NCBI GenBank assembly: GCA_034521595.1
Contig: JAXHMG010000003.1
Coordinates: 2,464,001 to 2,528,000 of the forward strand
DNA length: 64,000 nucleotides
Direction of reading: 5' to 3'
Source of the DNA: Gemmatimonadota bacterium
GTDB lineage: Bacteria; Gemmatimonadota; Gemmatimonadetes; Longimicrobiales; Gaopeijiaceae
Part shown: piece after piece, positions 1 through 64,000 of the stretch
Layout: each line of letters opens with the position of its first letter
Position numbering within the stretch: the stretch's first letter is position 1
The notes under the pieces: generated by a model
The model's input: the letters and a program-made list of their open reading frames with translations, nothing else
Databases searched by the model: none
Told to the model about the DNA's origin: nothing
Translations under genes and position numbers: made by a program

Positions 1-2
1 CG

Positions 3-2276
3 TCCTCGAACGGAAGCGGAATCACGCTCGCGTTCTTCACGGCCGCCATCACGGTCTCCGCCGCGCTTCTCTTCGTCGTGCAGCCGATGGTCGGGAAGAT
101 GATCCTGCCTCAGGGGGGCGGCAGCCCGCAGGTCTGGATCACCGCGCTGGTCTTCTTCCAGTCGGCGCTTCTGGCCGGCTACGCCTACGCCCACTACAGC
201 GTGCGCTGGCTGGGACCCCGCCGGCAGATCTTCCTGCACGCCGTGGTCCTGCTGCTTCCGGCGCTCGTCCTCCCCATCGCGCTCCCCGAGTTGCCGGCTC
301 TGGAAGGCGCGCCCCCGTCCCTCTGGATCCTGGCGCTCCTGACGGTAGGGGTGGGGGCTCCGTTCTTCGTGGTCGCCTCCGCGAGTCCGTTGCTCCAGAG
401 CTGGTTCGCCAGCACGAGGCACATGTCGGCCGGGGATCCGTATTTCCTGTACGCAAGCAGCAATGCGGGGAGCCTGGTGGGGCTCCTCGTCTACCCGTTC
501 GTGGTCGAGCCGCTGCTCCCGTTGAGCACCCAGTCCACGGCCTGGGCTCTCGGGTACGCGCTCTTCGTAGTCCTCGCGGCCGGATGCGCCATGGCGGCGT
601 TGCGTTCGGGAAAAGCGGGATTTGCGCGGACCGGCCCGACCACGGAGGTGAAGGCGAACGGCGAAGCAACCCCGACCGCCCTACCGGAGCACCCGGAGCC
701 CGCCCCCGGCGACCGTGCGTTCTGGCTCGCCGCCTCGGCGATCCCTTCGGCGCTCCTCATGGGCGTCACGCACTTCATCACGAGCCGGGTGGCGCCGGTG
801 CCACTCCTCTGGGTGCTGCCCCTCGCTCTGTACCTCATCACCTTCATCGTCGCGTTCTCCCGGTTCCGGACGGTCTCGACGGAGCGGGTATCCCGCCTTC
901 TCGCCATCCTGGGGGTCTTTCTCGCGCTGGCGCTGCTCGCCCGCCTCGGCGACCCGATCTGGCTCATCGTGATCCTGCACTTGGCCGTGCTCACGGTCGG
1001 CGCCCTGCTCTGTCACCAGCGGTTGGCCGACCGCAGACCGGACCCGCGGCACCTCACCGAGTTCTACCTCCTGATCTCGCTCGGCGGCGTCCTGGGTGGT
1101 GCGTTCAGCGCCCTGATCGCGCCCGTGGCCTTCAACGACATCGCGGAGTATCCGATCGCGGTCGCGCTGGCCGCCCTCCTCCGGCTTCCGATGCGCGGCA
1201 CGCGTACCAGGGGTGACGAGGGCGAAGCACCCTCCGAGGCATCCGTCCCTCTTCGCACCCGCGCCCTCGATTTCGCGCTACCCGCGGCGTTGGGCGTGTA
1301 CATGCTCGTCGGCGACCGATTCGTGGCCCCCATGGAATCAGTTCCGGACGGGGTCGTCGTCGTGGTGCTCGCCTTCGTGCCCAGCATCCTGGTGTTCACC
1401 TTCGCGCCGCGGCCGCTCCGGTACGTGCTCGGCCTCTCGCTCCTCTTCTTCTTCGCCCAGTCGGGACAGATGTACCGTGGGAACGTCCTCCACCAGGAGC
1501 GCACCTTCTTCGGCATCCACCGGGTCGTTACGGATCCCGACGAGTCGCTGACCATGCTCTACCACGGAGCCACGGCGCACGGAATCCAGAGCCGCGACCC
1601 CGGGCGGGAGGACGAGCCCCTCGCCTACTACCACCGGAGCGGCCCCGCGGGTAGCATGGTCGCCGCCCTCGCGGAGCAGCCCGACCGCCGGGACATCGCG
1701 CTGGTCGGTGTCGGCACGGGAGCGCTCGCCGCGCTGGCCGGCCCCCACCAACACCTCACCCTCTACGAGATCGACGCGGAAGTTATCGAGATCGCCGAGA
1801 ATCCGCGCTACTTCACCTTTCTCGAGGAGAGCCCCGCGTCCTACGAGACCGTCATCGGAGACGGCCGCATCCAGCTCGCGGAGTCGGAACGGCGCTTCGA
1901 CCTCATCGTGCTCGACGCCTTCACCGGCGGCTCCATCCCCGTCCATCTCCTGACGCGGGAAGCCGTCGAGCTCTACCTCGACCGACTGCGACCCGGCGGC
2001 ATCCTCCTCTTCCATGTCTCCAACAGGCATCTCGCGCTCGCGCCGGTGCTCGCCACCCACGCCCGCGATCTCGAGCTCTTCGCGTACGAGCGCGTCGACG
2101 CGCGCACGGATCTCGAGGAGGGGATCTTCGGCTCGCACTGGGTGACCCTCGTACGACGTCCCGAGGCGCTGGAAGGCGTTCCCGACACGGGCTGGCGCGA
2201 GCTCCGGGCAGCTGCGGGCGCGCGGGCCTGGACGGACGACTTCTCGAACCTGCTCACGGTGCAGCGCTGGTTCTGA
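3..2276 (+). CDS. Multi-pass membrane protein fused to a spermidine-synthase-like SAM-dependent domain (5'-truncated by the window)
   Basis: The frame is open from position 3 (..LAFFTAAITVSAALLFVVQPMVGK). It has many hydrophobic helices, then a C-terminal Rossmann fold with GVGTG, YEID and LDAF motifs, ending in WTDDFSNL. Confidence 0.85.
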   Translation, partial: SSNGSGITLAFFTAAITVSAALLFVVQPMVGKMILPQGGGSPQVWITALVFFQSALLAGYAYAHYSVRWLGPRRQIFLHAVVLLLPALVLPIALPELPALEGAPPSLWILALLTVGVGAPFFVVASASPLLQSWFASTRHMSAGDPYFLYASSNAGSLVGLLVYPFVVEPLLPLSTQSTAWALGYALFVVLAAGCAMAALRSGKAGFARTGPTTEVKANGEATPTALPEHPEPAPGDRAFWLAASAIPSALLMGVTHFITSRVAPVPLLWVLPLALYLITFIVAFSRFRTVSTERVSRLLAILGVFLALALLARLGDPIWLIVILHLAVLTVGALLCHQRLADRRPDPRHLTEFYLLISLGGVLGGAFSALIAPVAFNDIAEYPIAVALAALLRLPMRGTRTRGDEGEAPSEASVPLRTRALDFALPAALGVYMLVGDRFVAPMESVPDGVVVVVLAFVPSILVFTFAPRPLRYVLGLSLLFFFAQSGQMYRGNVLHQERTFFGIHRVVTDPDESLTMLYHGATAHGIQSRDPGREDEPLAYYHRSGPAGSMVAALAEQPDRRDIALVGVGTGALAALAGPHQHLTLYEIDAEVIEIAENPRYFTFLEESPASYETVIGDGRIQLAESERRFDLIVLDAFTGGSIPVHLLTREAVELYLDRLRPGGILLFHVSNRHLALAPVLATHARDLELFAYERVDARTDLEEGIFGSHWVTLVRRPEALEGVPDTGWRELRAAAGARAWTDDFSNLLTVQRWF

Positions 2277-2332
2277 GTCCGCCGGCGCCTCGACCACGGG
2301 CTGCTAGTGTCAGTCGTCGTTCCGCACCGCCG

Positions 2333-3349
2333 TCACGCCCACCCCTCGCTCGCGAACCGCTCCCCGTCCTTGGCCACGATCAGGCCTTCCGCGCCGGGGA
2401 CCCGCTCCAGCATGGCGAGGCCCGCTTCGGGGCCGAGCACGAGCAGGGCCGTCGAGAGGGCATCGGCGTCCATGGCGGTATCGGTCACCACCGTCACGGA
2501 GCTCGTGTGCTCGGGGGAGCGGCCGGTGCGCGGGTCGAGGATGTGGTGGTGGCGCCGGTCCTGGGTAAACGCCTGCATGTAGTCGCCGGACGTCGCCACG
2601 GCCTGCCCTCGCAGGCGAAGCTGCGCGAGAGACCGAGCCGGCTCGTCCGGGTCTTCCACCGCGATCGTCCACGGATCGTCCCGCACGGCCGTCCCTCCCG
2701 AGGCGATGTCACCTCCAGCGTCGACCATGATGCGCTCCGCCCCGGTCGCCGCGATCTCGGCCACGGCCCGGTCGACCACGAACCCCTTGGCGATGCCGTC
2801 CAACGTGAGCGCCATGCCGGGCCGTGTGAAGCGCACCTGCCCGTCACGCACATCCACCCCGTCGAAGCCGACCGCCCGGAGCGCCCGCTCGATCTCCTCC
2901 CGGGTGGGTAGCGAACCGTCCCGTTCGTGGCGGCGCTCGTAGGCGCGCAGCAACGGCGCCACGGTCGGGTCGAACGCTCCGCCGCTCCAATCGTGCATCG
3001 TCCGGGCCCGCCGGAGCACCGCACGGAGCTCGTCCGGCACCGGCGCGAGCATGCCGTCACGGTTGAGCGCCGACATCGGCGTGTTCGCGGCATGCCGGCT
3101 GAGGATGCCTTCGAGTCGCTCGATCTCCGCGAACCCGCTCCGCACGATCGCACGCGCGTGGCCGCCGTCCTCGTGCACGGCCGTGATCGTGACCAGCGTC
3201 CCGAGCCGTGGCCGGGTCTCGGTGACGCGTCGCAATCCGGCGCGCCGGAGAATCTCCAGCGTGAGTCCACCGCCCAGCGCCAGCGCGGCACCGCCGACCG
3301 CGGTGATCCGCAGCACGTCGCGGCGCGTCAGCTCACGAGGCTCAGACAC
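2333..3349 (-). CDS. apbE: FAD:protein FMN transferase (ApbE) with Tat-like signal
   Basis: GAFDPTV, LTLDGIAKGF, ATSGDY, HHILDPRTG and ADALSTA motifs; N-terminal TRRDVL followed by a hydrophobic stretch. Confidence 0.93.
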   Translation of the reverse strand: MSEPRELTRRDVLRITAVGGAALALGGGLTLEILRRAGLRRVTETRPRLGTLVTITAVHEDGGHARAIVRSGFAEIERLEGILSRHAANTPMSALNRDGMLAPVPDELRAVLRRARTMHDWSGGAFDPTVAPLLRAYERRHERDGSLPTREEIERALRAVGFDGVDVRDGQVRFTRPGMALTLDGIAKGFVVDRAVAEIAATGAERIMVDAGGDIASGGTAVRDDPWTIAVEDPDEPARSLAQLRLRGQAVATSGDYMQAFTQDRRHHHILDPRTGRSPEHTSSVTVVTDTAMDADALSTALLVLGPEAGLAMLERVPGAEGLIVAKDGERFASEGWA

Positions 3350-5591
3350 CAGCGCTCTCCCGCTGCCGTCCGTCCTTCAGCTGCACCAGCCTGGGGCGGA
3401 CGTCGGCCATGTCGTGCCGGCACACGCCGACCTTCTCGATGAGGTTCGTCTCGCACCGATTGCACCGCACGCATTCCTTGAAATCGATCTTCGGCCCCTC
3501 GATGGCACCGGTCGGGCAATCGTTCTCGCAGACCTTGCACACGTCGCACTGCTCCACGCGCCCGATCCGGCGAAGAGAGAGAAACGACGCCACGGCGAGC
3601 CCGGCGCCGAGCGGGCACGCGTACCGGCAATAGAAGCGTGGGACGACGGCCGAGGCAACGAGGAACGCGCCGGCGATCATCCACAGGAAAAACGATGGGC
3701 TCAAGAAGAAGACCGTGCCGAACGGCTCGAAGTACTGATAGAGGCTCGTCCGGCTCCCGAGTAGCGCCGGCACGAGGATCAGCGCCAGAATCACGTACTT
3801 CGCCTTGAGGGCGGGCAGGTGGATACGCCGGGGCACGTCGATACGGAAGCGGCGCGGCACCACCCGCTCGATCATGTCCTGGAGCGCTCCGAACGGGCAG
3901 AGCACGCCACAGAAGACCCGCCCCCACACCAACGTCGTCACCACCGTGACGACCACCATGATGAGGAGCGGAAGGTCTCGCAGGAACACGTCAGGCCCGA
4001 CCCAGATGGCGGCGGTGACGTGCGAGATCGACAGAAAGCTCCCGTCCAGAAAGCCGAGAAACGCGATCGTCGCCGCCAGGGCCGCGTAGCGTAGCGCCGT
4101 GTTCTTCAGGAAGAAGGCGACGAGCGCGAGCCCGAGCACGAAGCTGAGCCCCACGACCCGCGACCAGTCGGTTCCGGCCAACGTCCGTGCCAGCTCGGAC
4201 TCCTCTTCCACCGTGGAGAAGTCGAACGCCCCCTCTTGCGTCCGTGGAGGGGGCGAAGAATCCGTCGGGCCGGTGGACGTCGCCTCACCGCTCGCGGCCA
4301 TCCCGGTCCCTGCGGAGTCGACAGGCTCTTCGTCGAACTCCTCCTCCTCCGATGTCCCGGCAACGAGCTCGGCGTCGGGCGCGCCCGTAGGTTCCGCATC
4401 GGTCGATGGCTCGCCCGGGGAAGGTGCCGTGGCACCTTCGACCGCGGCGTCCGCGCCGGGTTCGTCGACCGAGTCCGCCGTCGGCTCGGGGGCTTCCACC
4501 GCGGGAGCATCGGCTACGGAGGGCTCGGTCGCGGCGACAGCCGCGGATTCGGGGGAAGGAGGAGCCTGCTCATCGAGGGCATCGAAGTAGGTCAGGTAAT
4601 GGCCCTCGTGGTCGTCCAGGTCGTACATCATGGTGAACGGCCGGGTCACGTCGATCCGGTCGTCGAGCATGAACACCCCGGCCATCACCGCCTCACCGTC
4701 CACCCGTCCACCCCGCGTCATCCCCAGCGAGTAGATCTGGCTCCTCGGCAGCTCGAGGGTGTCACCACCCTGCTCGACGTACCAACCCTCCCGCACGAAC
4801 AGGCGCAGCCGCGGTCCCTCGAGCGCGTACATGAGGTAGGTGGGGTCCTCGACGTTCTGCCGTTCGGCCGCGGCGTGGAGGCGCGGCACGTCTTCCTCGC
4901 CGACAAAGAACTCGGCGATCGAGTCGTTGGGCAGGTGTGTCATCGAGATGTCGAGGTAGCCCTGATCGTCCTCGATGAGCATCCGCTTCAACACCCCGCG
5001 GGAGCGCATCTCGAACCACGAAAGCTCCTCGAGGACGATCGGGCCCTGCTCGACGTCCCCCAAAACTTCCTCGCCGTACGCCTGAGCCACCCGCCGACTC
5101 GCGTTCCGGATGCCGCGAGCGAGCGCCCGCGTGCTGATCGTCGCGCGCGTGACACCATCCACGTCCCCGTTCACCTCGAACGGGTCCGCGACGCTCTTCC
5201 CGGCGAACTGCTCCTGGACGCCGTCTCGTCGAAGAAAGTCCCCCATGCTGCTCCGGTAGGACTCGTAGTACTCCGTCACGCGCGCCCCCGTGAGGCGGCC
5301 GTCCACCCCCAGTCCCACGATCGCCCGCACCGGTCCGCTGTAGCCTTGTTGTTCCGGAGGAATGTCCCGCGTTAGAAACACGAAGCCGAGGAGCTCCTCG
5401 CCGTCGTAGGCCCGGATGACCGGTGGGTCGCCCCTCTTGCTCTCGAAACGGTCCGCGCCCGGCATGACCTCTTCGAGTCGGTCCCGGGAGATCCCCGAGA
5501 CCGACTGTGCCCCGAGGTCCACGGCGAGAACCGCGCAGAGGAGCAGCAGCGCGCACGGCACGCGCGAGGGAAACGGTAGGTGAGAGGCCAT
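3342..5591 (-). CDS. NosR/NirI-like membrane protein: extracytosolic FMN-binding domain, acidic linker, TM region and 4Fe-4S domains
   Basis: Signal peptide from ATG 5591; GYSGP and VDGVTRATIS (FMN_bind-like); GRVFCGVLCPFGALQD, EPF, CRYACPLG, CxxCxxCxxxCP and CxxCxxC. Overlaps the apbE start by 8 bp. Confidence 0.85.
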   Translation of the reverse strand: MASHLPFPSRVPCALLLLCAVLAVDLGAQSVSGISRDRLEEVMPGADRFESKRGDPPVIRAYDGEELLGFVFLTRDIPPEQQGYSGPVRAIVGLGVDGRLTGARVTEYYESYRSSMGDFLRRDGVQEQFAGKSVADPFEVNGDVDGVTRATISTRALARGIRNASRRVAQAYGEEVLGDVEQGPIVLEELSWFEMRSRGVLKRMLIEDDQGYLDISMTHLPNDSIAEFFVGEEDVPRLHAAAERQNVEDPTYLMYALEGPRLRLFVREGWYVEQGGDTLELPRSQIYSLGMTRGGRVDGEAVMAGVFMLDDRIDVTRPFTMMYDLDDHEGHYLTYFDALDEQAPPSPESAAVAATEPSVADAPAVEAPEPTADSVDEPGADAAVEGATAPSPGEPSTDAEPTGAPDAELVAGTSEEEEFDEEPVDSAGTGMAASGEATSTGPTDSSPPPRTQEGAFDFSTVEEESELARTLAGTDWSRVVGLSFVLGLALVAFFLKNTALRYAALAATIAFLGFLDGSFLSISHVTAAIWVGPDVFLRDLPLLIMVVVTVVTTLVWGRVFCGVLCPFGALQDMIERVVPRRFRIDVPRRIHLPALKAKYVILALILVPALLGSRTSLYQYFEPFGTVFFLSPSFFLWMIAGAFLVASAVVPRFYCRYACPLGAGLAVASFLSLRRIGRVEQCDVCKVCENDCPTGAIEGPKIDFKECVRCNRCETNLIEKVGVCRHDMADVRPRLVQLKDGRQRESAGV

Positions 5592-5878
5592 GGTGATTGG
5601 CGGCGACCCGGATACATGGACACGAACGACGGGTTCGGACCCCGCAAGGACACCCTGAACCCGGCGGCTGCTGACGGACCGCGGGGACTGACGGGTGCTT
5701 CCGGCTCCGTAACCGACGGCCGCGGGCCTTCCAACCTGGAACCGAGCCCCCACAGCGTACCGACCCGCTATACCGCGACGCAACACGTCGATCAGGCCGT
5801 GCCCTGTCGAAGTCTCCGGATCGTGCGCATAATGATGCTCGATGTGGTGTAGGGTATTGGACTCCAAGGAGGATGAAT

Positions 5879-6727
5879 ATGAAGAAGTGGTCCCGCGCGC
5901 CGTTCGCGCTGATCATGGGCGTCAGCGTCGCGGTGACGCCGGTGTCCGCGCAGCAGGAGCGCCACGACATGTCGACGTTCGAGCGTCCGATCGAGATGGC
6001 GGACAACGTCTGGATCGAGGAGCTCACCATGCCCGAGGTTCGGGACCTGCTCCGGAGCGGCACGAACACCGCGCTCATCCTGACCGGCGGCATCGAAGAG
6101 AACGGGCCATACCTGACCACCGGCAAGCACAACCACGTGCTCCGCGTGACGGGAGAGGCCATCGCCCGAAAGCTCGGGGATGCGCTCATTGCTCCGATCG
6201 TCACCATCGAGCCCGGCAATCCGGAAAATGCCGACACACCCGGCGGAATCCGCTATTCCCAGGAAACCTATCGGGCGGTGCTGCGCGACTACGCGATGAG
6301 CCTCAAGGCCCAGGGCTTCACCCGCATCTTCATGATGGGCGACAGCGGCGGCAACCTGCGCGGCATGGAAGAAGTCGCCTCGGAACTCAGCGAGAAGTGG
6401 GCTAACGAGGACGTGCTCGTCGCCCACGTCGACGAGTACTACAACTACGATGACGTGCTGCAGTACCAGATCGACGTGCTCGGCGTCCCCGAGACACGGT
6501 ACGCGGACGGGTTCCACGACAACTACTACATCACGTCGATCATCATGAACGACGATCCCCGGTTCGTCCGCTTCGAGGAGCGGCTCGAGGCCGACAAGGC
6601 CTCGATCAACGGGATCCCGATCTCGCCGATCGGTGAAACGCTCGAGCACGGACGCAGGCTGATCGACTTCCGTGCGGACGCGACAGTGGAGGCCATCCGC
6701 GAGCTCATCGCGGAGCACTCGCACTGA
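5879..6727 (+). CDS. Secreted creatininase-family (amidohydrolase-fold) protein
   Basis: RBS AAGGAGG at 5866-5872; signal peptide ending VSA-Q; EELTMPEV, GGIEENGPYL and GDSGGN motifs. Confidence 0.8.
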   Translation: MKKWSRAPFALIMGVSVAVTPVSAQQERHDMSTFERPIEMADNVWIEELTMPEVRDLLRSGTNTALILTGGIEENGPYLTTGKHNHVLRVTGEAIARKLGDALIAPIVTIEPGNPENADTPGGIRYSQETYRAVLRDYAMSLKAQGFTRIFMMGDSGGNLRGMEEVASELSEKWANEDVLVAHVDEYYNYDDVLQYQIDVLGVPETRYADGFHDNYYITSIIMNDDPRFVRFEERLEADKASINGIPISPIGETLEHGRRLIDFRADATVEAIRELIAEHSH

Positions 6728-6740
6728 CGGGTCGGTCGGG

Positions 6741-6772
6741 AGCGGGCGGTTCCCCTCGAGGAGCCGCCCGCT
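6741..6772. terminator. GC-rich hairpin between convergent genes
   Basis: AGCGGGCGGTTCC pairs with GGAGCCGCCCGCT (one G-U); lies between convergent stop codons. Confidence 0.6.
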
Positions 6773-6784
6773 TCACGACTGTTG

Positions 6785-9700
6785 CTACGACACCACCCCT
6801 CCGGGCTCGATGCGCACCCGGGCCCGCCCGGCGCTACAAGGCCACAGTGGCGTGACCGACAGGCCCTGCACGGAGGATTCCGCCCCTCGCTCGGACTTGG
6901 ACATCGTGCGGATCTCGTAGCGCCACCAATCGGCGGGCTCCGGATCGGTCACGAGCGCCACGTCCCGGGAAAGGGAGAGCTCCGGCGCGAACCACGCGTC
7001 CTCCGGAAACGCCGCCGGATCCCACCGGTACGCGATCTCCAGCGCCCCGTCTTCCTCGAACGTCAGCTCCTTCATCAACGCACCCCGGCCCTCGAACGAG
7101 AGGGCGATTCGGACCACTCCATCCGCCGTCTCGTGCGCGTGCTCCGGCCGCTCCGACGACCAGACCCTGAGCGGCTCGTAGTCCGCGATCTCGTACGTCT
7201 CCCGGTCGAGCGCTCCGTCCAACACACGCTCGACGGTCAGGGCCCGGTCCTCCGCGTCGTAGGGGGGGAGCTCGGTGAAGCCCAGCCGTTCCTCCATATC
7301 GTGGATCGACGGCATGCCCTCATCGGGGGCGGCCTTGTCGTGACGGTCGCTCGAGCCGCCCCCGCCGCTGTCGCGCCCTTCCGACCCGGATACGCCGACG
7401 CTGCCGCTCCCCGCATCCTTGTCGGTGTCCGCTCCAGCCCGGTGGTAGCTTTCCCAGCGCCTCGTGAGCACGTCGCCGAGGTTCAGGCGCGCGGCGAAGC
7501 TCGTGAGCTCGGTGACGGCACCGCCACGGTCCAGATCGACCATGCTCGAAAAGGCATGGGAGTGCACCCAGAGCTCCCGGGTGCCGTTTCCACCCACCGC
7601 CAACCCTTCGAGCTCGAGCGGTTCCCCCACCCGTAGCGCCTCCTCGGCCTCGGCGAGGCTGGCCCATATCGCTTCTCGAAGGTGCTTCAGGTACAACCCG
7701 CCGAACACTCCGTGCCAATACGCGTCGTTGCACCGCGCGCGACCGACGGCATGGCGAACGGCGGGGGGAGCGTCGCGTTGGCGCGCCAGATCGGCGAGGA
7801 GCGAGGCCTTCCTGTGCATGCGTCCCGACTCGGGATACATCGACATGAAGTTGCGCCAGTGCCCGCCCCGCACGAACCGGGCACCGACGTCCGCGACGCC
7901 GATGCGCTCGAGGGTCTCCTCGATCCCTTCCAACGCCACGGCGGAAGCGGCCGGCAGCGACCACCCTTCCATCTCACGGTACGCCGCGGAGGGCAGGTAG
8001 GACGGACCGGCGTGCGGCACGGTCTCGACGGCCTCTCCGGCGCCGAGCATCTCCACGACGCCTTCGTCCACCAGCCGCGTCATCGTGTCGAGGAAGTCCT
8101 CCAACCAGCCGGACTCCCAGACCCACTCGGCGGTCCCTGGCCATCCACCGAACTTCTCCCCGTCGTCAGCGAGGATGGCGAGCGGGTAGTCCTCGCCCCG
8201 CAGCCCACGCACGTAATCCTCGAGCTCCGAGACCGGTCGGAACGGGACGAGATACCGCAAGCGCTCGTCGATCGGGAGAAGCGCCATGCCGTGGCCACCC
8301 GCTTCCGTGGTGTGCGGGCGGTGAAGGGTCTCCGGGGGATGACCCGCGACGAGGAAGTGCCGGTCGTCCACGAAAGCATGGCGAACCCCCGCCCCAACCA
8401 GATCCTCGGCCAGATCGGGCTCCCACACACGCTCGGTGAGCCAGAGCCCCGAGGCTTCGACACCGAACCGACGCTCCACCCACTCGCTCATCCACTCGAT
8501 CTGCTCGAAGCGCTCGGTCCGTGAGAGCGCCGGCAGAACGGGCTCGTACAATCCGGACAGAAGCATCTCGACTTGGCCTTCAGAGGCCAGATCGCCGATC
8601 CGGTCGAGAAGCGGGTGGCGGGCCCGCTCGAGCCACTCCAAGAGCGGCCCCGACACGTGCAGGGAGAGCGGAAGAAGCTCGCGGTCGGCCAGACGCTCGA
8701 GAAAGGGCAGGTAAACCTCGTCCGTATGGCTCCGGAAGACCGAATCGAAGTTTCCCACGGGCTGGTGAAGGTGCAGGCCGAACACGAAACCGACGGGCCT
8801 CCGCCCCCCGAGCGCTCGTGGTTGGAAGGACGACTCGCCGAAGCCCAGCGCATGCGCCACCCGCCGGCTGGACTCGTCCGGGCCCGCCGGAACGCGGGAT
8901 GTGTGGTGCGCGAAGAGGGTCTGTGCGGCCCGGAGCGTTTCGTGGTCCTCCGGCCTCAGGGCGTGCGCGCGGGCGGAGGCTTCACGGGCCGCTTCCGGCC
9001 CCGGAGCACGCAGAAAGCGCCGTACGGCCGTGAGCAAGGGCGCATCCCGCACGCGAGTGCCCTTGCGCGCGTCCGAGCCCGACGGGGTCCGGGCGGGCTC
9101 GCCACCCGACACGAATTCCGGGGCTACCTCCGCGCTCGTTCCTGTTATGGGGCGCCCGCGCCGGACACCCTCGTCCCAGATCCGGCGCCCGTCACCCACC
9201 GCCGGATCGTTGCTCTCGGCTTCCGCGAGGCGAGCGCGCAGACGCTCTTCCCACGCCCCACCGGCAAGCCCGAGCAGGTCCAGCGCGTGCGCCGCGTACC
9301 GCAACACCTGCAGGGGCTCGAGCCTCGCCAGGTCGTCGAAGAACCATCCACACGAGGTGAACATCCGGAGCGCGTCCACCTCCGCCTCCAGCAGCGCGAC
9401 GAGCCGCTCGATCCCTTCCGCGTCGAGCCCGGGGCGTGCTCTGTCGCGCACGAACGCGCGCTTGTCGGCCAACGTTCCCTCGAGGACCCGGCCGTACGCA
9501 TCCCGGAGAGCCCACGGATCGTCGAGCCAGACGGACGCTTCCTCCTCGAACAGGGCATGAATATCACCTGCGAGCTCGTCGAGCGCGTCCCGCAGCACCT
9601 TGCGCCACGCCTGCTGCGTGTCTTCGTGGGGCGCGACCTTGCACCCACATGCGGCTCGCCAACGCTCGACGCCGTGCGCGCACGACCAGGAGCTCGGCTC

Positions 9701-10585
9701 GACCAACGTCACTTCCTCCACGGGCGGATTACGGCGCAGGAACGAGGCGTAGCTCTCGAGGCGAACGTCGCCCCGACGCTCGAGCCCCGACAGCGTCGCG
9801 GCGAGCGCCATGTCCGACCACGGGTGGTGGTGTCCGAACGTCTCGCCGTCGGTCGCGAGCGAGACCAACCGCGTGTCCGGAGCTTTCGCCTGATTCGCCA
9901 AGTCACGGATCCACGCGTCGGCGTCGCCGAGCAGCGAGCCGAACGCCACGCCGTGCGAGAGCGCTCCGTCGTAGATGAAGACCGCGATCGAGCGGCCACC
10001 CCCAAGGGAGACTTTGCCCGGCATGCCGTCCGCCGGTGGCGTCTCCACTTGGTCCGGGGCGAGCACGGTGAAGGCGATCCCCTCGTCGGCGAGCACCTCG
10101 AGGGTCTCCGTGTCCACGGCCGTCTCCGGGAGCCACATCCCCTCGGGCTCCCGTCCGAATCGTCTACGAAAGTCGGCGATGCCCCACCGCACCTCGGTCA
10201 CCTTGTCACGGCGCGACGCCAGGGGGAGGATCATGTGGTGATATGGTGCGGCCAGGGCGTTGCCCGTGCCCGCACGGCCCACGCTGCGCGCATCGGCCTC
10301 CAGGAACGCGGCGTACGTCGCGGGTGCCTCCCGCGCGAGCCATCGAAGCAGGGTGGGGCCCGCATCCCAGCTCATCCATTCGAGGGTGTTGAGCACGTCG
10401 CGGATGCGCCCGTCTCGGTCCAGGACCCGCGCCTCCGTCACCGGACGATAGCATTCCGCCAGGATGCGCTCGTTCCAGTCGTGATACGGCGCCGCGGACA
10501 GTTCCCGGGGGACCCGCCCGGTCACGGGATCCTCCCGCGGCGGCTGATAGAAATGGCCGTGCACGACCACCGATGGACGGCTCAC
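6785..10585 (-). CDS. Tandem GH57 fusion: N-terminal DUF3536-type GH57 + C-terminal 4-alpha-glucanotransferase-like GH57
   Basis: Domain 1: HGHFYQPPRE, GMWLPETAV, ATDGETFGHH, SWSCAHGVERW, MFTSCGWFFDD. Domain 2: HLHQPVGNF, GLWLTERVWEP, DDGEKFGGWP, NDAYWHGVFGGLY. Confidence 0.88.
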   Translation of the reverse strand: MSRPSVVVHGHFYQPPREDPVTGRVPRELSAAPYHDWNERILAECYRPVTEARVLDRDGRIRDVLNTLEWMSWDAGPTLLRWLAREAPATYAAFLEADARSVGRAGTGNALAAPYHHMILPLASRRDKVTEVRWGIADFRRRFGREPEGMWLPETAVDTETLEVLADEGIAFTVLAPDQVETPPADGMPGKVSLGGGRSIAVFIYDGALSHGVAFGSLLGDADAWIRDLANQAKAPDTRLVSLATDGETFGHHHPWSDMALAATLSGLERRGDVRLESYASFLRRNPPVEEVTLVEPSSWSCAHGVERWRAACGCKVAPHEDTQQAWRKVLRDALDELAGDIHALFEEEASVWLDDPWALRDAYGRVLEGTLADKRAFVRDRARPGLDAEGIERLVALLEAEVDALRMFTSCGWFFDDLARLEPLQVLRYAAHALDLLGLAGGAWEERLRARLAEAESNDPAVGDGRRIWDEGVRRGRPITGTSAEVAPEFVSGGEPARTPSGSDARKGTRVRDAPLLTAVRRFLRAPGPEAAREASARAHALRPEDHETLRAAQTLFAHHTSRVPAGPDESSRRVAHALGFGESSFQPRALGGRRPVGFVFGLHLHQPVGNFDSVFRSHTDEVYLPFLERLADRELLPLSLHVSGPLLEWLERARHPLLDRIGDLASEGQVEMLLSGLYEPVLPALSRTERFEQIEWMSEWVERRFGVEASGLWLTERVWEPDLAEDLVGAGVRHAFVDDRHFLVAGHPPETLHRPHTTEAGGHGMALLPIDERLRYLVPFRPVSELEDYVRGLRGEDYPLAILADDGEKFGGWPGTAEWVWESGWLEDFLDTMTRLVDEGVVEMLGAGEAVETVPHAGPSYLPSAAYREMEGWSLPAASAVALEGIEETLERIGVADVGARFVRGGHWRNFMSMYPESGRMHRKASLLADLARQRDAPPAVRHAVGRARCNDAYWHGVFGGLYLKHLREAIWASLAEAEEALRVGEPLELEGLAVGGNGTRELWVHSHAFSSMVDLDRGGAVTELTSFAARLNLGDVLTRRWESYHRAGADTDKDAGSGSVGVSGSEGRDSGGGGSSDRHDKAAPDEGMPSIHDMEERLGFTELPPYDAEDRALTVERVLDGALDRETYEIADYEPLRVWSSERPEHAHETADGVVRIALSFEGRGALMKELTFEEDGALEIAYRWDPAAFPEDAWFAPELSLSRDVALVTDPEPADWWRYEIRTMSKSERGAESSVQGLSVTPLWPCSAGRARVRIEPGGVVS

Positions 10586-12123
10586 GACTCACGCTCCTCT
10601 TCCCCACCACCGCCTTCAACGATCCAACGGCGATGGTTCCGGGCCGCCTCGTATACATCCCCGTACTCGGCTGCCGACCGGTCCCAGCTGAAGTCCCGCT
10701 CCATCGCCGAGCGCACGCGCTCCTCCCACGCCGCTCGGTTCCGGTAGAGGTCGATCGCGTACCCGACGACTTCCTCGAGCGCCCACGGCTGGTACTCGTC
10801 GAACAGGAAGCCGGTGATGCGGTCCTCGACGGTGTCCGTCAGCCCTCCTACCCGCCGCGCGACCGGCAGGGCTCCGTACCGTTGCGCTCGCATCTGAGTG
10901 AGACCGCAGGGCTCGTAGAGGGAAGGCATCAGCAGAAAATCCGCTGCCGCCAGGAGCTTGTGCTCACGCTCCTCCGTGAACGAGAAGCTGTGCCCGATCC
11001 GGTCGGGCGCTTGGGTCGCCAGCCGGGCGATCGCCTCCTGGTAGCGCGCCTCGCCCTCGCCCAGAAACGCCCACTGCGCGTCCAGCCTCGGGATCATCTC
11101 CGCACCGAGGATGATGTCGAGTCCTTTCTGCTCGACGAGGCGCGCGCTCATCGCGAACAGCGGAGCGGTGGGATCCGGGGTGAGCCCCAGGCGCTTCTGG
11201 AACCACACCTTGCAACGGTCCTTTCCCGAGAGGTCCTCGGCAGTGTAAGGCGCTTCGATGGCCGGGTCGCTCGCCGGATTCCACACCTCGTAGTCGATCC
11301 CGTTGAGGATGCCCACGAACCGGTCCTGGAGCTGGTTGAAGGTGTCGTGCAGACCGAAACCACCCGTGTGGGTCCGGAGCTCGTGCGCGTGTGTCGGGCT
11401 GACCGTCGTCACCATGTCCGCGAAGACCAGCCCACCCTTGAGCAGGTTCACGTTCCCGTACCACTCCATCCGGTCCAACGTGAAGAGCTCCATGCCGAGA
11501 CCGAGCTCGGCCAGGGCCTCGGGAGGATAATGTCCTTGGTAACCCGCGTTGTGGACGGTGAGCACCGACGCGACGTCATCGTAGAACGGGTCGTCGGCCA
11601 GGACGGTTCGGAGGTACACCGGCGCGAGCGCGGTATGCCAGTCGTGGGGATGGATGAGCACCGGCGCGTCCCCGAAGCGGGGAAGGCACTGGAGCACGGC
11701 CCGACAAAAGAAGGAGAAGCGGAGGTGGTTGTCCGGATAGTCGTGCCCCTCGCCGTAGAGCCCCGGTCGGTCGAAAAACCCGTCGTGCTCCACGAAATAC
11801 ACGCTCGGACCCTCCTCGCCCACCGCCGCGTCCTCGAAGATCCTCGCCCACTCGGGCCCTCGCGACGTCGGCACCTCGAACCCGTCCCCCACCGCGCGGA
11901 GCTCCGCGGCGGACTCACGCACCCGACGGTATAGGGGCATAAAGACCGAGGTCTTCCGTCCCGCCCTGGCTTGGTAGGTCGCGATTCCCCGCACGGCCTC
12001 CGCCAGGCCGCCGGTACGGGCATACGGCCAGTATTCGGTGGCCAGGTGAACCACGGCGTGGCCCTCGCTGGATCGCCGCGTGTTCTGGACAGAGGAATGG
12101 GCGTCGGCGGCTGCTGGTGGCAT
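10582..12123 (-). CDS. glgA: Glycogen synthase (GT5)
   Basis: RTGGL, HDWHT, TVHNAGYQG, GILNGID and PSLYEPCGLTQM motifs. Confidence 0.93.
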   Translation of the reverse strand: MPPAAADAHSSVQNTRRSSEGHAVVHLATEYWPYARTGGLAEAVRGIATYQARAGRKTSVFMPLYRRVRESAAELRAVGDGFEVPTSRGPEWARIFEDAAVGEEGPSVYFVEHDGFFDRPGLYGEGHDYPDNHLRFSFFCRAVLQCLPRFGDAPVLIHPHDWHTALAPVYLRTVLADDPFYDDVASVLTVHNAGYQGHYPPEALAELGLGMELFTLDRMEWYGNVNLLKGGLVFADMVTTVSPTHAHELRTHTGGFGLHDTFNQLQDRFVGILNGIDYEVWNPASDPAIEAPYTAEDLSGKDRCKVWFQKRLGLTPDPTAPLFAMSARLVEQKGLDIILGAEMIPRLDAQWAFLGEGEARYQEAIARLATQAPDRIGHSFSFTEEREHKLLAAADFLLMPSLYEPCGLTQMRAQRYGALPVARRVGGLTDTVEDRITGFLFDEYQPWALEEVVGYAIDLYRNRAAWEERVRSAMERDFSWDRSAAEYGDVYEAARNHRRWIVEGGGGEEERES

Positions 12124-12242
12124 GGCGGAGGCTCGGCTGACGGTGGACCCGGCGGACGTGTTGCCACAACATACACTTGTGGAGGGGCCAGTTCGAACCC
12201 CTCTTACCCACCGTTTCCCTTTTCGTCGATGTCGGAGCCCTC

Positions 12243-14465
12243 GTGACCGTTCTCTCCGAAGAAGTCGTCGATGCGCTCGCCGCCGGAACGCTCGATACGC
12301 CTTTCGACGTGCTGGGCATCCACCCGGCCCCGAAGGAGCGGGGAAAGCGTTCGGACGGCAAGGTGATCCGGGCGTTCATTCCGTGGGCCCGGTCGATCCA
12401 CGTCGTCCGCGGCGACACGCGCATCCCGATGGAGCGCCTCCACGCGTCCGGGCTGTACGTGGCGTCCTTCGACGACGAAGCGTTCTTCCCCTACCGGCTC
12501 TCCGTCGAAGACCCGAACGGGCGCGAGTGGGAGATCGACGATCCGTACCGGTTCCCCCCGGGGCTCGACGAGTCTCGCGTGCGCGCCTTCCTCTCGGGGC
12601 GCGAGCGACGCGTGCACCAGGTTCTCGGAGCGCGGCCGATGGAGCTGGACGGGGTCGCCGGCACGCTCTTCGCCGTATGGGCACCCCATGCCCGGGCCAT
12701 ATCGGTCATGGGAGACATGAACGGCTGGGACGGACGCTGTCACCCGATGCGCTTCCGTGGCGACACGGGTGTCTGGGAGCTGTTCATTCCCGCCGTCGGG
12801 CGAGGAGCTCGCTACAAGTTCCGGATCGTCGATTGCCACGGCGCCGTATTGGAAAAGACCGACCCTTGCGGCCGCGCCGTCGAGCTGCGACCGGCGACGG
12901 CCTCGGAGGTATGGCGAGAGGACCGGTATCACTGGGCCGATGACGATTGGATGGAGGAACGCACGCGCTGGGACGCGGACCGCTCACCGATCTCGGTCTA
13001 CGAAGTCCATCTCGGGTCTTGGCTCCGGAGGGACGACCGTCCCGGCGAGGATCCGGGCTGGCTGACGTACCGGCAGCTCGCCGACCGGCTCGTGCCGTAC
13101 GCGGCCGACATGGGCTTCACCCACCTCGAGCTACTCCCCGTGCTGGAGCATCCGCTGGACCAGAGCTGGGGCTACCAACCGCTCGGCTTCTTCGCGCCCA
13201 CCTCCCGGTTCGGGACTCCCGACGACTTTCGGTACTTCGTCGACCGGGCGCATCAGGCCGGTATCGGCGTCATCCTCGACTGGGTTCCGGGGCACTTCCC
13301 GGAAGACGCGCACGGCCTGGTCCGCTTCGACGGGACGGATCTCTACGAGCACGCGGCCCCGGGTCAGGCACGCCACCCGGACTGGGGCACGCTGTCCTTC
13401 GACTTCGAGAGTCCGGCCGTGCGGTCGTTCCTGATCTCCAGCGCGCTGCACTGGCTCGAGGACTATCACCTGGACGGACTACGCGTGGACGCGGTCGCCT
13501 CCATGCTCTACCTGGACTACTCCCGCCGCGAGGGCGAGTGGACCCCCAATATCCACGGCGGTAGGGAGAACCTGGGTGCCGTAGCCTTCCTGAAGGAGCT
13601 CAACGACGCGGTGCACGCGGAGTGCCCCGGAGCACTCACCATCGCGGAAGAGTCCACGTCCTGGCCCCAGGTGTCGCACGGCACGGACAGGGGCGGCCTC
13701 GGCTTCGACCAGAAGTGGAACATGGGGTGGATGAACGACACCCTGGAGGTCATGGAGACGGATCCGCTCTACCGGAAGTACCGCTACGGAAGCTTCACCT
13801 TCTCGCTGCTCTACGCCTTCAGCGAGCGCTTCGTTCTCCCGTTCTCGCACGACGAAGTGGTCCACGGGAAGCTGTCCATGCTCTCCAAGATGCCGGGCCC
13901 CAACGTGGAGAAGTTCGCCAACCTGCGGGCCCTTTACGGCTTTCAGTGGGCACACCCCGGGAAGAAGCTCCTTTTCATGGGATGTGAGCTCGGGCAGTGG
14001 ACCGAGTGGAGCGTGGACGGGTCCCTCGACTGGCCCTTGCTGGATTTCGAAACGCACGAAGGACTCCGCCTGCTCGTCGGTGATTTGAACCGACTCTACC
14101 GCGAGGAGCCGGCTCTCCACGTCCAGGACTTTCACCCGGACGGCTTCGAGTGGCTCGACTGTGAGGACGCGAACCGCGTCCTCCTGGCTTGGGTGCGGTG
14201 GGCCCCCGAGTGGCGGGACTACATCGCCGTCGCCGTCAACCTGACGCCAGTGCCCCGGCCGGACTTCAAGCTTCCGGTTCCGTTCTCCGGGCGTCACCGG
14301 GTGGTGCTCAACACGGACGCGCCGGAATACGGGGCCGACGGCGGGCTGTTGGTTCCGCCCACGCTCGACACCCGTGCCGAGTCGTACAAAGGACGCGAGC
14401 ATGTGCTCGACCTGCCGCTGCCCGGCCTGTCGACCATCTACGTCAAGCCCGACGAGCCAGGCTGA
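12243..14465 (+). CDS. glgB: 1,4-alpha-glucan branching enzyme (GH13)
   Basis: FAVWAP, YEVHLGSW, SWGYQ, DGLRVDAVASMLY, IAEESTSW and SHDEVVHGK. Start uncertain (GTG 12243 or 12177). Confidence 0.95.
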   Translation: MTVLSEEVVDALAAGTLDTPFDVLGIHPAPKERGKRSDGKVIRAFIPWARSIHVVRGDTRIPMERLHASGLYVASFDDEAFFPYRLSVEDPNGREWEIDDPYRFPPGLDESRVRAFLSGRERRVHQVLGARPMELDGVAGTLFAVWAPHARAISVMGDMNGWDGRCHPMRFRGDTGVWELFIPAVGRGARYKFRIVDCHGAVLEKTDPCGRAVELRPATASEVWREDRYHWADDDWMEERTRWDADRSPISVYEVHLGSWLRRDDRPGEDPGWLTYRQLADRLVPYAADMGFTHLELLPVLEHPLDQSWGYQPLGFFAPTSRFGTPDDFRYFVDRAHQAGIGVILDWVPGHFPEDAHGLVRFDGTDLYEHAAPGQARHPDWGTLSFDFESPAVRSFLISSALHWLEDYHLDGLRVDAVASMLYLDYSRREGEWTPNIHGGRENLGAVAFLKELNDAVHAECPGALTIAEESTSWPQVSHGTDRGGLGFDQKWNMGWMNDTLEVMETDPLYRKYRYGSFTFSLLYAFSERFVLPFSHDEVVHGKLSMLSKMPGPNVEKFANLRALYGFQWAHPGKKLLFMGCELGQWTEWSVDGSLDWPLLDFETHEGLRLLVGDLNRLYREEPALHVQDFHPDGFEWLDCEDANRVLLAWVRWAPEWRDYIAVAVNLTPVPRPDFKLPVPFSGRHRVVLNTDAPEYGADGGLLVPPTLDTRAESYKGREHVLDLPLPGLSTIYVKPDEPG

Positions 14466-14489
14466 CCGACGGCCGACGGGACACGCTTG

Positions 14490-16694
14490 CTACGGCCCGT
14501 CTCCCGACGCGACTCCGGCCTTTTCCGAGCCCACCCCGACCGGTGGATCGTCTTCCTCCAGAACACCCTGCAGGGCGGGCGCGTAGAATTTCGATGCGTA
14601 GTCCTGTACCATCCGCCGCGCTGTGAAGGACTGGCCGGCCGAACGCAGGGCGTGCTTCATGTAATGCACGAATTTGCGCGGGACCCCGTCCTCGTCCTCC
14701 TCGTAGTAGAGCGGCACGACCTCGCGCTCGAGGATCTCGAAGAGCGCTTCGTGATCCTGAGCATCGACCTCCTCCTCGGTGCCTTCGGCTCGAGGGAGCG
14801 CCCAACCGTTGTCGCCCGTGAAGCCCTCGGCCCACCATCCGTCCAGCGTGCTCAGATGCGGCACGCAGTTCAGGGCGGCCTTCATGCCGCTCGTGCCCGA
14901 CGCCTCCATGGGGGCACGGGGCGTATTGAGCCAGACGTCGACCCCCTGGACCAGCCGGTGAGCGACGTGGAGCTCGTAATCCTCCATGAACGCGATGCGC
15001 CCCTCGTATCGAGGATCCCGAGTCGCCTGCCACACCTTCTGGAGAACCCGCTTCGCCGTGTCGTCGGCGGGGTGCGCCTTACCGGCGAACACGAGCTGAA
15101 CCGGCCTGCGCGGATCGGTCAGGAGCCGAGCCAGGCGCTCCTCGTCCATGAACAGCAGGTGCGCGCGCTTGTACGTGGCGAAGCGCCGCGCGAACCCGAG
15201 CGTGAGGGGCTCGGGCGCCAGTAACGTCCCACGTCCCACCAGCTGCGACGCCTCCTTCCAGAGGTCCCGCCACCGGGTGCGGGACTCCTCACGGCAGAAG
15301 TGCAACAACACCTTCTTCAGCTCGACGTGTGCCTCCCAGAGCTTCCTGTCGTCCAGCTCGAGCACGCGGTCCCACAGAGTCGGATCGTCGAGGTGGGATC
15401 CCCAATCGGCCCCCAGGTGCTCGTCGAGCAGCTCCATGTATCGATGAGACATCCAGGTGCCCAGGTGCACTCCGTTCGTGACGCCCTGGATCGGCACGTG
15501 TGCCACGTCGCGGCCGGGCCACAAGCACGTCCAGAGCTTGCGGGTGACGTCCTTGTGTAGGGCCGACACGCCGTTGACGTGTCCGGCAAGGCGAATCGCG
15601 GCGGCCGTCATGTGGAAGCGGTTGTGATCGATCTCCGGGTGATTGCCGATCGCCCCGAAGCTCTCCCGGTCCATTCCGACGGATTCGTGATACTCGCCGC
15701 ACACGGAATCGATGAGCTCGGGGGGAAACATGTCGTGGCCTGCGGGAACCGGCGTGTGCGTGGTGAAGACGGACCGCGACCGCACCGCTCGCACCGCTTC
15801 GTCCAGGCTCGCTCCGTCGGCCACGTGCTCGCGAAGGCGCTCGACCATCATGAACGCGGCGTGCCCTTCGTTCGCATGCCATGCTCCCGGCTCGATACCG
15901 AGCGCGCGAAGCACGCGTACGCCCCCGACTCCCAGGATCCATTCCTGCTTGAGTCGATGCTCCCGCCCACCACCGTAAAGCTGATACGTGAGCTCTCGGT
16001 CCTCCGGGTCGTTCTCCGGAAGATTGGTATCGAGGAGCACGAGCTTCGACCGTCCCACCCTGAGCTCCCAGGCTCCGATGGCCACGTCCTGGCCACCGGT
16101 CTCGAGCACCGTCAGCGTGGTTTCACCCTCCGGCCCGGAGAGCCTCACGAGCGGCATGACGTTGGGGTCGAACTCTTCGTCCGATCCCTCCTGCCACCCC
16201 TCCAGATTCAGGTGCTGGTCGAAGTAGCCCTTCGAATAGAGGAGTCCGACGCCCACCAGCGGCACGCCCAGATCCGACGCGGCCTTACAGTGGTCTCCGG
16301 CCAGGACGCCCAACCCCCCCGAGTAGATCGGGATGGAGTTGTGGAGTGCGAATTCCGCGCAGAAGTAGGCGACGGGCGCGGAGCCCAGGTTCGGGAACTG
16401 GTGCCGGAACCAGGTGTCCTCCGATTCGAGGGCGTGGTCGATCTCTTCCGCCACAGCATCGAGCTCTTCGAGGAACTCGGGATCGTTCGCGAGGTGCGCG
16501 AGCCGGCCCGGATCCATCTGCCGAAGGAGCGCGACCGGATTGTGCCGGAGCGCGGACCAGAGCACCGGGTCGAACTCGTTGCGGAAGAAGCTCCGAGCAC
16601 GCCGGTTCCAGCGCCAGATCAGGTTGAGCGAGAGTCGTTCGAGATCCTGCACACGTTCAGGCAGGAAGGGGATCTTGCCGGTACCGTCATTCAT
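14490..16694 (-). CDS. glgP: Alpha-glucan (glycogen/maltodextrin) phosphorylase
   Basis: YSGGLGVLAGDH, NEGH, FTTHTP, RRFATYKR and the PLP-lysine motif EASGTSGMK. Confidence 0.95.
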   Translation of the reverse strand: MNDGTGKIPFLPERVQDLERLSLNLIWRWNRRARSFFRNEFDPVLWSALRHNPVALLRQMDPGRLAHLANDPEFLEELDAVAEEIDHALESEDTWFRHQFPNLGSAPVAYFCAEFALHNSIPIYSGGLGVLAGDHCKAASDLGVPLVGVGLLYSKGYFDQHLNLEGWQEGSDEEFDPNVMPLVRLSGPEGETTLTVLETGGQDVAIGAWELRVGRSKLVLLDTNLPENDPEDRELTYQLYGGGREHRLKQEWILGVGGVRVLRALGIEPGAWHANEGHAAFMMVERLREHVADGASLDEAVRAVRSRSVFTTHTPVPAGHDMFPPELIDSVCGEYHESVGMDRESFGAIGNHPEIDHNRFHMTAAAIRLAGHVNGVSALHKDVTRKLWTCLWPGRDVAHVPIQGVTNGVHLGTWMSHRYMELLDEHLGADWGSHLDDPTLWDRVLELDDRKLWEAHVELKKVLLHFCREESRTRWRDLWKEASQLVGRGTLLAPEPLTLGFARRFATYKRAHLLFMDEERLARLLTDPRRPVQLVFAGKAHPADDTAKRVLQKVWQATRDPRYEGRIAFMEDYELHVAHRLVQGVDVWLNTPRAPMEASGTSGMKAALNCVPHLSTLDGWWAEGFTGDNGWALPRAEGTEEEVDAQDHEALFEILEREVVPLYYEEDEDGVPRKFVHYMKHALRSAGQSFTARRMVQDYASKFYAPALQGVLEEDDPPVGVGSEKAGVASGDGP

Positions 16695-16895
16695 CGGATG
16701 TACGTCCGTGACCCGTAAGCCGGGCCCTGTGGGCGGAAGGTGCGGTGGAATCTCGTCGGCGGTCGACCTCCTGTGAAGGCCCGCGTGAGGCCCGCGGAGG
16801 CCACGGTGCATGGACACCGCACGTCTCCCGGCAACGTCGGACTCCCCACACTGACTCCACCTACGGTTTCTCCGCCGAGCACGCCGAGCTCAGGC

Positions 16896-17411
16896 CTAGC
16901 GGCCGAAGTCCAGGATCCCGAGCAACCAGGACAAGGGAAGGCTGAAATTCGGGTCGGTACGCTGACGTTCACTTCCGGATCCCGATAGCGTGGCCTGGAA
17001 GAGCGCGTAGGTTCCCGCGACCCCCGCGACCGCCAACGCTCCAGCCGCGATTGAACGCTCCCGTGAAAGGGTCTTCACCTGCATCTGTCGGATATCCGCC
17101 TGCGGGATGCGCAACGTGTCCACCAGGGTCTCGCTGTGACCGGGCCCCAGGTGGCGTGCCGGCACGCGGGCCCTGAGCAAGACGTCACTCGTGTCGTGCG
17201 AGAGTACCTGTCCCGTCACATCCGAGAGAGCCAACGCGCGCCGTTCCATCAGGTTGTCCCGGCCCGCGCCCGTGAGCTCCACCCGCACGTCCTGGCCCAA
17301 GGCGGGTTCCGGCGCATCGACCGCCTGATACGTGAAACAAGCCGTTCCGAGCGGGACGATACACGTCAGGGCGATGAGCCTCGTCCACCACAACCGCGAA
17401 CCGTTCTTCAT
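16896..17411 (-). CDS. Hypothetical lipoprotein with C-terminal hydrophobic segment
   Basis: Signal peptide with lipobox-like LGTAC; fills the gap between glgP and susD. Confidence 0.6.
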   Translation of the reverse strand: MKNGSRLWWTRLIALTCIVPLGTACFTYQAVDAPEPALGQDVRVELTGAGRDNLMERRALALSDVTGQVLSHDTSDVLLRARVPARHLGPGHSETLVDTLRIPQADIRQMQVKTLSRERSIAAGALAVAGVAGTYALFQATLSGSGSERQRTDPNFSLPLSWLLGILDFGR

Positions 17412-17494
17412 ACGAGCACTCCGACCGACCTAAAAGGAATCACGCTCGCCGTGGTCCGGCCGAACCGTTCGGCGTGAGCACCCTAGATACCCGA

Positions 17495-17524
17495 ACGGCC
17501 TCCCGGCGTTCGCCGGGAGGCCGT
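17495..17524 (-). terminator. Perfect 14-bp inverted repeat downstream of susD
   Basis: ACGGCCTCCCGGCG-TT-CGCCGGGAGGCCGT. Confidence 0.6.
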
Positions 17525-17558
17525 GGGCATGGAGCTCGGACTCAGGGTCCGGTGCAGC

Positions 17559-18944
17559 TCAGCAGGTACCGAGAATAAAGCAGTTCGAAACCCGCTCACC
17601 CTGACCGATCACGAACACCTGACCGGGATTGGTGACGGCATCGGACGTGCTGCTCCAGCGCGGGGCGGTCACACCGAAGCGGTACATGTCCCACAACCGA
17701 CGCGTGACCATGTTGTACAGGTTCACGCGCCGCTCGTGCTGGAGAACCTCCAACGGCTCGGGATGGAGGGGGTTGTCGACATCATACTCGTCATGCGGAT
17801 GATCCGGATTCTTCATGGCCCGCACGTGGTTCAGATGCGTCTCGGCGATATCGTCCTCACCGTCGGCGATGGCCGCCTCGGCCAGGATCAGGTGGAGCTC
17901 CCTGGCCGTGACGACGTCGACTTCGGGGTAGAGGAACGCATCCACGAACTCCGTGATGCGCGCCTGGAGCGCCTGGTCCGGCATGTCGTCGATCGGGTCG
18001 AGCAGCGAGATCGCCGCTTCATCCGTATCGCCGTCGCCGTCGGCATCGTCCTCATCCTGCGCAACCGACTTTCCGCTCCCACTGATCACGACGTACTCGT
18101 CGGCCGGCACGAACTCCTGCCGGGAGTTCACCCAGGACCCCTGGGGGCTTTCGCTCGTCGACGATTGGAAGCGGAATCGGTATGCCCAATCCTCGTCCAC
18201 TCCGATCGCGTCGATCACGTCCTGAGCGTAACCATTGGCGGTCGCGTCGTTCACCAGCGGATCCGCCGTCGGGTCACCCTGCATCTTGGGCCACATGGCC
18301 CGCCCCCAGTGCGCGCGAGCCAACAGCGCGCGGATGGTGGTCGCGTCGCTGCCGCTCGCGAGCGCGAGCGCCGACTCGAGCCGGTCGATCGCGGTATCGT
18401 AGACCGACTGCATGTTGTCTTCGCCGACCGGCGGCCCCACCTCGATGCGGTCGGAGAACGCGAAGTCCTCCATGTTGTCCGCGATCGTCATGTGCATGAT
18501 GCCGGAGTACATGTTGGCGCGCATGACTTGCTCATCGTCCGCGCCGAACTCCACCGCGAGGCGCAGCGCCTCTTCGGCCGTCCAGGTCGCTTCCGCGAAT
18601 ACGTCGGTGAGAGCGTCACTTCGCCCGGACGGCGTCGTGATGATTCCCCGGTCGAGCTCGGCCGCCCAGTTCTGGGAGCCGGTATGCGTGAGCTCGTCGC
18701 TCAGGGCCGTCGTCGAGACGGCCGCGTCTCCGACCGCCTCCGAGGTGAGCTGCAACGCCCCGTTGACCAGGGCCGAAACCGCCTCCGCGTTCTCGAGGTC
18801 CGACTGAACCACGTTGTTGGGGTTTTCTACGTCTAGCAAGCTGTCACAGCCGGTCGCGCCCACGGCGAATGCCGCAGTCAGAAGCCCCGCGCTCAGGCGG
18901 TTCAGCTTCCGCCGGCTTTTGTAGCCAGTTTGTACGGATTGCAT
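17559..18944 (-). CDS. SusD/RagB-like surface lipoprotein
   Basis: Lipobox ATGC followed by DSLLDVENPN; ELHLILAEAA, LNHVR, ERRVNLY and RLWDMYRFG SusD-type C-terminal motifs; directly downstream of SusC. Confidence 0.85.
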   Translation of the reverse strand: MQSVQTGYKSRRKLNRLSAGLLTAAFAVGATGCDSLLDVENPNNVVQSDLENAEAVSALVNGALQLTSEAVGDAAVSTTALSDELTHTGSQNWAAELDRGIITTPSGRSDALTDVFAEATWTAEEALRLAVEFGADDEQVMRANMYSGIMHMTIADNMEDFAFSDRIEVGPPVGEDNMQSVYDTAIDRLESALALASGSDATTIRALLARAHWGRAMWPKMQGDPTADPLVNDATANGYAQDVIDAIGVDEDWAYRFRFQSSTSESPQGSWVNSRQEFVPADEYVVISGSGKSVAQDEDDADGDGDTDEAAISLLDPIDDMPDQALQARITEFVDAFLYPEVDVVTARELHLILAEAAIADGEDDIAETHLNHVRAMKNPDHPHDEYDVDNPLHPEPLEVLQHERRVNLYNMVTRRLWDMYRFGVTAPRWSSTSDAVTNPGQVFVIGQGERVSNCFILGTC

Positions 18945-18961
18945 ATGAGATTCTCCGTTGA

Positions 18962-21900
18962 TCAGAAGCCGATACGAACGCTGAACGTGTAGCGCGTGGG
19001 CACACCCGGACGCCAACCGTCGATGCCGTACACGAAGTTGCTCGTGTCACCACTCGGGCTCGTGACGACGTTGCTCTCCGGATCGATGCCGGAATACTTC
19101 GTCCACAGCTTCAGGTTACGGCTCGCAGCCGTGACGGTCATGCGGTCGATGCCGAGGCCTTCGATGGCCGAACCCGGGACCTGATAGGTCAGGCCGAGCT
19201 CACGCCACCGGATGTAATCGGCCTCCTCGATCTTGTTCGTTCCGTCCCAAGGAGACAGCCCCGCGTGCTCTCGCCACTCGTTCGCGGCCGCCACCTTTTC
19301 GTCCGGTGACGCGTCCGGATTCGTGAGCGTGGACTCGATCTCCGCCGTCTCCCGGGTGTTCCGCCCCAACAGCCAGTGGGAGGCGCGGAACTCGCCGCTC
19401 AGGTTCTGGCGATGGAAGTTGCCGAACGCGTAGTCGAATTGAGTGGTCAGGCGGAAGCTTCCCAGAAAGGAGAGCGTCCCTCCGAAGGAGCCCGACCAAT
19501 CCGGCATGGGCTTTCCTCGGAAGAACTCACCGTCCGGCCCTTGACCACCCGTCGCCGGGAGAAACGCGAGATCGTCGGGGCTCACCGAGGGATTGTCCAC
19601 GAAGAACTGCCGCAGCTCGTCCTCGGAGTCCGGTTGGCCGTCATTGTCGTTGTCGTAGGCAGTCTCACCGGCCTGCGGCTCATAGATCTTGCGGCTGAAG
19701 AACGAGCCCGGTGCGTGCCCCTCCACGATCCACGTCCGGTACCGATAATACCCGACCTTGATCGCGGGGGCCTCGCCCATGTCCGTGACCTCTTCCTCGG
19801 TGTACGCAGCGTTCACGAACATGTCGAAGCCGGCGTTCGACGTGTTGAACAGCGTGCCGTTCATCCCGAGCTCGAATCCGGTCGCCTTCATCTCACCCAG
19901 GTTGAAGAGCTGGGTCGACGTGAAGCCACCCGACGGCGGGAACTGCCGCGGGACCAGCACGTCGCTGACCGTTCTGTCCCAGTACGTCGCGTCGAGCGAG
20001 AAACGGTCGTCCAGAATACCGAAGTCGCCACCGACCTCCCACTCGGTCGAAACCTCCGGCCTCAGGTCTTCATTACCGAGGTTGTCCGGCCCCACGCCGG
20101 GGCCTTCCACCGAGGGAACCGGTTGGAACGTGGTGAACTGGTCGAAAGCGCCGGGCTGCAATCCGGACCGTCCGACCGCTGCACGGAACCGGACCGAGCT
20201 GAACGGCCCGATACCGTCCATGCCGGCCATATCGGTCGGCACGACCGACACACTGACCTTCGGGTACAGCTCTCCGCCCGCGGTCTCACCGAACGCGCTA
20301 TGCTTGTCGTACCGCGCGCCGAGCGTGGTGAAGATGAAGTTGTTGAAGCCCAGCTGTTCCTGGACGTAGACTCCGGCGTTCACCTCCTGGTTGACCGTCT
20401 CGCCCGCGCTCGGCTCGGAAGCCGCCCCCGTGACCTCGAGGCCCGGTGCAGGAAATGCGAACCCGCTGCTGAAGTTCTCGTGGTACTCGTTTTGGAGGAG
20501 CTGCGCGCCCAGGATGAACGACGACGTGATATTTTCGGTCAACTCGTTGTCGTACACCGCCTTCGCGTCGAATGTGATGTTCCGCCGGTTGTGCGTGCTG
20601 AAGTCGCGCTCGCCCTCGGGGGCGGTGTTGGCGAAGTCATCGACGTTCCAACCGAAGCGCTGAAAGTCGATCTCCTCCGACGACACGATGTCCACGCCGA
20701 TGGTCGCATCCAGCGTCAGTCCCTCGAGCGGATTGTACTGCGTGTTGACGCTTCCGGCGAACCGCTTGGTCTCTTCGAACTGCTCGATGTTGAACATCTC
20801 GCGGATCGTCGCGAAGGTCCCCGTTCCCGTCGGGTTGTTCTCCCGAGCGAGCTCCGGCTTCGCCATGATCGACATGGAGAAGGTTCCGGTCGTGTTGTTC
20901 CCGTTGGTCGGGACTTCGTGGTAGCGCTCGGTATACATCGAGTTGAAGCGCAACCGGAGATCTTCGGTCGGGAAGAAGGTCAGATTGGCGGTCGCCTGCT
21001 TCTGCTCGTCGACATCCTGAGCCGGACCCCACTGCTCACCGCCGAAGGCGCCGTCCTCGTAGGCGTACCGGCCGGAGACGTAGTAGTTGATGGATTCGGT
21101 ACCGCCACGCACCGACAGGCTGTAGGCCTGGTTGAATCCGGTTTCGAAGAGCCCGTCGAGCAGCGGCGTGTCGAAGACCTCGTACCGACCGAGGGAACCG
21201 AGCCCCCAGTGGTCCGCAACGGCGTCCGCGTGCTCCTGACTGCATCCATCGCCCGGCCACAGAGCCGAGCCGGCCTGGCTGCAAACGAAGCCGGAGTGCT
21301 GCGCGTACCGCTCCATCGGCATCTGAGAGAAGCCGCCCTCGGCGGTCATCTCCCACTGCGGGTCCCCTGCCTGGCCCCGCTTGGTGAAGATCTGGATGAC
21401 CCCGTTGGACGCTTCGGTCCCGTACAGGGTGGCGGCCGCCGCACCCTTCAGGATCTCCACCCGCTCGATCGACTCGGGGTTGATGTCATCGAGGCGGGAC
21501 GCCGCGCCCGCGTCTCCGTCGTCCACGGCGTTAGAGACCCTGATGCCGTCGACGTAGACGATCGGGTTGTTGCTCTGGGTGAGCGACGAGGTGCCACGGA
21601 TACGGATCTCGGAACCTTCACCGGCCATGCCGCCGCTCTGTGCGACCGACACCCCGGCGGTGCGCCCCTGCAACTGCTCGGAGAAGTTCGCCGTGGGCGC
21701 GTCCTGGAGCTGCTCCATGTCAACCGCCGAAACGGTGTTGCCGAGACGGCGACGCTCGGTGGCCTGCCCGGCCCCGGTAATGACGAGCTCGTCGAGCTGA
21801 ACCGCGCTCGTGGAGAGCTCGAAGTCGAGCTGGGCGGTCTCACCGTCCGCGACCGTCACGGTCTGCTCGGCCGAGCCGTAACCCACGCGGTCCACCGAGA

Positions 21901-22150
21901 CGGTGACCTCGCCGGCCGGCACCTCGAGAAGAAGGTAACGCCCGGACGAGTTGGTGAGCGTCCCGAGGCTCGTGCCTTCGACGAAAACCTGCACGGCATC
22001 GAGCGGGCGCATGCTACTGCCGTCGACCACGGTACCCGTGATCGACCCTTGCTGCGCGGCCACGGCGCCCGGCAAGAACGCCAGGACGGCGGCCGTCAGC
22101 AACGCCCGTGATTGCCCTCGTGCTGCTTGGACAAACGCGTCATGAAACAT
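18962..22150 (-). CDS. SusC/RagA-like TonB-dependent outer membrane transporter
   Basis: CarboxypepD_reg-like N-terminus; LDELVITG TonB box; plug signature DINPESIERVEILKGAAAATLYGTEASNGVIQIFTK; C-terminal RIGF; RBS GGGAGG before ATG 22150. Confidence 0.93.
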   Translation of the reverse strand: MFHDAFVQAARGQSRALLTAAVLAFLPGAVAAQQGSITGTVVDGSSMRPLDAVQVFVEGTSLGTLTNSSGRYLLLEVPAGEVTVSVDRVGYGSAEQTVTVADGETAQLDFELSTSAVQLDELVITGAGQATERRRLGNTVSAVDMEQLQDAPTANFSEQLQGRTAGVSVAQSGGMAGEGSEIRIRGTSSLTQSNNPIVYVDGIRVSNAVDDGDAGAASRLDDINPESIERVEILKGAAAATLYGTEASNGVIQIFTKRGQAGDPQWEMTAEGGFSQMPMERYAQHSGFVCSQAGSALWPGDGCSQEHADAVADHWGLGSLGRYEVFDTPLLDGLFETGFNQAYSLSVRGGTESINYYVSGRYAYEDGAFGGEQWGPAQDVDEQKQATANLTFFPTEDLRLRFNSMYTERYHEVPTNGNNTTGTFSMSIMAKPELARENNPTGTGTFATIREMFNIEQFEETKRFAGSVNTQYNPLEGLTLDATIGVDIVSSEEIDFQRFGWNVDDFANTAPEGERDFSTHNRRNITFDAKAVYDNELTENITSSFILGAQLLQNEYHENFSSGFAFPAPGLEVTGAASEPSAGETVNQEVNAGVYVQEQLGFNNFIFTTLGARYDKHSAFGETAGGELYPKVSVSVVPTDMAGMDGIGPFSSVRFRAAVGRSGLQPGAFDQFTTFQPVPSVEGPGVGPDNLGNEDLRPEVSTEWEVGGDFGILDDRFSLDATYWDRTVSDVLVPRQFPPSGGFTSTQLFNLGEMKATGFELGMNGTLFNTSNAGFDMFVNAAYTEEEVTDMGEAPAIKVGYYRYRTWIVEGHAPGSFFSRKIYEPQAGETAYDNDNDGQPDSEDELRQFFVDNPSVSPDDLAFLPATGGQGPDGEFFRGKPMPDWSGSFGGTLSFLGSFRLTTQFDYAFGNFHRQNLSGEFRASHWLLGRNTRETAEIESTLTNPDASPDEKVAAANEWREHAGLSPWDGTNKIEEADYIRWRELGLTYQVPGSAIEGLGIDRMTVTAASRNLKLWTKYSGIDPESNVVTSPSGDTSNFVYGIDGWRPGVPTRYTFSVRIGF

Positions 22151-22420
22151 AGGGCCTCCCCTATCAAGGAGTGGTTGGGCCATGCTCGGCCCTTCGGTTA
22201 CAGGCGGTCGCTCACCGCCCGAGCTGTGTACCTCGAGTACCTGCACGTGGGCACGCGACCCGCACCCAGCTCTGGGAGCCTCGAGTGTCGAGTGCGCGCA
22301 GCGCGGATCACCCGGTGCGCAGCTTTGGCTCTGGAAGCGGCTGTGTCAAGGAATCGTGCAGAGCAACGCACGGGGACCGGAGCTATCGATCGGACGCATG
22401 CCCGTCGACCCTCCGTGCCA

Positions 22421-22660
22421 TCAGCCTCCGAGAGCCCGGTCGATCATGCGCTGGATGAGCTCCGGCCTCAGCGCCCGCGGATCGGTATAGGTGGGCCAGG
22501 GGGCCCGGAAGGTGACCGCCTCGCACGTGAACTCGAATCCGGCCGGAACGTCGCCCTGGTCGGGTTGGTCACACCCGACCACACGGGCGTCCCGGCCGGC
22601 GGATCGCCACACGATCCGCCACGTGACACCGTCTCGGTCACGAAACTCGAAGTCCGTCAC
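22421..22660 (-). CDS. Small hypothetical protein (~79 aa)
   Basis: GTG after a G-rich RBS; compact sequence FEFRDRDGVTWRIVW...LIQRMIDRA. Confidence 0.5.
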   Translation of the reverse strand: MTDFEFRDRDGVTWRIVWRSAGRDARVVGCDQPDQGDVPAGFEFTCEAVTFRAPWPTYTDPRALRPELIQRMIDRALGG

Positions 22661-22760
22661 AATCCCCCCAGAGTGAAGCGTCGCCCGTTTCACTAAAGTG
22701 AATCGACGACGCCTGTTTGTCACGAGTCTCGTTGCAGCACGGGCGCGGACGACCCCTCTG

Positions 22761-22795
22761 AAAAAGGCCCGGGAGCCGCTGTGCGGCCCCCGGGC
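22761..22795 (-). terminator. Rho-independent terminator after tRNA-Lys
   Basis: Minus strand GCCCGGGGGCCGC-ACA-GCGGCTCCCGGGC followed by CTTTTT. Confidence 0.8.
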
Positions 22796-22799
22796 GCAG

Positions 22800-22872
<73 letters not shown>

Positions 22873-22886
22873 ATCGGGAGCCCTTT

Positions 22887-22914
22887 AAGGTACGTTCGGG
22901 GAACACCCGGTCAA
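22887..22914 (-). promoter_or_regulatory. Putative sigma70 promoter for tRNA-Lys
   Basis: TTGACC-16 bp-TACCTT, 14 bp upstream of the tRNA 5' end. Confidence 0.5.
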
Positions 22915-22931
22915 GCTTTCGCGCCCACCGG

Positions 22932-23324
22932 TCACGGTGAGGGGCCGTCACCGGCATCGTCCCGAAGCAAGGAGGCTCCCGGCTGGAGCGCTCGCGCCCG
23001 GTCGAGTGCCTCCGCGGCGGCGCTGTCGTTGCCGAGTGCCCCTTCCGCCATGTACACGCCGAACCAAGCCGCGGCGACCGCGTCGTCGATCTCGACGGCA
23101 CGCCGGTAATGCTCCACGGCCGCCTCGGGCGCTCCGGACCGCATCGCGACGTTCCCGCTGTCGAGTTGGGAGACCAGGGCCTGTGGCAAGGCGTCTCTCG
23201 CCTCCCGCACGGCGTCCGGCGTAACCGAATCCGTGCGCTGATCATCCTCGCGACATCCCCCGAAGACCACGATGACCGCGACGATCGCCATGACGCTACG
23301 GAGCGCACGAACCTGCTCGAGCAT
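22932..23324 (-). CDS. TPR-like lipoprotein; last gene of the cytochrome operon
   Basis: Lipobox FGGC; helical TPR-like segment (AVEHYRRAVEIDDAVAAAWFGVYMA); starts 3 bp after the cytochrome stop. Confidence 0.7.
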   Translation of the reverse strand: MLEQVRALRSVMAIVAVIVVFGGCREDDQRTDSVTPDAVREARDALPQALVSQLDSGNVAMRSGAPEAAVEHYRRAVEIDDAVAAAWFGVYMAEGALGNDSAAAEALDRARALQPGASLLRDDAGDGPSP

Positions 23325-23327
23325 TAG

Positions 23328-24776
23328 TCAGGATCCTCCCACCGGGTTACCCACGTGACACGCGAGACATGTTCGCGGCGAAGTCGCCCACGCACGCTCC
23401 GCGTCGAACGACGGACCATGCGGGCTGACCCTGAACGAGCCCAGAACCCCGTGACACTGCACGCAGTCGCGTTGTTGGTGGCACGAAGCGCAGCTCTCCA
23501 GGTTCTGCCGGGCCGCCTGTCCGTGGCGAAGGAGCCAGACGGGCTCGGCGTCGTGGTACCCGGATCCGAGTCGGCCGGAGCTCTCGAATCCGCTTTCCAG
23601 ATGGCAGGCGCGACAGAATGCGGCCGTTTCGTGGCAGGTAGCGCACTCGTCCGCGCGACCGAACGCAGCGGCCGCGTGCGTCCCCACGAAATCCGCGGGG
23701 TGATAGCTGTCCCCGGCGGGAGCGTCGTGACAGTCCGTGCAGTACCCGTCGGTGTGGCAAGTGCCGCACGTCGATTCGTCGGCCGCCGCCAGAGTCGAAT
23801 GAGCCTCCATGAAGAACGGCGACTCGTGGGTCCCCGGAGCCGACGCGGTGAGCCCCACGCCTGGAGCGTGCACGTCGGCACGCCTCGGCAGGGCGTCGAC
23901 CACGGCCGGCGCCGCGCTCACGTGACACGCCCGACAGTCCTCGGTCGTGTGGCAGGTGTTGCAGGATCCGGCATCGGACACGGGAGCGTGTCGTTCGCTC
24001 CATCGCGCTCGAGAATGTGACTCGGGAACCGGATAGGCCGCGGTCACCGGTGGGAGCTCGAGGTCGGGGGGGGCGGAGGGCATGGCCGCCACTGCGGGTT
24101 GGCCCGCATCCACGTGACAGGAGACGCACCGCTCTTCGGTATGGCACGTCGCACACCGGGCTGTGCCCTCCGAGGCGGAGGCGCCGTGGTCGCTCGCGAC
24201 GAATCCCCCGGTCAGGTGATCCCTCGGAACCGGAAGGCCGGTGATGCGCTCTACGGAGAAGCGACTGTCCGACAGTGGGACGTGACACATGGCACATTCA
24301 GCCGTGCCTTCGGGGACGGACTCGAAGTGACCGTCCGGCTCGCCGGCATGGCATGCGAAGCATGCGCTTTCGACCACCCGAGCCTCGACGTCCATGCGCG
24401 CGGCATCCGGCTCCGCGTGACAGCTCTCGCAGCTTCGGGGCGGCTCCCCCGCCGTCTCGAGATCCGCCGCGTGCGTGGCATGGTCGAATAGGACGTTGCT
24501 CGAGGTGTCGCTCGGCCCGGACCAGGATACCGCCGGGAGATCCACGTCGTCGTGACAACGGGCGCAGAGCTCCGCCTCCGGGTAGCCGGGAGCATCCCCG
24601 GCAGCGGGGGTGGTGTGGCATCCGGTGCAGACCGGGAAGAGTCCCGCGTGTTCCTCGTGGGGGAAGGGCTCCTCCTGGACGCTGCCGACCCCGGCCGATA
24701 CGACGCCCGTCAGAGCCACCGCGCCCACCACACCGACGCCGAGCGCGCCCAGCCGCAAGCTTCGAATCACGCTCAT
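23328..24776 (-). CDS. Secreted 16-heme c-type cytochrome
   Basis: 16 CxxCH motifs; N-terminal signal/hydrophobic stretch; ATGA overlap with the porin stop. Confidence 0.92.
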   Translation of the reverse strand: MSVIRSLRLGALGVGVVGAVALTGVVSAGVGSVQEEPFPHEEHAGLFPVCTGCHTTPAAGDAPGYPEAELCARCHDDVDLPAVSWSGPSDTSSNVLFDHATHAADLETAGEPPRSCESCHAEPDAARMDVEARVVESACFACHAGEPDGHFESVPEGTAECAMCHVPLSDSRFSVERITGLPVPRDHLTGGFVASDHGASASEGTARCATCHTEERCVSCHVDAGQPAVAAMPSAPPDLELPPVTAAYPVPESHSRARWSERHAPVSDAGSCNTCHTTEDCRACHVSAAPAVVDALPRRADVHAPGVGLTASAPGTHESPFFMEAHSTLAAADESTCGTCHTDGYCTDCHDAPAGDSYHPADFVGTHAAAAFGRADECATCHETAAFCRACHLESGFESSGRLGSGYHDAEPVWLLRHGQAARQNLESCASCHQQRDCVQCHGVLGSFRVSPHGPSFDAERAWATSPRTCLACHVGNPVGGS

Positions 24777-26194
24777 CGCTGACCACCGCGTCGTCCGGAC
24801 AGACCCGGGTCTTCGCCCAACGTGACACGCAGCGACGACCACCCACGGTTCTGACTCCATGGCCGGTCGCCGCCATCGTCCGCATATCGATGCCGAAGCA
24901 CCGAGTAACCGCCCCGGAAGGAGAGGCGGTCCGTCAGTTGGGTGCCCGCCGACACACCGCCTCCCCATGCGCGCCCGTCACCGAGCCGGTACTGCTCGAT
25001 TTGCTGGAGCGTACGGGCGGAAATCGTGACGAACGTGTCGTCGGACGGCGTCCACGCCAGCCGGGTCTCGCCCGACGACAGGTAGCCGCCGGGGCCCCAT
25101 TCGAGCTCGTATGACACACCCGCGGACCAGGCGTCGCCCGGCGTCCACGTCGCTTCCAGGCCTGCGCGGCGTCCGCTGTCCTCGAGCGGTCTCAGAACGA
25201 CCGTCGTGCCCGCGGCTCCGTATCGTCGGACTCCGACGGATCCCTCGACCCGCCACGCATCCCGCGGAGCCCAGCCGACGCGGACCGTGCCTTCGGTATA
25301 GGCGACCGGCTCGAACAGGCCCCAGATGGTGGAAAGAGAGAAATACGGAACGTACCGGGCCGCCGATGCCTCGATCATGCCGCGAGCTCCGTCGAACGGA
25401 CGGGACAGGGTGAGGTGCCCCTTGCCGACCTCCCGCCGGGCGACATCGTAGTCCAACGAGCCCCGGAGCGTCCCGACGGACGAGCTCCAGCTCATATCCA
25501 GCGACGCGCGTTCCGAAGCGAGCCCGGAACGGTCGGCGAGGATCTCGCGGTGGTAGCGGGCCGTCATCGACAGGGCCGAGATGCGTCCGCGGGCGGATGC
25601 ACCAACGAGGTACACACTCTGGTCCGGCAGGAAATCCTCCAGGCCTCGCAACGCCTCATGGGCGGGATCGCGCAATCCCCTGGCGAGACTCCGTCCGCCG
25701 TATGCTTCAACCCGGATCCGGGGTCGGCTCCAGCGCACCATGCCACCGTCGAAGGACGGGAAGCCGAGTCCCGAACGCACTTCCTGACGCCCCACGCGCA
25801 CGGTGAGCTCTCCCCGCGCCAACGCCGCGTAAGCGAGCATGGCGTCGAAGGGATCGTCGGCCCGCGGCCATTCGAAGGCTCCTGCGACACGCTGTCGGGC
25901 ACGGAGCTGAACGGTCGCGCTCAGCCCCTGGACGCCCAGCCCCCAGGCGGTGAAAAAGAGGTCCTGGTTCGCGACGACCGCCAGCTCTTGATCCGCGCTC
26001 GTGTAGCACGGAGCGTCCGACGGACACGTGGCGGCGACCCGCTGGACCGGCCGCATGTCGACGAGCTGAGCCGAAGACCCGACCCACCCTCGGCCCTTCT
26101 GAGCCTCCGCTTCACCAGCAGCCCCCCCGGCGAGGGCCGCAACCGCAGCGATGCACCCGACCCACCGCCACGATGCGCCGACGCGGGGGCGCAC
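24773..26194 (-). CDS. Predicted outer-membrane beta-barrel (porin of a porin-cytochrome complex)
   Basis: Signal peptide ending AEA-Q; many alternating amphipathic strands rich in G/R/aromatics (e.g. LTVRVGRQ, WSAGVSYELEW, LSFRGGYSV); sits between cytochrome genes; RBS AGGAAGG before GTG 26194. Confidence 0.72.
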   Translation of the reverse strand: MRPRVGASWRWVGCIAAVAALAGGAAGEAEAQKGRGWVGSSAQLVDMRPVQRVAATCPSDAPCYTSADQELAVVANQDLFFTAWGLGVQGLSATVQLRARQRVAGAFEWPRADDPFDAMLAYAALARGELTVRVGRQEVRSGLGFPSFDGGMVRWSRPRIRVEAYGGRSLARGLRDPAHEALRGLEDFLPDQSVYLVGASARGRISALSMTARYHREILADRSGLASERASLDMSWSSSVGTLRGSLDYDVARREVGKGHLTLSRPFDGARGMIEASAARYVPYFSLSTIWGLFEPVAYTEGTVRVGWAPRDAWRVEGSVGVRRYGAAGTTVVLRPLEDSGRRAGLEATWTPGDAWSAGVSYELEWGPGGYLSSGETRLAWTPSDDTFVTISARTLQQIEQYRLGDGRAWGGGVSAGTQLTDRLSFRGGYSVLRHRYADDGGDRPWSQNRGWSSLRVTLGEDPGLSGRRGGQR

Positions 26195-26211
26195 GACCGC
26201 ATCCTTCCTGC

Positions 26212-27936
26212 TCAAGGGGCCCCCACCCGGAACCCCGGACCGGTCATTGCGTGGCATTCCGCGCAATCGCCTTCGGGGCGGTGGTCGCGCTGATCCTGAT
26301 GGCAGACCAGACAGACGGAACGGGTCCGCTCGACGCTCTCGAACGGCGCATCCTGGTGGCAGCCGCTCCCGCCACACCCCACGTGCGCCGTTTCCACGCT
26401 ATGTGCATCCGGCGCGGCGGGCTCGTGGCACGACGCACAGTCGTTACCCGGATCATGGTGCGCCTCGTGACACGACGCGCAGTCCGCGCCGCTCGCGGAG
26501 CGGGTTGGATCATCCGTGTGGCAGGTCGCGCAGCGCTCGCCGGCATGGACGGCATGATCGAACGGGAGGCCGCGTCCGGGGCGCTCTCCGACGGACAACA
26601 CGAGCGTTCGCGTCACCTCCAGGGTCTCGGAGGTGCCGCCCGTCTCGGCATGGCACGTGGCGCAGTCTCCGGCCTCCGGCTCGGTATGATGACAGCTTCG
26701 GCAGTCCGTCACGGTCGTGACCGTGAGCGACCCGTGCTCGGGCTCACTCGCATGGCACGCGGCGCACTCGACGTCCCGGTGCTCGGTATGCTCGAACGGG
26801 GGCTCTTCCTGGCGGGCAGCGCTCGGGCTCCGGGAAGGCGAGACGGTCGTGGGGGACGAGCCGAGCGCCGCATGCGCGGCAAGGAGAACCGCGTCGCTCC
26901 GGGTGGATCCGGCGGCACTCCCCACGGTTCCGGGGTGGGGGCGCGTGCCGGATGGATTCCCGGCCCCGGCCGACGTTTCCGTGTCATCGAAAATGTCCGT
27001 GTGGCACGCGAGGCAGTTGTCGCCGTCCACGTGAAAATCGTGGGCCTGGTGACAATACATGCAATCCGAGGCCACCCCTTCGTCCAGACCCCGGTGAAAG
27101 GGTGTGAGCGCTTCAGCGTCCGTGTGACACCCGGCGGACGCACAGCTCTCGGCAGCCTCTTCGGGCGTCGCCTGCTCGTGGGGATTGTGACACGATGCGC
27201 AGGTGCCCTCGTGCGGATCGTCGTCCGGCATCGTCGCCATCGCCTGCATGGCGTGGCAGGAAAGGCACGTATCCTCGTTCGGGGCGAGCGCGGCCAACGC
27301 CGCTTCCGAACCCTCGGCGTCCACGGTCGTGTTGAAGCCGTGACAGGCCGCGCAGTGGATCGTCAGGTCACTCATTCCCCCGAGCTCGATCCCGGTGTCC
27401 TCGTGACATCCGGCTTGCGCGCACGTCCGGTCGCTCGCCGCGAACTCGTGCAGCGAGCTCGAATGGCACTCCACGCACTGCAACCCTTGAAGCGCGGGGT
27501 CGTCGGATTCGAGGTGCGCCCGGTGGCCCGCTGTCGCCGCCACGACCTCCCATCGCTCGGGGTCGCCCTCGATGTGGCAGTCGGCGCACAACCCGTTCGG
27601 CACTTCGGCGTGCACTGAAATCTCGTCGGGATTCTCGACGAACTGGGTGAGCCCCATGCGGCTCCGCTCGATCAGGTTCGGCTGATGGCAGTCCTTACAG
27701 CTGAGATCCTGGTGGGCGCTCCGGGCGAACCGTTCGTACGGTTCCGCCATGAGATGGCACGACAGACAGAAATCGTTGTCGTGCTCGACGAAGTCGTAGG
27801 TCTGGTAGGCGTAGTAACTCCCGGTCCCGGCCAGCGCCACCACGAGCACGCCCACGCCCGCGAGCGTAGGCAGCGACAACGTGGCGAGCCACCGGGCAAT
27901 ACGGCCCCGAGCCGGAGGAGGAGGGTCCGGAGGCAT
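26212..27936 (-). CDS. Membrane-anchored NapC/NirT-type cytochrome extended to 20 hemes
   Basis: N-terminal TM helix, then FCLSCHLM; 17 CxxCH + 3 CxxxxCH motifs. Confidence 0.9.
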   Translation of the reverse strand: MPPDPPPPARGRIARWLATLSLPTLAGVGVLVVALAGTGSYYAYQTYDFVEHDNDFCLSCHLMAEPYERFARSAHQDLSCKDCHQPNLIERSRMGLTQFVENPDEISVHAEVPNGLCADCHIEGDPERWEVVAATAGHRAHLESDDPALQGLQCVECHSSSLHEFAASDRTCAQAGCHEDTGIELGGMSDLTIHCAACHGFNTTVDAEGSEAALAALAPNEDTCLSCHAMQAMATMPDDDPHEGTCASCHNPHEQATPEEAAESCASAGCHTDAEALTPFHRGLDEGVASDCMYCHQAHDFHVDGDNCLACHTDIFDDTETSAGAGNPSGTRPHPGTVGSAAGSTRSDAVLLAAHAALGSSPTTVSPSRSPSAARQEEPPFEHTEHRDVECAACHASEPEHGSLTVTTVTDCRSCHHTEPEAGDCATCHAETGGTSETLEVTRTLVLSVGERPGRGLPFDHAVHAGERCATCHTDDPTRSASGADCASCHEAHHDPGNDCASCHEPAAPDAHSVETAHVGCGGSGCHQDAPFESVERTRSVCLVCHQDQRDHRPEGDCAECHAMTGPGFRVGAP

Positions 27937-27959
27937 GCGGCGTCACCCGGAAAACGCGG

Positions 27960-29390
27960 TCACCGACTCCCTCGGACCTCGCTCGAGCGTGCCGGAGCAC
28001 CGAGGCCGTACCTAGACTCCACCTCGTCGATCGTGGCTTGGAGCAATGCCTCGATGAGGAACGGGTTGTGCACCGCCGCCCCAGGCGAGCGCGCGAGCTC
28101 GAGGTTGAACTGCGCCCCTTCACCCACCGTGTACCGGTCGTCCGTCTCGTCGAACTCGCTTTCGGGGATCTGAGCGATGAGGGATTCGAGATCGTCGGCG
28201 TCGCCGGCGATCCGGTTCTCTGCATTGATTTGCAGGTTACGGGCAACGTCCGCGGACCCGTGGCAACCCGAAGCCGTGCACCCCTGGTAGGAGCGTTCCT
28301 CCGGCTGACATCCGTCCGCGCCGGTGGGGATGCCGTCCGCGTCCACGCATGGCGTCGCCTCGAACGAGTGCCCCGTCGACTGGAAGACGAGCTCCTCCGT
28401 GTCCTGGTCGACGATCTCGAACGACTGCACGTGACACGACGCGCAGAGGCCCGGGTTCGCTTCCGGAGTCCCGTGCGTGCCGACGAGGCGCCCGCCCGGG
28501 AAGCTCATATCGGACGGCCACCATCCGGCCACGCCGAGCAGCGTGGGGCCCTCCGGAGCATGCGGGCCCCGGAACGTGGTGGGATCGGGGGTCCCGCGCT
28601 TGTTGTGGCACATCATGCAAAGGTTCTGATCTTCGTTCGGCACGTTCGTGGCGAACCTGAGCTGCGCCGGGTTGTCCGAGCCGTGAGGATCGTGACAGAC
28701 CGCGCAGGTGATCGAAAGGTGCTCACCGTCTTCTGCGACGTCGTCCTGTTCGAGGTACGTGGTGTTCACCCCGAACATCTCGAGGGCACCCTCGCCCGTG
28801 TGGCAACTGGAACAATCCGCTCTACCGGCCGGATAGGAGTTGAACTGTCCGTGGCCGGATTCCGACCATTCGTCGGCGAACGGATGGTGCGCGCCCTGAT
28901 GGCACTCGGCGCAGCCACTGGTGAGATCCAATCCCACGTCCATGGGAGCGGAGGGGACCGTGGCATCGTTCGGGTCCTCGACGTGAGCGAGCCCTGGGCC
29001 GTGACACGCCTCACACTGAACGTCCTCGTAGCGCGCTTCACCGGTCGCTGCGTGTCCCATCGTGCCCGTGGTCACGTTCCCCAGCTCGCCCACCGTGTGG
29101 CAGCCTTCGCAAAAGCCCTGGGCGTGCCCGCTGTCCTGCAGGCCATCCCAGGCCGACGCGTGGGCGGTTTCGACCCAGTCCTGCTGCGTGCCGATGTGGC
29201 AGTTGCCGCAGACCGTGAGCTTGTCATCGCTGTCGCTGTAGCCGAGAAAGGACCCGGCGGCGTCGAGCGGATCTTCGAACAGCTCACGGTCCCGGAAGAC
29301 CACTTGCTCGTCGACGCAAGCGGCGGTCGCGACGAGGGAGCCGGCAACGATGCTCAACAAGGCCACGCGCATGATTCGAGTCGGCATCAT
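27960..29390 (-). CDS. 9-heme c-type cytochrome lipoprotein
   Basis: Lipobox TAAC; 8 CxxCH + CTASGCH; helical C-terminus with AVHNPFLIEALL. Confidence 0.9.
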   Translation of the reverse strand: MMPTRIMRVALLSIVAGSLVATAACVDEQVVFRDRELFEDPLDAAGSFLGYSDSDDKLTVCGNCHIGTQQDWVETAHASAWDGLQDSGHAQGFCEGCHTVGELGNVTTGTMGHAATGEARYEDVQCEACHGPGLAHVEDPNDATVPSAPMDVGLDLTSGCAECHQGAHHPFADEWSESGHGQFNSYPAGRADCSSCHTGEGALEMFGVNTTYLEQDDVAEDGEHLSITCAVCHDPHGSDNPAQLRFATNVPNEDQNLCMMCHNKRGTPDPTTFRGPHAPEGPTLLGVAGWWPSDMSFPGGRLVGTHGTPEANPGLCASCHVQSFEIVDQDTEELVFQSTGHSFEATPCVDADGIPTGADGCQPEERSYQGCTASGCHGSADVARNLQINAENRIAGDADDLESLIAQIPESEFDETDDRYTVGEGAQFNLELARSPGAAVHNPFLIEALLQATIDEVESRYGLGAPARSSEVRGSR

Positions 29391-29671
29391 CCGGCTCCAC
29401 TCCTTCGGCTGCGGTCAGGTGGCGGTTGGCACGGGTTCCCGTGCCACGACGTGGCGTCGGCAGCCCGGCGGCGTCCGAAGCCTCCGGGATTTCCCTGATT
29501 CGACCGGGGGGAGGGTGTCCGTGATCTTACGGACCCGGCACACACTATGTTGGCACGGCGGGAGGCACGGCCGCAAGGGCCACGCCCGTTCGCATGGAGC
29601 ACGGCCCGAGCCGGGCGGCGCGATTTACCAGCTAAACCGCGCCGTCCCTGCTCGAACGGAGCGTCGGCCGC

Positions 29672-30856
29672 CTAAAAGGCGCTTAGGCCCGTGACGGCCT
29701 GACCGAGGATCAGCGAGTGGATGTCGTGCGTCCCTTCATACGTGTAGACGGACTCGAGGTTGGCCATGTGCCGCATCGAATGGTACTCGACGAGGATGCC
29801 GTTCCCTCCGAGCAGTCGTCGTGCCTCGCGCGCCACATCCGTGGCCATGTCGCAGTTCGCCCGTTTCGCCAGGGACACCTGCTGAGGCGTCATCGTGCCG
29901 TCGTCCTTCATCCGGCCGAGGCGGTAAGACAGGAGCTGACCTTGCGTGATGCTCGTGAGCATGTCGGCCAGGCGAACCTGCTGGATCTGCTTTCCGCCGA
30001 TGGGCGTGTCGAACATGACCCGCTCCTTCGCGTAGGACCGGGCCTCGTCGAAGCAGGCCATGGCCGCGCCGACGACCCCCCAGGCGATCCCGTAACGCGC
30101 CTGTGTCAGACACATCAGTGGGTGCTTGAGTCCTCGCGTGCTTTCGGGCATGAGAGCGTCGTCCGGCACCTCCACGTCCTCGAGCACGAGCTCGCTCGTG
30201 TCGGAGGCCAGAAGGGACAGCTTTCCCTTCTGGTCGCGTGCGCTGAATCCCGGGGTGTCGGTGGGCACCACGAAGCCCCGGATACCTTTCGGATCCCCGA
30301 GCTCACCGGTCTGCGCCCAGACCACGGCCACGTCCGCCATGGACCCGTTCGTGATCCACATCTTGGCCCCGTTGAGCACCCACCCGTCCGACGTCTTCTT
30401 GGCCGTCGTGACCATCCCCGACGGGTTGGAGCCGTAGTCGGGCTCCGTGAGCCCGAAGCACCCTACGGCCTCACCGGTGGCGAGCTTCGGCAACCAGGTG
30501 GTGCGATGCTCCTCGCTTCCGAACGCGAAGATCGGGTACATGACCAGCGCGCCCTGAACCGAAACGAACGAACGGATCCCCGAGTCGCCCCGCTCGAGCT
30601 CCTGCATGATGAGCCCGTAGGCCACGTTGTTCAGCCCCGCGCATCCATACTTCTCGGGCAGGTTCGCCCCGAGGACGCCCAGCTCCCCGAGCTCGGGAAT
30701 CAGCTCCTTCGGAAAACGCCGTTCCGTGTATGCCTCTCCGATGATCGGCATGAGCCGGTCGTCGACCCAGGAGCGGACGGTATCCCGCACCATGCGCTCT
30801 TCGTCGGAGAGCAGGGAGTCGATGTCGTAAAAGTCGATACCTTCGAAGCGCGCCAT
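29672..30856 (-). CDS. gcdH: Acyl-CoA dehydrogenase, glutaryl-CoA dehydrogenase-like
   Basis: ELERGDSG, GCFGLTEPDYGS, LNGAKMWITN and NLESVYTYEGTHDIH. Confidence 0.82.
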   Translation of the reverse strand: MARFEGIDFYDIDSLLSDEERMVRDTVRSWVDDRLMPIIGEAYTERRFPKELIPELGELGVLGANLPEKYGCAGLNNVAYGLIMQELERGDSGIRSFVSVQGALVMYPIFAFGSEEHRTTWLPKLATGEAVGCFGLTEPDYGSNPSGMVTTAKKTSDGWVLNGAKMWITNGSMADVAVVWAQTGELGDPKGIRGFVVPTDTPGFSARDQKGKLSLLASDTSELVLEDVEVPDDALMPESTRGLKHPLMCLTQARYGIAWGVVGAAMACFDEARSYAKERVMFDTPIGGKQIQQVRLADMLTSITQGQLLSYRLGRMKDDGTMTPQQVSLAKRANCDMATDVAREARRLLGGNGILVEYHSMRHMANLESVYTYEGTHDIHSLILGQAVTGLSAF

Positions 30857-31018
30857 CTCAGAACCTTCCGCGTCCAGTGAATCAATCGAGTGCGACCGTC
30901 GTCATACGAGTGACGTTCAAGATAACTCGGCGCCGCTCTCGAGCGACCCCGAGCCCCCTGGTCCAGCCGCGGCAGCGGGCCGGCGGCCGCAGACGCTTCC
31001 GTCCGCCGGCCCCGAGCC

Positions 31019-31396
31019 TCAGGCCGGGTGATCCGTGGGAGGCGCATCGGGGGGCTTCGCCTCGACGGCCCGTCGGTTCCTGAAGCGCATCACACCGTAC
31101 GCGAACTCCCGCGCGACCTTCTGACCGAGCCAGATCGCCGCGGCCACGGTTCCGATCCAGGCGCCGAGGAGCATGCGGGTGGCTCCGACTCCGAGCCAGA
31201 TGTAGAGGGCGATCGCCGCGCCGAAGAGCACACCACCCAACCACCCCCACCACCCCGCCCGGTTACGGGCGTCCCGGCGGCACTCCTCGCACCAGAGAAG
31301 CCGGTCGAGGTGCATCACGTCGTAAACCTCGAGGCATCGGACGCACGTCACCTCCTCGGGGTATCGATCACGCCAGGTGGGTGGATCGGAGGCCAT
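31019..31396 (-). CDS. Small membrane protein with CxxC...CxxC and two TM helices
   Basis: ATG 8 bp after the upstream stop; CVRC-x14-CEEC followed by two hydrophobic helices. Confidence 0.7.
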   Translation of the reverse strand: MASDPPTWRDRYPEEVTCVRCLEVYDVMHLDRLLWCEECRRDARNRAGWWGWLGGVLFGAAIALYIWLGVGATRMLLGAWIGTVAAAIWLGQKVAREFAYGVMRFRNRRAVEAKPPDAPPTDHPA

Positions 31397-31404
31397 GACG
31401 CCCG

Positions 31405-32424
31405 TCAGCTCCCTTCCATGGCTTCGAGCAGCGCGTCGGTGTAGGCCACGGTGCCCGCCGAGCCGCCCATATCCCTGGTGCGTGGCCCACCGTCCCGCAC
31501 CACGGTGTCGACGGCCGCCCGGATACGCTTCGCCGCGTCCCACTCCTCCAAGTGCTCGAGCATGAGACAGGCCGAAAGCAGGAGTCCTGTGGGATTGGCC
31601 ACGCCCTGCCCGGCGATGTCGGGTGCGCTCCCGTGCACGGCTTCGAACATGGCGGCGTCCTTCCCGATGTTCCCGGCGGGAGCGAAGCCCAATCCGCCGA
31701 TCAGGCCGGCCATTAGATCGGACAGGATGTCGCCGAACATGTTCTCCATGACCAGGACGTCGAACTGGTACGGGTCGAGCACGAGCTGCATCGCCGTGGC
31801 GTCGATGATGCGGTCTTCCCACTCGATATCCGGGTACTCCTTCGCCACCTCGGCCGCGACTTCCAGGAACAACCCCTGGGTATACTTCAGGATGTTGGCC
31901 TTATGAGCCAACGTCACCTTCTTCCGGCCGTGCGCGCGGGCATAATCGAATGCGTAACGACACACGCGCTCGGCTCCGAAGCGCGTAACGATCATCACCG
32001 ACTCGGCCGCCGCGCGGCTGTCGCCGTGCATCCCGATGTAGTGCTCGACCCCCACGTACAAGCCCTCGGTGTTCTCTCGAATGAGCACGAGGTCGATGTC
32101 GTCATAGCGCCCACCCGGCACGATGGTGCGCACCGGCCGCACGTTCGCGTAGAGGTCGAACGCCTTGCGGAGCTGCACGTTGATGGAACGGAAGCCGCGT
32201 CCCGAAGGTGTGGTCAACGGCCCCTTCAAGAGCACCCGCGTTCGTTCGAACGAGTCGAGCGTCTCCTGCGGGAGGGGGTCATGGACTTCCTCCAGCGCCG
32301 TGACACCCGCGAGCTGCATATCGAAGTCGAGATCGACCCCGGCTCCACGCAGCACTCGCAGGGTGGCATCGGTGACCTCGGGGCCGATCCCGTCTCCGGG
32401 CACGACTGTGATCGTCTTGGACAT
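31405..32424 (-). CDS. Isocitrate/isopropylmalate dehydrogenase family (NAD-IDH-like)
   Basis: PGDGIGPEV, RENTEG, HKANI, NMFGDILSD and FEAVHGSAPDIAG. Confidence 0.9.
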   Translation of the reverse strand: MSKTITVVPGDGIGPEVTDATLRVLRGAGVDLDFDMQLAGVTALEEVHDPLPQETLDSFERTRVLLKGPLTTPSGRGFRSINVQLRKAFDLYANVRPVRTIVPGGRYDDIDLVLIRENTEGLYVGVEHYIGMHGDSRAAAESVMIVTRFGAERVCRYAFDYARAHGRKKVTLAHKANILKYTQGLFLEVAAEVAKEYPDIEWEDRIIDATAMQLVLDPYQFDVLVMENMFGDILSDLMAGLIGGLGFAPAGNIGKDAAMFEAVHGSAPDIAGQGVANPTGLLLSACLMLEHLEEWDAAKRIRAAVDTVVRDGGPRTRDMGGSAGTVAYTDALLEAMEGS

Positions 32425-32489
32425 GGTTCGTGAGTTGTGGGTGAAGCCGGACCGCGCGTCCGGCGGGTGGAATGGTTCACACGGCGGGA

Positions 32490-33122
32490 TCAGCTAGAAT
32501 CCTCGTCGCCAACGTACCAGAGCAGCGTCCGGGACACTTCGTCAACCGCCGACGCGAGCAGTCGGGGATCGTCGGTCGGATGGGGTTCGCCCTCGAGGAC
32601 GGCGAACCATGCCACCCGCCCGCTGCGTGTGTCGATGAGCGTGACCGTGAGTCTCACCCGCGGATGTTGCTCGTCCGGATTTTGGACGAGCTCGGCGCGG
32701 ATGGGCAGCACGGCCGCCTGCGCGTCCACGAGCGCGGAGAGCCGGTAGAGCTCGCCGAACAGAGGATCGCCCACCCGGAGCACCTCGGCGGAGAGGAACT
32801 GACCCACGGCCAGCCCGCGGGTGCGCGCGTCCAGACTCGGCGAGCGCGCCAGGGCCCGATCCAGATCCTCCGGTGGCACCCACGTGACGTCGGTCGCGCG
32901 CGACCTCAGGCCGAACAGGAGCTCGGCGTCGGGATTCCCGGGCACGCCCATCACCTGTTGGATCGGGAGGAGCATGACCGTGCTTCCCCGCAAATCCGGC
33001 GGCACGCCCTGCGACGAGCCGGGCTCGGGTGGCGGCGCCGTCCGGGAGCCGCAGCCGACCAGCGCGACGAGCAATGTCAACGTCAGGGAAAGCACGCGCC
33101 ATCTGTCACCATGCCGTTCCAA
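32490..33122 (-). CDS. Hypothetical lipoprotein
   Basis: TTG start 8 bp after GGAGGAG; lipobox LVGC; alpha/beta fold ending LTVTLIDTRSGRVAW (CsgG/LpoB-like pattern, tentative). Confidence 0.65.
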   Translation of the reverse strand: MERHGDRWRVLSLTLTLLVALVGCGSRTAPPPEPGSSQGVPPDLRGSTVMLLPIQQVMGVPGNPDAELLFGLRSRATDVTWVPPEDLDRALARSPSLDARTRGLAVGQFLSAEVLRVGDPLFGELYRLSALVDAQAAVLPIRAELVQNPDEQHPRVRLTVTLIDTRSGRVAWFAVLEGEPHPTDDPRLLASAVDEVSRTLLWYVGDEDSS

Positions 33123-33382
33123 CCGCGAATCTCCTCCGAGATGATTCCGGCCACGCCTGAGCGCCGGTGTCGTGTACGGGGAACAGCCCAGGGCGGACAT
33201 CCGGTGGTCGTCGCTGGCAGCGCACCGGGGCGGGCTCCCACGATAAAGTAGGCGTCCACGAGCACGGGTTGAACCTCTCGCTCGATACCCATTGACATCC
33301 GAGCGCGAGGGTGACCGATTGGCCGATCCTTCGCTCGGATGCCGACATCCGGGCCGACACCCGAACAATCGGAGTACGGGGA

Positions 33383-33766
33383 ATGAGTGATGCCACCGTC
33401 CGGCACGAAAAGTGGGACGAGATCGAGCGTGAGGAGGTCACGGATTCGATCGCCCGCCGACTGTTCACCGGCGAGCGGATGATGCTGGCCCAGGTCTACC
33501 TGGACAAGGGAGCGATCGTGCCGAGACACAGCCACGAGAACGAACAACTCACGTGGATCGTGGAAGGCGCTCTCCGGTTCTGGATCGGTGAAGAAGGGTC
33601 GGAGGATTTCCGGGAGCTCGTCGTCTCCGCGGGCGAGGTCCTGTTCATCCCGTCGAACGTCCTCCACAAGGCCGAGGCGCTCGAGGACACGTTCGACGTC
33701 GACGTGTTCAGCCCTCCGCGCCAGGATTGGCTCGACGGCACGGACAGCTACTTCAACCGCACGTAA
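33383..33766 (+). CDS. Cupin domain protein
   Basis: PRHSHENEQ and IPSNVLH motifs; ends DVFSPPRQDW. Confidence 0.85.
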   Translation: MSDATVRHEKWDEIEREEVTDSIARRLFTGERMMLAQVYLDKGAIVPRHSHENEQLTWIVEGALRFWIGEEGSEDFRELVVSAGEVLFIPSNVLHKAEALEDTFDVDVFSPPRQDWLDGTDSYFNRT

Positions 33767-33779
33767 GGCGATCTGACCC

Positions 33780-34571
33780 ATGGATCTGGGAATCGAGGGA
33801 CGCGTGGCCGTCGTGTGCGGCTCCAGCCAGGGACTCGGGCGTGCGGTCGCGCGGACCTTGGCCGAGGAAGGCGCGAAGGTCGTGGTGAACTCACGTTCCG
33901 CGGACAAGCTGGACGCCACGCGGAAGGCCATCGCCGAGTCCACCGGAGCGGAAGTGGAAGCGATTCCGGCCGACCTCACCCAACCGGATGCGGTGCGCGC
34001 GCTGATCGACGGGGCGGAGCGGGCGTTCGGTCGGGTCGACATTCTCGTGACGAACACGGGAGGACCGCCCTCGGGTCCCTTCGAGGAGCATTCGGAAGAG
34101 GTCTGGAAGGCGGCGATCGCGAACAACTTCGAGAGCGTCGTGAATCTGGTCCGCGAGGGGCTTCCCGGCATGAAGGAACGCGGGTGGGGACGCATCCTCA
34201 ACGTCACGTCCATCTCGGTGAAGCAGCCCGTGGCCGGTCTCATCCTCTCGAACTCGCTGCGTGCCGGTGTGACCGGGTTCGCCCGCACCATCGCGAACGA
34301 AGCCGCGCCGTTCGGCGTGACGGTGAACAACATCCTCCCGGGATTCACCCGCACGGAACGGCTCGTGAACCTCGCCGAGGCCGTCTCGAGCCGGGAGGGA
34401 GGAACGATCGAGGACGCCTACGACGCCTGGGAATCCCAGATTCCGATGGGACGTGTGGGTGAGCCCGAAGAGTTCGCGGCGTTGGCCGCATTCCTGTGCT
34501 CCGAGAGAGCCTCCTATATCACCGGACAGTCGGTCGCCGTCGACGGCGGCTGGATCAAGGGACTGATCTAA
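33780..34571 (+). CDS. Short-chain dehydrogenase/reductase
   Basis: [19 protein letters not shown] and [12 protein letters not shown]. Confidence 0.9.
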
Positions 34572-35503
34572 TGGGTGCTGTGACCTTCCAAGAATCGGAG
34601 TGGATCTGGAAAGACGGCGAGCTCATCCCGTGGCGGGACGCCAAGCTCCACATCTTCTCGACCGCCGTGCAGTTCGGCACCTCGGTCTTCGAGGGGATGC
34701 GCGCGTACGAAACGGAACGGGGCCCCGCGATCTTCCGCCTGGATGCCCACATCCGGAGGCTCTACGACTCCGCGAAGATCTTCCGCATGACGCCCGACAT
34801 CGCCGCGGAGGACGTGCGAAAAGCCAGCATGCGGGTGATCGCGGAGAACGGCCTGGAGAGTGCCTACATCCGCCCCATGGTGCTCCGCGGATACGGTGCT
34901 CCCGGAATCAACCCGTTCGGCAGCCCGATCGAGGTCTACGTGGGCGCCTGGGCATGGGGAACGTACCTGGGTCCGGAAGCCCTCGAGAAAGGGATCGACG
35001 TGTGCGTCTCCTCCTGGCAGCGCGCCCTGCCGAACACGTATCCGCAACGCGCCAAGGCCGGAGGCCACTACGTGAACGCGCAGCTCATGAAGATGGAAGC
35101 GCTCCAGAACGGCTACGCGGACGCGATCGCGCTCGGCCCCGGCGGCCTGGTGAGCGAAGGGAGCGGCATGAACCTCTTTCTGGTCCGGGACGGCGTCGTG
35201 ATCACCCCTTTCCTCGACGGCACCTCACTCGAGGGGATCACACGGAGCGCGATCCTCACCATGGCGCGGGACCTCGGTTTCGAGACGCGCGAGCAACAAG
35301 TGCCCCGGGAGAGCCTCTACACGGCCGACGAGCTCTTCTTCACCGGCACCGCCGCCGAGGTGACGCCCATTCGAAGCGTCGACGGCATCCAGATCGGACA
35401 GGGGAAAGCCGGCCCGGTGGCTCTGGCGCTACAGAAGCACTTCCTCGATACGGTGCACGGCAAGAACGACGACCCGCACGGCTGGCTGACCTACGTGGAG
35501 TGA
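34571..35503 (+). CDS. ilvE: Branched-chain amino acid aminotransferase
   Basis: VFEGMRAY, YIRP, AKAGGHY, EGSGMNLF, LEGITR and FTGTAAEVTP; TAATG overlap with the SDR. Confidence 0.92.
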   Translation: MGAVTFQESEWIWKDGELIPWRDAKLHIFSTAVQFGTSVFEGMRAYETERGPAIFRLDAHIRRLYDSAKIFRMTPDIAAEDVRKASMRVIAENGLESAYIRPMVLRGYGAPGINPFGSPIEVYVGAWAWGTYLGPEALEKGIDVCVSSWQRALPNTYPQRAKAGGHYVNAQLMKMEALQNGYADAIALGPGGLVSEGSGMNLFLVRDGVVITPFLDGTSLEGITRSAILTMARDLGFETREQQVPRESLYTADELFFTGTAAEVTPIRSVDGIQIGQGKAGPVALALQKHFLDTVHGKNDDPHGWLTYVE

Positions 35504-35540
35504 CCTCCGCCGCCCCGCCACTGGAGCGGACGGCTCCGGG

Positions 35541-36101
35541 CTACCAGTCGGGGCTCTCCTCGGCCTCCAGGTTCCGAAGCGCGTCGCGTAGCCGCTCCTG
35601 GTCCTTCTCGTCCAAATCGGCCGGATCGGAGATGGTCGCCGGCCGCTCCCGCTTGGTCGCCCCGTTGCGTATGAGCAGGCCGACCAACATCCCGATGCTG
35701 AGGATGCCGATGGCCGGAAGGAAGTAACCGACGAGGTTGAAGCCTTCCCGCGGCGGCGACATGAGCACGGACGTTCCGAAGTCCGAGACGAAGCTCGCCT
35801 GGATGGCTTCGACGCTTTCGCCTCGCTCCAGTGCCTCCCGGATACGGGTGGACCAGACCGGAGACGTGCCGCACTGCATCTGGAACTGACAGGAGTGCAC
35901 GTCCAAGCCACAACCGCAGCTGCACTTCAACGCGCTCTCGAGGACCATGAGCTTCTCGCCCACCTCACCCACGTGGTAGTGCCCGCCCGTGGGCGCATCC
36001 GGGTCGAAGCCGGGATGGGAAGGGCCGGTCGACTGGGCCTGCGCGGGAACGGAAAGAACCGCGAGCGCGGTCAATCCCGCCGCGAACGTCGAAAGCTTCA
36101 T
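35541..36101 (-). CDS. ccmH: CcmH/NrfF-like cytochrome c biogenesis protein (Cys-rich variant)
   Basis: Signal peptide; LKCSCGC; IREALERGES..FVSDFGTSVLMSPP..GFNL followed by a TM helix. Confidence 0.75.
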   Translation of the reverse strand: MKLSTFAAGLTALAVLSVPAQAQSTGPSHPGFDPDAPTGGHYHVGEVGEKLMVLESALKCSCGCGLDVHSCQFQMQCGTSPVWSTRIREALERGESVEAIQASFVSDFGTSVLMSPPREGFNLVGYFLPAIGILSIGMLVGLLIRNGATKRERPATISDPADLDEKDQERLRDALRNLEAEESPDW

Positions 36102-36329
36102 GGTTGGCTCAAGTCCTGAGTGGTCGATTCCATGCCGAACTTTTCGGTTCTCCGTAACCGAAAGGGGAGCCGACGTTCCGGTCGCGCCCCGGAGCACGCT
36201 TACACGGCGGCGGCGACGGGCCCCCTGCGACGCCGCGACGTCCGAAACGATTGCCCCGAACGCTCGCACGGGTTACTTAATGGCCTCCCCGAACCGATAT
36301 CCGAAACCGTTACGACACTGGGACGCGAC

Positions 36330-37475
36330 ATGACGATCAAGAGACGCGATTTCCTGAAGAAAGCCGGAACAGGCACGGCCGGTGCGATGGCCCTCGGTGC
36401 TTGCGGAGGAGGCGAAAGCCCGGCCGCCGGCGGCGGTGGCGCCGCCGTCGATGGACCGCAGGTGAACTGGCGGCTGGCCACGAGCTTCCCGCCGAGCCTC
36501 GACATCCTCCACGGCGCGGGTGTCCGGATCGCGGAACGCGTTTCCGAGCTGACCGGCGGGAACTTCACCATGCGTGTCTACGCGGCCGGCGAGCTCGTTC
36601 CGGCGCTCCAGGTCATGGACGCCGTGCAGCAGGGTACGGTCCAGTGTGGCGTGTCCCCGGGCTACTACTACACCGGCAAGAACCCGGCCCTGGCGTTCGA
36701 CACGGCCATCCCGTTCGGACTCAGCACGCGGCAGCAGTATTCGTGGCTCATGTACGGCGGCGGGCTCGAGCTCCTCAACGACATCTACTCCGACTTCGGG
36801 GTCATCATGTTCCCGGCCAACTCGACCGGGGGGCAGATGGGCGGTTGGTTCCGGGAGCCGGTGGGTAGCTTGGCCGAGCTGAACGGCCTTACATTCCGCA
36901 TTCCCGGCATCGGCGGCGAGATCATGTCACGCTTGGGCGTCACGGTCCAGGTGCTCGGCGCGGCCGAGATCTACCCCGCCCTCGAGCGCGGCGCCATCGA
37001 CGCGACCGAGTGGGTCGGCCCGTACGATGACGAGAAGCTGGGACTCCAACAGATCGCCAAGAACTACTATTACCCGGGATGGTGGGAAGGCGGAGTCTCC
37101 ATGGGCCTCCTCATCAGCCAGCAACACTTCAACGAGCTTCCCGAGAGCTATCAGCACATCTTGCGAGCGGTGTGCGCCGAGACGTTCATCGACCGCCTCG
37201 CCCGCTACGACGCGGAGAACCCTCCGGCGCTTCGGCGCCTCGTGCAGGAGCACGGCGTGACGCTCCGACCGTTCCCCGAGGACATCATGGAAGCCGCCTG
37301 GGAAGCGTCCAACAACTACCTCGAGGAGCAGGCCGCGGACGACGAGGCCTTCCGTCGGGTGTACGAGTCGTACAGGGACTACCGGAACATGGCCTTCCCG
37401 TACGCCGCGGGTAATCAGCTCGAGTACGCGAAAGCGGCCTTCACCCGCATCGGCAACCCGCAGATGACCGGGTAG
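36330..37475 (+). CDS. dctP: TRAP substrate-binding protein (TakP-like) with Tat lipoprotein signal
   Basis: KRRDFLK; lipobox LGAC; QMGGWF, FRIPG, EWVGPYDDEKLG and YYYPGWWE. Confidence 0.92.
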   Translation: MTIKRRDFLKKAGTGTAGAMALGACGGGESPAAGGGGAAVDGPQVNWRLATSFPPSLDILHGAGVRIAERVSELTGGNFTMRVYAAGELVPALQVMDAVQQGTVQCGVSPGYYYTGKNPALAFDTAIPFGLSTRQQYSWLMYGGGLELLNDIYSDFGVIMFPANSTGGQMGGWFREPVGSLAELNGLTFRIPGIGGEIMSRLGVTVQVLGAAEIYPALERGAIDATEWVGPYDDEKLGLQQIAKNYYYPGWWEGGVSMGLLISQQHFNELPESYQHILRAVCAETFIDRLARYDAENPPALRRLVQEHGVTLRPFPEDIMEAAWEASNNYLEEQAADDEAFRRVYESYRDYRNMAFPYAAGNQLEYAKAAFTRIGNPQMTG

Positions 37476-37500
37476 GGAGCCGCGACCTCGAAGCGCATCG

Positions 37501-37537
37501 ACGGCCTCGGGGGACCGTAAGCGTCCTCCGAGGCCGT
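37501..37537. terminator. Hairpin between convergent dctP and O-methyltransferase
   Basis: ACGGCCTCGGGGGAC-CGTAAGC-GTCCTCCGAGGCCGT. Confidence 0.65.
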
Positions 37538-38199
37538 CAGCGTTTGCGGGCCAACGTCACGCCGTCCCCGATGGGGACGAGACTCAAGGACACACGCTCG
37601 TCTACGTGGACCTTACGGTTGAAGCTCCGAATCGCTTCAGTCGCGGCCTCCCGGTCGCTCGGGTCGGCCACGCGCCCGTGCCACAAGGTGTTGTCCACCG
37701 CGATCAACCCTCCCTTCCGCACGAGCTCGAGGGAGCGCTCGTAGTAGCCGTCCAGGCCTCGCTTGTCCGCGTCGAGGAACACCAGATCGAACCGGCCCGC
37801 CTCGCCGGAAGCGACGAGATCGGCCAAGGTCTCCGCGGCGGGCGCGATCCTCAGATCGATCCGATCTCCCACGCCGGCCTCCTCCCAATACCGTCGGGCG
37901 ATGGCGGTCCATTCCTCGTCGGTGTCACACGCCACGAGGGTTCCGTCCTCCGGCATCGCCAGGGCCATGGCGAGCGCGCTGTAACCGGTGAACGTACCGA
38001 CCTCGAGGATCCGCCCCGCCCCGAGGACCTCCACGAGCAGCCCCAAAAACTGACCCTGCTCGGGGCTGATCTGCATGTGCCCCTTCTCGAGGGTCGCCGT
38101 CTCGTCTCGGAGCCGCCGCATGACCTCAGGTTCCCGCAGCGACACCTCCAACAGGTAGGCGTGGAGCGCCTCGGTCAGCGGCGTGGTTCGACGGCTCAT
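37537..38199 (-). CDS. Class I O-methyltransferase (caffeoyl-CoA OMT-like)
   Basis: MQISPEQGQF, EVGTFTGYS, FLDADK, DNTLWHG and PIGDGVTL. Confidence 0.92.
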   Translation of the reverse strand: MSRRTTPLTEALHAYLLEVSLREPEVMRRLRDETATLEKGHMQISPEQGQFLGLLVEVLGAGRILEVGTFTGYSALAMALAMPEDGTLVACDTDEEWTAIARRYWEEAGVGDRIDLRIAPAAETLADLVASGEAGRFDLVFLDADKRGLDGYYERSLELVRKGGLIAVDNTLWHGRVADPSDREAATEAIRSFNRKVHVDERVSLSLVPIGDGVTLARKR

Positions 38200-39503
38200 C
38201 AGGTCGTGGGCAGCGCCATCCAGCCCAGGAAGGCCAGCACGACCACCTGAATGGCGATGAACGGAATCACCCCTCTATAGATCGCCGTCGTCTCGATGTT
38301 TCGCGGCGTCACCCCCCTCAGGTAGAAGAGGCTGAAGCCGAACGGGGGTGTCAGGAACGACGTCTGCAGGTTGACGGCCAGCAGGATGCCGAGCGAAACC
38401 AGATCCACGCCGAGCACCACGGCGGGGGGCACGATGAGCGGGACGATGATGAACGCGATCTCGAAGAAGTCGATGAAGAACCCGAGGATGAAGACCACGA
38501 GGTTCACGACGATCAGAAAGCCCAGCGCGCCTCCCGGGATGCCCGTCAGCATCTCCTCGATCCAGATGTCGCCGTCGAATCCCCGAAACACGAGCGCGAA
38601 CATGGTCGACCCGATGAGGAGGAACACCACCATGATGGTGAGCCGGCTGGTTTCCTCCATCGCGGCCTTCAGGGTCGTCATGTTGAGCTGACGGTTGAGG
38701 GCCGCGAGCACCATCGCGCCCACCGCGCCGAGCGCGCCCGCTTCGGTCGGCGTCGCAACCCCGGCGAAGATGCTGCCGAGAACCACGACGATGAGCGTCA
38801 GCGGTGGCAGGAGCGACAGGATCACCTGTCGCAGCAAGGTGAGCCCCGTCGAGCGCAGCTCCAGGGGAAGCGCGGGCGCGACGTTCTTGTCCAGGAACGC
38901 CAGTCCGAAAACGTAGACGACGTACGCCCCGGTCAGCACCAGCCCCGGCATCAGGGCCGCTCGGAAGAGATCGCCCACGCTGACGCCCATCTGATCGCCG
39001 AGGACGATCAGCACGATCGATGGTGGAATGATCTGGCCCAGGGTGCCGGACGCCGAGATGACGCCGAGGCTGAGCTCCTTGTTGTACGAGTTGCGGAGCA
39101 TGACCGGAAGCGAGATCAGGCCCATGGCGGTCACGCTGGCGCCCACTACGCCCGTCGCGGCGGCCAGGAGGGCGCCCACCACCACCACGCCCACGGCGAG
39201 CCCACCTCGAAAGCCTCCGAACAGCGCGCCGATCGTCTCGAGAAGCTGTTCGGCCAGCTTGCTCTTCTCCAAGACGGTGCCCATGAAGATGAAGAAGGGC
39301 ACCGCCAGGAGCGTGTAGTTCGACATCGTGCCGAACGTGCGCTCCGGCATGGCGAAGAGAAAGAACAGGTCGAACTGGTTGAACACATGGCCCACGAGGG
39401 CGAACGCCAGCGCGGATCCCCCCAGGACGAACGCCACCGGATATCCGGTGAAGATCAGCCCCAGGGTCACGCAAAACATCATCGGACCCCAAAGATCGCT
39501 CAT
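38199..39503 (-). CDS. dctM: TRAP large permease
   Basis: LLAVPFFIFMG, SGTLGQIIPPS, ATPTEAG and SFLTPPFG. Confidence 0.93.
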   Translation of the reverse strand: MSDLWGPMMFCVTLGLIFTGYPVAFVLGGSALAFALVGHVFNQFDLFFLFAMPERTFGTMSNYTLLAVPFFIFMGTVLEKSKLAEQLLETIGALFGGFRGGLAVGVVVVGALLAAATGVVGASVTAMGLISLPVMLRNSYNKELSLGVISASGTLGQIIPPSIVLIVLGDQMGVSVGDLFRAALMPGLVLTGAYVVYVFGLAFLDKNVAPALPLELRSTGLTLLRQVILSLLPPLTLIVVVLGSIFAGVATPTEAGALGAVGAMVLAALNRQLNMTTLKAAMEETSRLTIMVVFLLIGSTMFALVFRGFDGDIWIEEMLTGIPGGALGFLIVVNLVVFILGFFIDFFEIAFIIVPLIVPPAVVLGVDLVSLGILLAVNLQTSFLTPPFGFSLFYLRGVTPRNIETTAIYRGVIPFIAIQVVVLAFLGWMALPTT

Positions 39504-40147
39504 GCGTCGTCCCTCTCGTTCGGAACGTCCGCCACGGCTCCGTCGACCGCGGGCATCGGAAGGTGACTCGTGCCGGCCTCTGGATCCACGTTGTCTCGCA
39601 TGGTCTCCACTTGCTTGATGATGTGGCTCACGGCCTGGAGCAGGAGCAGGCCGAAGGACACCAGAATGAGCGCCTTGATGGGGTATCGGGGTAACCCGCC
39701 GGGGTCGGGAGACGTCTCTCCGATGGACCAGGAGTTACGCACCGCCGGGAAGGACAGCCACAACATGGCGATCGAGAACGGCACGAGACACACCACGGTG
39801 CCGACCAGGTCGATGATGGCCCGTGTCCGGGCGGAGAGCCGCTCGAACATGACGTCCACTCGCACATGGACGTCCTTGTTCAAGCCGTACGCGGCCCCCA
39901 TGAGAAAGATCACGCTGAACGCGTACCACTGGCCTTCCACCAGGGGCGTGAGGTTCATCGACATGCCCAGACCGCGCGAGAAATACCTCAAGATCGCGCT
40001 TGTGGCGCCGATGAGCACCATGACCAGCGTGAGCCAGCGAATCGTTACTCCGATCGCGTCGTTGAGGCCGTCGATGCCGGCGCTCAGCCTTCTCAGAATA
40101 AGCATGCGCGGATGATGCATAGGGAGGGCGTCCAGGGCAACGGACAC
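39500..40147 (-). CDS. dctQ: TRAP small permease (start uncertain: 40147, 40120 or 40105)
   Basis: Four TM helices; HVRVD; GETSPDPGGLP. Confidence 0.88.
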   Translation of the reverse strand: MSVALDALPMHHPRMLILRRLSAGIDGLNDAIGVTIRWLTLVMVLIGATSAILRYFSRGLGMSMNLTPLVEGQWYAFSVIFLMGAAYGLNKDVHVRVDVMFERLSARTRAIIDLVGTVVCLVPFSIAMLWLSFPAVRNSWSIGETSPDPGGLPRYPIKALILVSFGLLLLQAVSHIIKQVETMRDNVDPEAGTSHLPMPAVDGAVADVPNERDDA

Positions 40148-40150
40148 CGG

Positions 40151-41017
40151 TTAGATGAGATATCCCCCGTCCACGGGAATCACGGCACCCGTGATATGGC
40201 GGGCGGACTCGGAACAGAGAAAAGCGACCACGTCGGCCACGTCCTGCGGGTCCCCCAAACGCCCCAGCACGGACTCTTCGCGAGCGCGGTCCAGATGCTC
40301 GGTCGGGATGCCCTCCGTGAGCCTCGTCGTCCGGATGTACCCGGGCGCTACCGCATTCACGTTGATGTTCTTCGGACCCAGCTCGACCGCCGTCGAGCGT
40401 GTGAGCCCGATCAGCCCAGCTTTGGACGCGGCGTAATTCGACACTCCGAACGCTCCACGGATCCCGTGCACGGACGTGATGTTCACGATCTTGCCATATT
40501 CCTGGGCTCGTAAAAAGGGGGTCACGGCCCGCGTGAAGTAGAACGCGCCGTCGAGGTTGGTCCGAACGACGGCTTCCCACTCGTGATCCTCCATACGCCA
40601 CAGCGCCCTGTCCCGCCCTATCCCCGCATTGTTGACGAGCACGTGGAGCCCCCCCAGCTCGACGTTGGCCTCCGCGACGAACCCGTTGACGTCGTGCGCG
40701 TCCCGCACGTCGCAGCTCCGGAAGAAGACCTTCACCTCGAGCTCACGCAGTCGCTTCGCCACGTCCTGCGCTTCCAAGCGGGATGTGGATCCCGTGTCCA
40801 GGAAGCAGAAAGCGACGTGCAGCCCGCACCGCGCCAGGGTAATGGCGATCGCCCGCCCGATTCCGCTCGAGCCGCCCGTGACGACCGCGACGCGTCCACG
40901 CAGGTTGTCGGAGACCAACGCCGGTCGAGGTCGGGCCTCCTCGACCTGGTCGAGCAATGCCTCGACTGCATCGTTCAGGCTCGCATCTTCTGCGGTAGCG
41001 GTTTCGCGATCACTCAT
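40151..41017 (-). CDS. SDR, 3-oxoacyl-ACP reductase-like
   Basis: TGGSSGIG, NNAGI, YAASK and NAVAPG. Confidence 0.9.
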   Translation of the reverse strand: MSDRETATAEDASLNDAVEALLDQVEEARPRPALVSDNLRGRVAVVTGGSSGIGRAIAITLARCGLHVAFCFLDTGSTSRLEAQDVAKRLRELEVKVFFRSCDVRDAHDVNGFVAEANVELGGLHVLVNNAGIGRDRALWRMEDHEWEAVVRTNLDGAFYFTRAVTPFLRAQEYGKIVNITSVHGIRGAFGVSNYAASKAGLIGLTRSTAVELGPKNINVNAVAPGYIRTTRLTEGIPTEHLDRAREESVLGRLGDPQDVADVVAFLCSESARHITGAVIPVDGGYLI

Positions 41018-41114
41018 GGGCGAACAGGCTACCCCGGATGTCCGGGCGGCGCAATTCCGCCGGCGGCCGATGTTCGACCGACGCACTCCGGGGCTTCGTG
41101 CGAGGGCCGAGGGA

Positions 41115-41831
41115 TCACTCGGACGAACCGGCGTCCGTCTCGGTCGGGTCGTAGTCTTCGTCGGCTCCGTGCTTGATCGTGCGACCTTCCACGAGAAAGA
41201 CCACATCCTCGGCCAGGTTGGTCGCCAGATCCCCGGTTCGTTCGAGGTTCTGAGAGACGAGGAGAAGCTCCAGCGCACCGCTGATGCGCTTGGGGTCCTC
41301 CAGCATGTGCGTGACGAGGATGCGAAACATGGAGCGCCGTAGCTCGTCCACCTTGTCGTCCGTGAGGCACACGAGCCGAGCCGTCCCCGTGTTGCGAGCC
41401 ACGTACGCCGCGAGCGCGTCCGACACCATCTCGCGCGTCACGTCCACCATCTCCGCCAGCTCGCGCACTTCGGGGAGCGGGGGGGTGTCCGCCAACCGCT
41501 TCGCCGCCTTGGCGATGTTGAGCGCGTGGTCACCCATCCGCTCCAGGTCGTTGGAGAGCTTGTTGGTGGTGATGATCCGACGCAGATCGGTCGCCATCGG
41601 CTGATGGAGCGCGAGCAGCTCGACCACCTGCTCGTCGATCGCGACCTCGAGCTCGTCGATCCGGTCGTCGGTGCGCCTCGCATGCTCGACGACGTTCGGG
41701 TCCCGCTCGAGCACCGCCTTCGTGGCCGCCGCCAACGCCTCCTCGACGAGACCCGCCATCTCCATGAGGCGATCCTGAAGGGCGTCGAGCCGGCTGTGGA
41801 AATGCCGCTGGCTGGCCTGTGGCGTGCTCAA
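41115..41831 (-). CDS. phoU: Phosphate signalling protein PhoU
   Basis: TTG start overlapping the pstB stop (TTGA) with [26 protein letters not shown] and [11 protein letters not shown]. Confidence 0.92.
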
Positions 41832-42610
41832 CCGAACCTCCCCGTGATGTAGGCTTCCGTCTGCTCCTCCTTCGGATTCGTGAAGATCGTCTCCGTCGGC
41901 CCGTACTCGACGAGATGTCCCATATACAGGAAGGCGGTATAGTCGGAGATCCGCGCCGCCTGCTGCATGTTGTGGGTGACGATGACGATCGTGTAATCCT
42001 TCTTGAGCTCGTAGATGAGTTCTTCTATCCGCTGCGTCGCGATGGGATCCAACGCCGAGGCCGGCTCGTCCATCAAGACGATCTCGGGCTTCACCGCGAG
42101 CGTGCGTGCGATGCACAACCGTTGTTGCTGGCCACCGGAGAGGGCATAGGCGGAATCCTGGAGCCGATCGTGAACCTCATCCCACAGCGCGCTCTGCTTC
42201 AGGGACGCCTCCACGAGCATGTCCAGGTCCCCTTCGTGCCCGTTCACCCGCGGACCGAACGCCACGTTGTCGAAGATGGACTTCGGGAAGGGATTCGGCT
42301 TCTGGAACACCATGCCGATGCGCCTTCGGACTTCGACGGGATCCACGTCGTCGCCGTACAGGTTCTGGCCGTGGAAGGTGACCGCACCCTCGACGCGAGC
42401 CGCGGGCACGAGATCGTTCATCCGGTTGAAGCACCGCAGAAGCGTGCTCTTGCCGCACCCGGACGGCCCGATGAGGGCCACGACCTGCCTGGAGGGAATC
42501 GTGAGCGACACGTCCTTCACGGCCTCGAGCTCACCGTAAAAGACGGAGAGCCCCTGCGCCTCGAGCGCGGGCACGCGCCCTCCGGTTTCGATATCGTAGA
42601 TCGTGGCCAT
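41828..42610 (-). CDS. pstB: Phosphate ABC transporter ATPase
   Basis: [32 protein letters not shown] and YITGRFG. Confidence 0.97.
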
Positions 42611-42614
42611 GTCG

Positions 42615-43502
42615 TCAGTTGCGAGTCTGGTAGCGGTTCCGGAGGACGATCGCGACGGCGTTCATGCTGAGCAGGAGCAGCAGCAGGACGACGATTCCCG
42701 CGGCTGCGAGGGCGCGGAACTCGTCCTGTGGCCGGGACACCCAGTTGTAGATCTGGAGCGGTAACACGGTGAACCGATCCATCGGTCCCGCGGGCGTGAA
42801 GGCGAGGTACCCGACCGCGCCCACCATGATCAGCGGTGCCGTCTCCCCCACCGCCCGCGAGAGCGCCAGAATCGTTCCCGTGAGGATGCCGGGCATCGCG
42901 GACGGGAGCACCTGGGTCCGCACCACCTGCCAGCGGGTGGCGCCCAGACCATAAGCCGCCTCCCGGATCGTGCCGGGCACCGCCCGGATCGCCTCCTGCG
43001 CCGCCATGATGATGACGGGCATGATGAGGAGCGACAGCGTCAACGCGCCGGACAGGACGCTCCGGTCGAGCCGGAAGAAGCGCACGAACAGCGCCAAGCC
43101 CAGGATACCGTACACGATCGAGGGCACCCCCGCCAGGTTCGCTATGTTGGTCTGGATCGTGCGCGTGATCCAGTTCTGCGACGCGTACTCCTCGAGGTAG
43201 ATGGCCGCGGCAACCGACACCGGAAAGGAGATGAGGGCCGTGAGCGTGAGAATCCAGACCGACCCGGCGAGCGCCGCCTTGATGCCCGCCCGCTCGGGGA
43301 TCCGCGAGCCGAAGTTGACGAGGAAATCACCGTCGAGGCTCGGGAGCCCGTCGAGCGCGACGTCCGTCAGGAGCACACCGAGGGCGAGCACGCCGACCGC
43401 GGTGGCCGCGGCACACAGGCCCGCGAACAACACGCCGAGTCGTCGCCGACGACGACCCCGCGGCGTGGTCGCGCCACCGAAAGAGGGTCCGGGATCGCTC
43501 AC
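42615..43502 (-). CDS. pstA: Phosphate ABC transporter permease
   Basis: [11 protein letters not shown] and [12 protein letters not shown] overlap with pstC. Confidence 0.93.
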
Positions 43503-44434
43503 TCGTACTCCTCCCGGAAGCGGGAAAGGACCCATTGGCTCAGGATGTTCATCGCGAGGGTGATGAGGAACAGCGTCATCCCCACGGCGAACAGGGTCTG
43601 GTAGACGATCGTCCCGCGCGGAGTGTCACCGAGGGACGCCTGGACGATATAGGCAGTCATGGTCTGGATCGATTCGAGCGGATTCAGCGTCATGTTGGGG
43701 AGATTCCCGGCGGCGATGGTCACCGCCATCGTCTCTCCGATGGCCCTCGAAACCGCGAGGATGAACGATGCGATGATCCCCGAAAGGGCCGCCGGGACCA
43801 CCACCCGGGTGGACACCTCGAGCTTGGTCGCTCCCAGCCCGTAGGCGCCGTGGCGCAGCGCCTCCGGCACCGCGCGGAGGGCGTCCTCGGAAAGCGAGGA
43901 GACGGTGGGAATGATCATGATCCCCACCACGATGCTCGCCGACGCGGCGTTGAACACGTCGGTGCCCGGAAACACGCTTCGGAGGAGCGGCGTGACGAAG
44001 GTCAGCGCGAAGTAGCCGTACACGACCGTGGGGATCCCGGCGAGGATCTCGAGGACCGGCTTCAAGACCTTCCGCAGCCCGGCGGTCGAGTACTCGCTCA
44101 GGAACACGGCGGTCAGCAGTCCGATCGGGAGCGCGATCGCGGCCGCGCCCCCGGCCACCATGAACGAGCCGGCCAGCAGCGGAAGGACGCCGAAATGCTT
44201 CTCCTGGAACATCGGCTCCCAGCGAGTCCCGGTGAAGAACTCGACGACCGAGACCTGCGTGAAGAACGCCACGGTCTCGCCCAACAGGACCGCGACCACG
44301 CCGATCGTCACCAGGGTGGACGCGGCGGCGCACGCGAAGAGCAGCGCTCCGATCATCCGCTCCCTGGTGTCGCGGCTGCGGCGGAAGCTTAGTCCCGCGC
44401 CGCCGTTCGCTTGCACTTCCGATGGCTCCTGCAC
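43499..44434 (-). CDS. pstC: Phosphate ABC transporter permease
   Basis: [12 protein letters not shown] and SRAIGETM. Confidence 0.93.
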
Positions 44435-44458
44435 CGAGGCTCTTCCCTTGGTTCAGAG

Positions 44459-45397
44459 TCAGCCGGAGGTCCCGGCGGCCTCACGAATGAGTCGGAGCTG
44501 CTCTTCGTACTCGACCGGCGACAGTGCGTGGTACCCGGTGGACGGAACGATCTCGGCGGCTTCCTGGAGGATGAACTCGGCGAACGCACGCACCTCGGGT
44601 CGCTCGAGCGCGGTATGTTGCACGTAGATGTAGAGCGGCCTCGCGAGCGGGGTGTAGGAGCCGTTTTCGATCGTCTCGTCCGACGGCGAGACACATCCCG
44701 AGCCATTATCGACGGCGACGAGCTCGAGGGCGTCCCGGTTCTCGGTGAAGTACGCATACCCGAAGTACCCGAGCGCGTACTCGTCGCCCGCGACCCCCTG
44801 TACGAGGATGTTGTCGTCCTCGCTGGCCTGGAAGTCGGCCCGGCTCGCGCCGCTCTCGCCGTTGATCGTCTCGGTGAAGTAGTCGAAGGTGCCCGAGTCG
44901 GTGCCGGGGCCGTACAGACGGATCTCCTCATCGGGCCACTCGGAGCGCACGTCACGCCAGGTCGTCACCGAGCTTCCGGGCTCCCAGATGCGTTGGAGCT
45001 CCTCCACCGTGAGGCATTCCACGAAATCGTTGGAGGGGTTCACGATCACCGAGAGCCCGTCCCAGCCGACGCGCAGCTCCGTCATCTCGATTCCGGCCTC
45101 CTCACAGGCTTCGCGCTCGTCCTCCGCGATGGGACGGGAAGCGTTCGTGAAATCGGTTTCTCCGGCGCAAAAGCGCTGGAACCCCCCGCCGGTTCCGGAG
45201 ACCCCGACGGTGACCCGCGCCCGTGGATTCGCGATCTGGAATTCTTCGGCCAGAGCCTCGGCGACCGGGAACACCGTGCTCGAGCCGTCGATGCGGATGT
45301 TGCCCTGGACGCCGGTACCGTCACCGGTCTCGCCTCCGCATGCGGCGAGGGAGAAAGCGGTGGCAACGCAGGCGAGAGCAATGGTGGACTTCGACAT
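44459..45397 (-). CDS. pstS: Phosphate-binding lipoprotein
   Basis: Lipobox LAAC; IDGSSTV, SGTGGG, DSGTFDYF and YTPLARPLYIY. Confidence 0.93.
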   Translation of the reverse strand: MSKSTIALACVATAFSLAACGGETGDGTGVQGNIRIDGSSTVFPVAEALAEEFQIANPRARVTVGVSGTGGGFQRFCAGETDFTNASRPIAEDEREACEEAGIEMTELRVGWDGLSVIVNPSNDFVECLTVEELQRIWEPGSSVTTWRDVRSEWPDEEIRLYGPGTDSGTFDYFTETINGESGASRADFQASEDDNILVQGVAGDEYALGYFGYAYFTENRDALELVAVDNGSGCVSPSDETIENGSYTPLARPLYIYVQHTALERPEVRAFAEFILQEAAEIVPSTGYHALSPVEYEEQLRLIREAAGTSG

Positions 45398-45448
45398 TCC
45401 GAACCGTCCTGAAGGAAGGAGCAGCGAGATGGGGATGGTGGCTGGCAT

Positions 45449-45504
45449 ACTTTAGGGCGAATCGACGTCAGAATGATAAAGGACCGGTAACGAAACCGTA
45501 ACGC
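45449..45504 (-). promoter_or_regulatory. Pho-box-like direct repeats plus -10 upstream of pstS
   Basis: Minus strand GCGTTACGGTT-TCGTTACCGGT (11-bp period), then TAAAGT. Confidence 0.6.
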
Positions 45505-45523
45505 CCCCATGCGCACGGACCAC

Positions 45524-47260
45524 TCAGGGCGCCGGCAACGTGAAGCGGATGGTGGTGCCGCGGCCGAGCTCGCTCTCCGCCTCGACGCTCCCTCCCATGG
45601 CGCCCACGAGGTGTTTCACGATGGCGAGCCCCAGCCCCGTGCCTCCCGCGTCGCGCGCACGGGAGGCGTCCGCCCGGTAGAAGCGCTCGAAGATCCTGGG
45701 CAGGACGCTCACGGGGATTCCCTCGCCATCGTCCGAGACGTCCACGGCCACGAGTCCCTCCGCCGCTGGGCGCACTCGGACGTGCACGGTCCCTCGCCCA
45801 CCGGTGTGGCGGATGGCGTTTTCGAAGAGGTTCCGGAACACCTGCGCCAAGCCTTGCGGGTCCGCGACCGCCACCGCCTCGCCGTCGACCTCGAAATCGA
45901 TCGCCGACGTTCCGGCCGCCGCCTCGACGACCGTCCACGTGTCTCGCGCCACCCGACCGATATCGACGTGTTCCGATCCCGCGCTCCACCCTCCGGACTC
46001 CAGCCGAGAAAGGTCCAGAAGGTCGTCTACGAGGTTCTGCAGGCGAACCGTGTTCGTGTGGATCGCTTCGAGGAAGCGTCGACGCACGTCTTCGGGCGGA
46101 TCGTCCTCGACGAGCGATTCCGCGTACCCGCGGATGGACGTCAACGGCGTCTTGATCTCGTGAGAAGCGTTGGCCACGAAATCACGACGTACCGTCTCGA
46201 GCCGACGGATCTCCGTGACGTCGAGCAGGGTGGTCACGGCTCCGCCGCGATCCAGAGCACGTGACGACACCAGCACGTGGCGTCCGGCCACCTCGATCTC
46301 CCGAGAAGGCACGTCGCCACGGAGTGAAGCCTCGAGCACCTCACGTAGCTCGCGGTGTCGCACGACCGCCCCAAGGGGGGGACGTTCGCTCGTGCCCGAC
46401 GGATCCGGCAAGCGCAACATGGCCCGTGCGGTGCGGTTCGTCCGCAGAAGACGCCCGTCGTCCGTGAGCGCGATGACCCCTTCCGCCATGCAGTCGATGA
46501 GCACCTGCATCTCGTCGCGTTCCTCGCCGAGCTCCGCGAGCCGCCCTCTGAGCTCGTCGCTGAGGCGGTTGAACGCGACGGCGACGTCGCGGAGCTCCGA
46601 GACCGGCCCCGCCCGCACGCTTCCGCTGAAATCGCCCCGGGCGAGACGCCGTGCGTGGTCCGCCAGCGCCACCAGGGGGCGGGCGAACAATCTGCTCAGG
46701 AGGTACGCCGCGGTGAGCGCCACCAGCATGGCGAGGAGCCCGGCCGCTGCAACCGCGCGTTGCACGCGGTCGACCGCCTGCTCCACCTCCGTGCGCGGAG
46801 CCGCGATCCGCAGAATCATCGGCTCGGTGTTCAGAGCGCCCAACGTCGCGGCGTAGAGAAGGGGCATTTCCACGGTGGCGCTCACGCGCTCGTCGAAGGC
46901 AACGTCTTCCTCGCCCTCGAGCACCGCGCGGACCTCCGGCCGCTGGCGATGACTCTCCATCTCGCCCAGGCGCCCGGGCTCCAGATACGACTCGCCGCGC
47001 ACGACGCCCGTGGTATCGATGATCGTCACGCGGTAGTCGATGCGCTCCGTGATCGCGCGGGCCAGAGCATCGGGATCCATGTCCCCGGACCGCGCCATGA
47101 GCCCCCGACCGAGGATGAGCTGCCGCTCGAGCTCGGCCCTGAAGGTCGCGCCGAGCTCCCGGTCGAGGCCCGTGCCCACGAGCACGAGCGTGAGGACGGT
47201 GAGCAGACCGACGACCCCGAAGAATCCGGCGAAGAGCACATGGTGGATACGGAGTCGCAT
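45524..47260 (-). CDS. phoR: Sensor histidine kinase PhoR (HAMP, PAS, HisKA, HATPase)
   Basis: DFVANASHEIKTPL, NLFENA, IFERFYRAD and GGTGLGL; located between phoB and pstS. Confidence 0.9.
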   Translation of the reverse strand: MRLRIHHVLFAGFFGVVGLLTVLTLVLVGTGLDRELGATFRAELERQLILGRGLMARSGDMDPDALARAITERIDYRVTIIDTTGVVRGESYLEPGRLGEMESHRQRPEVRAVLEGEEDVAFDERVSATVEMPLLYAATLGALNTEPMILRIAAPRTEVEQAVDRVQRAVAAAGLLAMLVALTAAYLLSRLFARPLVALADHARRLARGDFSGSVRAGPVSELRDVAVAFNRLSDELRGRLAELGEERDEMQVLIDCMAEGVIALTDDGRLLRTNRTARAMLRLPDPSGTSERPPLGAVVRHRELREVLEASLRGDVPSREIEVAGRHVLVSSRALDRGGAVTTLLDVTEIRRLETVRRDFVANASHEIKTPLTSIRGYAESLVEDDPPEDVRRRFLEAIHTNTVRLQNLVDDLLDLSRLESGGWSAGSEHVDIGRVARDTWTVVEAAAGTSAIDFEVDGEAVAVADPQGLAQVFRNLFENAIRHTGGRGTVHVRVRPAAEGLVAVDVSDDGEGIPVSVLPRIFERFYRADASRARDAGGTGLGLAIVKHLVGAMGGSVEAESELGRGTTIRFTLPAP

Positions 47261-47269
47261 CAGCCTCCG

Positions 47270-48007
47270 TTATTCCCTTCCTTCGGGAATATCGAGCCGA
47301 TATCCGAAGCCCCGGATCGTGTGAATCCATCCCCCGACCTCTCCGAGCTTGCTTCGGAGTCGCCGCACGTGCATGTCCACGGTCCGAGTCTGTATCCGCT
47401 CGGAGACGCCCGATTCCAGGCTCCACGCCTTCTCGAGGAGTTGCCGGCGGCTCTGCGTCTTCCCACGCCGTTCGAGAAGCGCCTGCAGGAGCCGGAACTC
47501 GGTGGGTGTCAGACTGAGCTCCGACCCGTCGAGGGACGCCTGATGCGCTCCGACGTCCACCCGGAGCGGACCCGCCCGCAGGACCCGGCCTCCCGACGTG
47601 ATGCCCGCTTCCCGAACCCGGCGAAGGATCGCCTGGACGCGGAGCACCAGCTCCCTCGGGCTGAACGGCTTCGTGAGGTAGTCGTCCGCACCGAGCTCCA
47701 GGCCGCTGATGCGGTCTTCTTGCTCGCGCTTGGCCGTCAGCACGAGGATCGGAATGTTCACCGTGCTCGGTTCGGACCTGAGCTGCTCCAGCACGGTGTC
47801 GCCGCTGAGTCCGGGAAGCATGCGATCCAACACCACCAGATCGGGGATCTCGCGACCCACCGCGTCGAGCGCCTCGGGTCCGTTTCCGGCGGTTTCCACC
47901 CGGAAGCCTTCCCGAGTGAGTTGGTACGCGATCAATGCCGCGATATCGTGCTCGTCTTCCACCACGAGCACCCGCGGCACCACCGTGGACTTCGGGGAAG
48001 CGTCCAT
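47270..48007 (-). CDS. phoB: OmpR-family response regulator PhoB
   Basis: VVEDE, LDRMLP, GADDYLTKPFS, RTVDMHVRRLR and TIRGFGY. Confidence 0.88.
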   Translation of the reverse strand: MDASPKSTVVPRVLVVEDEHDIAALIAYQLTREGFRVETAGNGPEALDAVGREIPDLVVLDRMLPGLSGDTVLEQLRSEPSTVNIPILVLTAKREQEDRISGLELGADDYLTKPFSPRELVLRVQAILRRVREAGITSGGRVLRAGPLRVDVGAHQASLDGSELSLTPTEFRLLQALLERRGKTQSRRQLLEKAWSLESGVSERIQTRTVDMHVRRLRSKLGEVGGWIHTIRGFGYRLDIPEGRE

Positions 48008-48087
48008 GGAATCTCTAGAAGGGTGTCGTCATGGGGTCGTCGACCGAGAACCGGTCCCGACCGGCCCCGCCGCAGCTCCACTCGCGG

Positions 48088-49335
48088 TCAGCCCGCCCGG
48101 ATCAGCTCCTCGACCTCTCCTTCCGTGAAGGTGTGGTCGGTCTGCTTGGCCGCCTCGAAGATTCGCTTCACGAGCTCGTCGTCGCGCGGATCGTATCCGT
48201 GTTCGCGCAGCCAATACTTCACGTTCGACAGGCCCGACATCGGGCCGATCTCGATGTGCTGCTTGCGCCCGACCATGGACGCCGGAATCGCCGAGTAGAT
48301 CCGATCCGCGAGCCATGCGTCGCCCTTCTCCTCGGCCTTGATGATCGCGGCCGCGTGCACGCCCGTTCCGGTCCGAAAGGCGTCGTGGCCCACGACCGGA
48401 TACGAATGCGAGAGCGGAACCTGGCACGCCTCCGACGTGAGCCCGCAGTAGTCGGGAAGCACCGACAGGTCGGCATCGTGAACGCCGAGCAGCTGCAGGT
48501 TGACGAGCAGGAGGTCCATCTCGGTGTTGCCGCACCGTTCCCCGATCCCGAGGGCCGTGCCGTGCACCCGCGTCGCACCGGCCTCGATGGCCGCGAGCGC
48601 GTTCGCCAGACCGAAGCCCCGGTCGCGGTGCCCGTGCCAGTCGACCTCGACATCTTCCCCGGACGGCTTCACGATCTCCTCGATCACGAAGCGCACCAGC
48701 GCCCGTGTCCCATCGGGCGTGGCATGTCCGACCGTATCCGCGATACAGAGACGGCGCGCTCCCCAGGCGATCGCGTTTCCGTAGAGCGTCTTCAGGACAT
48801 CCGGATTGGCGCGCGTCGTGTCTTCGGTGACCATCAGCACCGGAAGCCCTTCGGAGACCGCGAAGGTGACCGCTTCCTCGCTGGTTTCCAGCATCCGGTC
48901 CAGCGTCCAGCTCTCGGCGTACTGGCGGATCGGAGAGCTCCCGATGAAGGTGCACGCCTCGATGGGGATGCCGACCTTCTGGCTGATCTCGACGATCGGC
49001 TTCACGTCGGCGACCACCGTGCGCGCGGCACAGTTGGGGCGAATGGAGAGCCCGGCGTCGACGATCTCTTGCGCCAGAACGGTCACCGCTTCGACCGCGC
49101 GCGGCCCGGCACCGGGCAACCCGATATCCGCCGTGTGGATGCCGAGCTGATCCATCATGTGGAGGAGCCGAACCTTGTCGTCCAGCGGAGGGTCCACGAC
49201 CGACGGGTTCTGGAGGCCGTCCCGCAGGGTCTCGTCGTCCAACTCCACCTTCTCGACGGCCGACCAGTCGAATGTCGCGCCGGTCTCGTTCCAGTCGTAG
49301 ATGAGTTCCCGCTCTTCCATGCTCACCCTCGGCAT
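48088..49335 (-). CDS. LeuA-family (DRE-TIM) acyltransferase without regulatory domain
   Basis: DETLRDGLQ, ADTVG, HGHRDRG and GIGERCGN. Confidence 0.85.
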   Translation of the reverse strand: MPRVSMEERELIYDWNETGATFDWSAVEKVELDDETLRDGLQNPSVVDPPLDDKVRLLHMMDQLGIHTADIGLPGAGPRAVEAVTVLAQEIVDAGLSIRPNCAARTVVADVKPIVEISQKVGIPIEACTFIGSSPIRQYAESWTLDRMLETSEEAVTFAVSEGLPVLMVTEDTTRANPDVLKTLYGNAIAWGARRLCIADTVGHATPDGTRALVRFVIEEIVKPSGEDVEVDWHGHRDRGFGLANALAAIEAGATRVHGTALGIGERCGNTEMDLLLVNLQLLGVHDADLSVLPDYCGLTSEACQVPLSHSYPVVGHDAFRTGTGVHAAAIIKAEEKGDAWLADRIYSAIPASMVGRKQHIEIGPMSGLSNVKYWLREHGYDPRDDELVKRIFEAAKQTDHTFTEGEVEELIRAG

Positions 49336-49415
49336 CGGCGGTGGTCTGGATCCTCTCCATAAACATAGAGGGGGAGTGGCGACAGGTCACCGTGCGGGGG
49401 TCCCGACGCCCGACG

Positions 49416-50030
49416 TCAGTCCACACCGGCCGGAAGGTAAGGACGGGGTCGCTCATCGTAGTAGCGGAAGACCTTGTGACCGCCGCCCCGTACCAACACG
49501 TCCTTGAAGAGCTGCGCTTCGAACAGCCCTTCGCGACCCTCGACCTCGAAGAGGGTCCAGCAGTCCGTGAGCACCCGAAAGGTCGCGTACTCCCGGGTGT
49601 CGCCACGGCACTGCACCGTTCCGTACGTCAGCTCCAGATCGGCGAACATCGGCAGGAGTCGGTGGATGCTACGGCGGTCACGCAACTCGATGTTCTTCCA
49701 CGCGAAGTCGAGGGGAAAGCCGACCTCGGGCCGTGAAGCCGGGAGCTCCGGCCACACCACTTCGTTGTGTTCACGCTCGGTGAGACGGAACCCACCGAGC
49801 TCCGCCGTATCGCCGTCCACCAGAGCGCTCAAGACCCGCCGGCCGAGACCGTCGAGGGTGCCCGTCGCGCCCTCGAACGGGGCGTGTGCCTCCGCCCTTC
49901 CGGCCGGGTCGGTTGCGGGCTGGCGGCCATCTCCTTCACCACAACCGCCCACCACCACCGTGAGCGCGACGACCCACGTGGAGACCCCTCTCGATCGCCG
50001 CGTCGCCCTGGCTACCTTCTGCTGGCTCAC
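49416..50030 (-). CDS. Hypothetical lipoprotein
   Basis: RBS GAGGAGG; lipobox VGGC; third gene of the TBDR operon. Confidence 0.65.
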   Translation of the reverse strand: MSQQKVARATRRSRGVSTWVVALTVVVGGCGEGDGRQPATDPAGRAEAHAPFEGATGTLDGLGRRVLSALVDGDTAELGGFRLTEREHNEVVWPELPASRPEVGFPLDFAWKNIELRDRRSIHRLLPMFADLELTYGTVQCRGDTREYATFRVLTDCWTLFEVEGREGLFEAQLFKDVLVRGGGHKVFRYYDERPRPYLPAGVD

Positions 50031-50150
50031 TTCACTACCTCCTCTGTCGGCGAAGGAGCCGGCGCCCTCGCACACCAGCCTGCGTCCGAAGCACGGAGCA
50101 GGAGCGCGGGTGTGCCTGGCATGCGAGGGGCACCGAGCACCGTCAATGGC

Positions 50151-51731
50151 TCAGTTCAACGCCTGCGTCGTCCAACCCTGGTACCAGGGCGTGGCCTCGT
50201 CCGGATCGACGCCACCGATGAAGTCGACGGCCTCGAAGAACCCGTCGTCCGGCGGGGTGGCGAAGCCATTCAGCGCGGGCGAGCCGGCTTCCGGCCGGAA
50301 GTCCGGCGAGGCACGGTCGAACGGTGCCGCGAGCATCGGATCGATGCCGAAGCGGTTGTTCCAAGCCGCGTTCGTGAAGAACGCATCCTCGTCGATCCCG
50401 TCGTCGTCGTTCGCGATATCGAGAGCATTCAACCCGACGATCGAGTTCCGGAAGGCGAGGCCGTTGTCGATCGACTCCTGATTGTCGACGTCCAGGCCCA
50501 CCGTGCCGAAGCCCACGACGATGGCGTTGCGGATGTCACCGGCGGCGCCTCGCCGAAGCACCATGCCCTGGGTCGATTCACCCGCCGCTCCTCCCGCACC
50601 GTCCACGCCCTTCCCGACGAGCGTCACGTTATAGAGCGTCGGGTCGGTGAAGGGCGTCGCCCCGAAGTCGTCCGAGTTGCCGTCGACCTCGAAGCCGTTG
50701 TCGGCGTTGTCCGGATCCTGCTGCGCGATCCAGAACTGACCGCGTCCCTGCCAGCCCGTCGAGTAGTCGAACGAGTCGTCCGAGATGCCGGTGGACAGAA
50801 GGTACTTGGCGTCCACGGTTCCGCCGAACCACTCGAAGCCGTCGTCCGAGCCGTAGTGGGTCTGCAGGTGGTGCAGCTCCGTTCCGGAACCCACGCCGTT
50901 GAGCGTCAACGCGTTCAGCTCGTTCCCGAAGCTCACCTCGAACCCGGCGAACTCGATGCGGGTGTAAACCATGCGCCCGCTGTCGTCATCGAGCACGTCA
51001 CCGCCGTACGGGCCGGACGAGCCCTCGCCCACGCATTCGTCCGCCGGGAAGTTGCAGAGGGAGCGACCGTTCAACACGACTCCCCCCCAGTCTCCACGGC
51101 TGCGCTCCCCTTCCGGGTTCTCGGAGGTGAAGACGACCGGTGCGTCGGCCGTGCCGTTGGAGAAGAGCTTCCCACCCTTCCGCACGATGAGCGCGGACGG
51201 GGTGATGTCCACGTCCCCGAGAAGCAGGGTTCCCGCCGGAACGGTCAGGCTTGCGCCGTCGACCACCGTCACGATTCCCTGGATGAAGTAGGTGGTGTCG
51301 GCGGAGAGCTCCCGATCACCGGTGATCTCACCGGTGAGGGCGGCCTCCCGGACGTCCGGGTCGAGCGCGCCGACGGCCGGGTCGCTCGGATCCGAGCTCC
51401 CGCTCGAGTTCTTCGCGATCACCCGGTAGTTGTACGTCGTCCCGGCGCTGACGCCGTCGTCCGTGTATTCGGTTTCCGTGACGTCCGTCGCGATATCGCT
51501 GAAGCTCGCGCCGGACGTCGCGGCCTGGCGCTGCACGTCGTAGGCGTCCGCGCCGTTCACGGCGGACCATGAGACGACGAGCGCGTTTCCGGACTGGCTG
51601 ACCGACGAGATGGTCGGCGCCGCCGGCGCGGTGTCCACACCGGTCGGATCCGGGTCGTCGTCACCACAGCCGGCCAGCGCCACCACGGCGAGGGTGGCCA
51701 CATGGGGAATCATATTTCTTTTACGGAACAT
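50151..51731 (-). CDS. Acidic lipoprotein with fibronectin type III domain and beta-helix-like body
   Basis: Lipobox LAGC; Fn3 (VSWSAV..YNYRVIA); GDWGGVV, DDGFEWFGG, DDSFD and DNGFEVD repeats. Confidence 0.8.
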   Translation of the reverse strand: MFRKRNMIPHVATLAVVALAGCGDDDPDPTGVDTAPAAPTISSVSQSGNALVVSWSAVNGADAYDVQRQAATSGASFSDIATDVTETEYTDDGVSAGTTYNYRVIAKNSSGSSDPSDPAVGALDPDVREAALTGEITGDRELSADTTYFIQGIVTVVDGASLTVPAGTLLLGDVDITPSALIVRKGGKLFSNGTADAPVVFTSENPEGERSRGDWGGVVLNGRSLCNFPADECVGEGSSGPYGGDVLDDDSGRMVYTRIEFAGFEVSFGNELNALTLNGVGSGTELHHLQTHYGSDDGFEWFGGTVDAKYLLSTGISDDSFDYSTGWQGRGQFWIAQQDPDNADNGFEVDGNSDDFGATPFTDPTLYNVTLVGKGVDGAGGAAGESTQGMVLRRGAAGDIRNAIVVGFGTVGLDVDNQESIDNGLAFRNSIVGLNALDIANDDDGIDEDAFFTNAAWNNRFGIDPMLAAPFDRASPDFRPEAGSPALNGFATPPDDGFFEAVDFIGGVDPDEATPWYQGWTTQALN

Positions 51732-51841
51732 CCTGTTGATCTCCTGTTATTGGATGTTGCTCGGGCCGTGAAGCCCACGACCCGCCTGCATGGCACCTTC
51801 GCCCGAACGGCTCCGGCACCGGTGGGGAGCCCTCGCCGACG

Positions 51842-54655
51842 TCATCGGCCGCTCCCCCAACTGAGCGAGAGCGACAAGGACCGTCCGACCTCGTACGATC
51901 GGAGCGTCCCTCCGCCCTGCGTGAATTCCACTTGATTGCCGAGCAGCCGGTTGGCCGAAAGCTTGGCGCTCCAGCCCGACGCGATCGGCCACTGCAGCAC
52001 CGCGTCCAACTGACCGCGCGCTTCTTCGTAGATCTCGGGCGAGGCCTGTGCCCCTACCGCGTCGATGCGACGACCGAATCGGTTGAAGAGGATGCTCGCC
52101 GACGCACCCCGATCGTCGTCCCAGGTGACGCCCAGGTTCAGGACGTACGGTGACTGGCCCTGGAGCCCGCGGCTCTTGGGATCCACACCGATCTCGGTGG
52201 GTCCGGTCCCGGGGACGTAGGCGTCGACGGTGCTCCGCGTGGTCACGTCCGATACGACGAGCGTCGTGTTGGCGTTGACCGAAAGAGATCGGAGGCCTTC
52301 CGAGAGGAACCCGAGATCCGACCTCGCCTCCACCTCCACTCCGTAATTGTCGGCTTCCCGGGCATTCACCCAGGTCTTCATCAACTCGCTGCTCGGAAGG
52401 ACGAAGGTTTCGATGGGACTGGAGAACTCCTTGTAGAAGCCGCTCACCGCGACCACCGACTGCGGCCCGCCGAACCACTCCCATCGCAGATCGAAATTCG
52501 AGATCCGGGTGCCCTCGAGCTGTGGGTTCCCGATGACCAGGAAGCCTCCCGCATAATCCGCGAAGGAAAACGGGGCGAGCTCACGAAGCTCCGCCCTGGC
52601 CAGAGTGCGCGACGCGCTCGCGCGCAGGTTCATCGTTTCGGACAGCGACAGCGTCGCGTTGATCGCCGGCAGGAGATCGGTCGACTCGATGTCCGCCCCC
52701 TCCACCGGAGGAAGCCCGGTATCCCAGAGGTCCTTCGGAGACACGGCCTGGCTCGTCCGCTCGACGCGCGCCCCTCCCGAGAAACGAAGTCCCGGGACGG
52801 GCTCGAGCTCGGCCATGAGGTAGGCCGCCTCGATCGTCTGCCGGGCGTCGTAGTTGTCCGTACGGAACGTGGCTTCGCGAATCTCGAAGCCGTCCGGGGC
52901 GATGTAGGGGCTCGAGGCGCCGAACAGCTCGTCGGGCGCCAGGGTGCGAACATCGTTCCCGATCGTGCCACCGGACTGCGGACGGAAGCGGAAGCGCCGT
53001 GTGTAGGCTTCCCGGTCCTTGTGCTCGACGCTCGAGCCCGCCGAGAGCGACGCGGGCAGCCCTGCGAGCTCGAACGGCAGTCGCAGCGAGGCCGCCCCAT
53101 TCCACCCGGAATCGACCATGTCCTGGTGAAACACCGAGCCGCTCTGGATGAAGTCGTCCCAGTAGAACTGCCCGTCGAACTCCCGGTATAGCACTTCCCG
53201 CGTGCTCGGTTCGTACCTGTTCGCCCGCGTGAGGGCGCCACGCCACTTGAACGTCGCATCGCTCAAGAAACGGAGGAGGTGCTCCCCTTCGAGCTGGCTG
53301 TTCAGGAGCGACTGTCCGAGGTACTGGACGCGGGAGTTCCACTGATCGGTGTTGGAGTCCAGATTGAAGCCGGTCAACACCCGTGACACGTCGTCCGTGA
53401 GGCGGTTATAGACGGTCTGGAGCTTGATCTGGTCACCCGCCCGGGGTTGGAAGGCGACGTTCGCCAGTGCGCCCAGGCTGATCGAGTGCTCTCCGATCTC
53501 TCCGGTGTAGTCGACTACCGGGTCGTCCACGCCGGATGTCGAGAAGACCCGCTCCACGAGATTCCGGCGAACGCTTTGACTCGAGGAGTAGTTCACGGAA
53601 GTGATGAACCCGAGGCGCCGGTCACCACCGAGGTCGATGTCGTCACCGAAGGTGGCGCCGAGACCGAAGTTGGGCGGAAGGCTGCGCTCGGTGGGTCCCC
53701 AGCCACCTTCGAATCCTCTCCCGATCTCCTGGAGCTCGGTGGACGAGAAGTTGGTCGGCGTGACCTGCACGTCTCTCGCAATGCCCGCCGGAAGACCACG
53801 GGTCCCGTCATCGAACCCGGTGAGGTCGAGGTCGCCACCCCGGTATCCGAGACCTTCCTCGAACGTGGCCGTGGAGTTCCACCCACCCGAGACGCTCACC
53901 GAGAAGATCCGGTTCGCGGGAAAGTCGCGCGTCCTCAGCTGAACGAGGCCGCCCGCTTGGTCTCCGGACTGGTCGGGGGAGTAGCTCTTGGAGGTGACGA
54001 TGCTCTGCAAGAGTCCCGAAGGGATCACGTCGAGCGGAATCGCATTCTTGTCCGGAACCGGTGAGGCGAGGGGAGCTCCGTTGAGCGTGGTCGCGCTGTA
54101 TCGCCCTCCGAGCCCGCGCACGTGCGCGAACTTCCCATCCACGACCGACAACCCGGGAACTCGACGCAACGCCGCCCCGGCGTCCCCATCGGGCGTACGG
54201 GCCATCTGCTCGGATCCGATGGCGTCGGAGACGACCGCCGAGCGCCGACGCTCGGACATGAGCGCGGTCGTGCTTCCCCGCTCCGCCCGCGAAGTCACGA
54301 CGACGCCTTCGACATCCACCGCCCGGGATTCGAGCGTCACGTCCAGGACCACGGTCTCGTCCCGGGTAACCTCCACGTCCGTGACCGTCTTCGTCCCGAA
54401 CCCGATGCGCTCTACGTGGACCTCGTGGATCCCCGCGGGCACGTCGCGTAGCACGTACCGACCGTCGACCGAGGAAAGCGCCCCGATGGTGCCCTCTCCC
54501 ACGAAGACCTGCGCGCTCGCCAGGGGCTCGGCCGTTTGCGCGCTGATGACGCGCCCGACGATGCGCCCCGTCTGTGCCTCGGCCGCAGCGGGCAGCCCGA
54601 GGAGGACGATGGCTACCAACAGGCCTTTGATCCACCTTCGCTTCATATCGTTCAT
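51842..54655 (-). CDS. TonB-dependent receptor
   Basis: Signal peptide; CarboxypepD_reg-like domain; plug RVPGLSV..VRGLGGRY; GNPQL; LQGQSPY; C-terminal beta strand. Confidence 0.9.
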   Translation of the reverse strand: MNDMKRRWIKGLLVAIVLLGLPAAAEAQTGRIVGRVISAQTAEPLASAQVFVGEGTIGALSSVDGRYVLRDVPAGIHEVHVERIGFGTKTVTDVEVTRDETVVLDVTLESRAVDVEGVVVTSRAERGSTTALMSERRRSAVVSDAIGSEQMARTPDGDAGAALRRVPGLSVVDGKFAHVRGLGGRYSATTLNGAPLASPVPDKNAIPLDVIPSGLLQSIVTSKSYSPDQSGDQAGGLVQLRTRDFPANRIFSVSVSGGWNSTATFEEGLGYRGGDLDLTGFDDGTRGLPAGIARDVQVTPTNFSSTELQEIGRGFEGGWGPTERSLPPNFGLGATFGDDIDLGGDRRLGFITSVNYSSSQSVRRNLVERVFSTSGVDDPVVDYTGEIGEHSISLGALANVAFQPRAGDQIKLQTVYNRLTDDVSRVLTGFNLDSNTDQWNSRVQYLGQSLLNSQLEGEHLLRFLSDATFKWRGALTRANRYEPSTREVLYREFDGQFYWDDFIQSGSVFHQDMVDSGWNGAASLRLPFELAGLPASLSAGSSVEHKDREAYTRRFRFRPQSGGTIGNDVRTLAPDELFGASSPYIAPDGFEIREATFRTDNYDARQTIEAAYLMAELEPVPGLRFSGGARVERTSQAVSPKDLWDTGLPPVEGADIESTDLLPAINATLSLSETMNLRASASRTLARAELRELAPFSFADYAGGFLVIGNPQLEGTRISNFDLRWEWFGGPQSVVAVSGFYKEFSSPIETFVLPSSELMKTWVNAREADNYGVEVEARSDLGFLSEGLRSLSVNANTTLVVSDVTTRSTVDAYVPGTGPTEIGVDPKSRGLQGQSPYVLNLGVTWDDDRGASASILFNRFGRRIDAVGAQASPEIYEEARGQLDAVLQWPIASGWSAKLSANRLLGNQVEFTQGGGTLRSYEVGRSLSLSLSWGSGR

Positions 54656-54728
54656 TGCTCCTCACCGTTGCCTGAGTGGAACGGGCCAACTCGCTCAAGG
54701 AGCCCCGCGCTCCCTTTTGCATGATCGA

Positions 54729-54785
54729 AGCTTAGAGGGGGCGGGTAACGGCGAAGGCTCGGGATCCGTAACAGTGGGGTAACGC
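54729..54785 (-). promoter_or_regulatory. Pho-box-like repeats plus -10 upstream of the TBDR
   Basis: Three GTTAC on the minus strand (54783, 54772, 54749); TAAGCT lies 10 bp after the last. Confidence 0.6.
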
Positions 54786-54820
54786 GAAGCGAGGGTTGGC
54801 GCGGCGAGGGGAAAACGACG

Positions 54821-54855
54821 AAAAAGGGGCGCCCCTCCGGATGGAGGAGCGCCCC
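54821..54855 (-). terminator. Rho-independent terminator
   Basis: Minus strand GGGGCGCTCCTCC-ATCC-GGAGGGGCGCCCC followed by TTTTT. Confidence 0.8.
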
Positions 54856-54898
54856 GACCTGCCGAGCGTCGCCGAATCGTCGCGCGGATTGCGGCCCG

Positions 54899-55897
54899 CT
54901 ATCCCCCGTCCACCAGGGAGTCGTCGGTCACGGAGAGTGTCGCGCTGACGTCCCGAACGACGGCCCGCGCGCCCAGGATGGAGTCGTGGAGGGCCGCCCG
55001 CTCCAGCCGCGCGTCCACTCCCACGACACTGTCCCGGACCGTGGAGTCGGTCAGGTGGGTGCCCCGTTCGAGCGTGACGTTCGGCCCGATGGTACCGCCC
55101 CGCACGACCACGCCTTCCTCGAGCCTCACGGGCTCGACGATCTCGGCACCTTCCACCGTCGCGCCGGAATCCACGCCCCCGCGCGTGGTTGCCACCAGAT
55201 GCGCGTTCGTCTCCAGCAAGGTCTCCGGCTTTCCGGCATCCCACCAACCGCGCACGGGCGCCGTGAGAATCTTGCTCCCGTGGTCCACCATGTACTGGAA
55301 GGCGTCGGTCAGATAGAACTCACCCGACGGTCCGGGGGGCGAGTCGAGGGCGTGTCGAATCCCTTCGAAGAGCAATTCGTGCTCCCGGATGTGATAGAGG
55401 CCGATGTTCGCGAGCCTGGACACGGGCTCGGAAGGCTTCTCCACGATTCGGGTCATCGTGCCGTCGTCGTCCGTGACGATCACCCCGAAGCGCTGATAGT
55501 CCTCGACCTCTTTGGCCCAGATGACCCCCGCGTACTTGGGATCCAGCGACCGAGCCAACTCGTAGTCCACCTCGAGCACCGCATCGGGAAACACGATCAG
55601 CAGCTCGTCGTCGATGAACGGTTCGGCGAGGCCCACGGCTCCGGCGGTCCCGTCCTGAACTTCCTGCAGGACGTAGTGCCCCCGTATTTGCGGGTACTCC
55701 GCCTTGATCCACTCTTCGATGGTGTCGCGAAGGTAGCCGACGACGAAGACCATCTCCTCGACACCCACGTCGATCAGGTCGTCGAGGATATAGGCCAGAA
55801 CCGGCTTCCCGGCGACCTTGAGGAGCGGCTTGGGGGTATGGTGCGTGTGCGGGCGGAGGCGGGTGCCTTTCCCGGCGAGGGGGATGACGGCTTTCAT
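54899..55897 (-). CDS. Sugar-1-phosphate nucleotidyltransferase with C-terminal left-handed beta-helix
   Basis: IPLAGKGTRLRPHT..PKPL, IVEKP and GEFYLTDA; hexapeptide-like C-terminus. Confidence 0.88.
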   Translation of the reverse strand: MKAVIPLAGKGTRLRPHTHHTPKPLLKVAGKPVLAYILDDLIDVGVEEMVFVVGYLRDTIEEWIKAEYPQIRGHYVLQEVQDGTAGAVGLAEPFIDDELLIVFPDAVLEVDYELARSLDPKYAGVIWAKEVEDYQRFGVIVTDDDGTMTRIVEKPSEPVSRLANIGLYHIREHELLFEGIRHALDSPPGPSGEFYLTDAFQYMVDHGSKILTAPVRGWWDAGKPETLLETNAHLVATTRGGVDSGATVEGAEIVEPVRLEEGVVVRGGTIGPNVTLERGTHLTDSTVRDSVVGVDARLERAALHDSILGARAVVRDVSATLSVTDDSLVDGG

Positions 55898-55975
55898 GGG
55901 CTCCGGTCTTGGCGGTACGCGAAGGTTGGCGCCACACTATACGCAACCGAAGCGTCGTTGTCAGGGAGAAGTGCG

Positions 55976-56806
55976 ATGAGACCCAGAGGGAAGGCGGCAT
56001 CCGTAGCGTTGGCCGGCTGGCTGCTGTTGGGCGGGTGCGCGGGATCGACCGCCGGGGGGAGCGAGGCCACGGGCGGCAACGCACCCGCACCGCGCACCGA
56101 CCCGGCGCTGGAGGAACCGAACGTCTACGAGGTCCCGGTCGAAGCCTTCGCCCCCGACGAGGAGCGGCCCGCGTTCATCCAAGTCCGCGGAGGCGCGAGT
56201 GTGACGCTCCCCGCCGACCGAGCCAGCGTGACGTTCGCCGTGGAGACGCGCGCCGTCACCGCCACCGACGCGGCCGCTGAAAACGCGAACCTCATGGATG
56301 CCGTGCTCCGGGCCGTTCGCGAGGCGGGCTTCGCGGATCTTACCATCGAGACGTTCGGATACACGTTGCAGCCGGACTACATCGTACGGGACGACCGCTC
56401 GAGGGAGATCGAAGGGTATACCTCGTTGAACAACGTGCGGGCGCGCGTGCACGACATGGAATCCATCGGATCAGTCGTCGACGCGGCCATCGCGGCGGGT
56501 GCCAACCGGATCGCTTCCATCGATTTCGAAGCTTCCGACACCGAGGCCGCACGTTCCGAGGCGCTGGCCGAAGCCGTCCGGAGCGCCCGCTCACAGGCCC
56601 GTGCCATCGCCGCTTCGCTCGGGTACGAGCTCGGGCCGGTCCTGGAAGTGCGGGGGGGCGCCGACCGCTCGGACCCGCCGGGCATCGAGACCATGCTCAT
56701 GCGTAATGAAACCGCCTCGACACCGATCGAGGCGGGAACCCGTGCCGTGAGCGCGAACGTGACCGTGCGCTTCGCGCTCGGCAGCGCCCTCCCCGGCGGA
56801 CAGTGA
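55976..56806 (+). CDS. SIMPL (DUF541) family lipoprotein
   Basis: Lipobox LGGC; PADRASVTFAVET, AGANRI and VSANVTVRF. Confidence 0.85.
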   Translation: MRPRGKAASVALAGWLLLGGCAGSTAGGSEATGGNAPAPRTDPALEEPNVYEVPVEAFAPDEERPAFIQVRGGASVTLPADRASVTFAVETRAVTATDAAAENANLMDAVLRAVREAGFADLTIETFGYTLQPDYIVRDDRSREIEGYTSLNNVRARVHDMESIGSVVDAAIAAGANRIASIDFEASDTEAARSEALAEAVRSARSQARAIAASLGYELGPVLEVRGGADRSDPPGIETMLMRNETASTPIEAGTRAVSANVTVRFALGSALPGGQ

Positions 56807-57249
56807 GCGAGTCGACCGAGCCCGGTGCCTCGACCGAGTCGTGGGGCACGGCGACCGATCCGCACGCCGCGGACACCGGTCTCCGCGGGCGCACCTACGC
56901 GATTCCCTTCGATCGCGTGTGGAAGGCGGCCCGTGGCCTGGCCGACGGGGGACTGCGCCGATGGTCGCTGGTGCGCGACGACGATCGGGAAGGAACGCTG
57001 GAAGCCCGCAGCAGGACGTGGCCGCTGGGCCGTGTCGACGAGGTGATGGTCTCAGTCGGGCTGGACGAGAACGGTCAGACCCGCGTCGACCTTCGATGCC
57101 GACGCATTGGCGACCAGGTGGTGCAGCGGCGCCACCCCCGCCTCGTGAGGACCTTCTTCGCGAGACTCGACCGGGCCCTGGGCGCCACGGCCGCCGACGT
57201 GCTCGATCCGACCCGCCCACCTCCGTGGGCGGAGGAAGCTCCGCGGTGA
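56803..57249 (+). CDS. DUF1499-like protein
   Basis: GTGA overlap; TATDP..LRGRTY and TRVDLR. Confidence 0.6.
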   Translation: MSESTEPGASTESWGTATDPHAADTGLRGRTYAIPFDRVWKAARGLADGGLRRWSLVRDDDREGTLEARSRTWPLGRVDEVMVSVGLDENGQTRVDLRCRRIGDQVVQRRHPRLVRTFFARLDRALGATAADVLDPTRPPPWAEEAPR

Positions 57250-58232
57250 ATATCCCCAGGTTTCCGGTATCCCGCCGGCTCTCCGCGCTCGTCCGTCGTA
57301 GCCTTCTCGTGCTCTCGGCGGTCCTCCTCTCCGCCTGCGGTGGTTCCGAACCCGAAGCGCTCCCGTCGGACGGAGAGAACGGCTCCACGGACGCGAGCGA
57401 ACAGAAGGTCCAGCGAACCTACGAACGGAGCTTCGCGTTCATGGCGGAGCTCGGCGACAGCCTCCTGCTGGTGCCCTGGATCATGAGAAACGAGGCTCGG
57501 GCCGACTCCGTCACGCGCGAGGCGGGAGGCTGGCTCGCACGGGGCGGCGAATGGGAGCCCTTCTACCACGAGCGGTGGAGCACCCCCGGAGACCGCGCAC
57601 CGGAAAGGATCCTGCCTCACCGCAGCCTGAGCCTCGTGGTCCGTGACGGAGGCGTGGTCGACGGCCTGCTGTTCCAGGACGGGCTCCGGAACCTCGAGAT
57701 CCTCATGGGTGAGGTGCTCGCGGCCTGGGTCGGACCCAACGGGGAAACGCTCGACGTCATGCGAGGCTCGGCATATTTGTCCGACGAGCGGGTCGATGGG
57801 CGAGTCGTGGACGTGTCTCGGTCCTGGAGCGCCGAAGGCCCACCCGCGGGCGACTGGGCGTTTCTGATCTCCGGGGATTCCGTGGAGCTCGCCCTCGCCG
57901 GCGATGTGGAGCACGGCCTGGATCGTGACCCCGTCTACCGAGGCTGGGCACAGATCGGCGCAGAAGACCTGGTCTGGCCCGAAGTGGACCTCGCGTGGAC
58001 GGACCGCGAAGGGTTCCCGCCGGCGAGACGCGACGTGCCCACGGCTTGGCGCATCCGTTCCGGTGACGGAAGCCTCACCGGCACGCTCGAGAGCGTCAGC
58101 TCGGAGACGCAAGCCGGCGAAGGGCCTGGGCCCCTGCTGCCCGTGCGGGCGCTCGTGGAGGTTTCCGGAGAGATCACGACCGTGGAAGGCCGCTTCCCGG
58201 TGCGAGGGCTGCTCATTCACGAACGCAGGTGA
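57246..58232 (+). CDS. Hypothetical lipoprotein (beta-rich)
   Basis: GTGA overlap; lipobox LSAC. Confidence 0.65.
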   Translation: MNIPRFPVSRRLSALVRRSLLVLSAVLLSACGGSEPEALPSDGENGSTDASEQKVQRTYERSFAFMAELGDSLLLVPWIMRNEARADSVTREAGGWLARGGEWEPFYHERWSTPGDRAPERILPHRSLSLVVRDGGVVDGLLFQDGLRNLEILMGEVLAAWVGPNGETLDVMRGSAYLSDERVDGRVVDVSRSWSAEGPPAGDWAFLISGDSVELALAGDVEHGLDRDPVYRGWAQIGAEDLVWPEVDLAWTDREGFPPARRDVPTAWRIRSGDGSLTGTLESVSSETQAGEGPGPLLPVRALVEVSGEITTVEGRFPVRGLLIHERR

Positions 58233-58238
58233 CGGCAC

Positions 58239-59810
58239 ATGCCCGACGACGTGCTGCGGGCCCTCCTCACCGTCGGCTTTGGGGCGCTCGCCGGTGGGCT
58301 GACCAACACGATCGCCATTTGGATGCTCTTCCATCCTTACGAGCCCCCGCGGCTCTTCGGTCGGTGGCGCCTCACGTTTTTCCAAGGTGCGATCCCCAAG
58401 AGCCAGGGCCGATTGGCCGCAGCGATCGGTCGCACGGTAGGGAACAGGCTCCTCACGCACGAAGACCTGACGCGGACGTTCGCGAACCGCGAGTTTCGCG
58501 AAGCCTTCGACCGCAGGCTGGCCGCATTCCTGGACGAAGTGTTGCACAAGGAGCGGGGTCCGTTGCGCGAGCTGCTTCCCAGCGGAGCCGCCTCGGACAT
58601 GGAAGCGCTCCTCGACGACGCCATCGGCCACGGCATCGAGCAGCTCGAGGCATACCTCGAGAGCGAAGCGTTCGAGGAACAGGTTCGTCGTCGCACGGAC
58701 CAACTGATCGCGACCGTCGCGGACCAGCCGGTGGGCGGCGTGCTCACCCCGGCCCGAGGTGCGGCCGTCGAATCCGCGGTGGACGATTGGCTCGAAAGCG
58801 CCGTCGAGAGCAGCGAATTCACGGTGGCGGTCGACGACTACCTGGATCGCGGCTCGCGCAAGCTCCTGAGTGCGGACAGGACGTTCGAAGACATCCTTCC
58901 CCAGGGATTGGCCGGCTCCGTGGAGCGAGCGATCGCGAGTTATCTACCCCTCGCCGCCGAGCGCCTCGGCGGGCTTCTCGAGGATCCCGAGGCACGGGCG
59001 AAATTCGAGTCGACGATCCACGAGCTCCTCCATCGATTCCTCCGCGACCTCAAGTTCCACCAGCGAGTCATGGCTCGACTCGTGGTGAACGAGGACACCG
59101 TCGATCGCGTGTTGGACACGATCGAAGCCGAAGGAGCCCAACGGCTCTCCGAGATCCTCCAGGACCCGCCGGTCCAGGCCGCCATCGCTCGCAGCGTCAA
59201 CGAAGCGATCATCGACCTGTTGCACCGCCCGGTGGCCGACGTCCTCGGAGACGCCGACGACCCGAGCATTGTCGAAGCAAGGGCGACGTTGAGAGGCTGG
59301 ATCGTGGACATGGCCCGCGACGAAGAGAGCCGAGCGTTCCTGGTCGAGAAGCTCAGGAACGGCCTCGACCGCGCGGGCGCCAAAACCTGGGGAGACGTGC
59401 TCGAGCGCCTGCCCCCGGACCGGATCGCCTCCGCGATCGTCGCGGCGGCACGCACCGACAGCGTGAGTCGGATCGCAACGACCACGGCAGAGCGGGTCGC
59501 GAAGGGTCTACTCGATCGGCCGATCGGTACGCCGTCGCGATGGTTGCCGCCGGACGGAGCCCGGCGCATCGAAGCGGCGATCGGCGATCCGCTGTGGTCG
59601 TGGCTCCAGACCCAGGTGCCCGACGTGGTCGAGCGCATCGACGTGGCCCGTCGGGTCGAGGAAAAGGTTCTCCATTTCCCGACCCCACGCATGGAGGAGC
59701 TCGTCCGCAAGGTCACGGACCGTGAGCTACGGATGATCGTGCGGCTGGGCTACTTGCTCGGAGCGATCATCGGCCTCGCCCTGGTGGCCGTAGACAGCAC
59801 GCTGGGTTGA
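58239..59810 (+). CDS. DUF445 family membrane protein
   Basis: GGLTNTIAIWMLFHP N-terminus; helical middle; ELRMIVRLGYLLGAIIG C-terminus. Confidence 0.88.
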   Translation: MPDDVLRALLTVGFGALAGGLTNTIAIWMLFHPYEPPRLFGRWRLTFFQGAIPKSQGRLAAAIGRTVGNRLLTHEDLTRTFANREFREAFDRRLAAFLDEVLHKERGPLRELLPSGAASDMEALLDDAIGHGIEQLEAYLESEAFEEQVRRRTDQLIATVADQPVGGVLTPARGAAVESAVDDWLESAVESSEFTVAVDDYLDRGSRKLLSADRTFEDILPQGLAGSVERAIASYLPLAAERLGGLLEDPEARAKFESTIHELLHRFLRDLKFHQRVMARLVVNEDTVDRVLDTIEAEGAQRLSEILQDPPVQAAIARSVNEAIIDLLHRPVADVLGDADDPSIVEARATLRGWIVDMARDEESRAFLVEKLRNGLDRAGAKTWGDVLERLPPDRIASAIVAAARTDSVSRIATTTAERVAKGLLDRPIGTPSRWLPPDGARRIEAAIGDPLWSWLQTQVPDVVERIDVARRVEEKVLHFPTPRMEELVRKVTDRELRMIVRLGYLLGAIIGLALVAVDSTLG

Positions 59811-59854
59811 GGGGCGGGACCTCGTCCCGCGCCGTGCCTCGACCGGGAACGGTG

Positions 59855-60106
59855 CTAGCGGTCGTCCGGCGACTCCAGCGTGAATCCACGGCGGTCGCCG
59901 CTACGCCGTCCGGATCGCGCGTTCGCCTTGCGTTGGAACCACGCGAGGGGCGTGAACGCTTTCTTCGTCTTGCGGCGCCGTCTTCCGCCTTCGGCCATGA
60001 TTCGCTCGATCTCCTCCGGCGTCTGCTCATACCGGCCGGGGAGCCCGAGCCAGATACCGAACCCGAGCGCGAGAATGCCGCTGACGACCCAGAACGCTAC
60101 CGTCAC
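59855..60106 (-). CDS. Small single-TM protein with basic tail
   Basis: GTG overlapping the upstream TGA; N-terminal hydrophobic helix; RRRRKTKK. Confidence 0.55.
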   Translation of the reverse strand: MTVAFWVVSGILALGFGIWLGLPGRYEQTPEEIERIMAEGGRRRRKTKKAFTPLAWFQRKANARSGRRSGDRRGFTLESPDDR

Positions 60107-60252
60107 TTCTTCGTAGCGGTCTCGAAGACGAGCAGCCCGAGGCCGATGGAAAGGATGATCGCCACGGCGTTCGTACCGACAGCCACCATCGCGATCACGG
60201 TCCAGAAGATCACGTGCGTGAAGAGGTAGCCACCGGGGACCAGATCGAGCAT
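60103..60252 (-). CDS. 49-aa hydrophobic small protein (not in the ORF track)
   Basis: MLDLVPGGYLFTHVIFWTVIAMVAVGTNAVAIILSIGLGLLVFETATKK*; mostly G/C third codon positions; GTGA overlap with the next gene. Confidence 0.6.
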   Translation of the reverse strand: MLDLVPGGYLFTHVIFWTVIAMVAVGTNAVAIILSIGLGLLVFETATKK

Positions 60253-60340
60253 CGTCTTGACTCTTCGGATGAGGTTGCGATGCGTTGAATATGCTCGCGC
60301 ACACGGCCGCTGTCACCCCCGGAGCAGGGCAGGAACCCTT

Positions 60341-62050
60341 CTAGAAGTCGACGTCCCGAACGCGCCGCACACCGGCGCTCAAGGGAAGCCAGATGGCCAG
60401 CACGGTCAGGCCTACGACTCCGCCGAGGCCAGCCACCACGGGGACGAGCGAGGCGCCCGAAGCTCCATCCCCGTCCAGGCCGGCGCTCAGATACACATAA
60501 ACCGGCCAACCCTCGAGCACGACGACGAGCCCCAGGTAGATGACGGCCGCCATCATGAAGAGCAACCCGCCGAACGAGGTCGGGATCTCGGCCACGTTCT
60601 CGGTCTCGTAGTTCGGGTAGAGCGCGCCGAGCCCCAGGGCGAGGGCGGTCAGCGCGAAGGTCATCGCGACCATCGTGAGGCTCGTGAGCACGAGGATCGG
60701 CCAGGAAGCCTCGAGCACGATGTTCGTCACCACGATGAGCGGGACGGCCACGACCAGGAGCGGGACCGTGCCCACCCAATACTTCGACCAGAAGAGCGCG
60801 CGCACGTCGAGAGGGGACGACCTCAGCAGCCACATCATCCGTCCCTCGACGGACACCGCGGGAAACACGAAGCGCGCCGCGATGGCCGCGACCACGAAGC
60901 CCGCGAGGCCGAGGTTCAGGAAGGATACGACGTTGATGAGCAGGAAGGAGACCTGCTCCCCGGTATAGAGCGGAAGGGCTCCGATGTTGTAGACGTAAAC
61001 GACGACCAAGACAGCCAGAAGAATGAGCTGCGACCACTGGGTCGTGTCCCGGAAGAACGTGCGAACCTCTTTCACGACGACCCCCCGAGTGCTCGGCCGG
61101 AGCCAGAAGAGCAAGCGCTCGGGCAGGATCGACCGGCTCCGCCCTTCGCTCCGCTCCGCACCTTCTTGAGCCCGCGAAAATCCTTCGGGAAAGTACCTCC
61201 GATGGAGCCATGCGCCGATGACGACGAACGCGGCCGCCGTGCTCCAGAGGAACGCGAACGGGAACCAGTCGAAGAAGCCGTTCAGGTACGACATGAGCGT
61301 GTCGGCCACCCACTCGCTGGGTAGCCACGGGGAGGTCGGCGTCTGCAGCACCGCCACGAAGTCCACCAGGTCGCGGAACTCCTCCGGTCTCATGAGTCGC
61401 TCCGGCCGCAGGAACCGGAACAGCGCCACGACCCCGGCCGCGGCGAAGAGTCCGATGAGCGCGAGGAGGTCCCGAGTGCGCCTCGCCGGGAACACGTTCA
61501 CCAGCGCGAGCGTCACCGCGCTCCCCACCACCGCCGGCACGACGAGGAACGGAACCAGCGTCGCGAGGGCCAGCACGTAGTAGCCCCAGTCCGCGGCATA
61601 GACGACCCCGTAAGCCGCCAACAACGGCACGGCGAGCAGGGCGACCATCCAGGAAGAGTCGACGATCGTCTCCGTGAGCCGCGCCGTGTAGACGGTCGCC
61701 GGGTCCGTGGGTGACGCGACCATCAACTCCAGATCTTCCGAGAGAAAGAAGGTCGATAGCGCCGTGATGACATTGGACAGCACCAGGATCATCAGGAACG
61801 TCACGAACGCGAGACCGAGAAGCTTGGCCGACAGGACGTCTCCGATTCCCTGGGTGCCCCGGAAATACAGGAGCATCCGGAAGATCACCGCGAAGATAAG
61901 CCCCCAGAAGAAGATGCCGACCGTTCCGAGCAACACGCCCTTGAACAGCCGTCCCTCTCCGCCCCGAGCCCGGTTGAGCTTCGTCGTGAGCTTCGGCCGG
62001 AGCAGCCAGCCCGCCCCGGCACGCCTCCGAGCCACGGATCCGTCCTTCAT
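60341..62050 (-). CDS. Putative ABC exporter permease (multi-TM)
   Basis: About 12-14 hydrophobic helices; KEVRTFFRD; FPAVSVEG..WLLRSSP; follows the ABC ATPase. Confidence 0.82.
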   Translation of the reverse strand: MKDGSVARRRAGAGWLLRPKLTTKLNRARGGEGRLFKGVLLGTVGIFFWGLIFAVIFRMLLYFRGTQGIGDVLSAKLLGLAFVTFLMILVLSNVITALSTFFLSEDLELMVASPTDPATVYTARLTETIVDSSWMVALLAVPLLAAYGVVYAADWGYYVLALATLVPFLVVPAVVGSAVTLALVNVFPARRTRDLLALIGLFAAAGVVALFRFLRPERLMRPEEFRDLVDFVAVLQTPTSPWLPSEWVADTLMSYLNGFFDWFPFAFLWSTAAAFVVIGAWLHRRYFPEGFSRAQEGAERSEGRSRSILPERLLFWLRPSTRGVVVKEVRTFFRDTTQWSQLILLAVLVVVYVYNIGALPLYTGEQVSFLLINVVSFLNLGLAGFVVAAIAARFVFPAVSVEGRMMWLLRSSPLDVRALFWSKYWVGTVPLLVVAVPLIVVTNIVLEASWPILVLTSLTMVAMTFALTALALGLGALYPNYETENVAEIPTSFGGLLFMMAAVIYLGLVVVLEGWPVYVYLSAGLDGDGASGASLVPVVAGLGGVVGLTVLAIWLPLSAGVRRVRDVDF

Positions 62051-62071
62051 CGTCTTCGCCCACTCGAACGA

Positions 62072-62896
62072 CTAGAGGGCATCGCGCAGGCCGGCGATCA
62101 CGTCCGCCATCACGTCGCCGCCGGTCACCTTCAGAAAGATCTCCTCGAGGTGTGCGCTCCCGGACTCCGCCTGGGCGCGAAGCTCGTCCATGGTACCCGA
62201 GGCGATGATCCGACCTTCCTGAATGATCGAGATCCGGTCGCAAAGAGCCTCGGCGACCTCGAGCGTGTGCGTGGACAGGAAGACCGTGCCCCCTTCGCTC
62301 ACGAAGGTCTGGAGGAGATCCTTCAGAAGCCGTGCGGCCCGGGGATCCAACCCCACCATGGGCTCGTCCACGACGATCAGGTCCGGCTGGTGGATGAGAG
62401 CCGACGCGATCAGGATCTTCTGCCGCATCCCGTGCGAGTAGCTCTCGATGAGCTCGTCCTTCCACGCCACCAGCCCGAAGAGCTCCAGGAGGCGGGCGGC
62501 CCGCTGGTCGGTCTCGGCATCCGCTCGCCCCCACAGCCCGGCCACGAACCGGAGGAACTCCGCACCCGAAAGCTTCTCGTACAGGAAGGGACGGTCGGGG
62601 ATGTAGCCGATGCGAGCCTTCGCCGCCTCGGGCTCACGCTCCATGTCCAGACCGCGCACCAGCACCTGTCCCGCGCTCGGCCGAAGCACGCCCGCGACCA
62701 TACGGATCGTCGTCGTCTTGCCGGCGCCGTTCGGGCCCAGAAAGCCGAAGATCTCGCCGGGCTCCGCGCGGAGGTCGAGCGCCTTGACGGCCTCGAAGTC
62801 ACCGTATCGCTTGACGACGCCTCGCAGATCCAGCATGGGCGTCGCCGGCCGCGCCGGCTCCGTGGCCGGGGACGTCACCGCTACGGGCTCGCTCAT
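62072..62896 (-). CDS. ABC transporter ATP-binding protein
   Basis: GPNGAGKTT, YSHGMRQK, VVDEP and STH. Confidence 0.93.
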   Translation of the reverse strand: MSEPVAVTSPATEPARPATPMLDLRGVVKRYGDFEAVKALDLRAEPGEIFGFLGPNGAGKTTTIRMVAGVLRPSAGQVLVRGLDMEREPEAAKARIGYIPDRPFLYEKLSGAEFLRFVAGLWGRADAETDQRAARLLELFGLVAWKDELIESYSHGMRQKILIASALIHQPDLIVVDEPMVGLDPRAARLLKDLLQTFVSEGGTVFLSTHTLEVAEALCDRISIIQEGRIIASGTMDELRAQAESGSAHLEEIFLKVTGGDVMADVIAGLRDAL

Positions 62897-64000
62897 CAGT
62901 CCGCAGCCTCCCTGTCGAGGACTTCGATATCCAGGTTGCCGATGAGCCGGACGATCTCGACCTGTTGGGCCAACCCGCCCACCACGAACCGGATGTGCGA
63001 AGCGTCGGCCGGGTACTGCCCAAAGGTGGGATCGACGGCCACCCACTCCCCCAACCAGACCTCGGGCCAGGCGTGGTAGAAGAACGCGCCGTTCACGTAC
63101 ACCAAGCCGACCGCGGTGCGCGCGGGTAGGCCGAGGGCCCGGGCGAGCGCGACGTAAAGGACCGTATGCTCGTTGCAGTCGCCGCGCAGCGTCTCGAGCA
63201 CCTGGACCGCATTCGGCATCGAGAAGGTGATGCGCTTGTCGAGCATGCCGTGGACCGAGTTGGTGAGCCCCTCGGCGACGGAAGACGGGTCCTGAGCCCA
63301 GGAGGCCCGGCTCGCCGTGATCTCCCGCGCCCTGTCGATGATGCGTTGGTCGTCGCTCTGGATGAGCGGCTCGGGCTCCAGCGCCTCCCGCAGGTCCATG
63401 CGCTTGTACGGGAGCGTGTACCCGGGAGCGAGCTCGCTGCGATCCTCCCTGCGCACGATCAGGGTGTCGCCTCGGAGGGTCTGACGCCCTCCGTCGAGCT
63501 CGAACCCGCTCAGATCCACGCCCGACAGGCGGAAGCGCAGCTCGTCGAACTCCTCGGCGTTGGAAAGGTCCACGTTGCTCTGGACGGCGGTCGAGAGGAT
63601 CACGTCGTCATCCACCGGAGAGCCCTCCGCGAGACGGCTGTCCTCCTGAGCCTGTCGGGCGAGCTCGTATTCGGTCTTCTCCATGGAGAAGCCCATGGGG
63701 CTGGACGCGCGCAGGATCCGTCCGTCCTCGTCGACCCAACTCTCCACCTGCATCCCGCCGAAGACCTCCGCGATGCGCCACGCCGGCACGGAATCGGACC
63801 GCGCCGGCTCCCAGCGTCCCTCGGCCGATCTCGCGACCGAATCGGTGACGACGAGCGTGTCGCGCTCGAGGACGCGCACTTCCACCGTCCGAGTGGACAA
63901 GGCGGTCGGATCGAATACCGGAAGCTGCACGCGGTTGCCCACCTCGAGATCCCCTCCCATCGCGACCCGGATCGGGACGAGGTTCGCGAAGACCGGAGGT
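62896..64000 (-). CDS. Transglutaminase-like domain protein (N-terminus outside the window)
   Basis: GDCNEH, HAWPEV and VDPT (Cys-His-Asp triad); TGATG overlap with the ATPase. Confidence 0.85.
   Translation of the reverse strand, partial: PPVFANLVPIRVAMGGDLEVGNRVQLPVFDPTALSTRTVEVRVLERDTLVVTDSVARSAEGRWEPARSDSVPAWRIAEVFGGMQVESWVDEDGRILRASSPMGFSMEKTEYELARQAQEDSRLAEGSPVDDDVILSTAVQSNVDLSNAEEFDELRFRLSGVDLSGFELDGGRQTLRGDTLIVRREDRSELAPGYTLPYKRMDLREALEPEPLIQSDDQRIIDRAREITASRASWAQDPSSVAEGLTNSVHGMLDKRITFSMPNAVQVLETLRGDCNEHTVLYVALARALGLPARTAVGLVYVNGAFFYHAWPEVWLGEWVAVDPTFGQYPADASHIRFVVGGLAQQVEIVRLIGNLDIEVLDREAAD

Follow-up and report, generated by a model that had tools for sequence, protein, structure and literature searches.

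A five-gene, 45-heme porin-cytochrome operon in Gemmatimonadota as a candidate electron conduit between the quinol pool and the cell exterior

Do five tightly packed genes, encoding three multiheme cytochromes, a barrel and a small lipoprotein, form a route by which electrons cross the outer membrane in a phylum not known for extracellular electron conduits? The question is raised by an operon within a 64,000-nucleotide stretch of genomic DNA (the window), whose lineage, Gemmatimonadota, had been guessed correctly in the original prediction. The phylum is abundant in soil, sediment and saline environments, and little is known of its anaerobic and redox-interface physiology. Sequence comparison and structural modelling suggest that the operon probably encodes a Gemmatimonadota-specific porin-cytochrome conduit that starts at the quinol pool and passes through the outer membrane.

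The operon spans 6.5 kb and comprises five minus-strand genes, here g1 to g5 (Table 1), flanked by genes for a TonB-dependent receptor and an acyl-CoA dehydrogenase. The originally predicted reading frames and the gaps of 23, 17, -4 and 3 bp between them are reproduced exactly; the start of g4 overlaps the stop of g3 by 4 bp, and the GTG start of g3 is preceded by AGGAAGGA. Public gene callers also yield the 473-aa (P0001) and 482-aa (P0121) products, and for g2, where one public caller picked a 555-aa form (P0391), the ortholog N-termini favour the 574-aa start. The hairpin lying 137 nt past g5 consists of 13 pairs, 12 of them GC, with a T-run. A promoter scan of positions 22200-29800, including the upstream 281 bp, returned no sigma-70-like site, a result that is uninformative for this phylum. 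The recounted heme-binding motifs amount to 41 CxxCH and 4 CxxxxCH, giving the predicted 45 heme sites, distributed as 9 in g1 (8 + 1), 20 in g2 (17 + 3) and 16 in g4 (16 + 0), with none in g3 or g5. Only 6 stop-to-stop reading frames of at least 80 aa carry at least three CxxCH motifs in the entire 3.49-Mb genome, so the heme-motif density of the operon lies far above chance; g1, g2 and g4 are three of the six and the genome's only large multiheme proteins. System I cytochrome maturation (CcmE) is encoded in the same genome.

Table 1 Features of the operon and its borders (positions in the window).
Feature	Coordinates	Strand	Description
g1	27960..29390	-	476 aa, ATG start; nonaheme lipoprotein, lipobox ending in Cys25
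g2	26212..27936	-	574 aa, ATG start; 20-heme cytochrome, one N-terminal hydrophobic helix
g3	24773..26194	-	473 aa, GTG start; heme-free beta-barrel (predicted), signal peptide ending AEA, followed by Q
g4	23328..24776	-	482 aa, ATG start; secreted 16-heme cytochrome
g5	22932..23324	-	130 aa, ATG start; TPR-like lipoprotein, lipobox FGGC
Terminator-like GC hairpin and T-run	22767..22795	-	3' end of the operon
Upstream intergenic region	29391..29671	-	281 bp between g1 and the acyl-CoA dehydrogenase gene; promoter presumed inside

The sequence profile of g1 matches, among PDB chains, OmhA (6qvm, E 1.8e-18, positions 91-446) and OcwA (6i5b, E 8.2e-15), and also HAO (E 3e-6) and ONR (E 4e-5). The g1 model is moderate (pLDDT 70) and shows the three C-terminal helices that characterise the OcwA/OmhA family; g1 aligns with OcwA only in fragments. 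At E<=1e-3, Foldseek returns only 6qvm_A and 6i5b_A/B (TM 0.43-0.44, identity ~18-20%), with NrfA and ONR at E 0.03 or worse. Judged by these matches, g1 is a member of the NrfA/HAO/ONR/MccA superfamily and lies closest to OcwA and OmhA, which are reductases of the cell surface, and not to the periplasmic enzymes. Against the OmcA/MtrC model (TIGR03507) it scores 13.6 bits, below the cut-off of 209.3, and it has nine heme sites, not ten. OcwA of Thermincola potens and OmhA of Carboxydothermus ferrireducens are described as cell-surface terminal reductases of Gram-positive metal reducers, defined by two penta-coordinated hemes with conserved distal His pairs (PMC9250108). The g1 protein is a candidate surface terminal cytochrome. 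Eight invariant and one nearly invariant non-motif His are available for its nine hemes. The lipobox is present in 57 of 60 orthologs, followed by D or E at +3 in 91% and at +4 in 74%; the acidic pair after the lipid-bearing Cys resembles the Bacteroidetes export signal.

The g2 protein consists of an N-terminal TM helix, a NapC/NirT/NrfH-like tetraheme module (residues ~32-163) and a series of 16 further hemes of the c3/c7/Hmc-like type. The match to the NCBIfam NrfH model (TIGR03153) covers positions 4-138 of 138 (E 6.3e-8) at 32.8 bits against a cut-off of 134.2, and the PF03264 match scores 18.1 bits against a cut-off of 24.1. The g2 profile aligns with NrfH (2j7a_C) at E 1.8e-9, including the CxxCHxM heme-1 motif, and many g2 orthologs carry PF03264 and are named as NapC/NirT family members. 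The NrfH profile matches and the ortholog annotation together support the reading of g2 as a TM-anchored 20-heme protein that opens with such a module. For its 20 hemes, 19 invariant and three nearly invariant non-motif His and a nearly invariant Met63 are found; the Met of CxxCHxM is replaced in some Gemmatimonadales orthologs. An HmcA-like periplasmic complex was considered and set aside, given that only the g2 tail resembles Hmc and nine-heme cytochromes and that the barrel would be left unexplained.

The AF2 model of g3 contains 22 long strands (pLDDT 79, pTM 0.71), and the best matches by structure are to the 22-strand barrels of TonB-dependent transporters (Z 18-19.7). The model and these matches agree with the prediction that the 24773-26194 product is a beta-barrel, and the protein has the generic features of an outer-membrane barrel, namely a cleavable signal peptide, the 22 strands and alternating hydrophobicity. 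The C-terminal residue is not aromatic, which was counted against the conduit reading. The expected distance from MtrB is also evident: in a wide structural search the MtrB structure ranks 25th (Z 15.4, rmsd 7.2), the strands number ~22, and PF11854 (MtrB_PioB) matches neither g3 nor any other product of the 93%-complete genome. Searches of g3 against Pfam (E<=0.1), NCBIfam and PDB sequences gave no match, Foldseek assigned no specific barrel family, its matches, at TM 0.3-0.46, being limited to ushers, AlgE and generic porins, and in the ESM Atlas g3 falls only among unnamed Gemmatimonadota clusters. By its sequence, g3 represents a putative new barrel family, with no Pfam, NCBIfam or PDB sequence match and with the Geobacter barrels compared by description only. 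Conservation is higher in lumen-facing residues and long loops than in lipid-facing residues and short turns; mean identity is 0.63 in the long loops, 0.58 in the strands and 0.38 in the turns, and reaches 0.89 in loop 282-297.

When g3 and g4 are co-folded, ipSAE values of 0.74, 0.77 and 0.75 are obtained, against 0.00 for the best control, with 355-378 contacts and a partner pLDDT of 72-74. In the calibration, 116 of 157 solved complexes attained this mark, as did 2 of 215 mismatched pairs. The contacts involve alternating residues all round the g3 barrel and residues 257-473 of g4, a segment with 9 of the 16 CxxCH motifs. The C-terminal nine hemes of g4 are therefore predicted to sit within the barrel lumen, in a model built without hemes on author-made alignments and possibly biased by the solved MtrCAB complex. 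The g4 protein possesses 16 invariant non-motif His for its 16 hemes; set against heme number, the ligand counts of g4 and g2 (His, Met63) fit wires devoted to electron transfer only. With 16 hemes instead of ten, g4 gives no match to the DmsE/MtrA decaheme model (TIGR03508). Weak matches of g4 to ActA and QrcA were judged to be generic c7-type similarity, and neither identity was adopted.

The remaining protein, g5, had been called a TPR lipoprotein. The lipoprotein part stands, with a lipobox in 40 of 45 orthologs and a consensus of C-R-P-D-D-Q after the signal peptide; the TPR part falls just short of the Pfam cut-offs (TPR_2, 26.5 vs 27 bits; TPR_14, 23.3 vs 23.5 bits).

The barrel occurs in 180 of 401 sampled Gemmatimonadota genomes and in 79 of 146 genera, and a synteny survey finds gene order and heme numbers conserved across the phylum. 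Among the 51 loci with sufficient flank, g4 lies adjacent to the barrel in 49, g1 accompanies it in 48, g5 in 35 and the 20-heme g2 in 34. No g2 gene stands beside the barrel in 7 of these loci, and in 4 others the gene encodes only a shortened 9-heme protein that lacks the NrfH head; a link to the quinol pool is therefore not a feature of every locus. With two heme-copper oxidases encoded in the present genome, the organism is probably an aerobe, which was also counted against the conduit reading. Most of the stretch is found in two sequencing runs from a single salt pan metagenome sample, which may be its source, and small shares occur in two sediment runs; no RNA run was found among the sequencing runs carrying it. 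A literature search on Gemmatimonadota multiheme, porin-cytochrome and OcwA systems gave no description of this cluster. A 2026 karst paper reports porin-cytochrome clusters in metagenome-assembled genomes; one section assigns them to Gammaproteobacteria, Acidobacteriota, Planctomycetota, Chloroflexota and a pair of candidate phyla, and Gemmatimonadota is not named there.

In the favoured conduit reading, g2 would be anchored in the inner membrane by its one helix, the NrfH/CymA-like tetraheme head exchanging electrons with the quinol pool and the 16 further bis-His hemes extending into the periplasm. Electrons would then be handed over from g2 to g4, a putative 16-heme bis-His wire sheathed by the plug-less 22-strand g3. 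The N-terminal 7 hemes of g4 would remain in the periplasm, and the C-terminal 9 would cross the outer membrane. At the outer face, g1 most likely docks as the terminal reductase, where its acceptors may be insoluble or large, such as Fe(III)/Mn(IV) minerals, humics or other cells, and g5 may serve as an accessory lipoprotein in assembly or docking. Tight gene coupling and the terminator after g5 support this reading.

The same architecture could be run inwards, as has been suggested for MtoAB-CymA and PioAB; electrons drawn from a cathode, a reduced mineral, Fe(II) or Mn(II) would then feed either the quinone pool or the aerobic chain. The two heme-copper oxidases would make oxygen a possible sink, a quinone-reductase role has been proposed for the NapC/NirT proteins of iron oxidisers (PMC6295460), and porin-cytochrome clusters are described as common in such organisms (PMC5566968). 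That account nevertheless treats MtoAB, PioAB and PCC4 as lacking the outer cytochrome (PMC5566968), and the characterised proteins most closely related to g1 serve metal reducers as terminal reductases; direction itself is not readable from sequence alone, and uptake is regarded as unlikely. The predicted threading of the barrel bears on a further reading, in which g3 would be a solute porin of the usual kind, with the co-encoded cytochromes acting as electron stores or capacitors in the periplasm. General and specific porins are indeed the top Foldseek matches of g3, yet its lumen-facing residues and long loops are conserved beyond those of typical porins, g4 is its neighbour in nearly all loci, with overlapping reading frames here, and the co-fold stands at 0.75 against a control of 0.00, so that this reading appears highly improbable.

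It is also conceivable that g1 and g2 make up a periplasmic quinol:substrate reductase of the NrfHA kind, whose substrate would be nitrite, hydroxylamine, NO, sulfite or the like, with a catalytic, membrane-tethered g1 and with g3 and g4 in another or auxiliary role. NrfA is partnered by NrfH, which the head of g2 resembles, and g1 belongs to the NrfA/ONR/HAO/MccA/OcwA superfamily, with HAO and ONR profile matches; all superfamily members, including OcwA, which reduces nitrite, are reported to show nitrite or NO reductase activity in vitro (PMC9250108). Such an enzyme would leave the cytochrome predicted to thread the barrel without a role, and g1 keeps company with g3 and g4 at loci that lack g2 or its NrfH head. 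The nine conserved non-motif His for the nine hemes of g1, and the surface proteins OmhA and OcwA as by far its best matches, with NrfA and ONR far behind in Foldseek, argue in the same direction, and a periplasmic reductase is considered distinctly improbable.

A bolder version of the conduit reading is put forward tentatively and is more doubtful than the conduit itself. The 45 hemes of the three cytochromes might be wired directly into one continuous path, leading from the quinol pool of the inner membrane to the surface without a soluble periplasmic shuttle, in which g2 would span the periplasm to the 7 periplasmic hemes of g4, and g4 would be the donor to an OcwA-type lipoprotein brought to the surface by an acidic lipoprotein signal of the FCB type. 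If this is true, with the barrel present in ~45% of the sampled genomes, electroactivity through its own family of conduits would be widespread in a major phylum of soils and sediments.

If functional, the system would represent a fourth type of sequence-unrelated porin-cytochrome solution, the first OcwA-type terminal cytochrome in a diderm porin-cytochrome conduit and a natural fusion of a quinol dehydrogenase to a long heme wire. It would escape iron-gene surveys that rely on Mtr, Pcc or Cyc2 models, because the barrel fits no family model. Being compact and self-contained in five genes, it should be feasible to express heterologously, and is attractive for bioelectrochemical engineering.

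Compared with known systems, the operon is, as anticipated, not an ortholog set of a characterised complex, because the barrel lies outside MtrB/PioB and no cytochrome exceeds the cut-off of a characterised decaheme family. Against TIGR03508 (cut-off 192.2 bits), g1 reaches 48.6 bits (E 6.9e-13) and g2 28 bits (E 1.4e-6), and against Geobacter decaheme GSU2203 (NCBIfam, cut-off 325 bits) 32 and 15.6 bits, respectively; stretches of both resemble the heme packing of MtrA/DmsE below cut-off (chain 6r2q_A, E 4e-7). As in MtrCAB, a multiheme cytochrome is inserted in a barrel, here by co-fold prediction, and a lipoprotein cytochrome gene lies upstream. The inserted g4 differs in having 16 hemes, not 10, and g3 in having ~22 strands; the crystal structure of MtrB has 26. 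A prediction for MtrB gave 28 strands, and MtrCAB is fed by CymA, a quinol dehydrogenase of the NapC/NirT family (PMC7096707). Here, by contrast, the quinol module is operon-encoded and fused to 16 further hemes, g1 is a 9-heme OcwA-type protein and not of the OmcA/MtrC family, and a TPR-like lipoprotein is added. The cytochromes of Geobacter OmbB-OmaB-OmcB carry 8 and 12 hemes, against 16 and 9 in the present operon, and the Geobacter clusters are without a quinol dehydrogenase. The logic of barrel, periplasmic cytochrome and lipoprotein cytochrome is nonetheless shared with the OmbB-OmaB-OmcB and Ext systems (PMC6295460, PMC5566968). PCC3 and PCC4, mostly of Proteobacteria, likewise encode a porin, very heme-rich cytochromes and a redox component of the inner membrane in a single cluster, which has been proposed to reach across the whole envelope; they are described as having a conserved 5-TM protein with two HX13H motifs, cytochromes with a median of 34 and 21 hemes in PCC3, and no outer cytochrome in PCC4 (PMC5566968). 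None of the five operon genes encodes a 5-TM HX13H protein, and the only membrane helix is the single one of g2, an NrfH-like c-type cytochrome. The head of g2 corresponds to NrfH/CymA in its N-terminal helix, four CxxCH motifs and a CxxCHxM aligned to NrfH heme 1, and departs from them in its 16-heme extension and in scoring below the curated cut-offs in this copy. With OcwA, g1 shares the nine heme sites and the best sequence-profile matches of any family; OcwA and OmhA reside on Gram-positive walls or S-layers, whereas g1 is a diderm lipoprotein co-encoded with a barrel.

It is reasonably likely that g1-g5, five genes for three multiheme cytochromes, a barrel and a small lipoprotein, form an outward or bidirectional trans-envelope conduit, and the original prediction of a quinol-to-surface electron conduit is supported computationally. 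Confidence is higher for the module of g3 (the heme-free barrel) and g4 (the 16-heme cytochrome) alone, and lower for the surface location of g1 (the nonaheme lipoprotein). The ORF list and script agree exactly with the five minus-strand genes originally described, and return the same intergenic gaps (23, 17, -4 and 3 bp, in order from g1) and the same 45 heme motifs (41 CxxCH and 4 CxxxxCH). The motifs are divided into 8+1 in g1, 17+3 in g2 and 16+0 in g4, with none found by the motif script in g3 or g5. Because only six stop-to-stop ORFs of at least 80 aa in the 3.49-Mb assembly hold at least three CxxCH, and g1, g2 and g4 are three of these, they constitute the organism's only large multiheme cytochrome set. 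A GC hairpin of 13 pairs, with a T-run, stands 137 nt downstream of g5, and the neighbouring genes, for a TonB-dependent receptor, an acyl-CoA dehydrogenase and an isocitrate/isopropylmalate dehydrogenase, are unrelated. The genome contains CcmE, one secretin and two heme-copper oxidases; no ResB was found in it.

Operon genes (ORF list and script), the two ORFs that follow them, and other NrfH/NapC-like or 5-heme ORFs of the same genome
Feature	Position	Strand	Description
g1	27960-29390	minus	476 aa, nonaheme lipoprotein
g2	26212-27936	minus	574 aa, 20-heme TM-anchored cytochrome
g3	24773-26194	minus	473 aa, heme-free barrel; GTG start behind AGGAAGGA
g4	23328-24776	minus	482 aa, 16-heme cytochrome
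g5	22932-23324	minus	130 aa, TPR-like lipoprotein
ORF	22421-22723	minus	100 aa, between terminator and TonB-dependent receptor gene; no Pfam match; may not be a gene
TonB-dependent receptor	18962-22246	minus	1094 aa, CarboxypepD_reg N-terminal domain (SusC-like architecture), just downstream of operon; appears unrelated
NrfH/NapC-like ORF	C3:2124290-2124784		outside window; small, separate; three CxxCH, first motif CxxCHxM
5-heme ORF	C3:3047462-3048133		outside window; ~224 aa; resembles ActA subunit of alternative complex III (by eye only)
5-heme protein	C3:563519-565516		outside window; 666 aa

The g3 sequence has no match in Pfam or NCBIfam at E<=0.1 and none among PDB sequences at E<=10. 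Its relatives comprise 517 proteins at E<=1e-3 (8000 candidates scored), all called 'hypothetical protein' of Gemmatimonadota or Longimicrobiales where a name is given, and a profile search over 1.84 billion entries returns 398 cluster representatives at E<=1e-3, 168 of them at E<=1e-30. The AlphaFold2 model (33 sequences; pLDDT 79.2, pTM 0.71) opens with a signal helix, after which come 22 long antiparallel strands. In a search independent of Foldseek, its top structural matches are 22-strand TonB-dependent transporter barrels: SusC-like 5t3r_D (Z 19.7, 373 residues aligned), FyuA (Z 19.0) and BtuB (Z 18.9). These barrels are equal in size to g3, but g3 lacks a plug domain. The predicted fold and its matches thus bear out the beta-barrel originally proposed. 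The barrel also differs from MtrB, as had been suggested: MtrB_PioB is absent from the genome (completeness 93%), and MtrB itself (6r2q_B) reaches only Z 15.4 with an rmsd of 7.2, behind the 22-strand transporters.

In the g3 alignment, the strands follow a dyad pattern in which the polar face is the better conserved one. Mean identity is 0.63 in the long loops, 0.58 in the strands and 0.38 in the short turns, with the best-conserved loops at 282-297 (0.89), 139-146 (0.88) and 220-224 (0.83). This conservation of loops and polar face reverses the pattern of ordinary porins and points to a conserved partner held in the lumen and at the long-loop face. Cys57 and Cys63, both in the first long loop, are invariant; MtrB likewise has an N-terminal Cys pair, which is functionally required.

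The start of g4 overlaps the g3 stop by 4 bp, and g4 follows g3 in 49 of the 51 loci with enough flanking DNA. Co-folding of g3 residues 31-473 with g4 residues 33-482, each with a 33-row alignment, gives scores of 0.74, 0.77 and 0.75 against 0.00 for the best control, with 355-378 contacts, a partner pLDDT of 72-74 and at least 70% contact agreement between runs. In the calibration, solved complexes reach this mark in 116 of 157 cases and mismatched pairs in 2 of 215, figures that apply only roughly here because own alignments were used. The g3 contacts fall on alternating strand residues round the whole barrel and on nearly all long loops, while those of g4 occupy residues 257-473, which hold 9 of its 16 CxxCH. 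The best-defined pairs join g4 328-332 to the short-turn ends of g3 strands 8-12, and g4 426-435 to the g3 loop 282-297. Termini and short turns of outer-membrane barrels face the periplasm; if this holds for g3, these pairs would place the g4 N-terminus in the periplasm and its C-terminus outside. The model contains no hemes, and the prediction may draw on memory of the solved MtrCAB; the co-fold supports, rather than demonstrates, g3-g4 binding. Exactly 16 non-motif His are invariant in the g4 alignment, one per heme, as expected if g4 is an all-bis-His wire.

The g2 protein has a single N-terminal hydrophobic helix, directly followed by CxxCH sites at 57, 80, 117 and 154. The NrfH model of NCBIfam covers this region (positions 4-138 of 138, E 6.3e-8, under the cut-off), and Pfam NapC/NirT is likewise sub-threshold (18.1 vs 24.1 bits). 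A 30-sequence g2 profile matches 2j7a_C, a structure of NrfH, with E 1.8e-9; the first heme motif is aligned, including the Met two residues past the His. Many g2 orthologs carry PF03264, and names given at NCBI and JGI are 'NapC/NirT family cytochrome c' or 'nitrate/TMAO reductase-like tetraheme cytochrome c subunit'. The profile match and the orthologs favour the NapC/NirT/NrfH-like module of the original prediction; the window's copy itself lies below both family cut-offs. In profile comparison, the tail of g2 with the other 16 hemes is similar to Hmc, nine-heme cytochromes and c3/c7 units, and hhalign shows a distant homology of this tail to g4 (probability 99%, E 2e-18). Ligand candidates for the 20 hemes are 19 invariant and three nearly invariant non-motif His and the nearly invariant Met63. 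A public gene call gives g2 only 555 aa, 19 residues short of the ATG-started form of 574 aa, which the ortholog N-termini favour.

The g1 protein, a lipoprotein with nine heme sites whose lipobox recurs in 57 of 60 orthologs, matches OmhA (6qvm; E 1.8e-18, positions 91-446) and OcwA (6i5b; E 8.2e-15) by profile, and more weakly 6r2q_A, a chain of the Mtr complex (4e-7), HAO (3e-6) and octaheme nitrite reductase (4e-5). Its AF2 model is moderate (pLDDT 70.0, pTM 0.68), and its only three Foldseek matches at E<=1e-3 are 6qvm_A and 6i5b_A/B (TM 0.43-0.44). An Atlas structure search with g1 returned similar folds, among them an Ignavibacteriota cluster (TM 0.66) of 1184 members, 98% of which have a Por_Secre_tail sorting domain. 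OcwA (9 hemes) and OmhA (11 hemes) are described in passages of PMC9250108 as cell-surface cytochromes of Gram-positive iron reducers. Because these are its nearest characterised relatives, a surface terminal reductase is favoured for g1. The same passages place OcwA and OmhA in a sub-clade of the NrfA/ONR/HAO/MccA/c554 superfamily, all members of which reduce nitrite or NO in vitro, and this keeps alive the alternative that g1 is an enzyme; the surface location of its closest relatives speaks against it. The chance that g1 lies on the cell surface is about even. In g1 orthologs the lipid Cys is followed by V/T-D-E-K, with D/E at +3 in 91% and at +4 in 74% of the 57 with a lipobox, and in g5 orthologs by R-P-D-D-Q. 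The Bacteroidetes lipoprotein export signal, as outlined in parts of PMC5080379, is a polar or basic residue and then two acidic residues near the Cys (+3/+4 in B. fragilis), and is sufficient for surface exposure. In a crude scan, two neighbouring acidic residues occur between +2 and +6 in 26 of 141 lipoprotein-like N-termini of the genome; by analogy, the acidic residues of g1 and g5 offer a lead to a possible sorting signal in Gemmatimonadota.

The g3 barrel is found in 19 of 41 close relatives (the window's own genome counted) and in 180 of 401 sampled phylum genomes, spread over 79 of 146 genera. It occurs unevenly, from 11/69 in the window's own family to 116/166 in another. Of 78 public loci, 76 are titled Gemmatimonadota, Gemmatimonadetes, Gemmatimonadales, Gemmatimonadaceae, Gemmatimonas or Longimicrobiales, in line with the lineage first suggested, and two 'uncultured bacterium'. 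Gene neighbours were counted in 51 of these loci, whose flanks extend 3.7 kb or more upstream and 2.1 kb or more downstream of the barrel; the other 27 had shorter flanks or an incomplete barrel. Among the 51, g1 sits upstream of the barrel in 48 and g4 downstream of it in 49, and g5 occurs in 35; g2 takes a 20-heme form in 34, an intermediate form in 6 and a short 9-heme form in 4, with none adjoining in 7. The numbers of hemes hardly vary: 9, 20 (17+3 or 18+2) and 16. As the short g2 forms have a signal peptide but no NrfH head, and other loci lack g2, the invariant core, judged by gene content, is g1-g3-g4. At least four loci have g2 replaced by a 240-285-aa 9-heme secreted form without NrfH-like head. 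Eight loci carry an extra same-strand ORF after g5 matching ~185-231 residues of g2; the window has no such ORF there, the terminator and a 100-aa ORF standing in its place. Tandem duplication of g1 is seen in some loci, and several genomes hold two or three paralogous barrel clusters. Two runs from a single salt pan metagenome sample, possibly the source, contain DNA near-identical to window 22932-29390 (shares 0.96 and 0.81), and two sediment metagenome runs have small candidate shares.

In the mechanism proposed as most likely, quinol-pool electrons would enter the NrfH-like head of g2, run along its 20 hemes and pass to seven periplasmic hemes of g4. The outer membrane would be crossed via nine sheathed hemes of g4, with exit to g1 on the surface or straight to soluble acceptors. 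For the 20-heme MtrCAB complex, passages of PMC7096707 give ~170 Å against a periplasm of ~200 Å, a gap that MtrA is unable to bridge, so that shuttles are needed. At ~8.5 Å per heme, a rough estimate, the 20 + 7 hemes of g2 and g4 would reach ~230 Å if extended, and a shuttle-free wire across the periplasm is therefore conceivable. The organism is probably aerobic and would turn to the conduit at redox interfaces. Its two heme-copper oxidases also suit electron uptake, which the conduit possibly serves.

The literature search found no description of the g3 barrel family, of a diderm that pairs a barrel with an OcwA-type lipoprotein, of the 16-heme insert or of the NrfH-to-16-heme fusion, and against that literature these four appear undescribed. 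The operon belongs to none of the MtrB_PioB, DmsE/MtrA and OmcA/MtrC families, which fits the original suggestion of a possibly uncharacterised system rather than an ortholog set of a known complex, and it has no counterpart of the 5-TM protein by which PCC3 and PCC4 are defined. In its manner of working, the g1-g5 system would nevertheless resemble MtrCAB with CymA and the Pcc and Ext systems of Geobacter.

Follow-up and report, generated by a model that had tools for sequence, protein, structure and literature searches.

A 20-heme NapC/NirT-type membrane cytochrome with a leashed nonaheme head in a candidate porin-cytochrome operon of Gemmatimonadota

It was found that a tight minus-strand operon of a Gemmatimonadota bacterium, with 45 heme motifs in all, has as its second gene an ORF for a 20-heme membrane-anchored cytochrome (hereafter B20). 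Judged by its motifs and homologues, B20 is an extended NapC/NirT-type membrane cytochrome and its operon is a porin-cytochrome cluster, and both kinds are known. What sets the two apart is a swappable leashed connector, an altered quinol pocket, and an OcwA-type partner in a diderm. I lean, a little past even, to the reading that B20 oxidises menaquinol and that the electrons pass via an 11-heme stalk and a leashed head to a barrel-bound cytochrome. The window is the whole stretch of DNA analysed, 64,000 nucleotides in length, and the features are given by their positions in it.

27960 to 29390, minus strand: A9, a nonaheme lipoprotein, OcwA/OmhA-like, first gene of the operon (9 motifs; invariant C25 after a hydrophobic leader)
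26212 to 27936, minus strand: B20, a 20-heme membrane-anchored cytochrome of 574 aa (ORF, heme motifs, homologues and AF2 model)
27781 to 27873, minus strand: N-terminal membrane helix of B20, residues 22-52, predicted to be uncleaved (AF2 helix; NrfH 14-153 aligns from residue 28; upstream hydrophobic segment in homologues)
27442 to 27780, minus strand: NapC/NirT-type tetraheme domain, residues 53-165, with CxxCHxM at heme 1 and an atypical quinol pocket (R91, M94, Q98)
27001 to 27441, minus strand: hemes 5-11, a c7-like stalk, residues 166-312 (tight, conserved motif spacing)
26797 to 27000, minus strand: disordered linker, residues 313-380 (composition, pLDDT and spacing)
26251 to 26796, minus strand: C-terminal nonaheme head, residues 381-562, a separate protein elsewhere
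24773 to 26215, minus strand: predicted 22-strand outer-membrane beta-barrel without a plug (AF2 pLDDT 89, pTM 0.83)
23328 to 24776, minus strand: D16, a secreted 16-heme cytochrome with a c7/c3-like N-terminus and paired-motif repeats (start overlapping the barrel stop)
22932 to 23324, minus strand: E, a small TPR lipoprotein, last gene
22767 to 22795, minus strand: terminator-like hairpin of 13 pairs, 12 of them G-C, with a T tail, closing the operon

The layout proposed in the initial annotation, a transmembrane helix followed by 4+7 hemes, a linker and nine more hemes, was borne out. Seventeen CxxCH and three Cx4CH motifs make up the 20 and consume all 40 cysteines; eleven (4+7) lie ahead of the 68-residue linker and nine behind it. 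In 2000 shuffles of the same protein, CxxCH occurred 0.21 times on average and three times at most. The mass per heme is about 3.0 kDa, a figure that fits the "peptide-minimised" class of electron-transfer proteins in section 7 of PMC7096707. The AF2 model has a mean pLDDT of 75 and a pTM of 0.54 overall, with a block pLDDT of 90-97 across residues 11-50 at the N-terminal helix and values below 50 across residues 324-372 of the linker, of which 54% is S/G/P/A. Two F-x-H-x-x-H motifs had been pointed out in the head, and both are well kept: across 139 aligned rows, F381-x-H383-x-x-H386 is invariant and F459/H461/H464 is conserved in at least 90%. The public record of B20 begins 19 residues downstream of the start used in the initial annotation; 100 of 120 aligned rows have a Met in that start column.

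Is the fusion real? A homologue search gave 785 proteins among 7995 scored candidates. The 120 homologues listed of these 785 cover 88-100% of the query, and the taxon-labelled ones are from Gemmatimonadota. Exactly 17+3 motifs are present in 117 of 120 aligned rows (the B20 query and 119 homologues), and the motif spacing is almost fixed, the linker excepted. In 70 of 80 further loci, all 20 motifs lie within one ORF; of the other ten, four are cut by contig ends, two have 11 hemes only, two are split by frame, one has 21 motifs and one has 19. The fusion is thus real and conserved, as a check proposed in the initial annotation had asked, and an assembly artefact is ruled out by these two counts.

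The N-terminus begins with an anchor that is predicted to remain uncleaved, a helix followed by four c hemes. More than 100 residues precede heme 1 in 17 of 20 diverse homologues, and two hydrophobic segments do so in 16 of the 20; a cleaved signal peptide was ruled out by these upstream segments together with the alignment to the NrfH helix. Two other readings of the linker, a second membrane helix and an internal signal open to cleavage, were rejected, its best 12-residue hydropathy having a median of 1.07 and reaching at least 1.6 in 7 of 85 rows.

A NapC/NirT domain had been suggested for the N-terminal part, with a Pfam search as the check. Residues 19-168 scanned alone match PF03264 at 37.9 bits (cut-off 24.1), while full-length B20 scores only 18.1 bits, below the cut-off; the match was found at E<=0.001 in 70/70 homologous N-terminal domains. 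NrfH is the top solved relative of B20 by single sequence (E 7.6e-4) and by profile search (E 9.3e-11 for B20 and 1.3e-7 for the domain). The two fold searches also put it first, weakly in both: Foldseek with E 0.048 and probability 0.99, VIA-align with Z 5.1 and an rmsd of 5.0 across 127 residues, under what the tool calls reliable. Taken on its own, this structural match (Foldseek E 0.048; Z 5.1) is weak and counts against the conduit model. The NrfH of Desulfovibrio vulgaris (PDB 2J7A/2VR0) has in common with B20 one N-terminal helix, a tetraheme core and the heme-1 CxxCHxM, but it has 4 hemes where B20 has 20, and the stretch after heme 2 is shorter in B20 and lacks Lys82 and Asp89. The NrfH equivalog TIGR03153 gave 45.4 bits against a cut-off of 134.2, and NrfA (PF02335) was not found in the host genome, which is 93% complete; an NrfH serving NrfA was thus not found. 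None of the three results named in the initial annotation as speaking against it (no match to the NapC fold, a cleaved helix, homologues that are always split) was obtained.

The spacing of the first four hemes is NapC-like, as had been noted, but it is shortened, with gaps against NrfH between hemes 2 and 3. In the profile alignment, one of these gaps lies over Lys82, and NrfH Asp89 pairs with M94, so that neither residue has a counterpart in B20. The pocket lysine is common to these proteins according to the available text of 10.1101/2022.01.10.475773, and no conserved one (NrfH Lys82, CymA Lys91, ImcH Lys173) was found in the B20 family. For the pocket, the heme-1 Met and the linker, 90 rows from genome loci, 87 of them distinct, were counted. 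The position of M94 is M in 50 of these diverse rows, Q in 34, E in 4 and K in 2. A second register, my own reading by the Lys-to-Asp spacing, sets Arg91 at Lys82 and Gln98 at Asp89. Arg91 is present in 120/120 close rows but only 50/90 diverse rows, and the Gln98 position is Q in 40/90. Arg may replace the pocket Lys in the B20 clade, and the pocket positions differ between clades (R/S/Q at one, M/Q/E/K at another). On these alignments, the quinol site of B20 is atypical and non-canonical.

The first heme motif does read CLSCHLM (C57-M63), as had been reported, and Met63 is kept in 86 of the 90 rows with Phe in the other 4. Its proposed use as a family-wide signature of the quinol site did not hold up, since the Met is lost in those 4 rows and a second CxxCHxM occurs at heme 7 (M230), kept in 90/90 rows. 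As described in the available parts of the preprint on ImoA (10.1101/2022.01.10.475773), NrfH conserves this Met, only some NapC have it, CymA lacks it, and in ImoA it does not ligate the iron. Because of this pattern, CxxCHxM is not diagnostic of a quinol site.

The missing counterparts of Lys82 and Asp89, the variable pocket and the change of Met63 to Phe in 4/90 rows suggest a different account, in which no quinol chemistry takes place and the N-terminal domain is an anchor and relay fed by an alternative complex III or a bc-type complex. The host genome has an ActA-like pentaheme, and in the N-terminal half of B20, 11 spare histidines that are conserved, together with 3 methionines, would suffice to close every iron of its 11 hemes. 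On the other hand, the family strongly conserves both the HDNxF-CxxCHxM start and the helix that follows heme 2. ImcH is predicted to have a His/Gln heme 1 and still accepts menadiol electrons with its distal Gln, as given in the available text of 10.1101/2023.05.03.539133; thus a non-acidic distal residue has a precedent. The distal Gln of ImcH (Gln179) is matched in 34/90 B20-family rows, and Gln or Glu is found in 38/90. I regard a mere relay as quite unlikely, and menaquinol oxidation by B20 remains the preferred reading.

The gap between motifs 11 and 12, which holds the linker, ranges from 15 to 170 residues across the 90 rows with a median of 76. Short linkers of 15-36 residues occur in 11 of the rows, so that a long reach is not required. 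Judged from the loci compared, the nonaheme head is a swappable module that is fused, free, lipid-anchored or carried on another NapC protein. In L036, L047 and L063, the gene ahead of the barrel gene encodes a separate nonaheme with its own leader; L053, whose leader is out of frame, is a probable further case. L051, L052, L054, L074 and L153-L155 have a decaheme form of the module, with a spacer and a leader that is lipoprotein-like. The separate copy lies directly before the barrel gene in L036, L047, L051, L063 and L153-L155, and beside a nonaheme/Rieske/cytochrome b set in L036, L047, L051, L052, L054 and L074. In eight loci (L055-L062), a related module forms the end of a different, 22-motif NapC protein. 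Five apparent free copies at contig ends (L064-L068) were left out of the count, and a wide profile search gave many further nonaheme proteins of 230-300 aa with leaders. A Gln stands just ahead of the head in 58/90 rows, like the start of the free copies; a relic signal peptide is a weak lead only.

The connector can also be missing. L106 and L114 have the 11-heme half only, with the remaining genes intact, and L151 and L152 have the lipoprotein, the barrel and the 16-heme gene with no connector or B20 between them. In a tree of 59 head modules made by a quick method, 9 of 56 inner branches are well supported, and the free copy of L063 is nested in a set of fused heads with 98% support; thus fusion and fission both seem to occur, in an order that the tree does not give. 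The N-terminal half occurs alone, without the head, in other phyla. Its relatives without a long linker have 10-34 hemes. Among 22 of 80 metagenome loci examined, an 11-heme relative follows an MtrB/PioB porin gene in L165 (E 5.6e-48), and a 34-heme relative precedes an MtrC-domain protein in L157.

The initial annotation treated a single gene; its anatomy of B20 stands, while the barrel, the 16-heme and OcwA-like genes of the operon and the separate head protein were missed. The first gene product, A9, matches 6QVM (E 2.4e-17) and 6I5B (E 1.1e-14) by profile. The heme-free gene product after B20 is predicted to have 22 long strands and resembles the barrel part of TonB-dependent receptors without a plug (Z 18.7), with MtrB at Z 16.8. 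Its start is either TTG at 26215, overlapping the stop of B20, or GTG at 26194. None of 21/21 barrel members belongs to an NCBIfam family, Pfam gave only scattered weak barrel matches on the 21, and PF11854 (MtrB/PioB) matched 0/21 barrel homologues at E<=0.1. In an atlas look-up, the nearest clusters are unnamed and the nearest named ones are outer-membrane barrels. Standard family scans miss this barrel, just as full-length B20 stays under the NapC/NirT cut-off. D16, with its 16 motifs, gave no match to TIGR03508 (DmsE/MtrA decaheme). As modelled, a barrel gene beside periplasmic multiheme genes suggests a porin-cytochrome conduit of the general kind. Membership of MtrCAB, MtoAB or PioAB is not indicated, there being no MtrB/PioB barrel and no DmsE/MtrA decaheme. 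A promoter scan of the operon found none, and a look-up of sequencing runs listed no holder of RNA data. Terminator-like sites numbered 2 against 2.3 expected in shuffles; thus the position of the closing hairpin is its sole support. The one secretin found in the host genome belongs to a type IV pilus-like cluster (its genes identified by eye) and the T2SSK match is only at the cut-off, so that A9 has no evident route to the surface.

Is the operon common in the phylum? B20 was matched in 109 of 301 sampled Gemmatimonadota genomes (E<=1e-20; some matches cover the head module only), and the barrel in 131 of the 301. A9, B20, the barrel and D16 occur in this order in 20/20 loci, chosen out of the 109 hits so as to be well spread and on long contigs; two of them have an insertion and one has its first gene in pieces. 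Among the 80 further loci, the barrel lies downstream of B20 in 65, the contig ends in 4, and no barrel is nearby in 11. Related genomes are not independent, and such counts express conservation and are not a statistical test.

In 10 of the 11 barrel-less loci, B20 is followed by a TPR gene and a monoheme cytochrome. This raises the account of a CymA-like hub or electron store, in which B20 oxidises quinol, the head serves several periplasmic partners (a monoheme lipoprotein, and A9 as a nitrite or hydroxylamine reductase), and the link to the barrel is secondary. OcwA reduces oxyanions, and nitrite and hydroxylamine as well, according to the available text of PMC7096707; the type II secretion route for A9 is not clear, and the absence of NrfA from the 93%-complete genome leaves room for a substitute. 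The barrel is nevertheless present in 109/109 genomes with a B20 match, and elsewhere in the genome in 5/5 tested of the barrel-less loci, where B20 stands outside the operon. The start codons of the barrel and D16 overlap the preceding stops, which also speaks against the hub. I give the hub account a small chance.

In the preferred conduit model, B20 would be where electrons enter a porin-cytochrome conduit at the inner membrane. Menaquinol would be oxidised by the NapC/NirT-type domain of B20; in the host genome, menB is over the cut-off with a UbiA-family gene adjacent, futalosine MqnA was not found (93% complete), and there are two cytochrome c assembly genes. The B20 operon is the only cluster of that genome with more than 5 hemes per protein. 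Electrons would run down the 11-heme stalk to the leashed nine-heme head, which is predicted to hand them to D16, encoded beside the barrel gene, and D16 would thread the barrel. A9 would act at the surface as the terminal reductase, with Fe(III), humics or an electrode as acceptor. As the linker has no heme, it may act as a leash that holds a periplasmic connector at the enzyme, and the leashed head would fill the role of the free shuttles of Shewanella.

The initial annotation further proposed that B20 could span the periplasm by itself, which is doubtful. About 27 hemes are cited for a periplasm of about 200 Å, or about 7.4 Å per heme, in section 7 of PMC7096707. Scaled from these figures, the stalk is 8 nm, the head 6.5 nm and both together 15 nm; the stalk, head and D16 come to about 27 nm, of which part of D16 would sit in the barrel. 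Since 20 hemes fall short of about 27 and the linker has no cofactor, the chain alone probably fails to span the gap. An extended linker could reach over 20 nm at 3.5 Å per residue. Closing the gap would need either the portion of D16 that protrudes into the periplasm or a head that swings from partner to partner; most likely the head bridges the stalk and D16, at once or by swinging.

Several other observations weigh against the conduit model, namely the missing Lys82/Asp89 and the variable pocket, the head-less L106 and L114, the B20-less L151 and L152, the 11/80 loci with no barrel nearby, the short linkers of 11/90 rows, the lack of an evident export route for A9, and the activity of OcwA on nitrite and hydroxylamine.

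The predicted flow is outward. The same conduit could run in reverse: a donor outside the cell, be it Fe(II), reduced humics, a cathode or a partner cell, would feed A9 and the barrel, and the NapC domain would reduce menaquinone. CymA-type proteins are described from Fe(III) reducers as well as from Fe(II) oxidisers in the available text of PMC6295460, a change in heme-1 potential could follow from the altered pocket, and the Rieske/cytochrome b set paired with the head in some genomes could run either way. However, among characterised proteins, those nearest to A9 serve Fe(III) reducers as terminal reductases (PMC9250108, available part), and in the portion of PMC6295460 at hand ImcH-type extended proteins are reported only from Fe(III) reducers. 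Inward flow is accordingly rated as improbable, and outward flow is kept in what follows.

How does B20 compare with known systems? ImcH of Geobacter sulfurreducens likewise has a NapC-like core with further hemes and feeds extracellular electron transfer, as far as the available accounts of it go. In these, ImcH has three helices, a CX3CH first motif, 7 hemes (6-10 in homologues) and soluble partners, and is not reported beside mtrAB-type genes. B20 has one helix (two in many homologues), a CxxCH first motif, 20 motifs, a tethered head and an operon with a barrel, and is set apart from ImcH by description. Two ImcH homologues from Gemmatimonadetes are mentioned in the available part of PMC6295460. 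The Shewanella system of CymA, STC/FccA and MtrCAB follows the same logic of quinol dehydrogenase, periplasmic carrier, porin-cytochrome and surface cytochrome (PMC7096707, available text). Here, in contrast, carrier and dehydrogenase form one fused protein, the barrel, with its 22 predicted strands, is no MtrB/PioB barrel, and the surface candidate resembles OcwA and not MtrC.

The ImdcA-PdcA-CwcA-OcwA system of Thermincola (available part of PMC7911101) and OmhA (PDB 6QVM) share with B20 the pattern of a large multiheme protein in the inner membrane, its anchor uncleaved, that is encoded upstream of a nonaheme terminal reductase of the OcwA type. Compared by description only, the Thermincola system differs in being Gram-positive, without a barrel, with 10 hemes (ImdcA is a decaheme inner-membrane protein) and with a separate periplasmic decaheme. 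The PCC3 clusters, in the available text of PMC5566968, are likewise predicted to be of the porin-cytochrome kind, and their very large multihemes have been proposed to link the two membranes; their inner-membrane protein is b-type with five helices and their periplasmic multiheme is a protein apart, whereas in B20 the membrane enzyme and the periplasmic hemes are one chain. An "mto-like" system is noted in one Gemmatimonas MAG, with no detail given in the available part of PMC6137239. The main-text parts available of PMC13264449, PMC9671151, PMC9769843, PMC11495043, PMC11651109, 10.64898/2026.05.27.727921 and PMC11475568 do not describe B20. No description of B20 or its operon was found in a literature search with most subscription journals outside its scope.

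A wider and more tentative reading, which I would put at clearly short of even for all its parts together, is that Gemmatimonadota bridge the periplasm by a nine-heme connector leashed on a disordered tether to a quinol dehydrogenase with a rebuilt site, together with a new 22-strand barrel, a 16-heme insert, and an OcwA-type surface enzyme of a kind known so far from Gram-positives. Within this reading, free or lipid-tethered copies would substitute for the leashed connector when a bc-type complex supplies the electrons, the linker-less relatives with 30-34 contiguous hemes would span the periplasm as a single chain, and a shuttle-free path from quinol to the surface would exist in roughly a third of the phylum.

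The crossing of the periplasm from a quinol dehydrogenase to a conduit is known to be settled only for soluble shuttles of the Shewanella type. The B20 family offers a natural series on this crossing, with leashes of 15-170 residues and connectors that are free, lipid-anchored or absent, and the linker-less relatives with 10-34 hemes extend the series. Gemmatimonadota, common in soils and sediments, are mostly regarded as aerobic heterotrophs; provided that the conduit works, they may have a part in iron and humic redox cycling.

B20, the 20-heme membrane-anchored cytochrome with a NapC/NirT-type N-terminal domain, is not confined to the barrel operon. I found its homologue apart from the operon at ten loci (L073, L091, L099, L102, L107, L108, L112, L119, L123, and L124), where the B20 gene is followed by genes for a TPR lipoprotein and then a monoheme lipoprotein cytochrome. 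At four of them (L099, L107, L108, and L124), the next genes encode a two-component system plus an 11-heme protein. Two of the 80 records are labelled outside Gemmatimonadota: L120 (Krumholzibacteriota), which has the full operon, and L123 (Betaproteobacteria), which lies on a 4.8 kb contig.

Three other features were noted in the genome that holds the window.

Window 17559-22246, minus strand: SusC/SusD-like pair recognised by eye, adjacent to the operon on its downstream side
Window 35541-36269, minus strand: gene of the CcmH family (PF03918, E 9.2e-10), for cytochrome c maturation, some 6 kb upstream of the operon
G000:C3:2124287-2124772, outside the window: NrfH-like ORF that has just three heme motifs and lacks space for heme 2

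The SusC/SusD-like pair, made up of a TonB-dependent-receptor-like protein of 1094 aa and a lipoprotein, is not conserved beside the operon in the 20 loci compared. The NrfH-like ORF apparently has an internal deletion, and NrfA was not found in the genome by family search.

The N-terminal half of B20 also occurs as a stand-alone protein. At L165 and L166, an 11-heme form is encoded immediately downstream of an MtrB/PioB porin gene (assigned by a Pfam scan of L165). Stand-alone forms with 12 hemes were found at L162-L164, L167-L170, L172-L174, L179-L181, L191, and L194, where other multihemes nearby bear C-terminal membrane anchors and no barrel of the B20-operon family is present. Their hosts are possibly organisms without an outer membrane.

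A different extended NapC protein with 22 heme motifs was found at L055-L062. At L056, L059, and L062, its gene is part of a larger cluster that also encodes membrane proteins with 11 and 19 hemes, two Rieske/cytochrome b sets, a barrel of the B20-operon family, and a 12-heme partner.

Other relatives, including those at L156 and L157, join the B20-type N-terminal domain to 24-34 contiguous heme motifs without a long linker: 24 in P0320, 30 in P0341, P0355, P0365, P0367, and P0375, and 34 in P0333, P0335, and P0359. At L157, an MtrC-domain protein is encoded downstream. A periplasm-spanning heme chain is cited as having about 27 hemes (PMC7096707). The linker-less relatives with 30-34 motifs exceed this figure and are better candidates than B20 for spanning the periplasm as a single chain.
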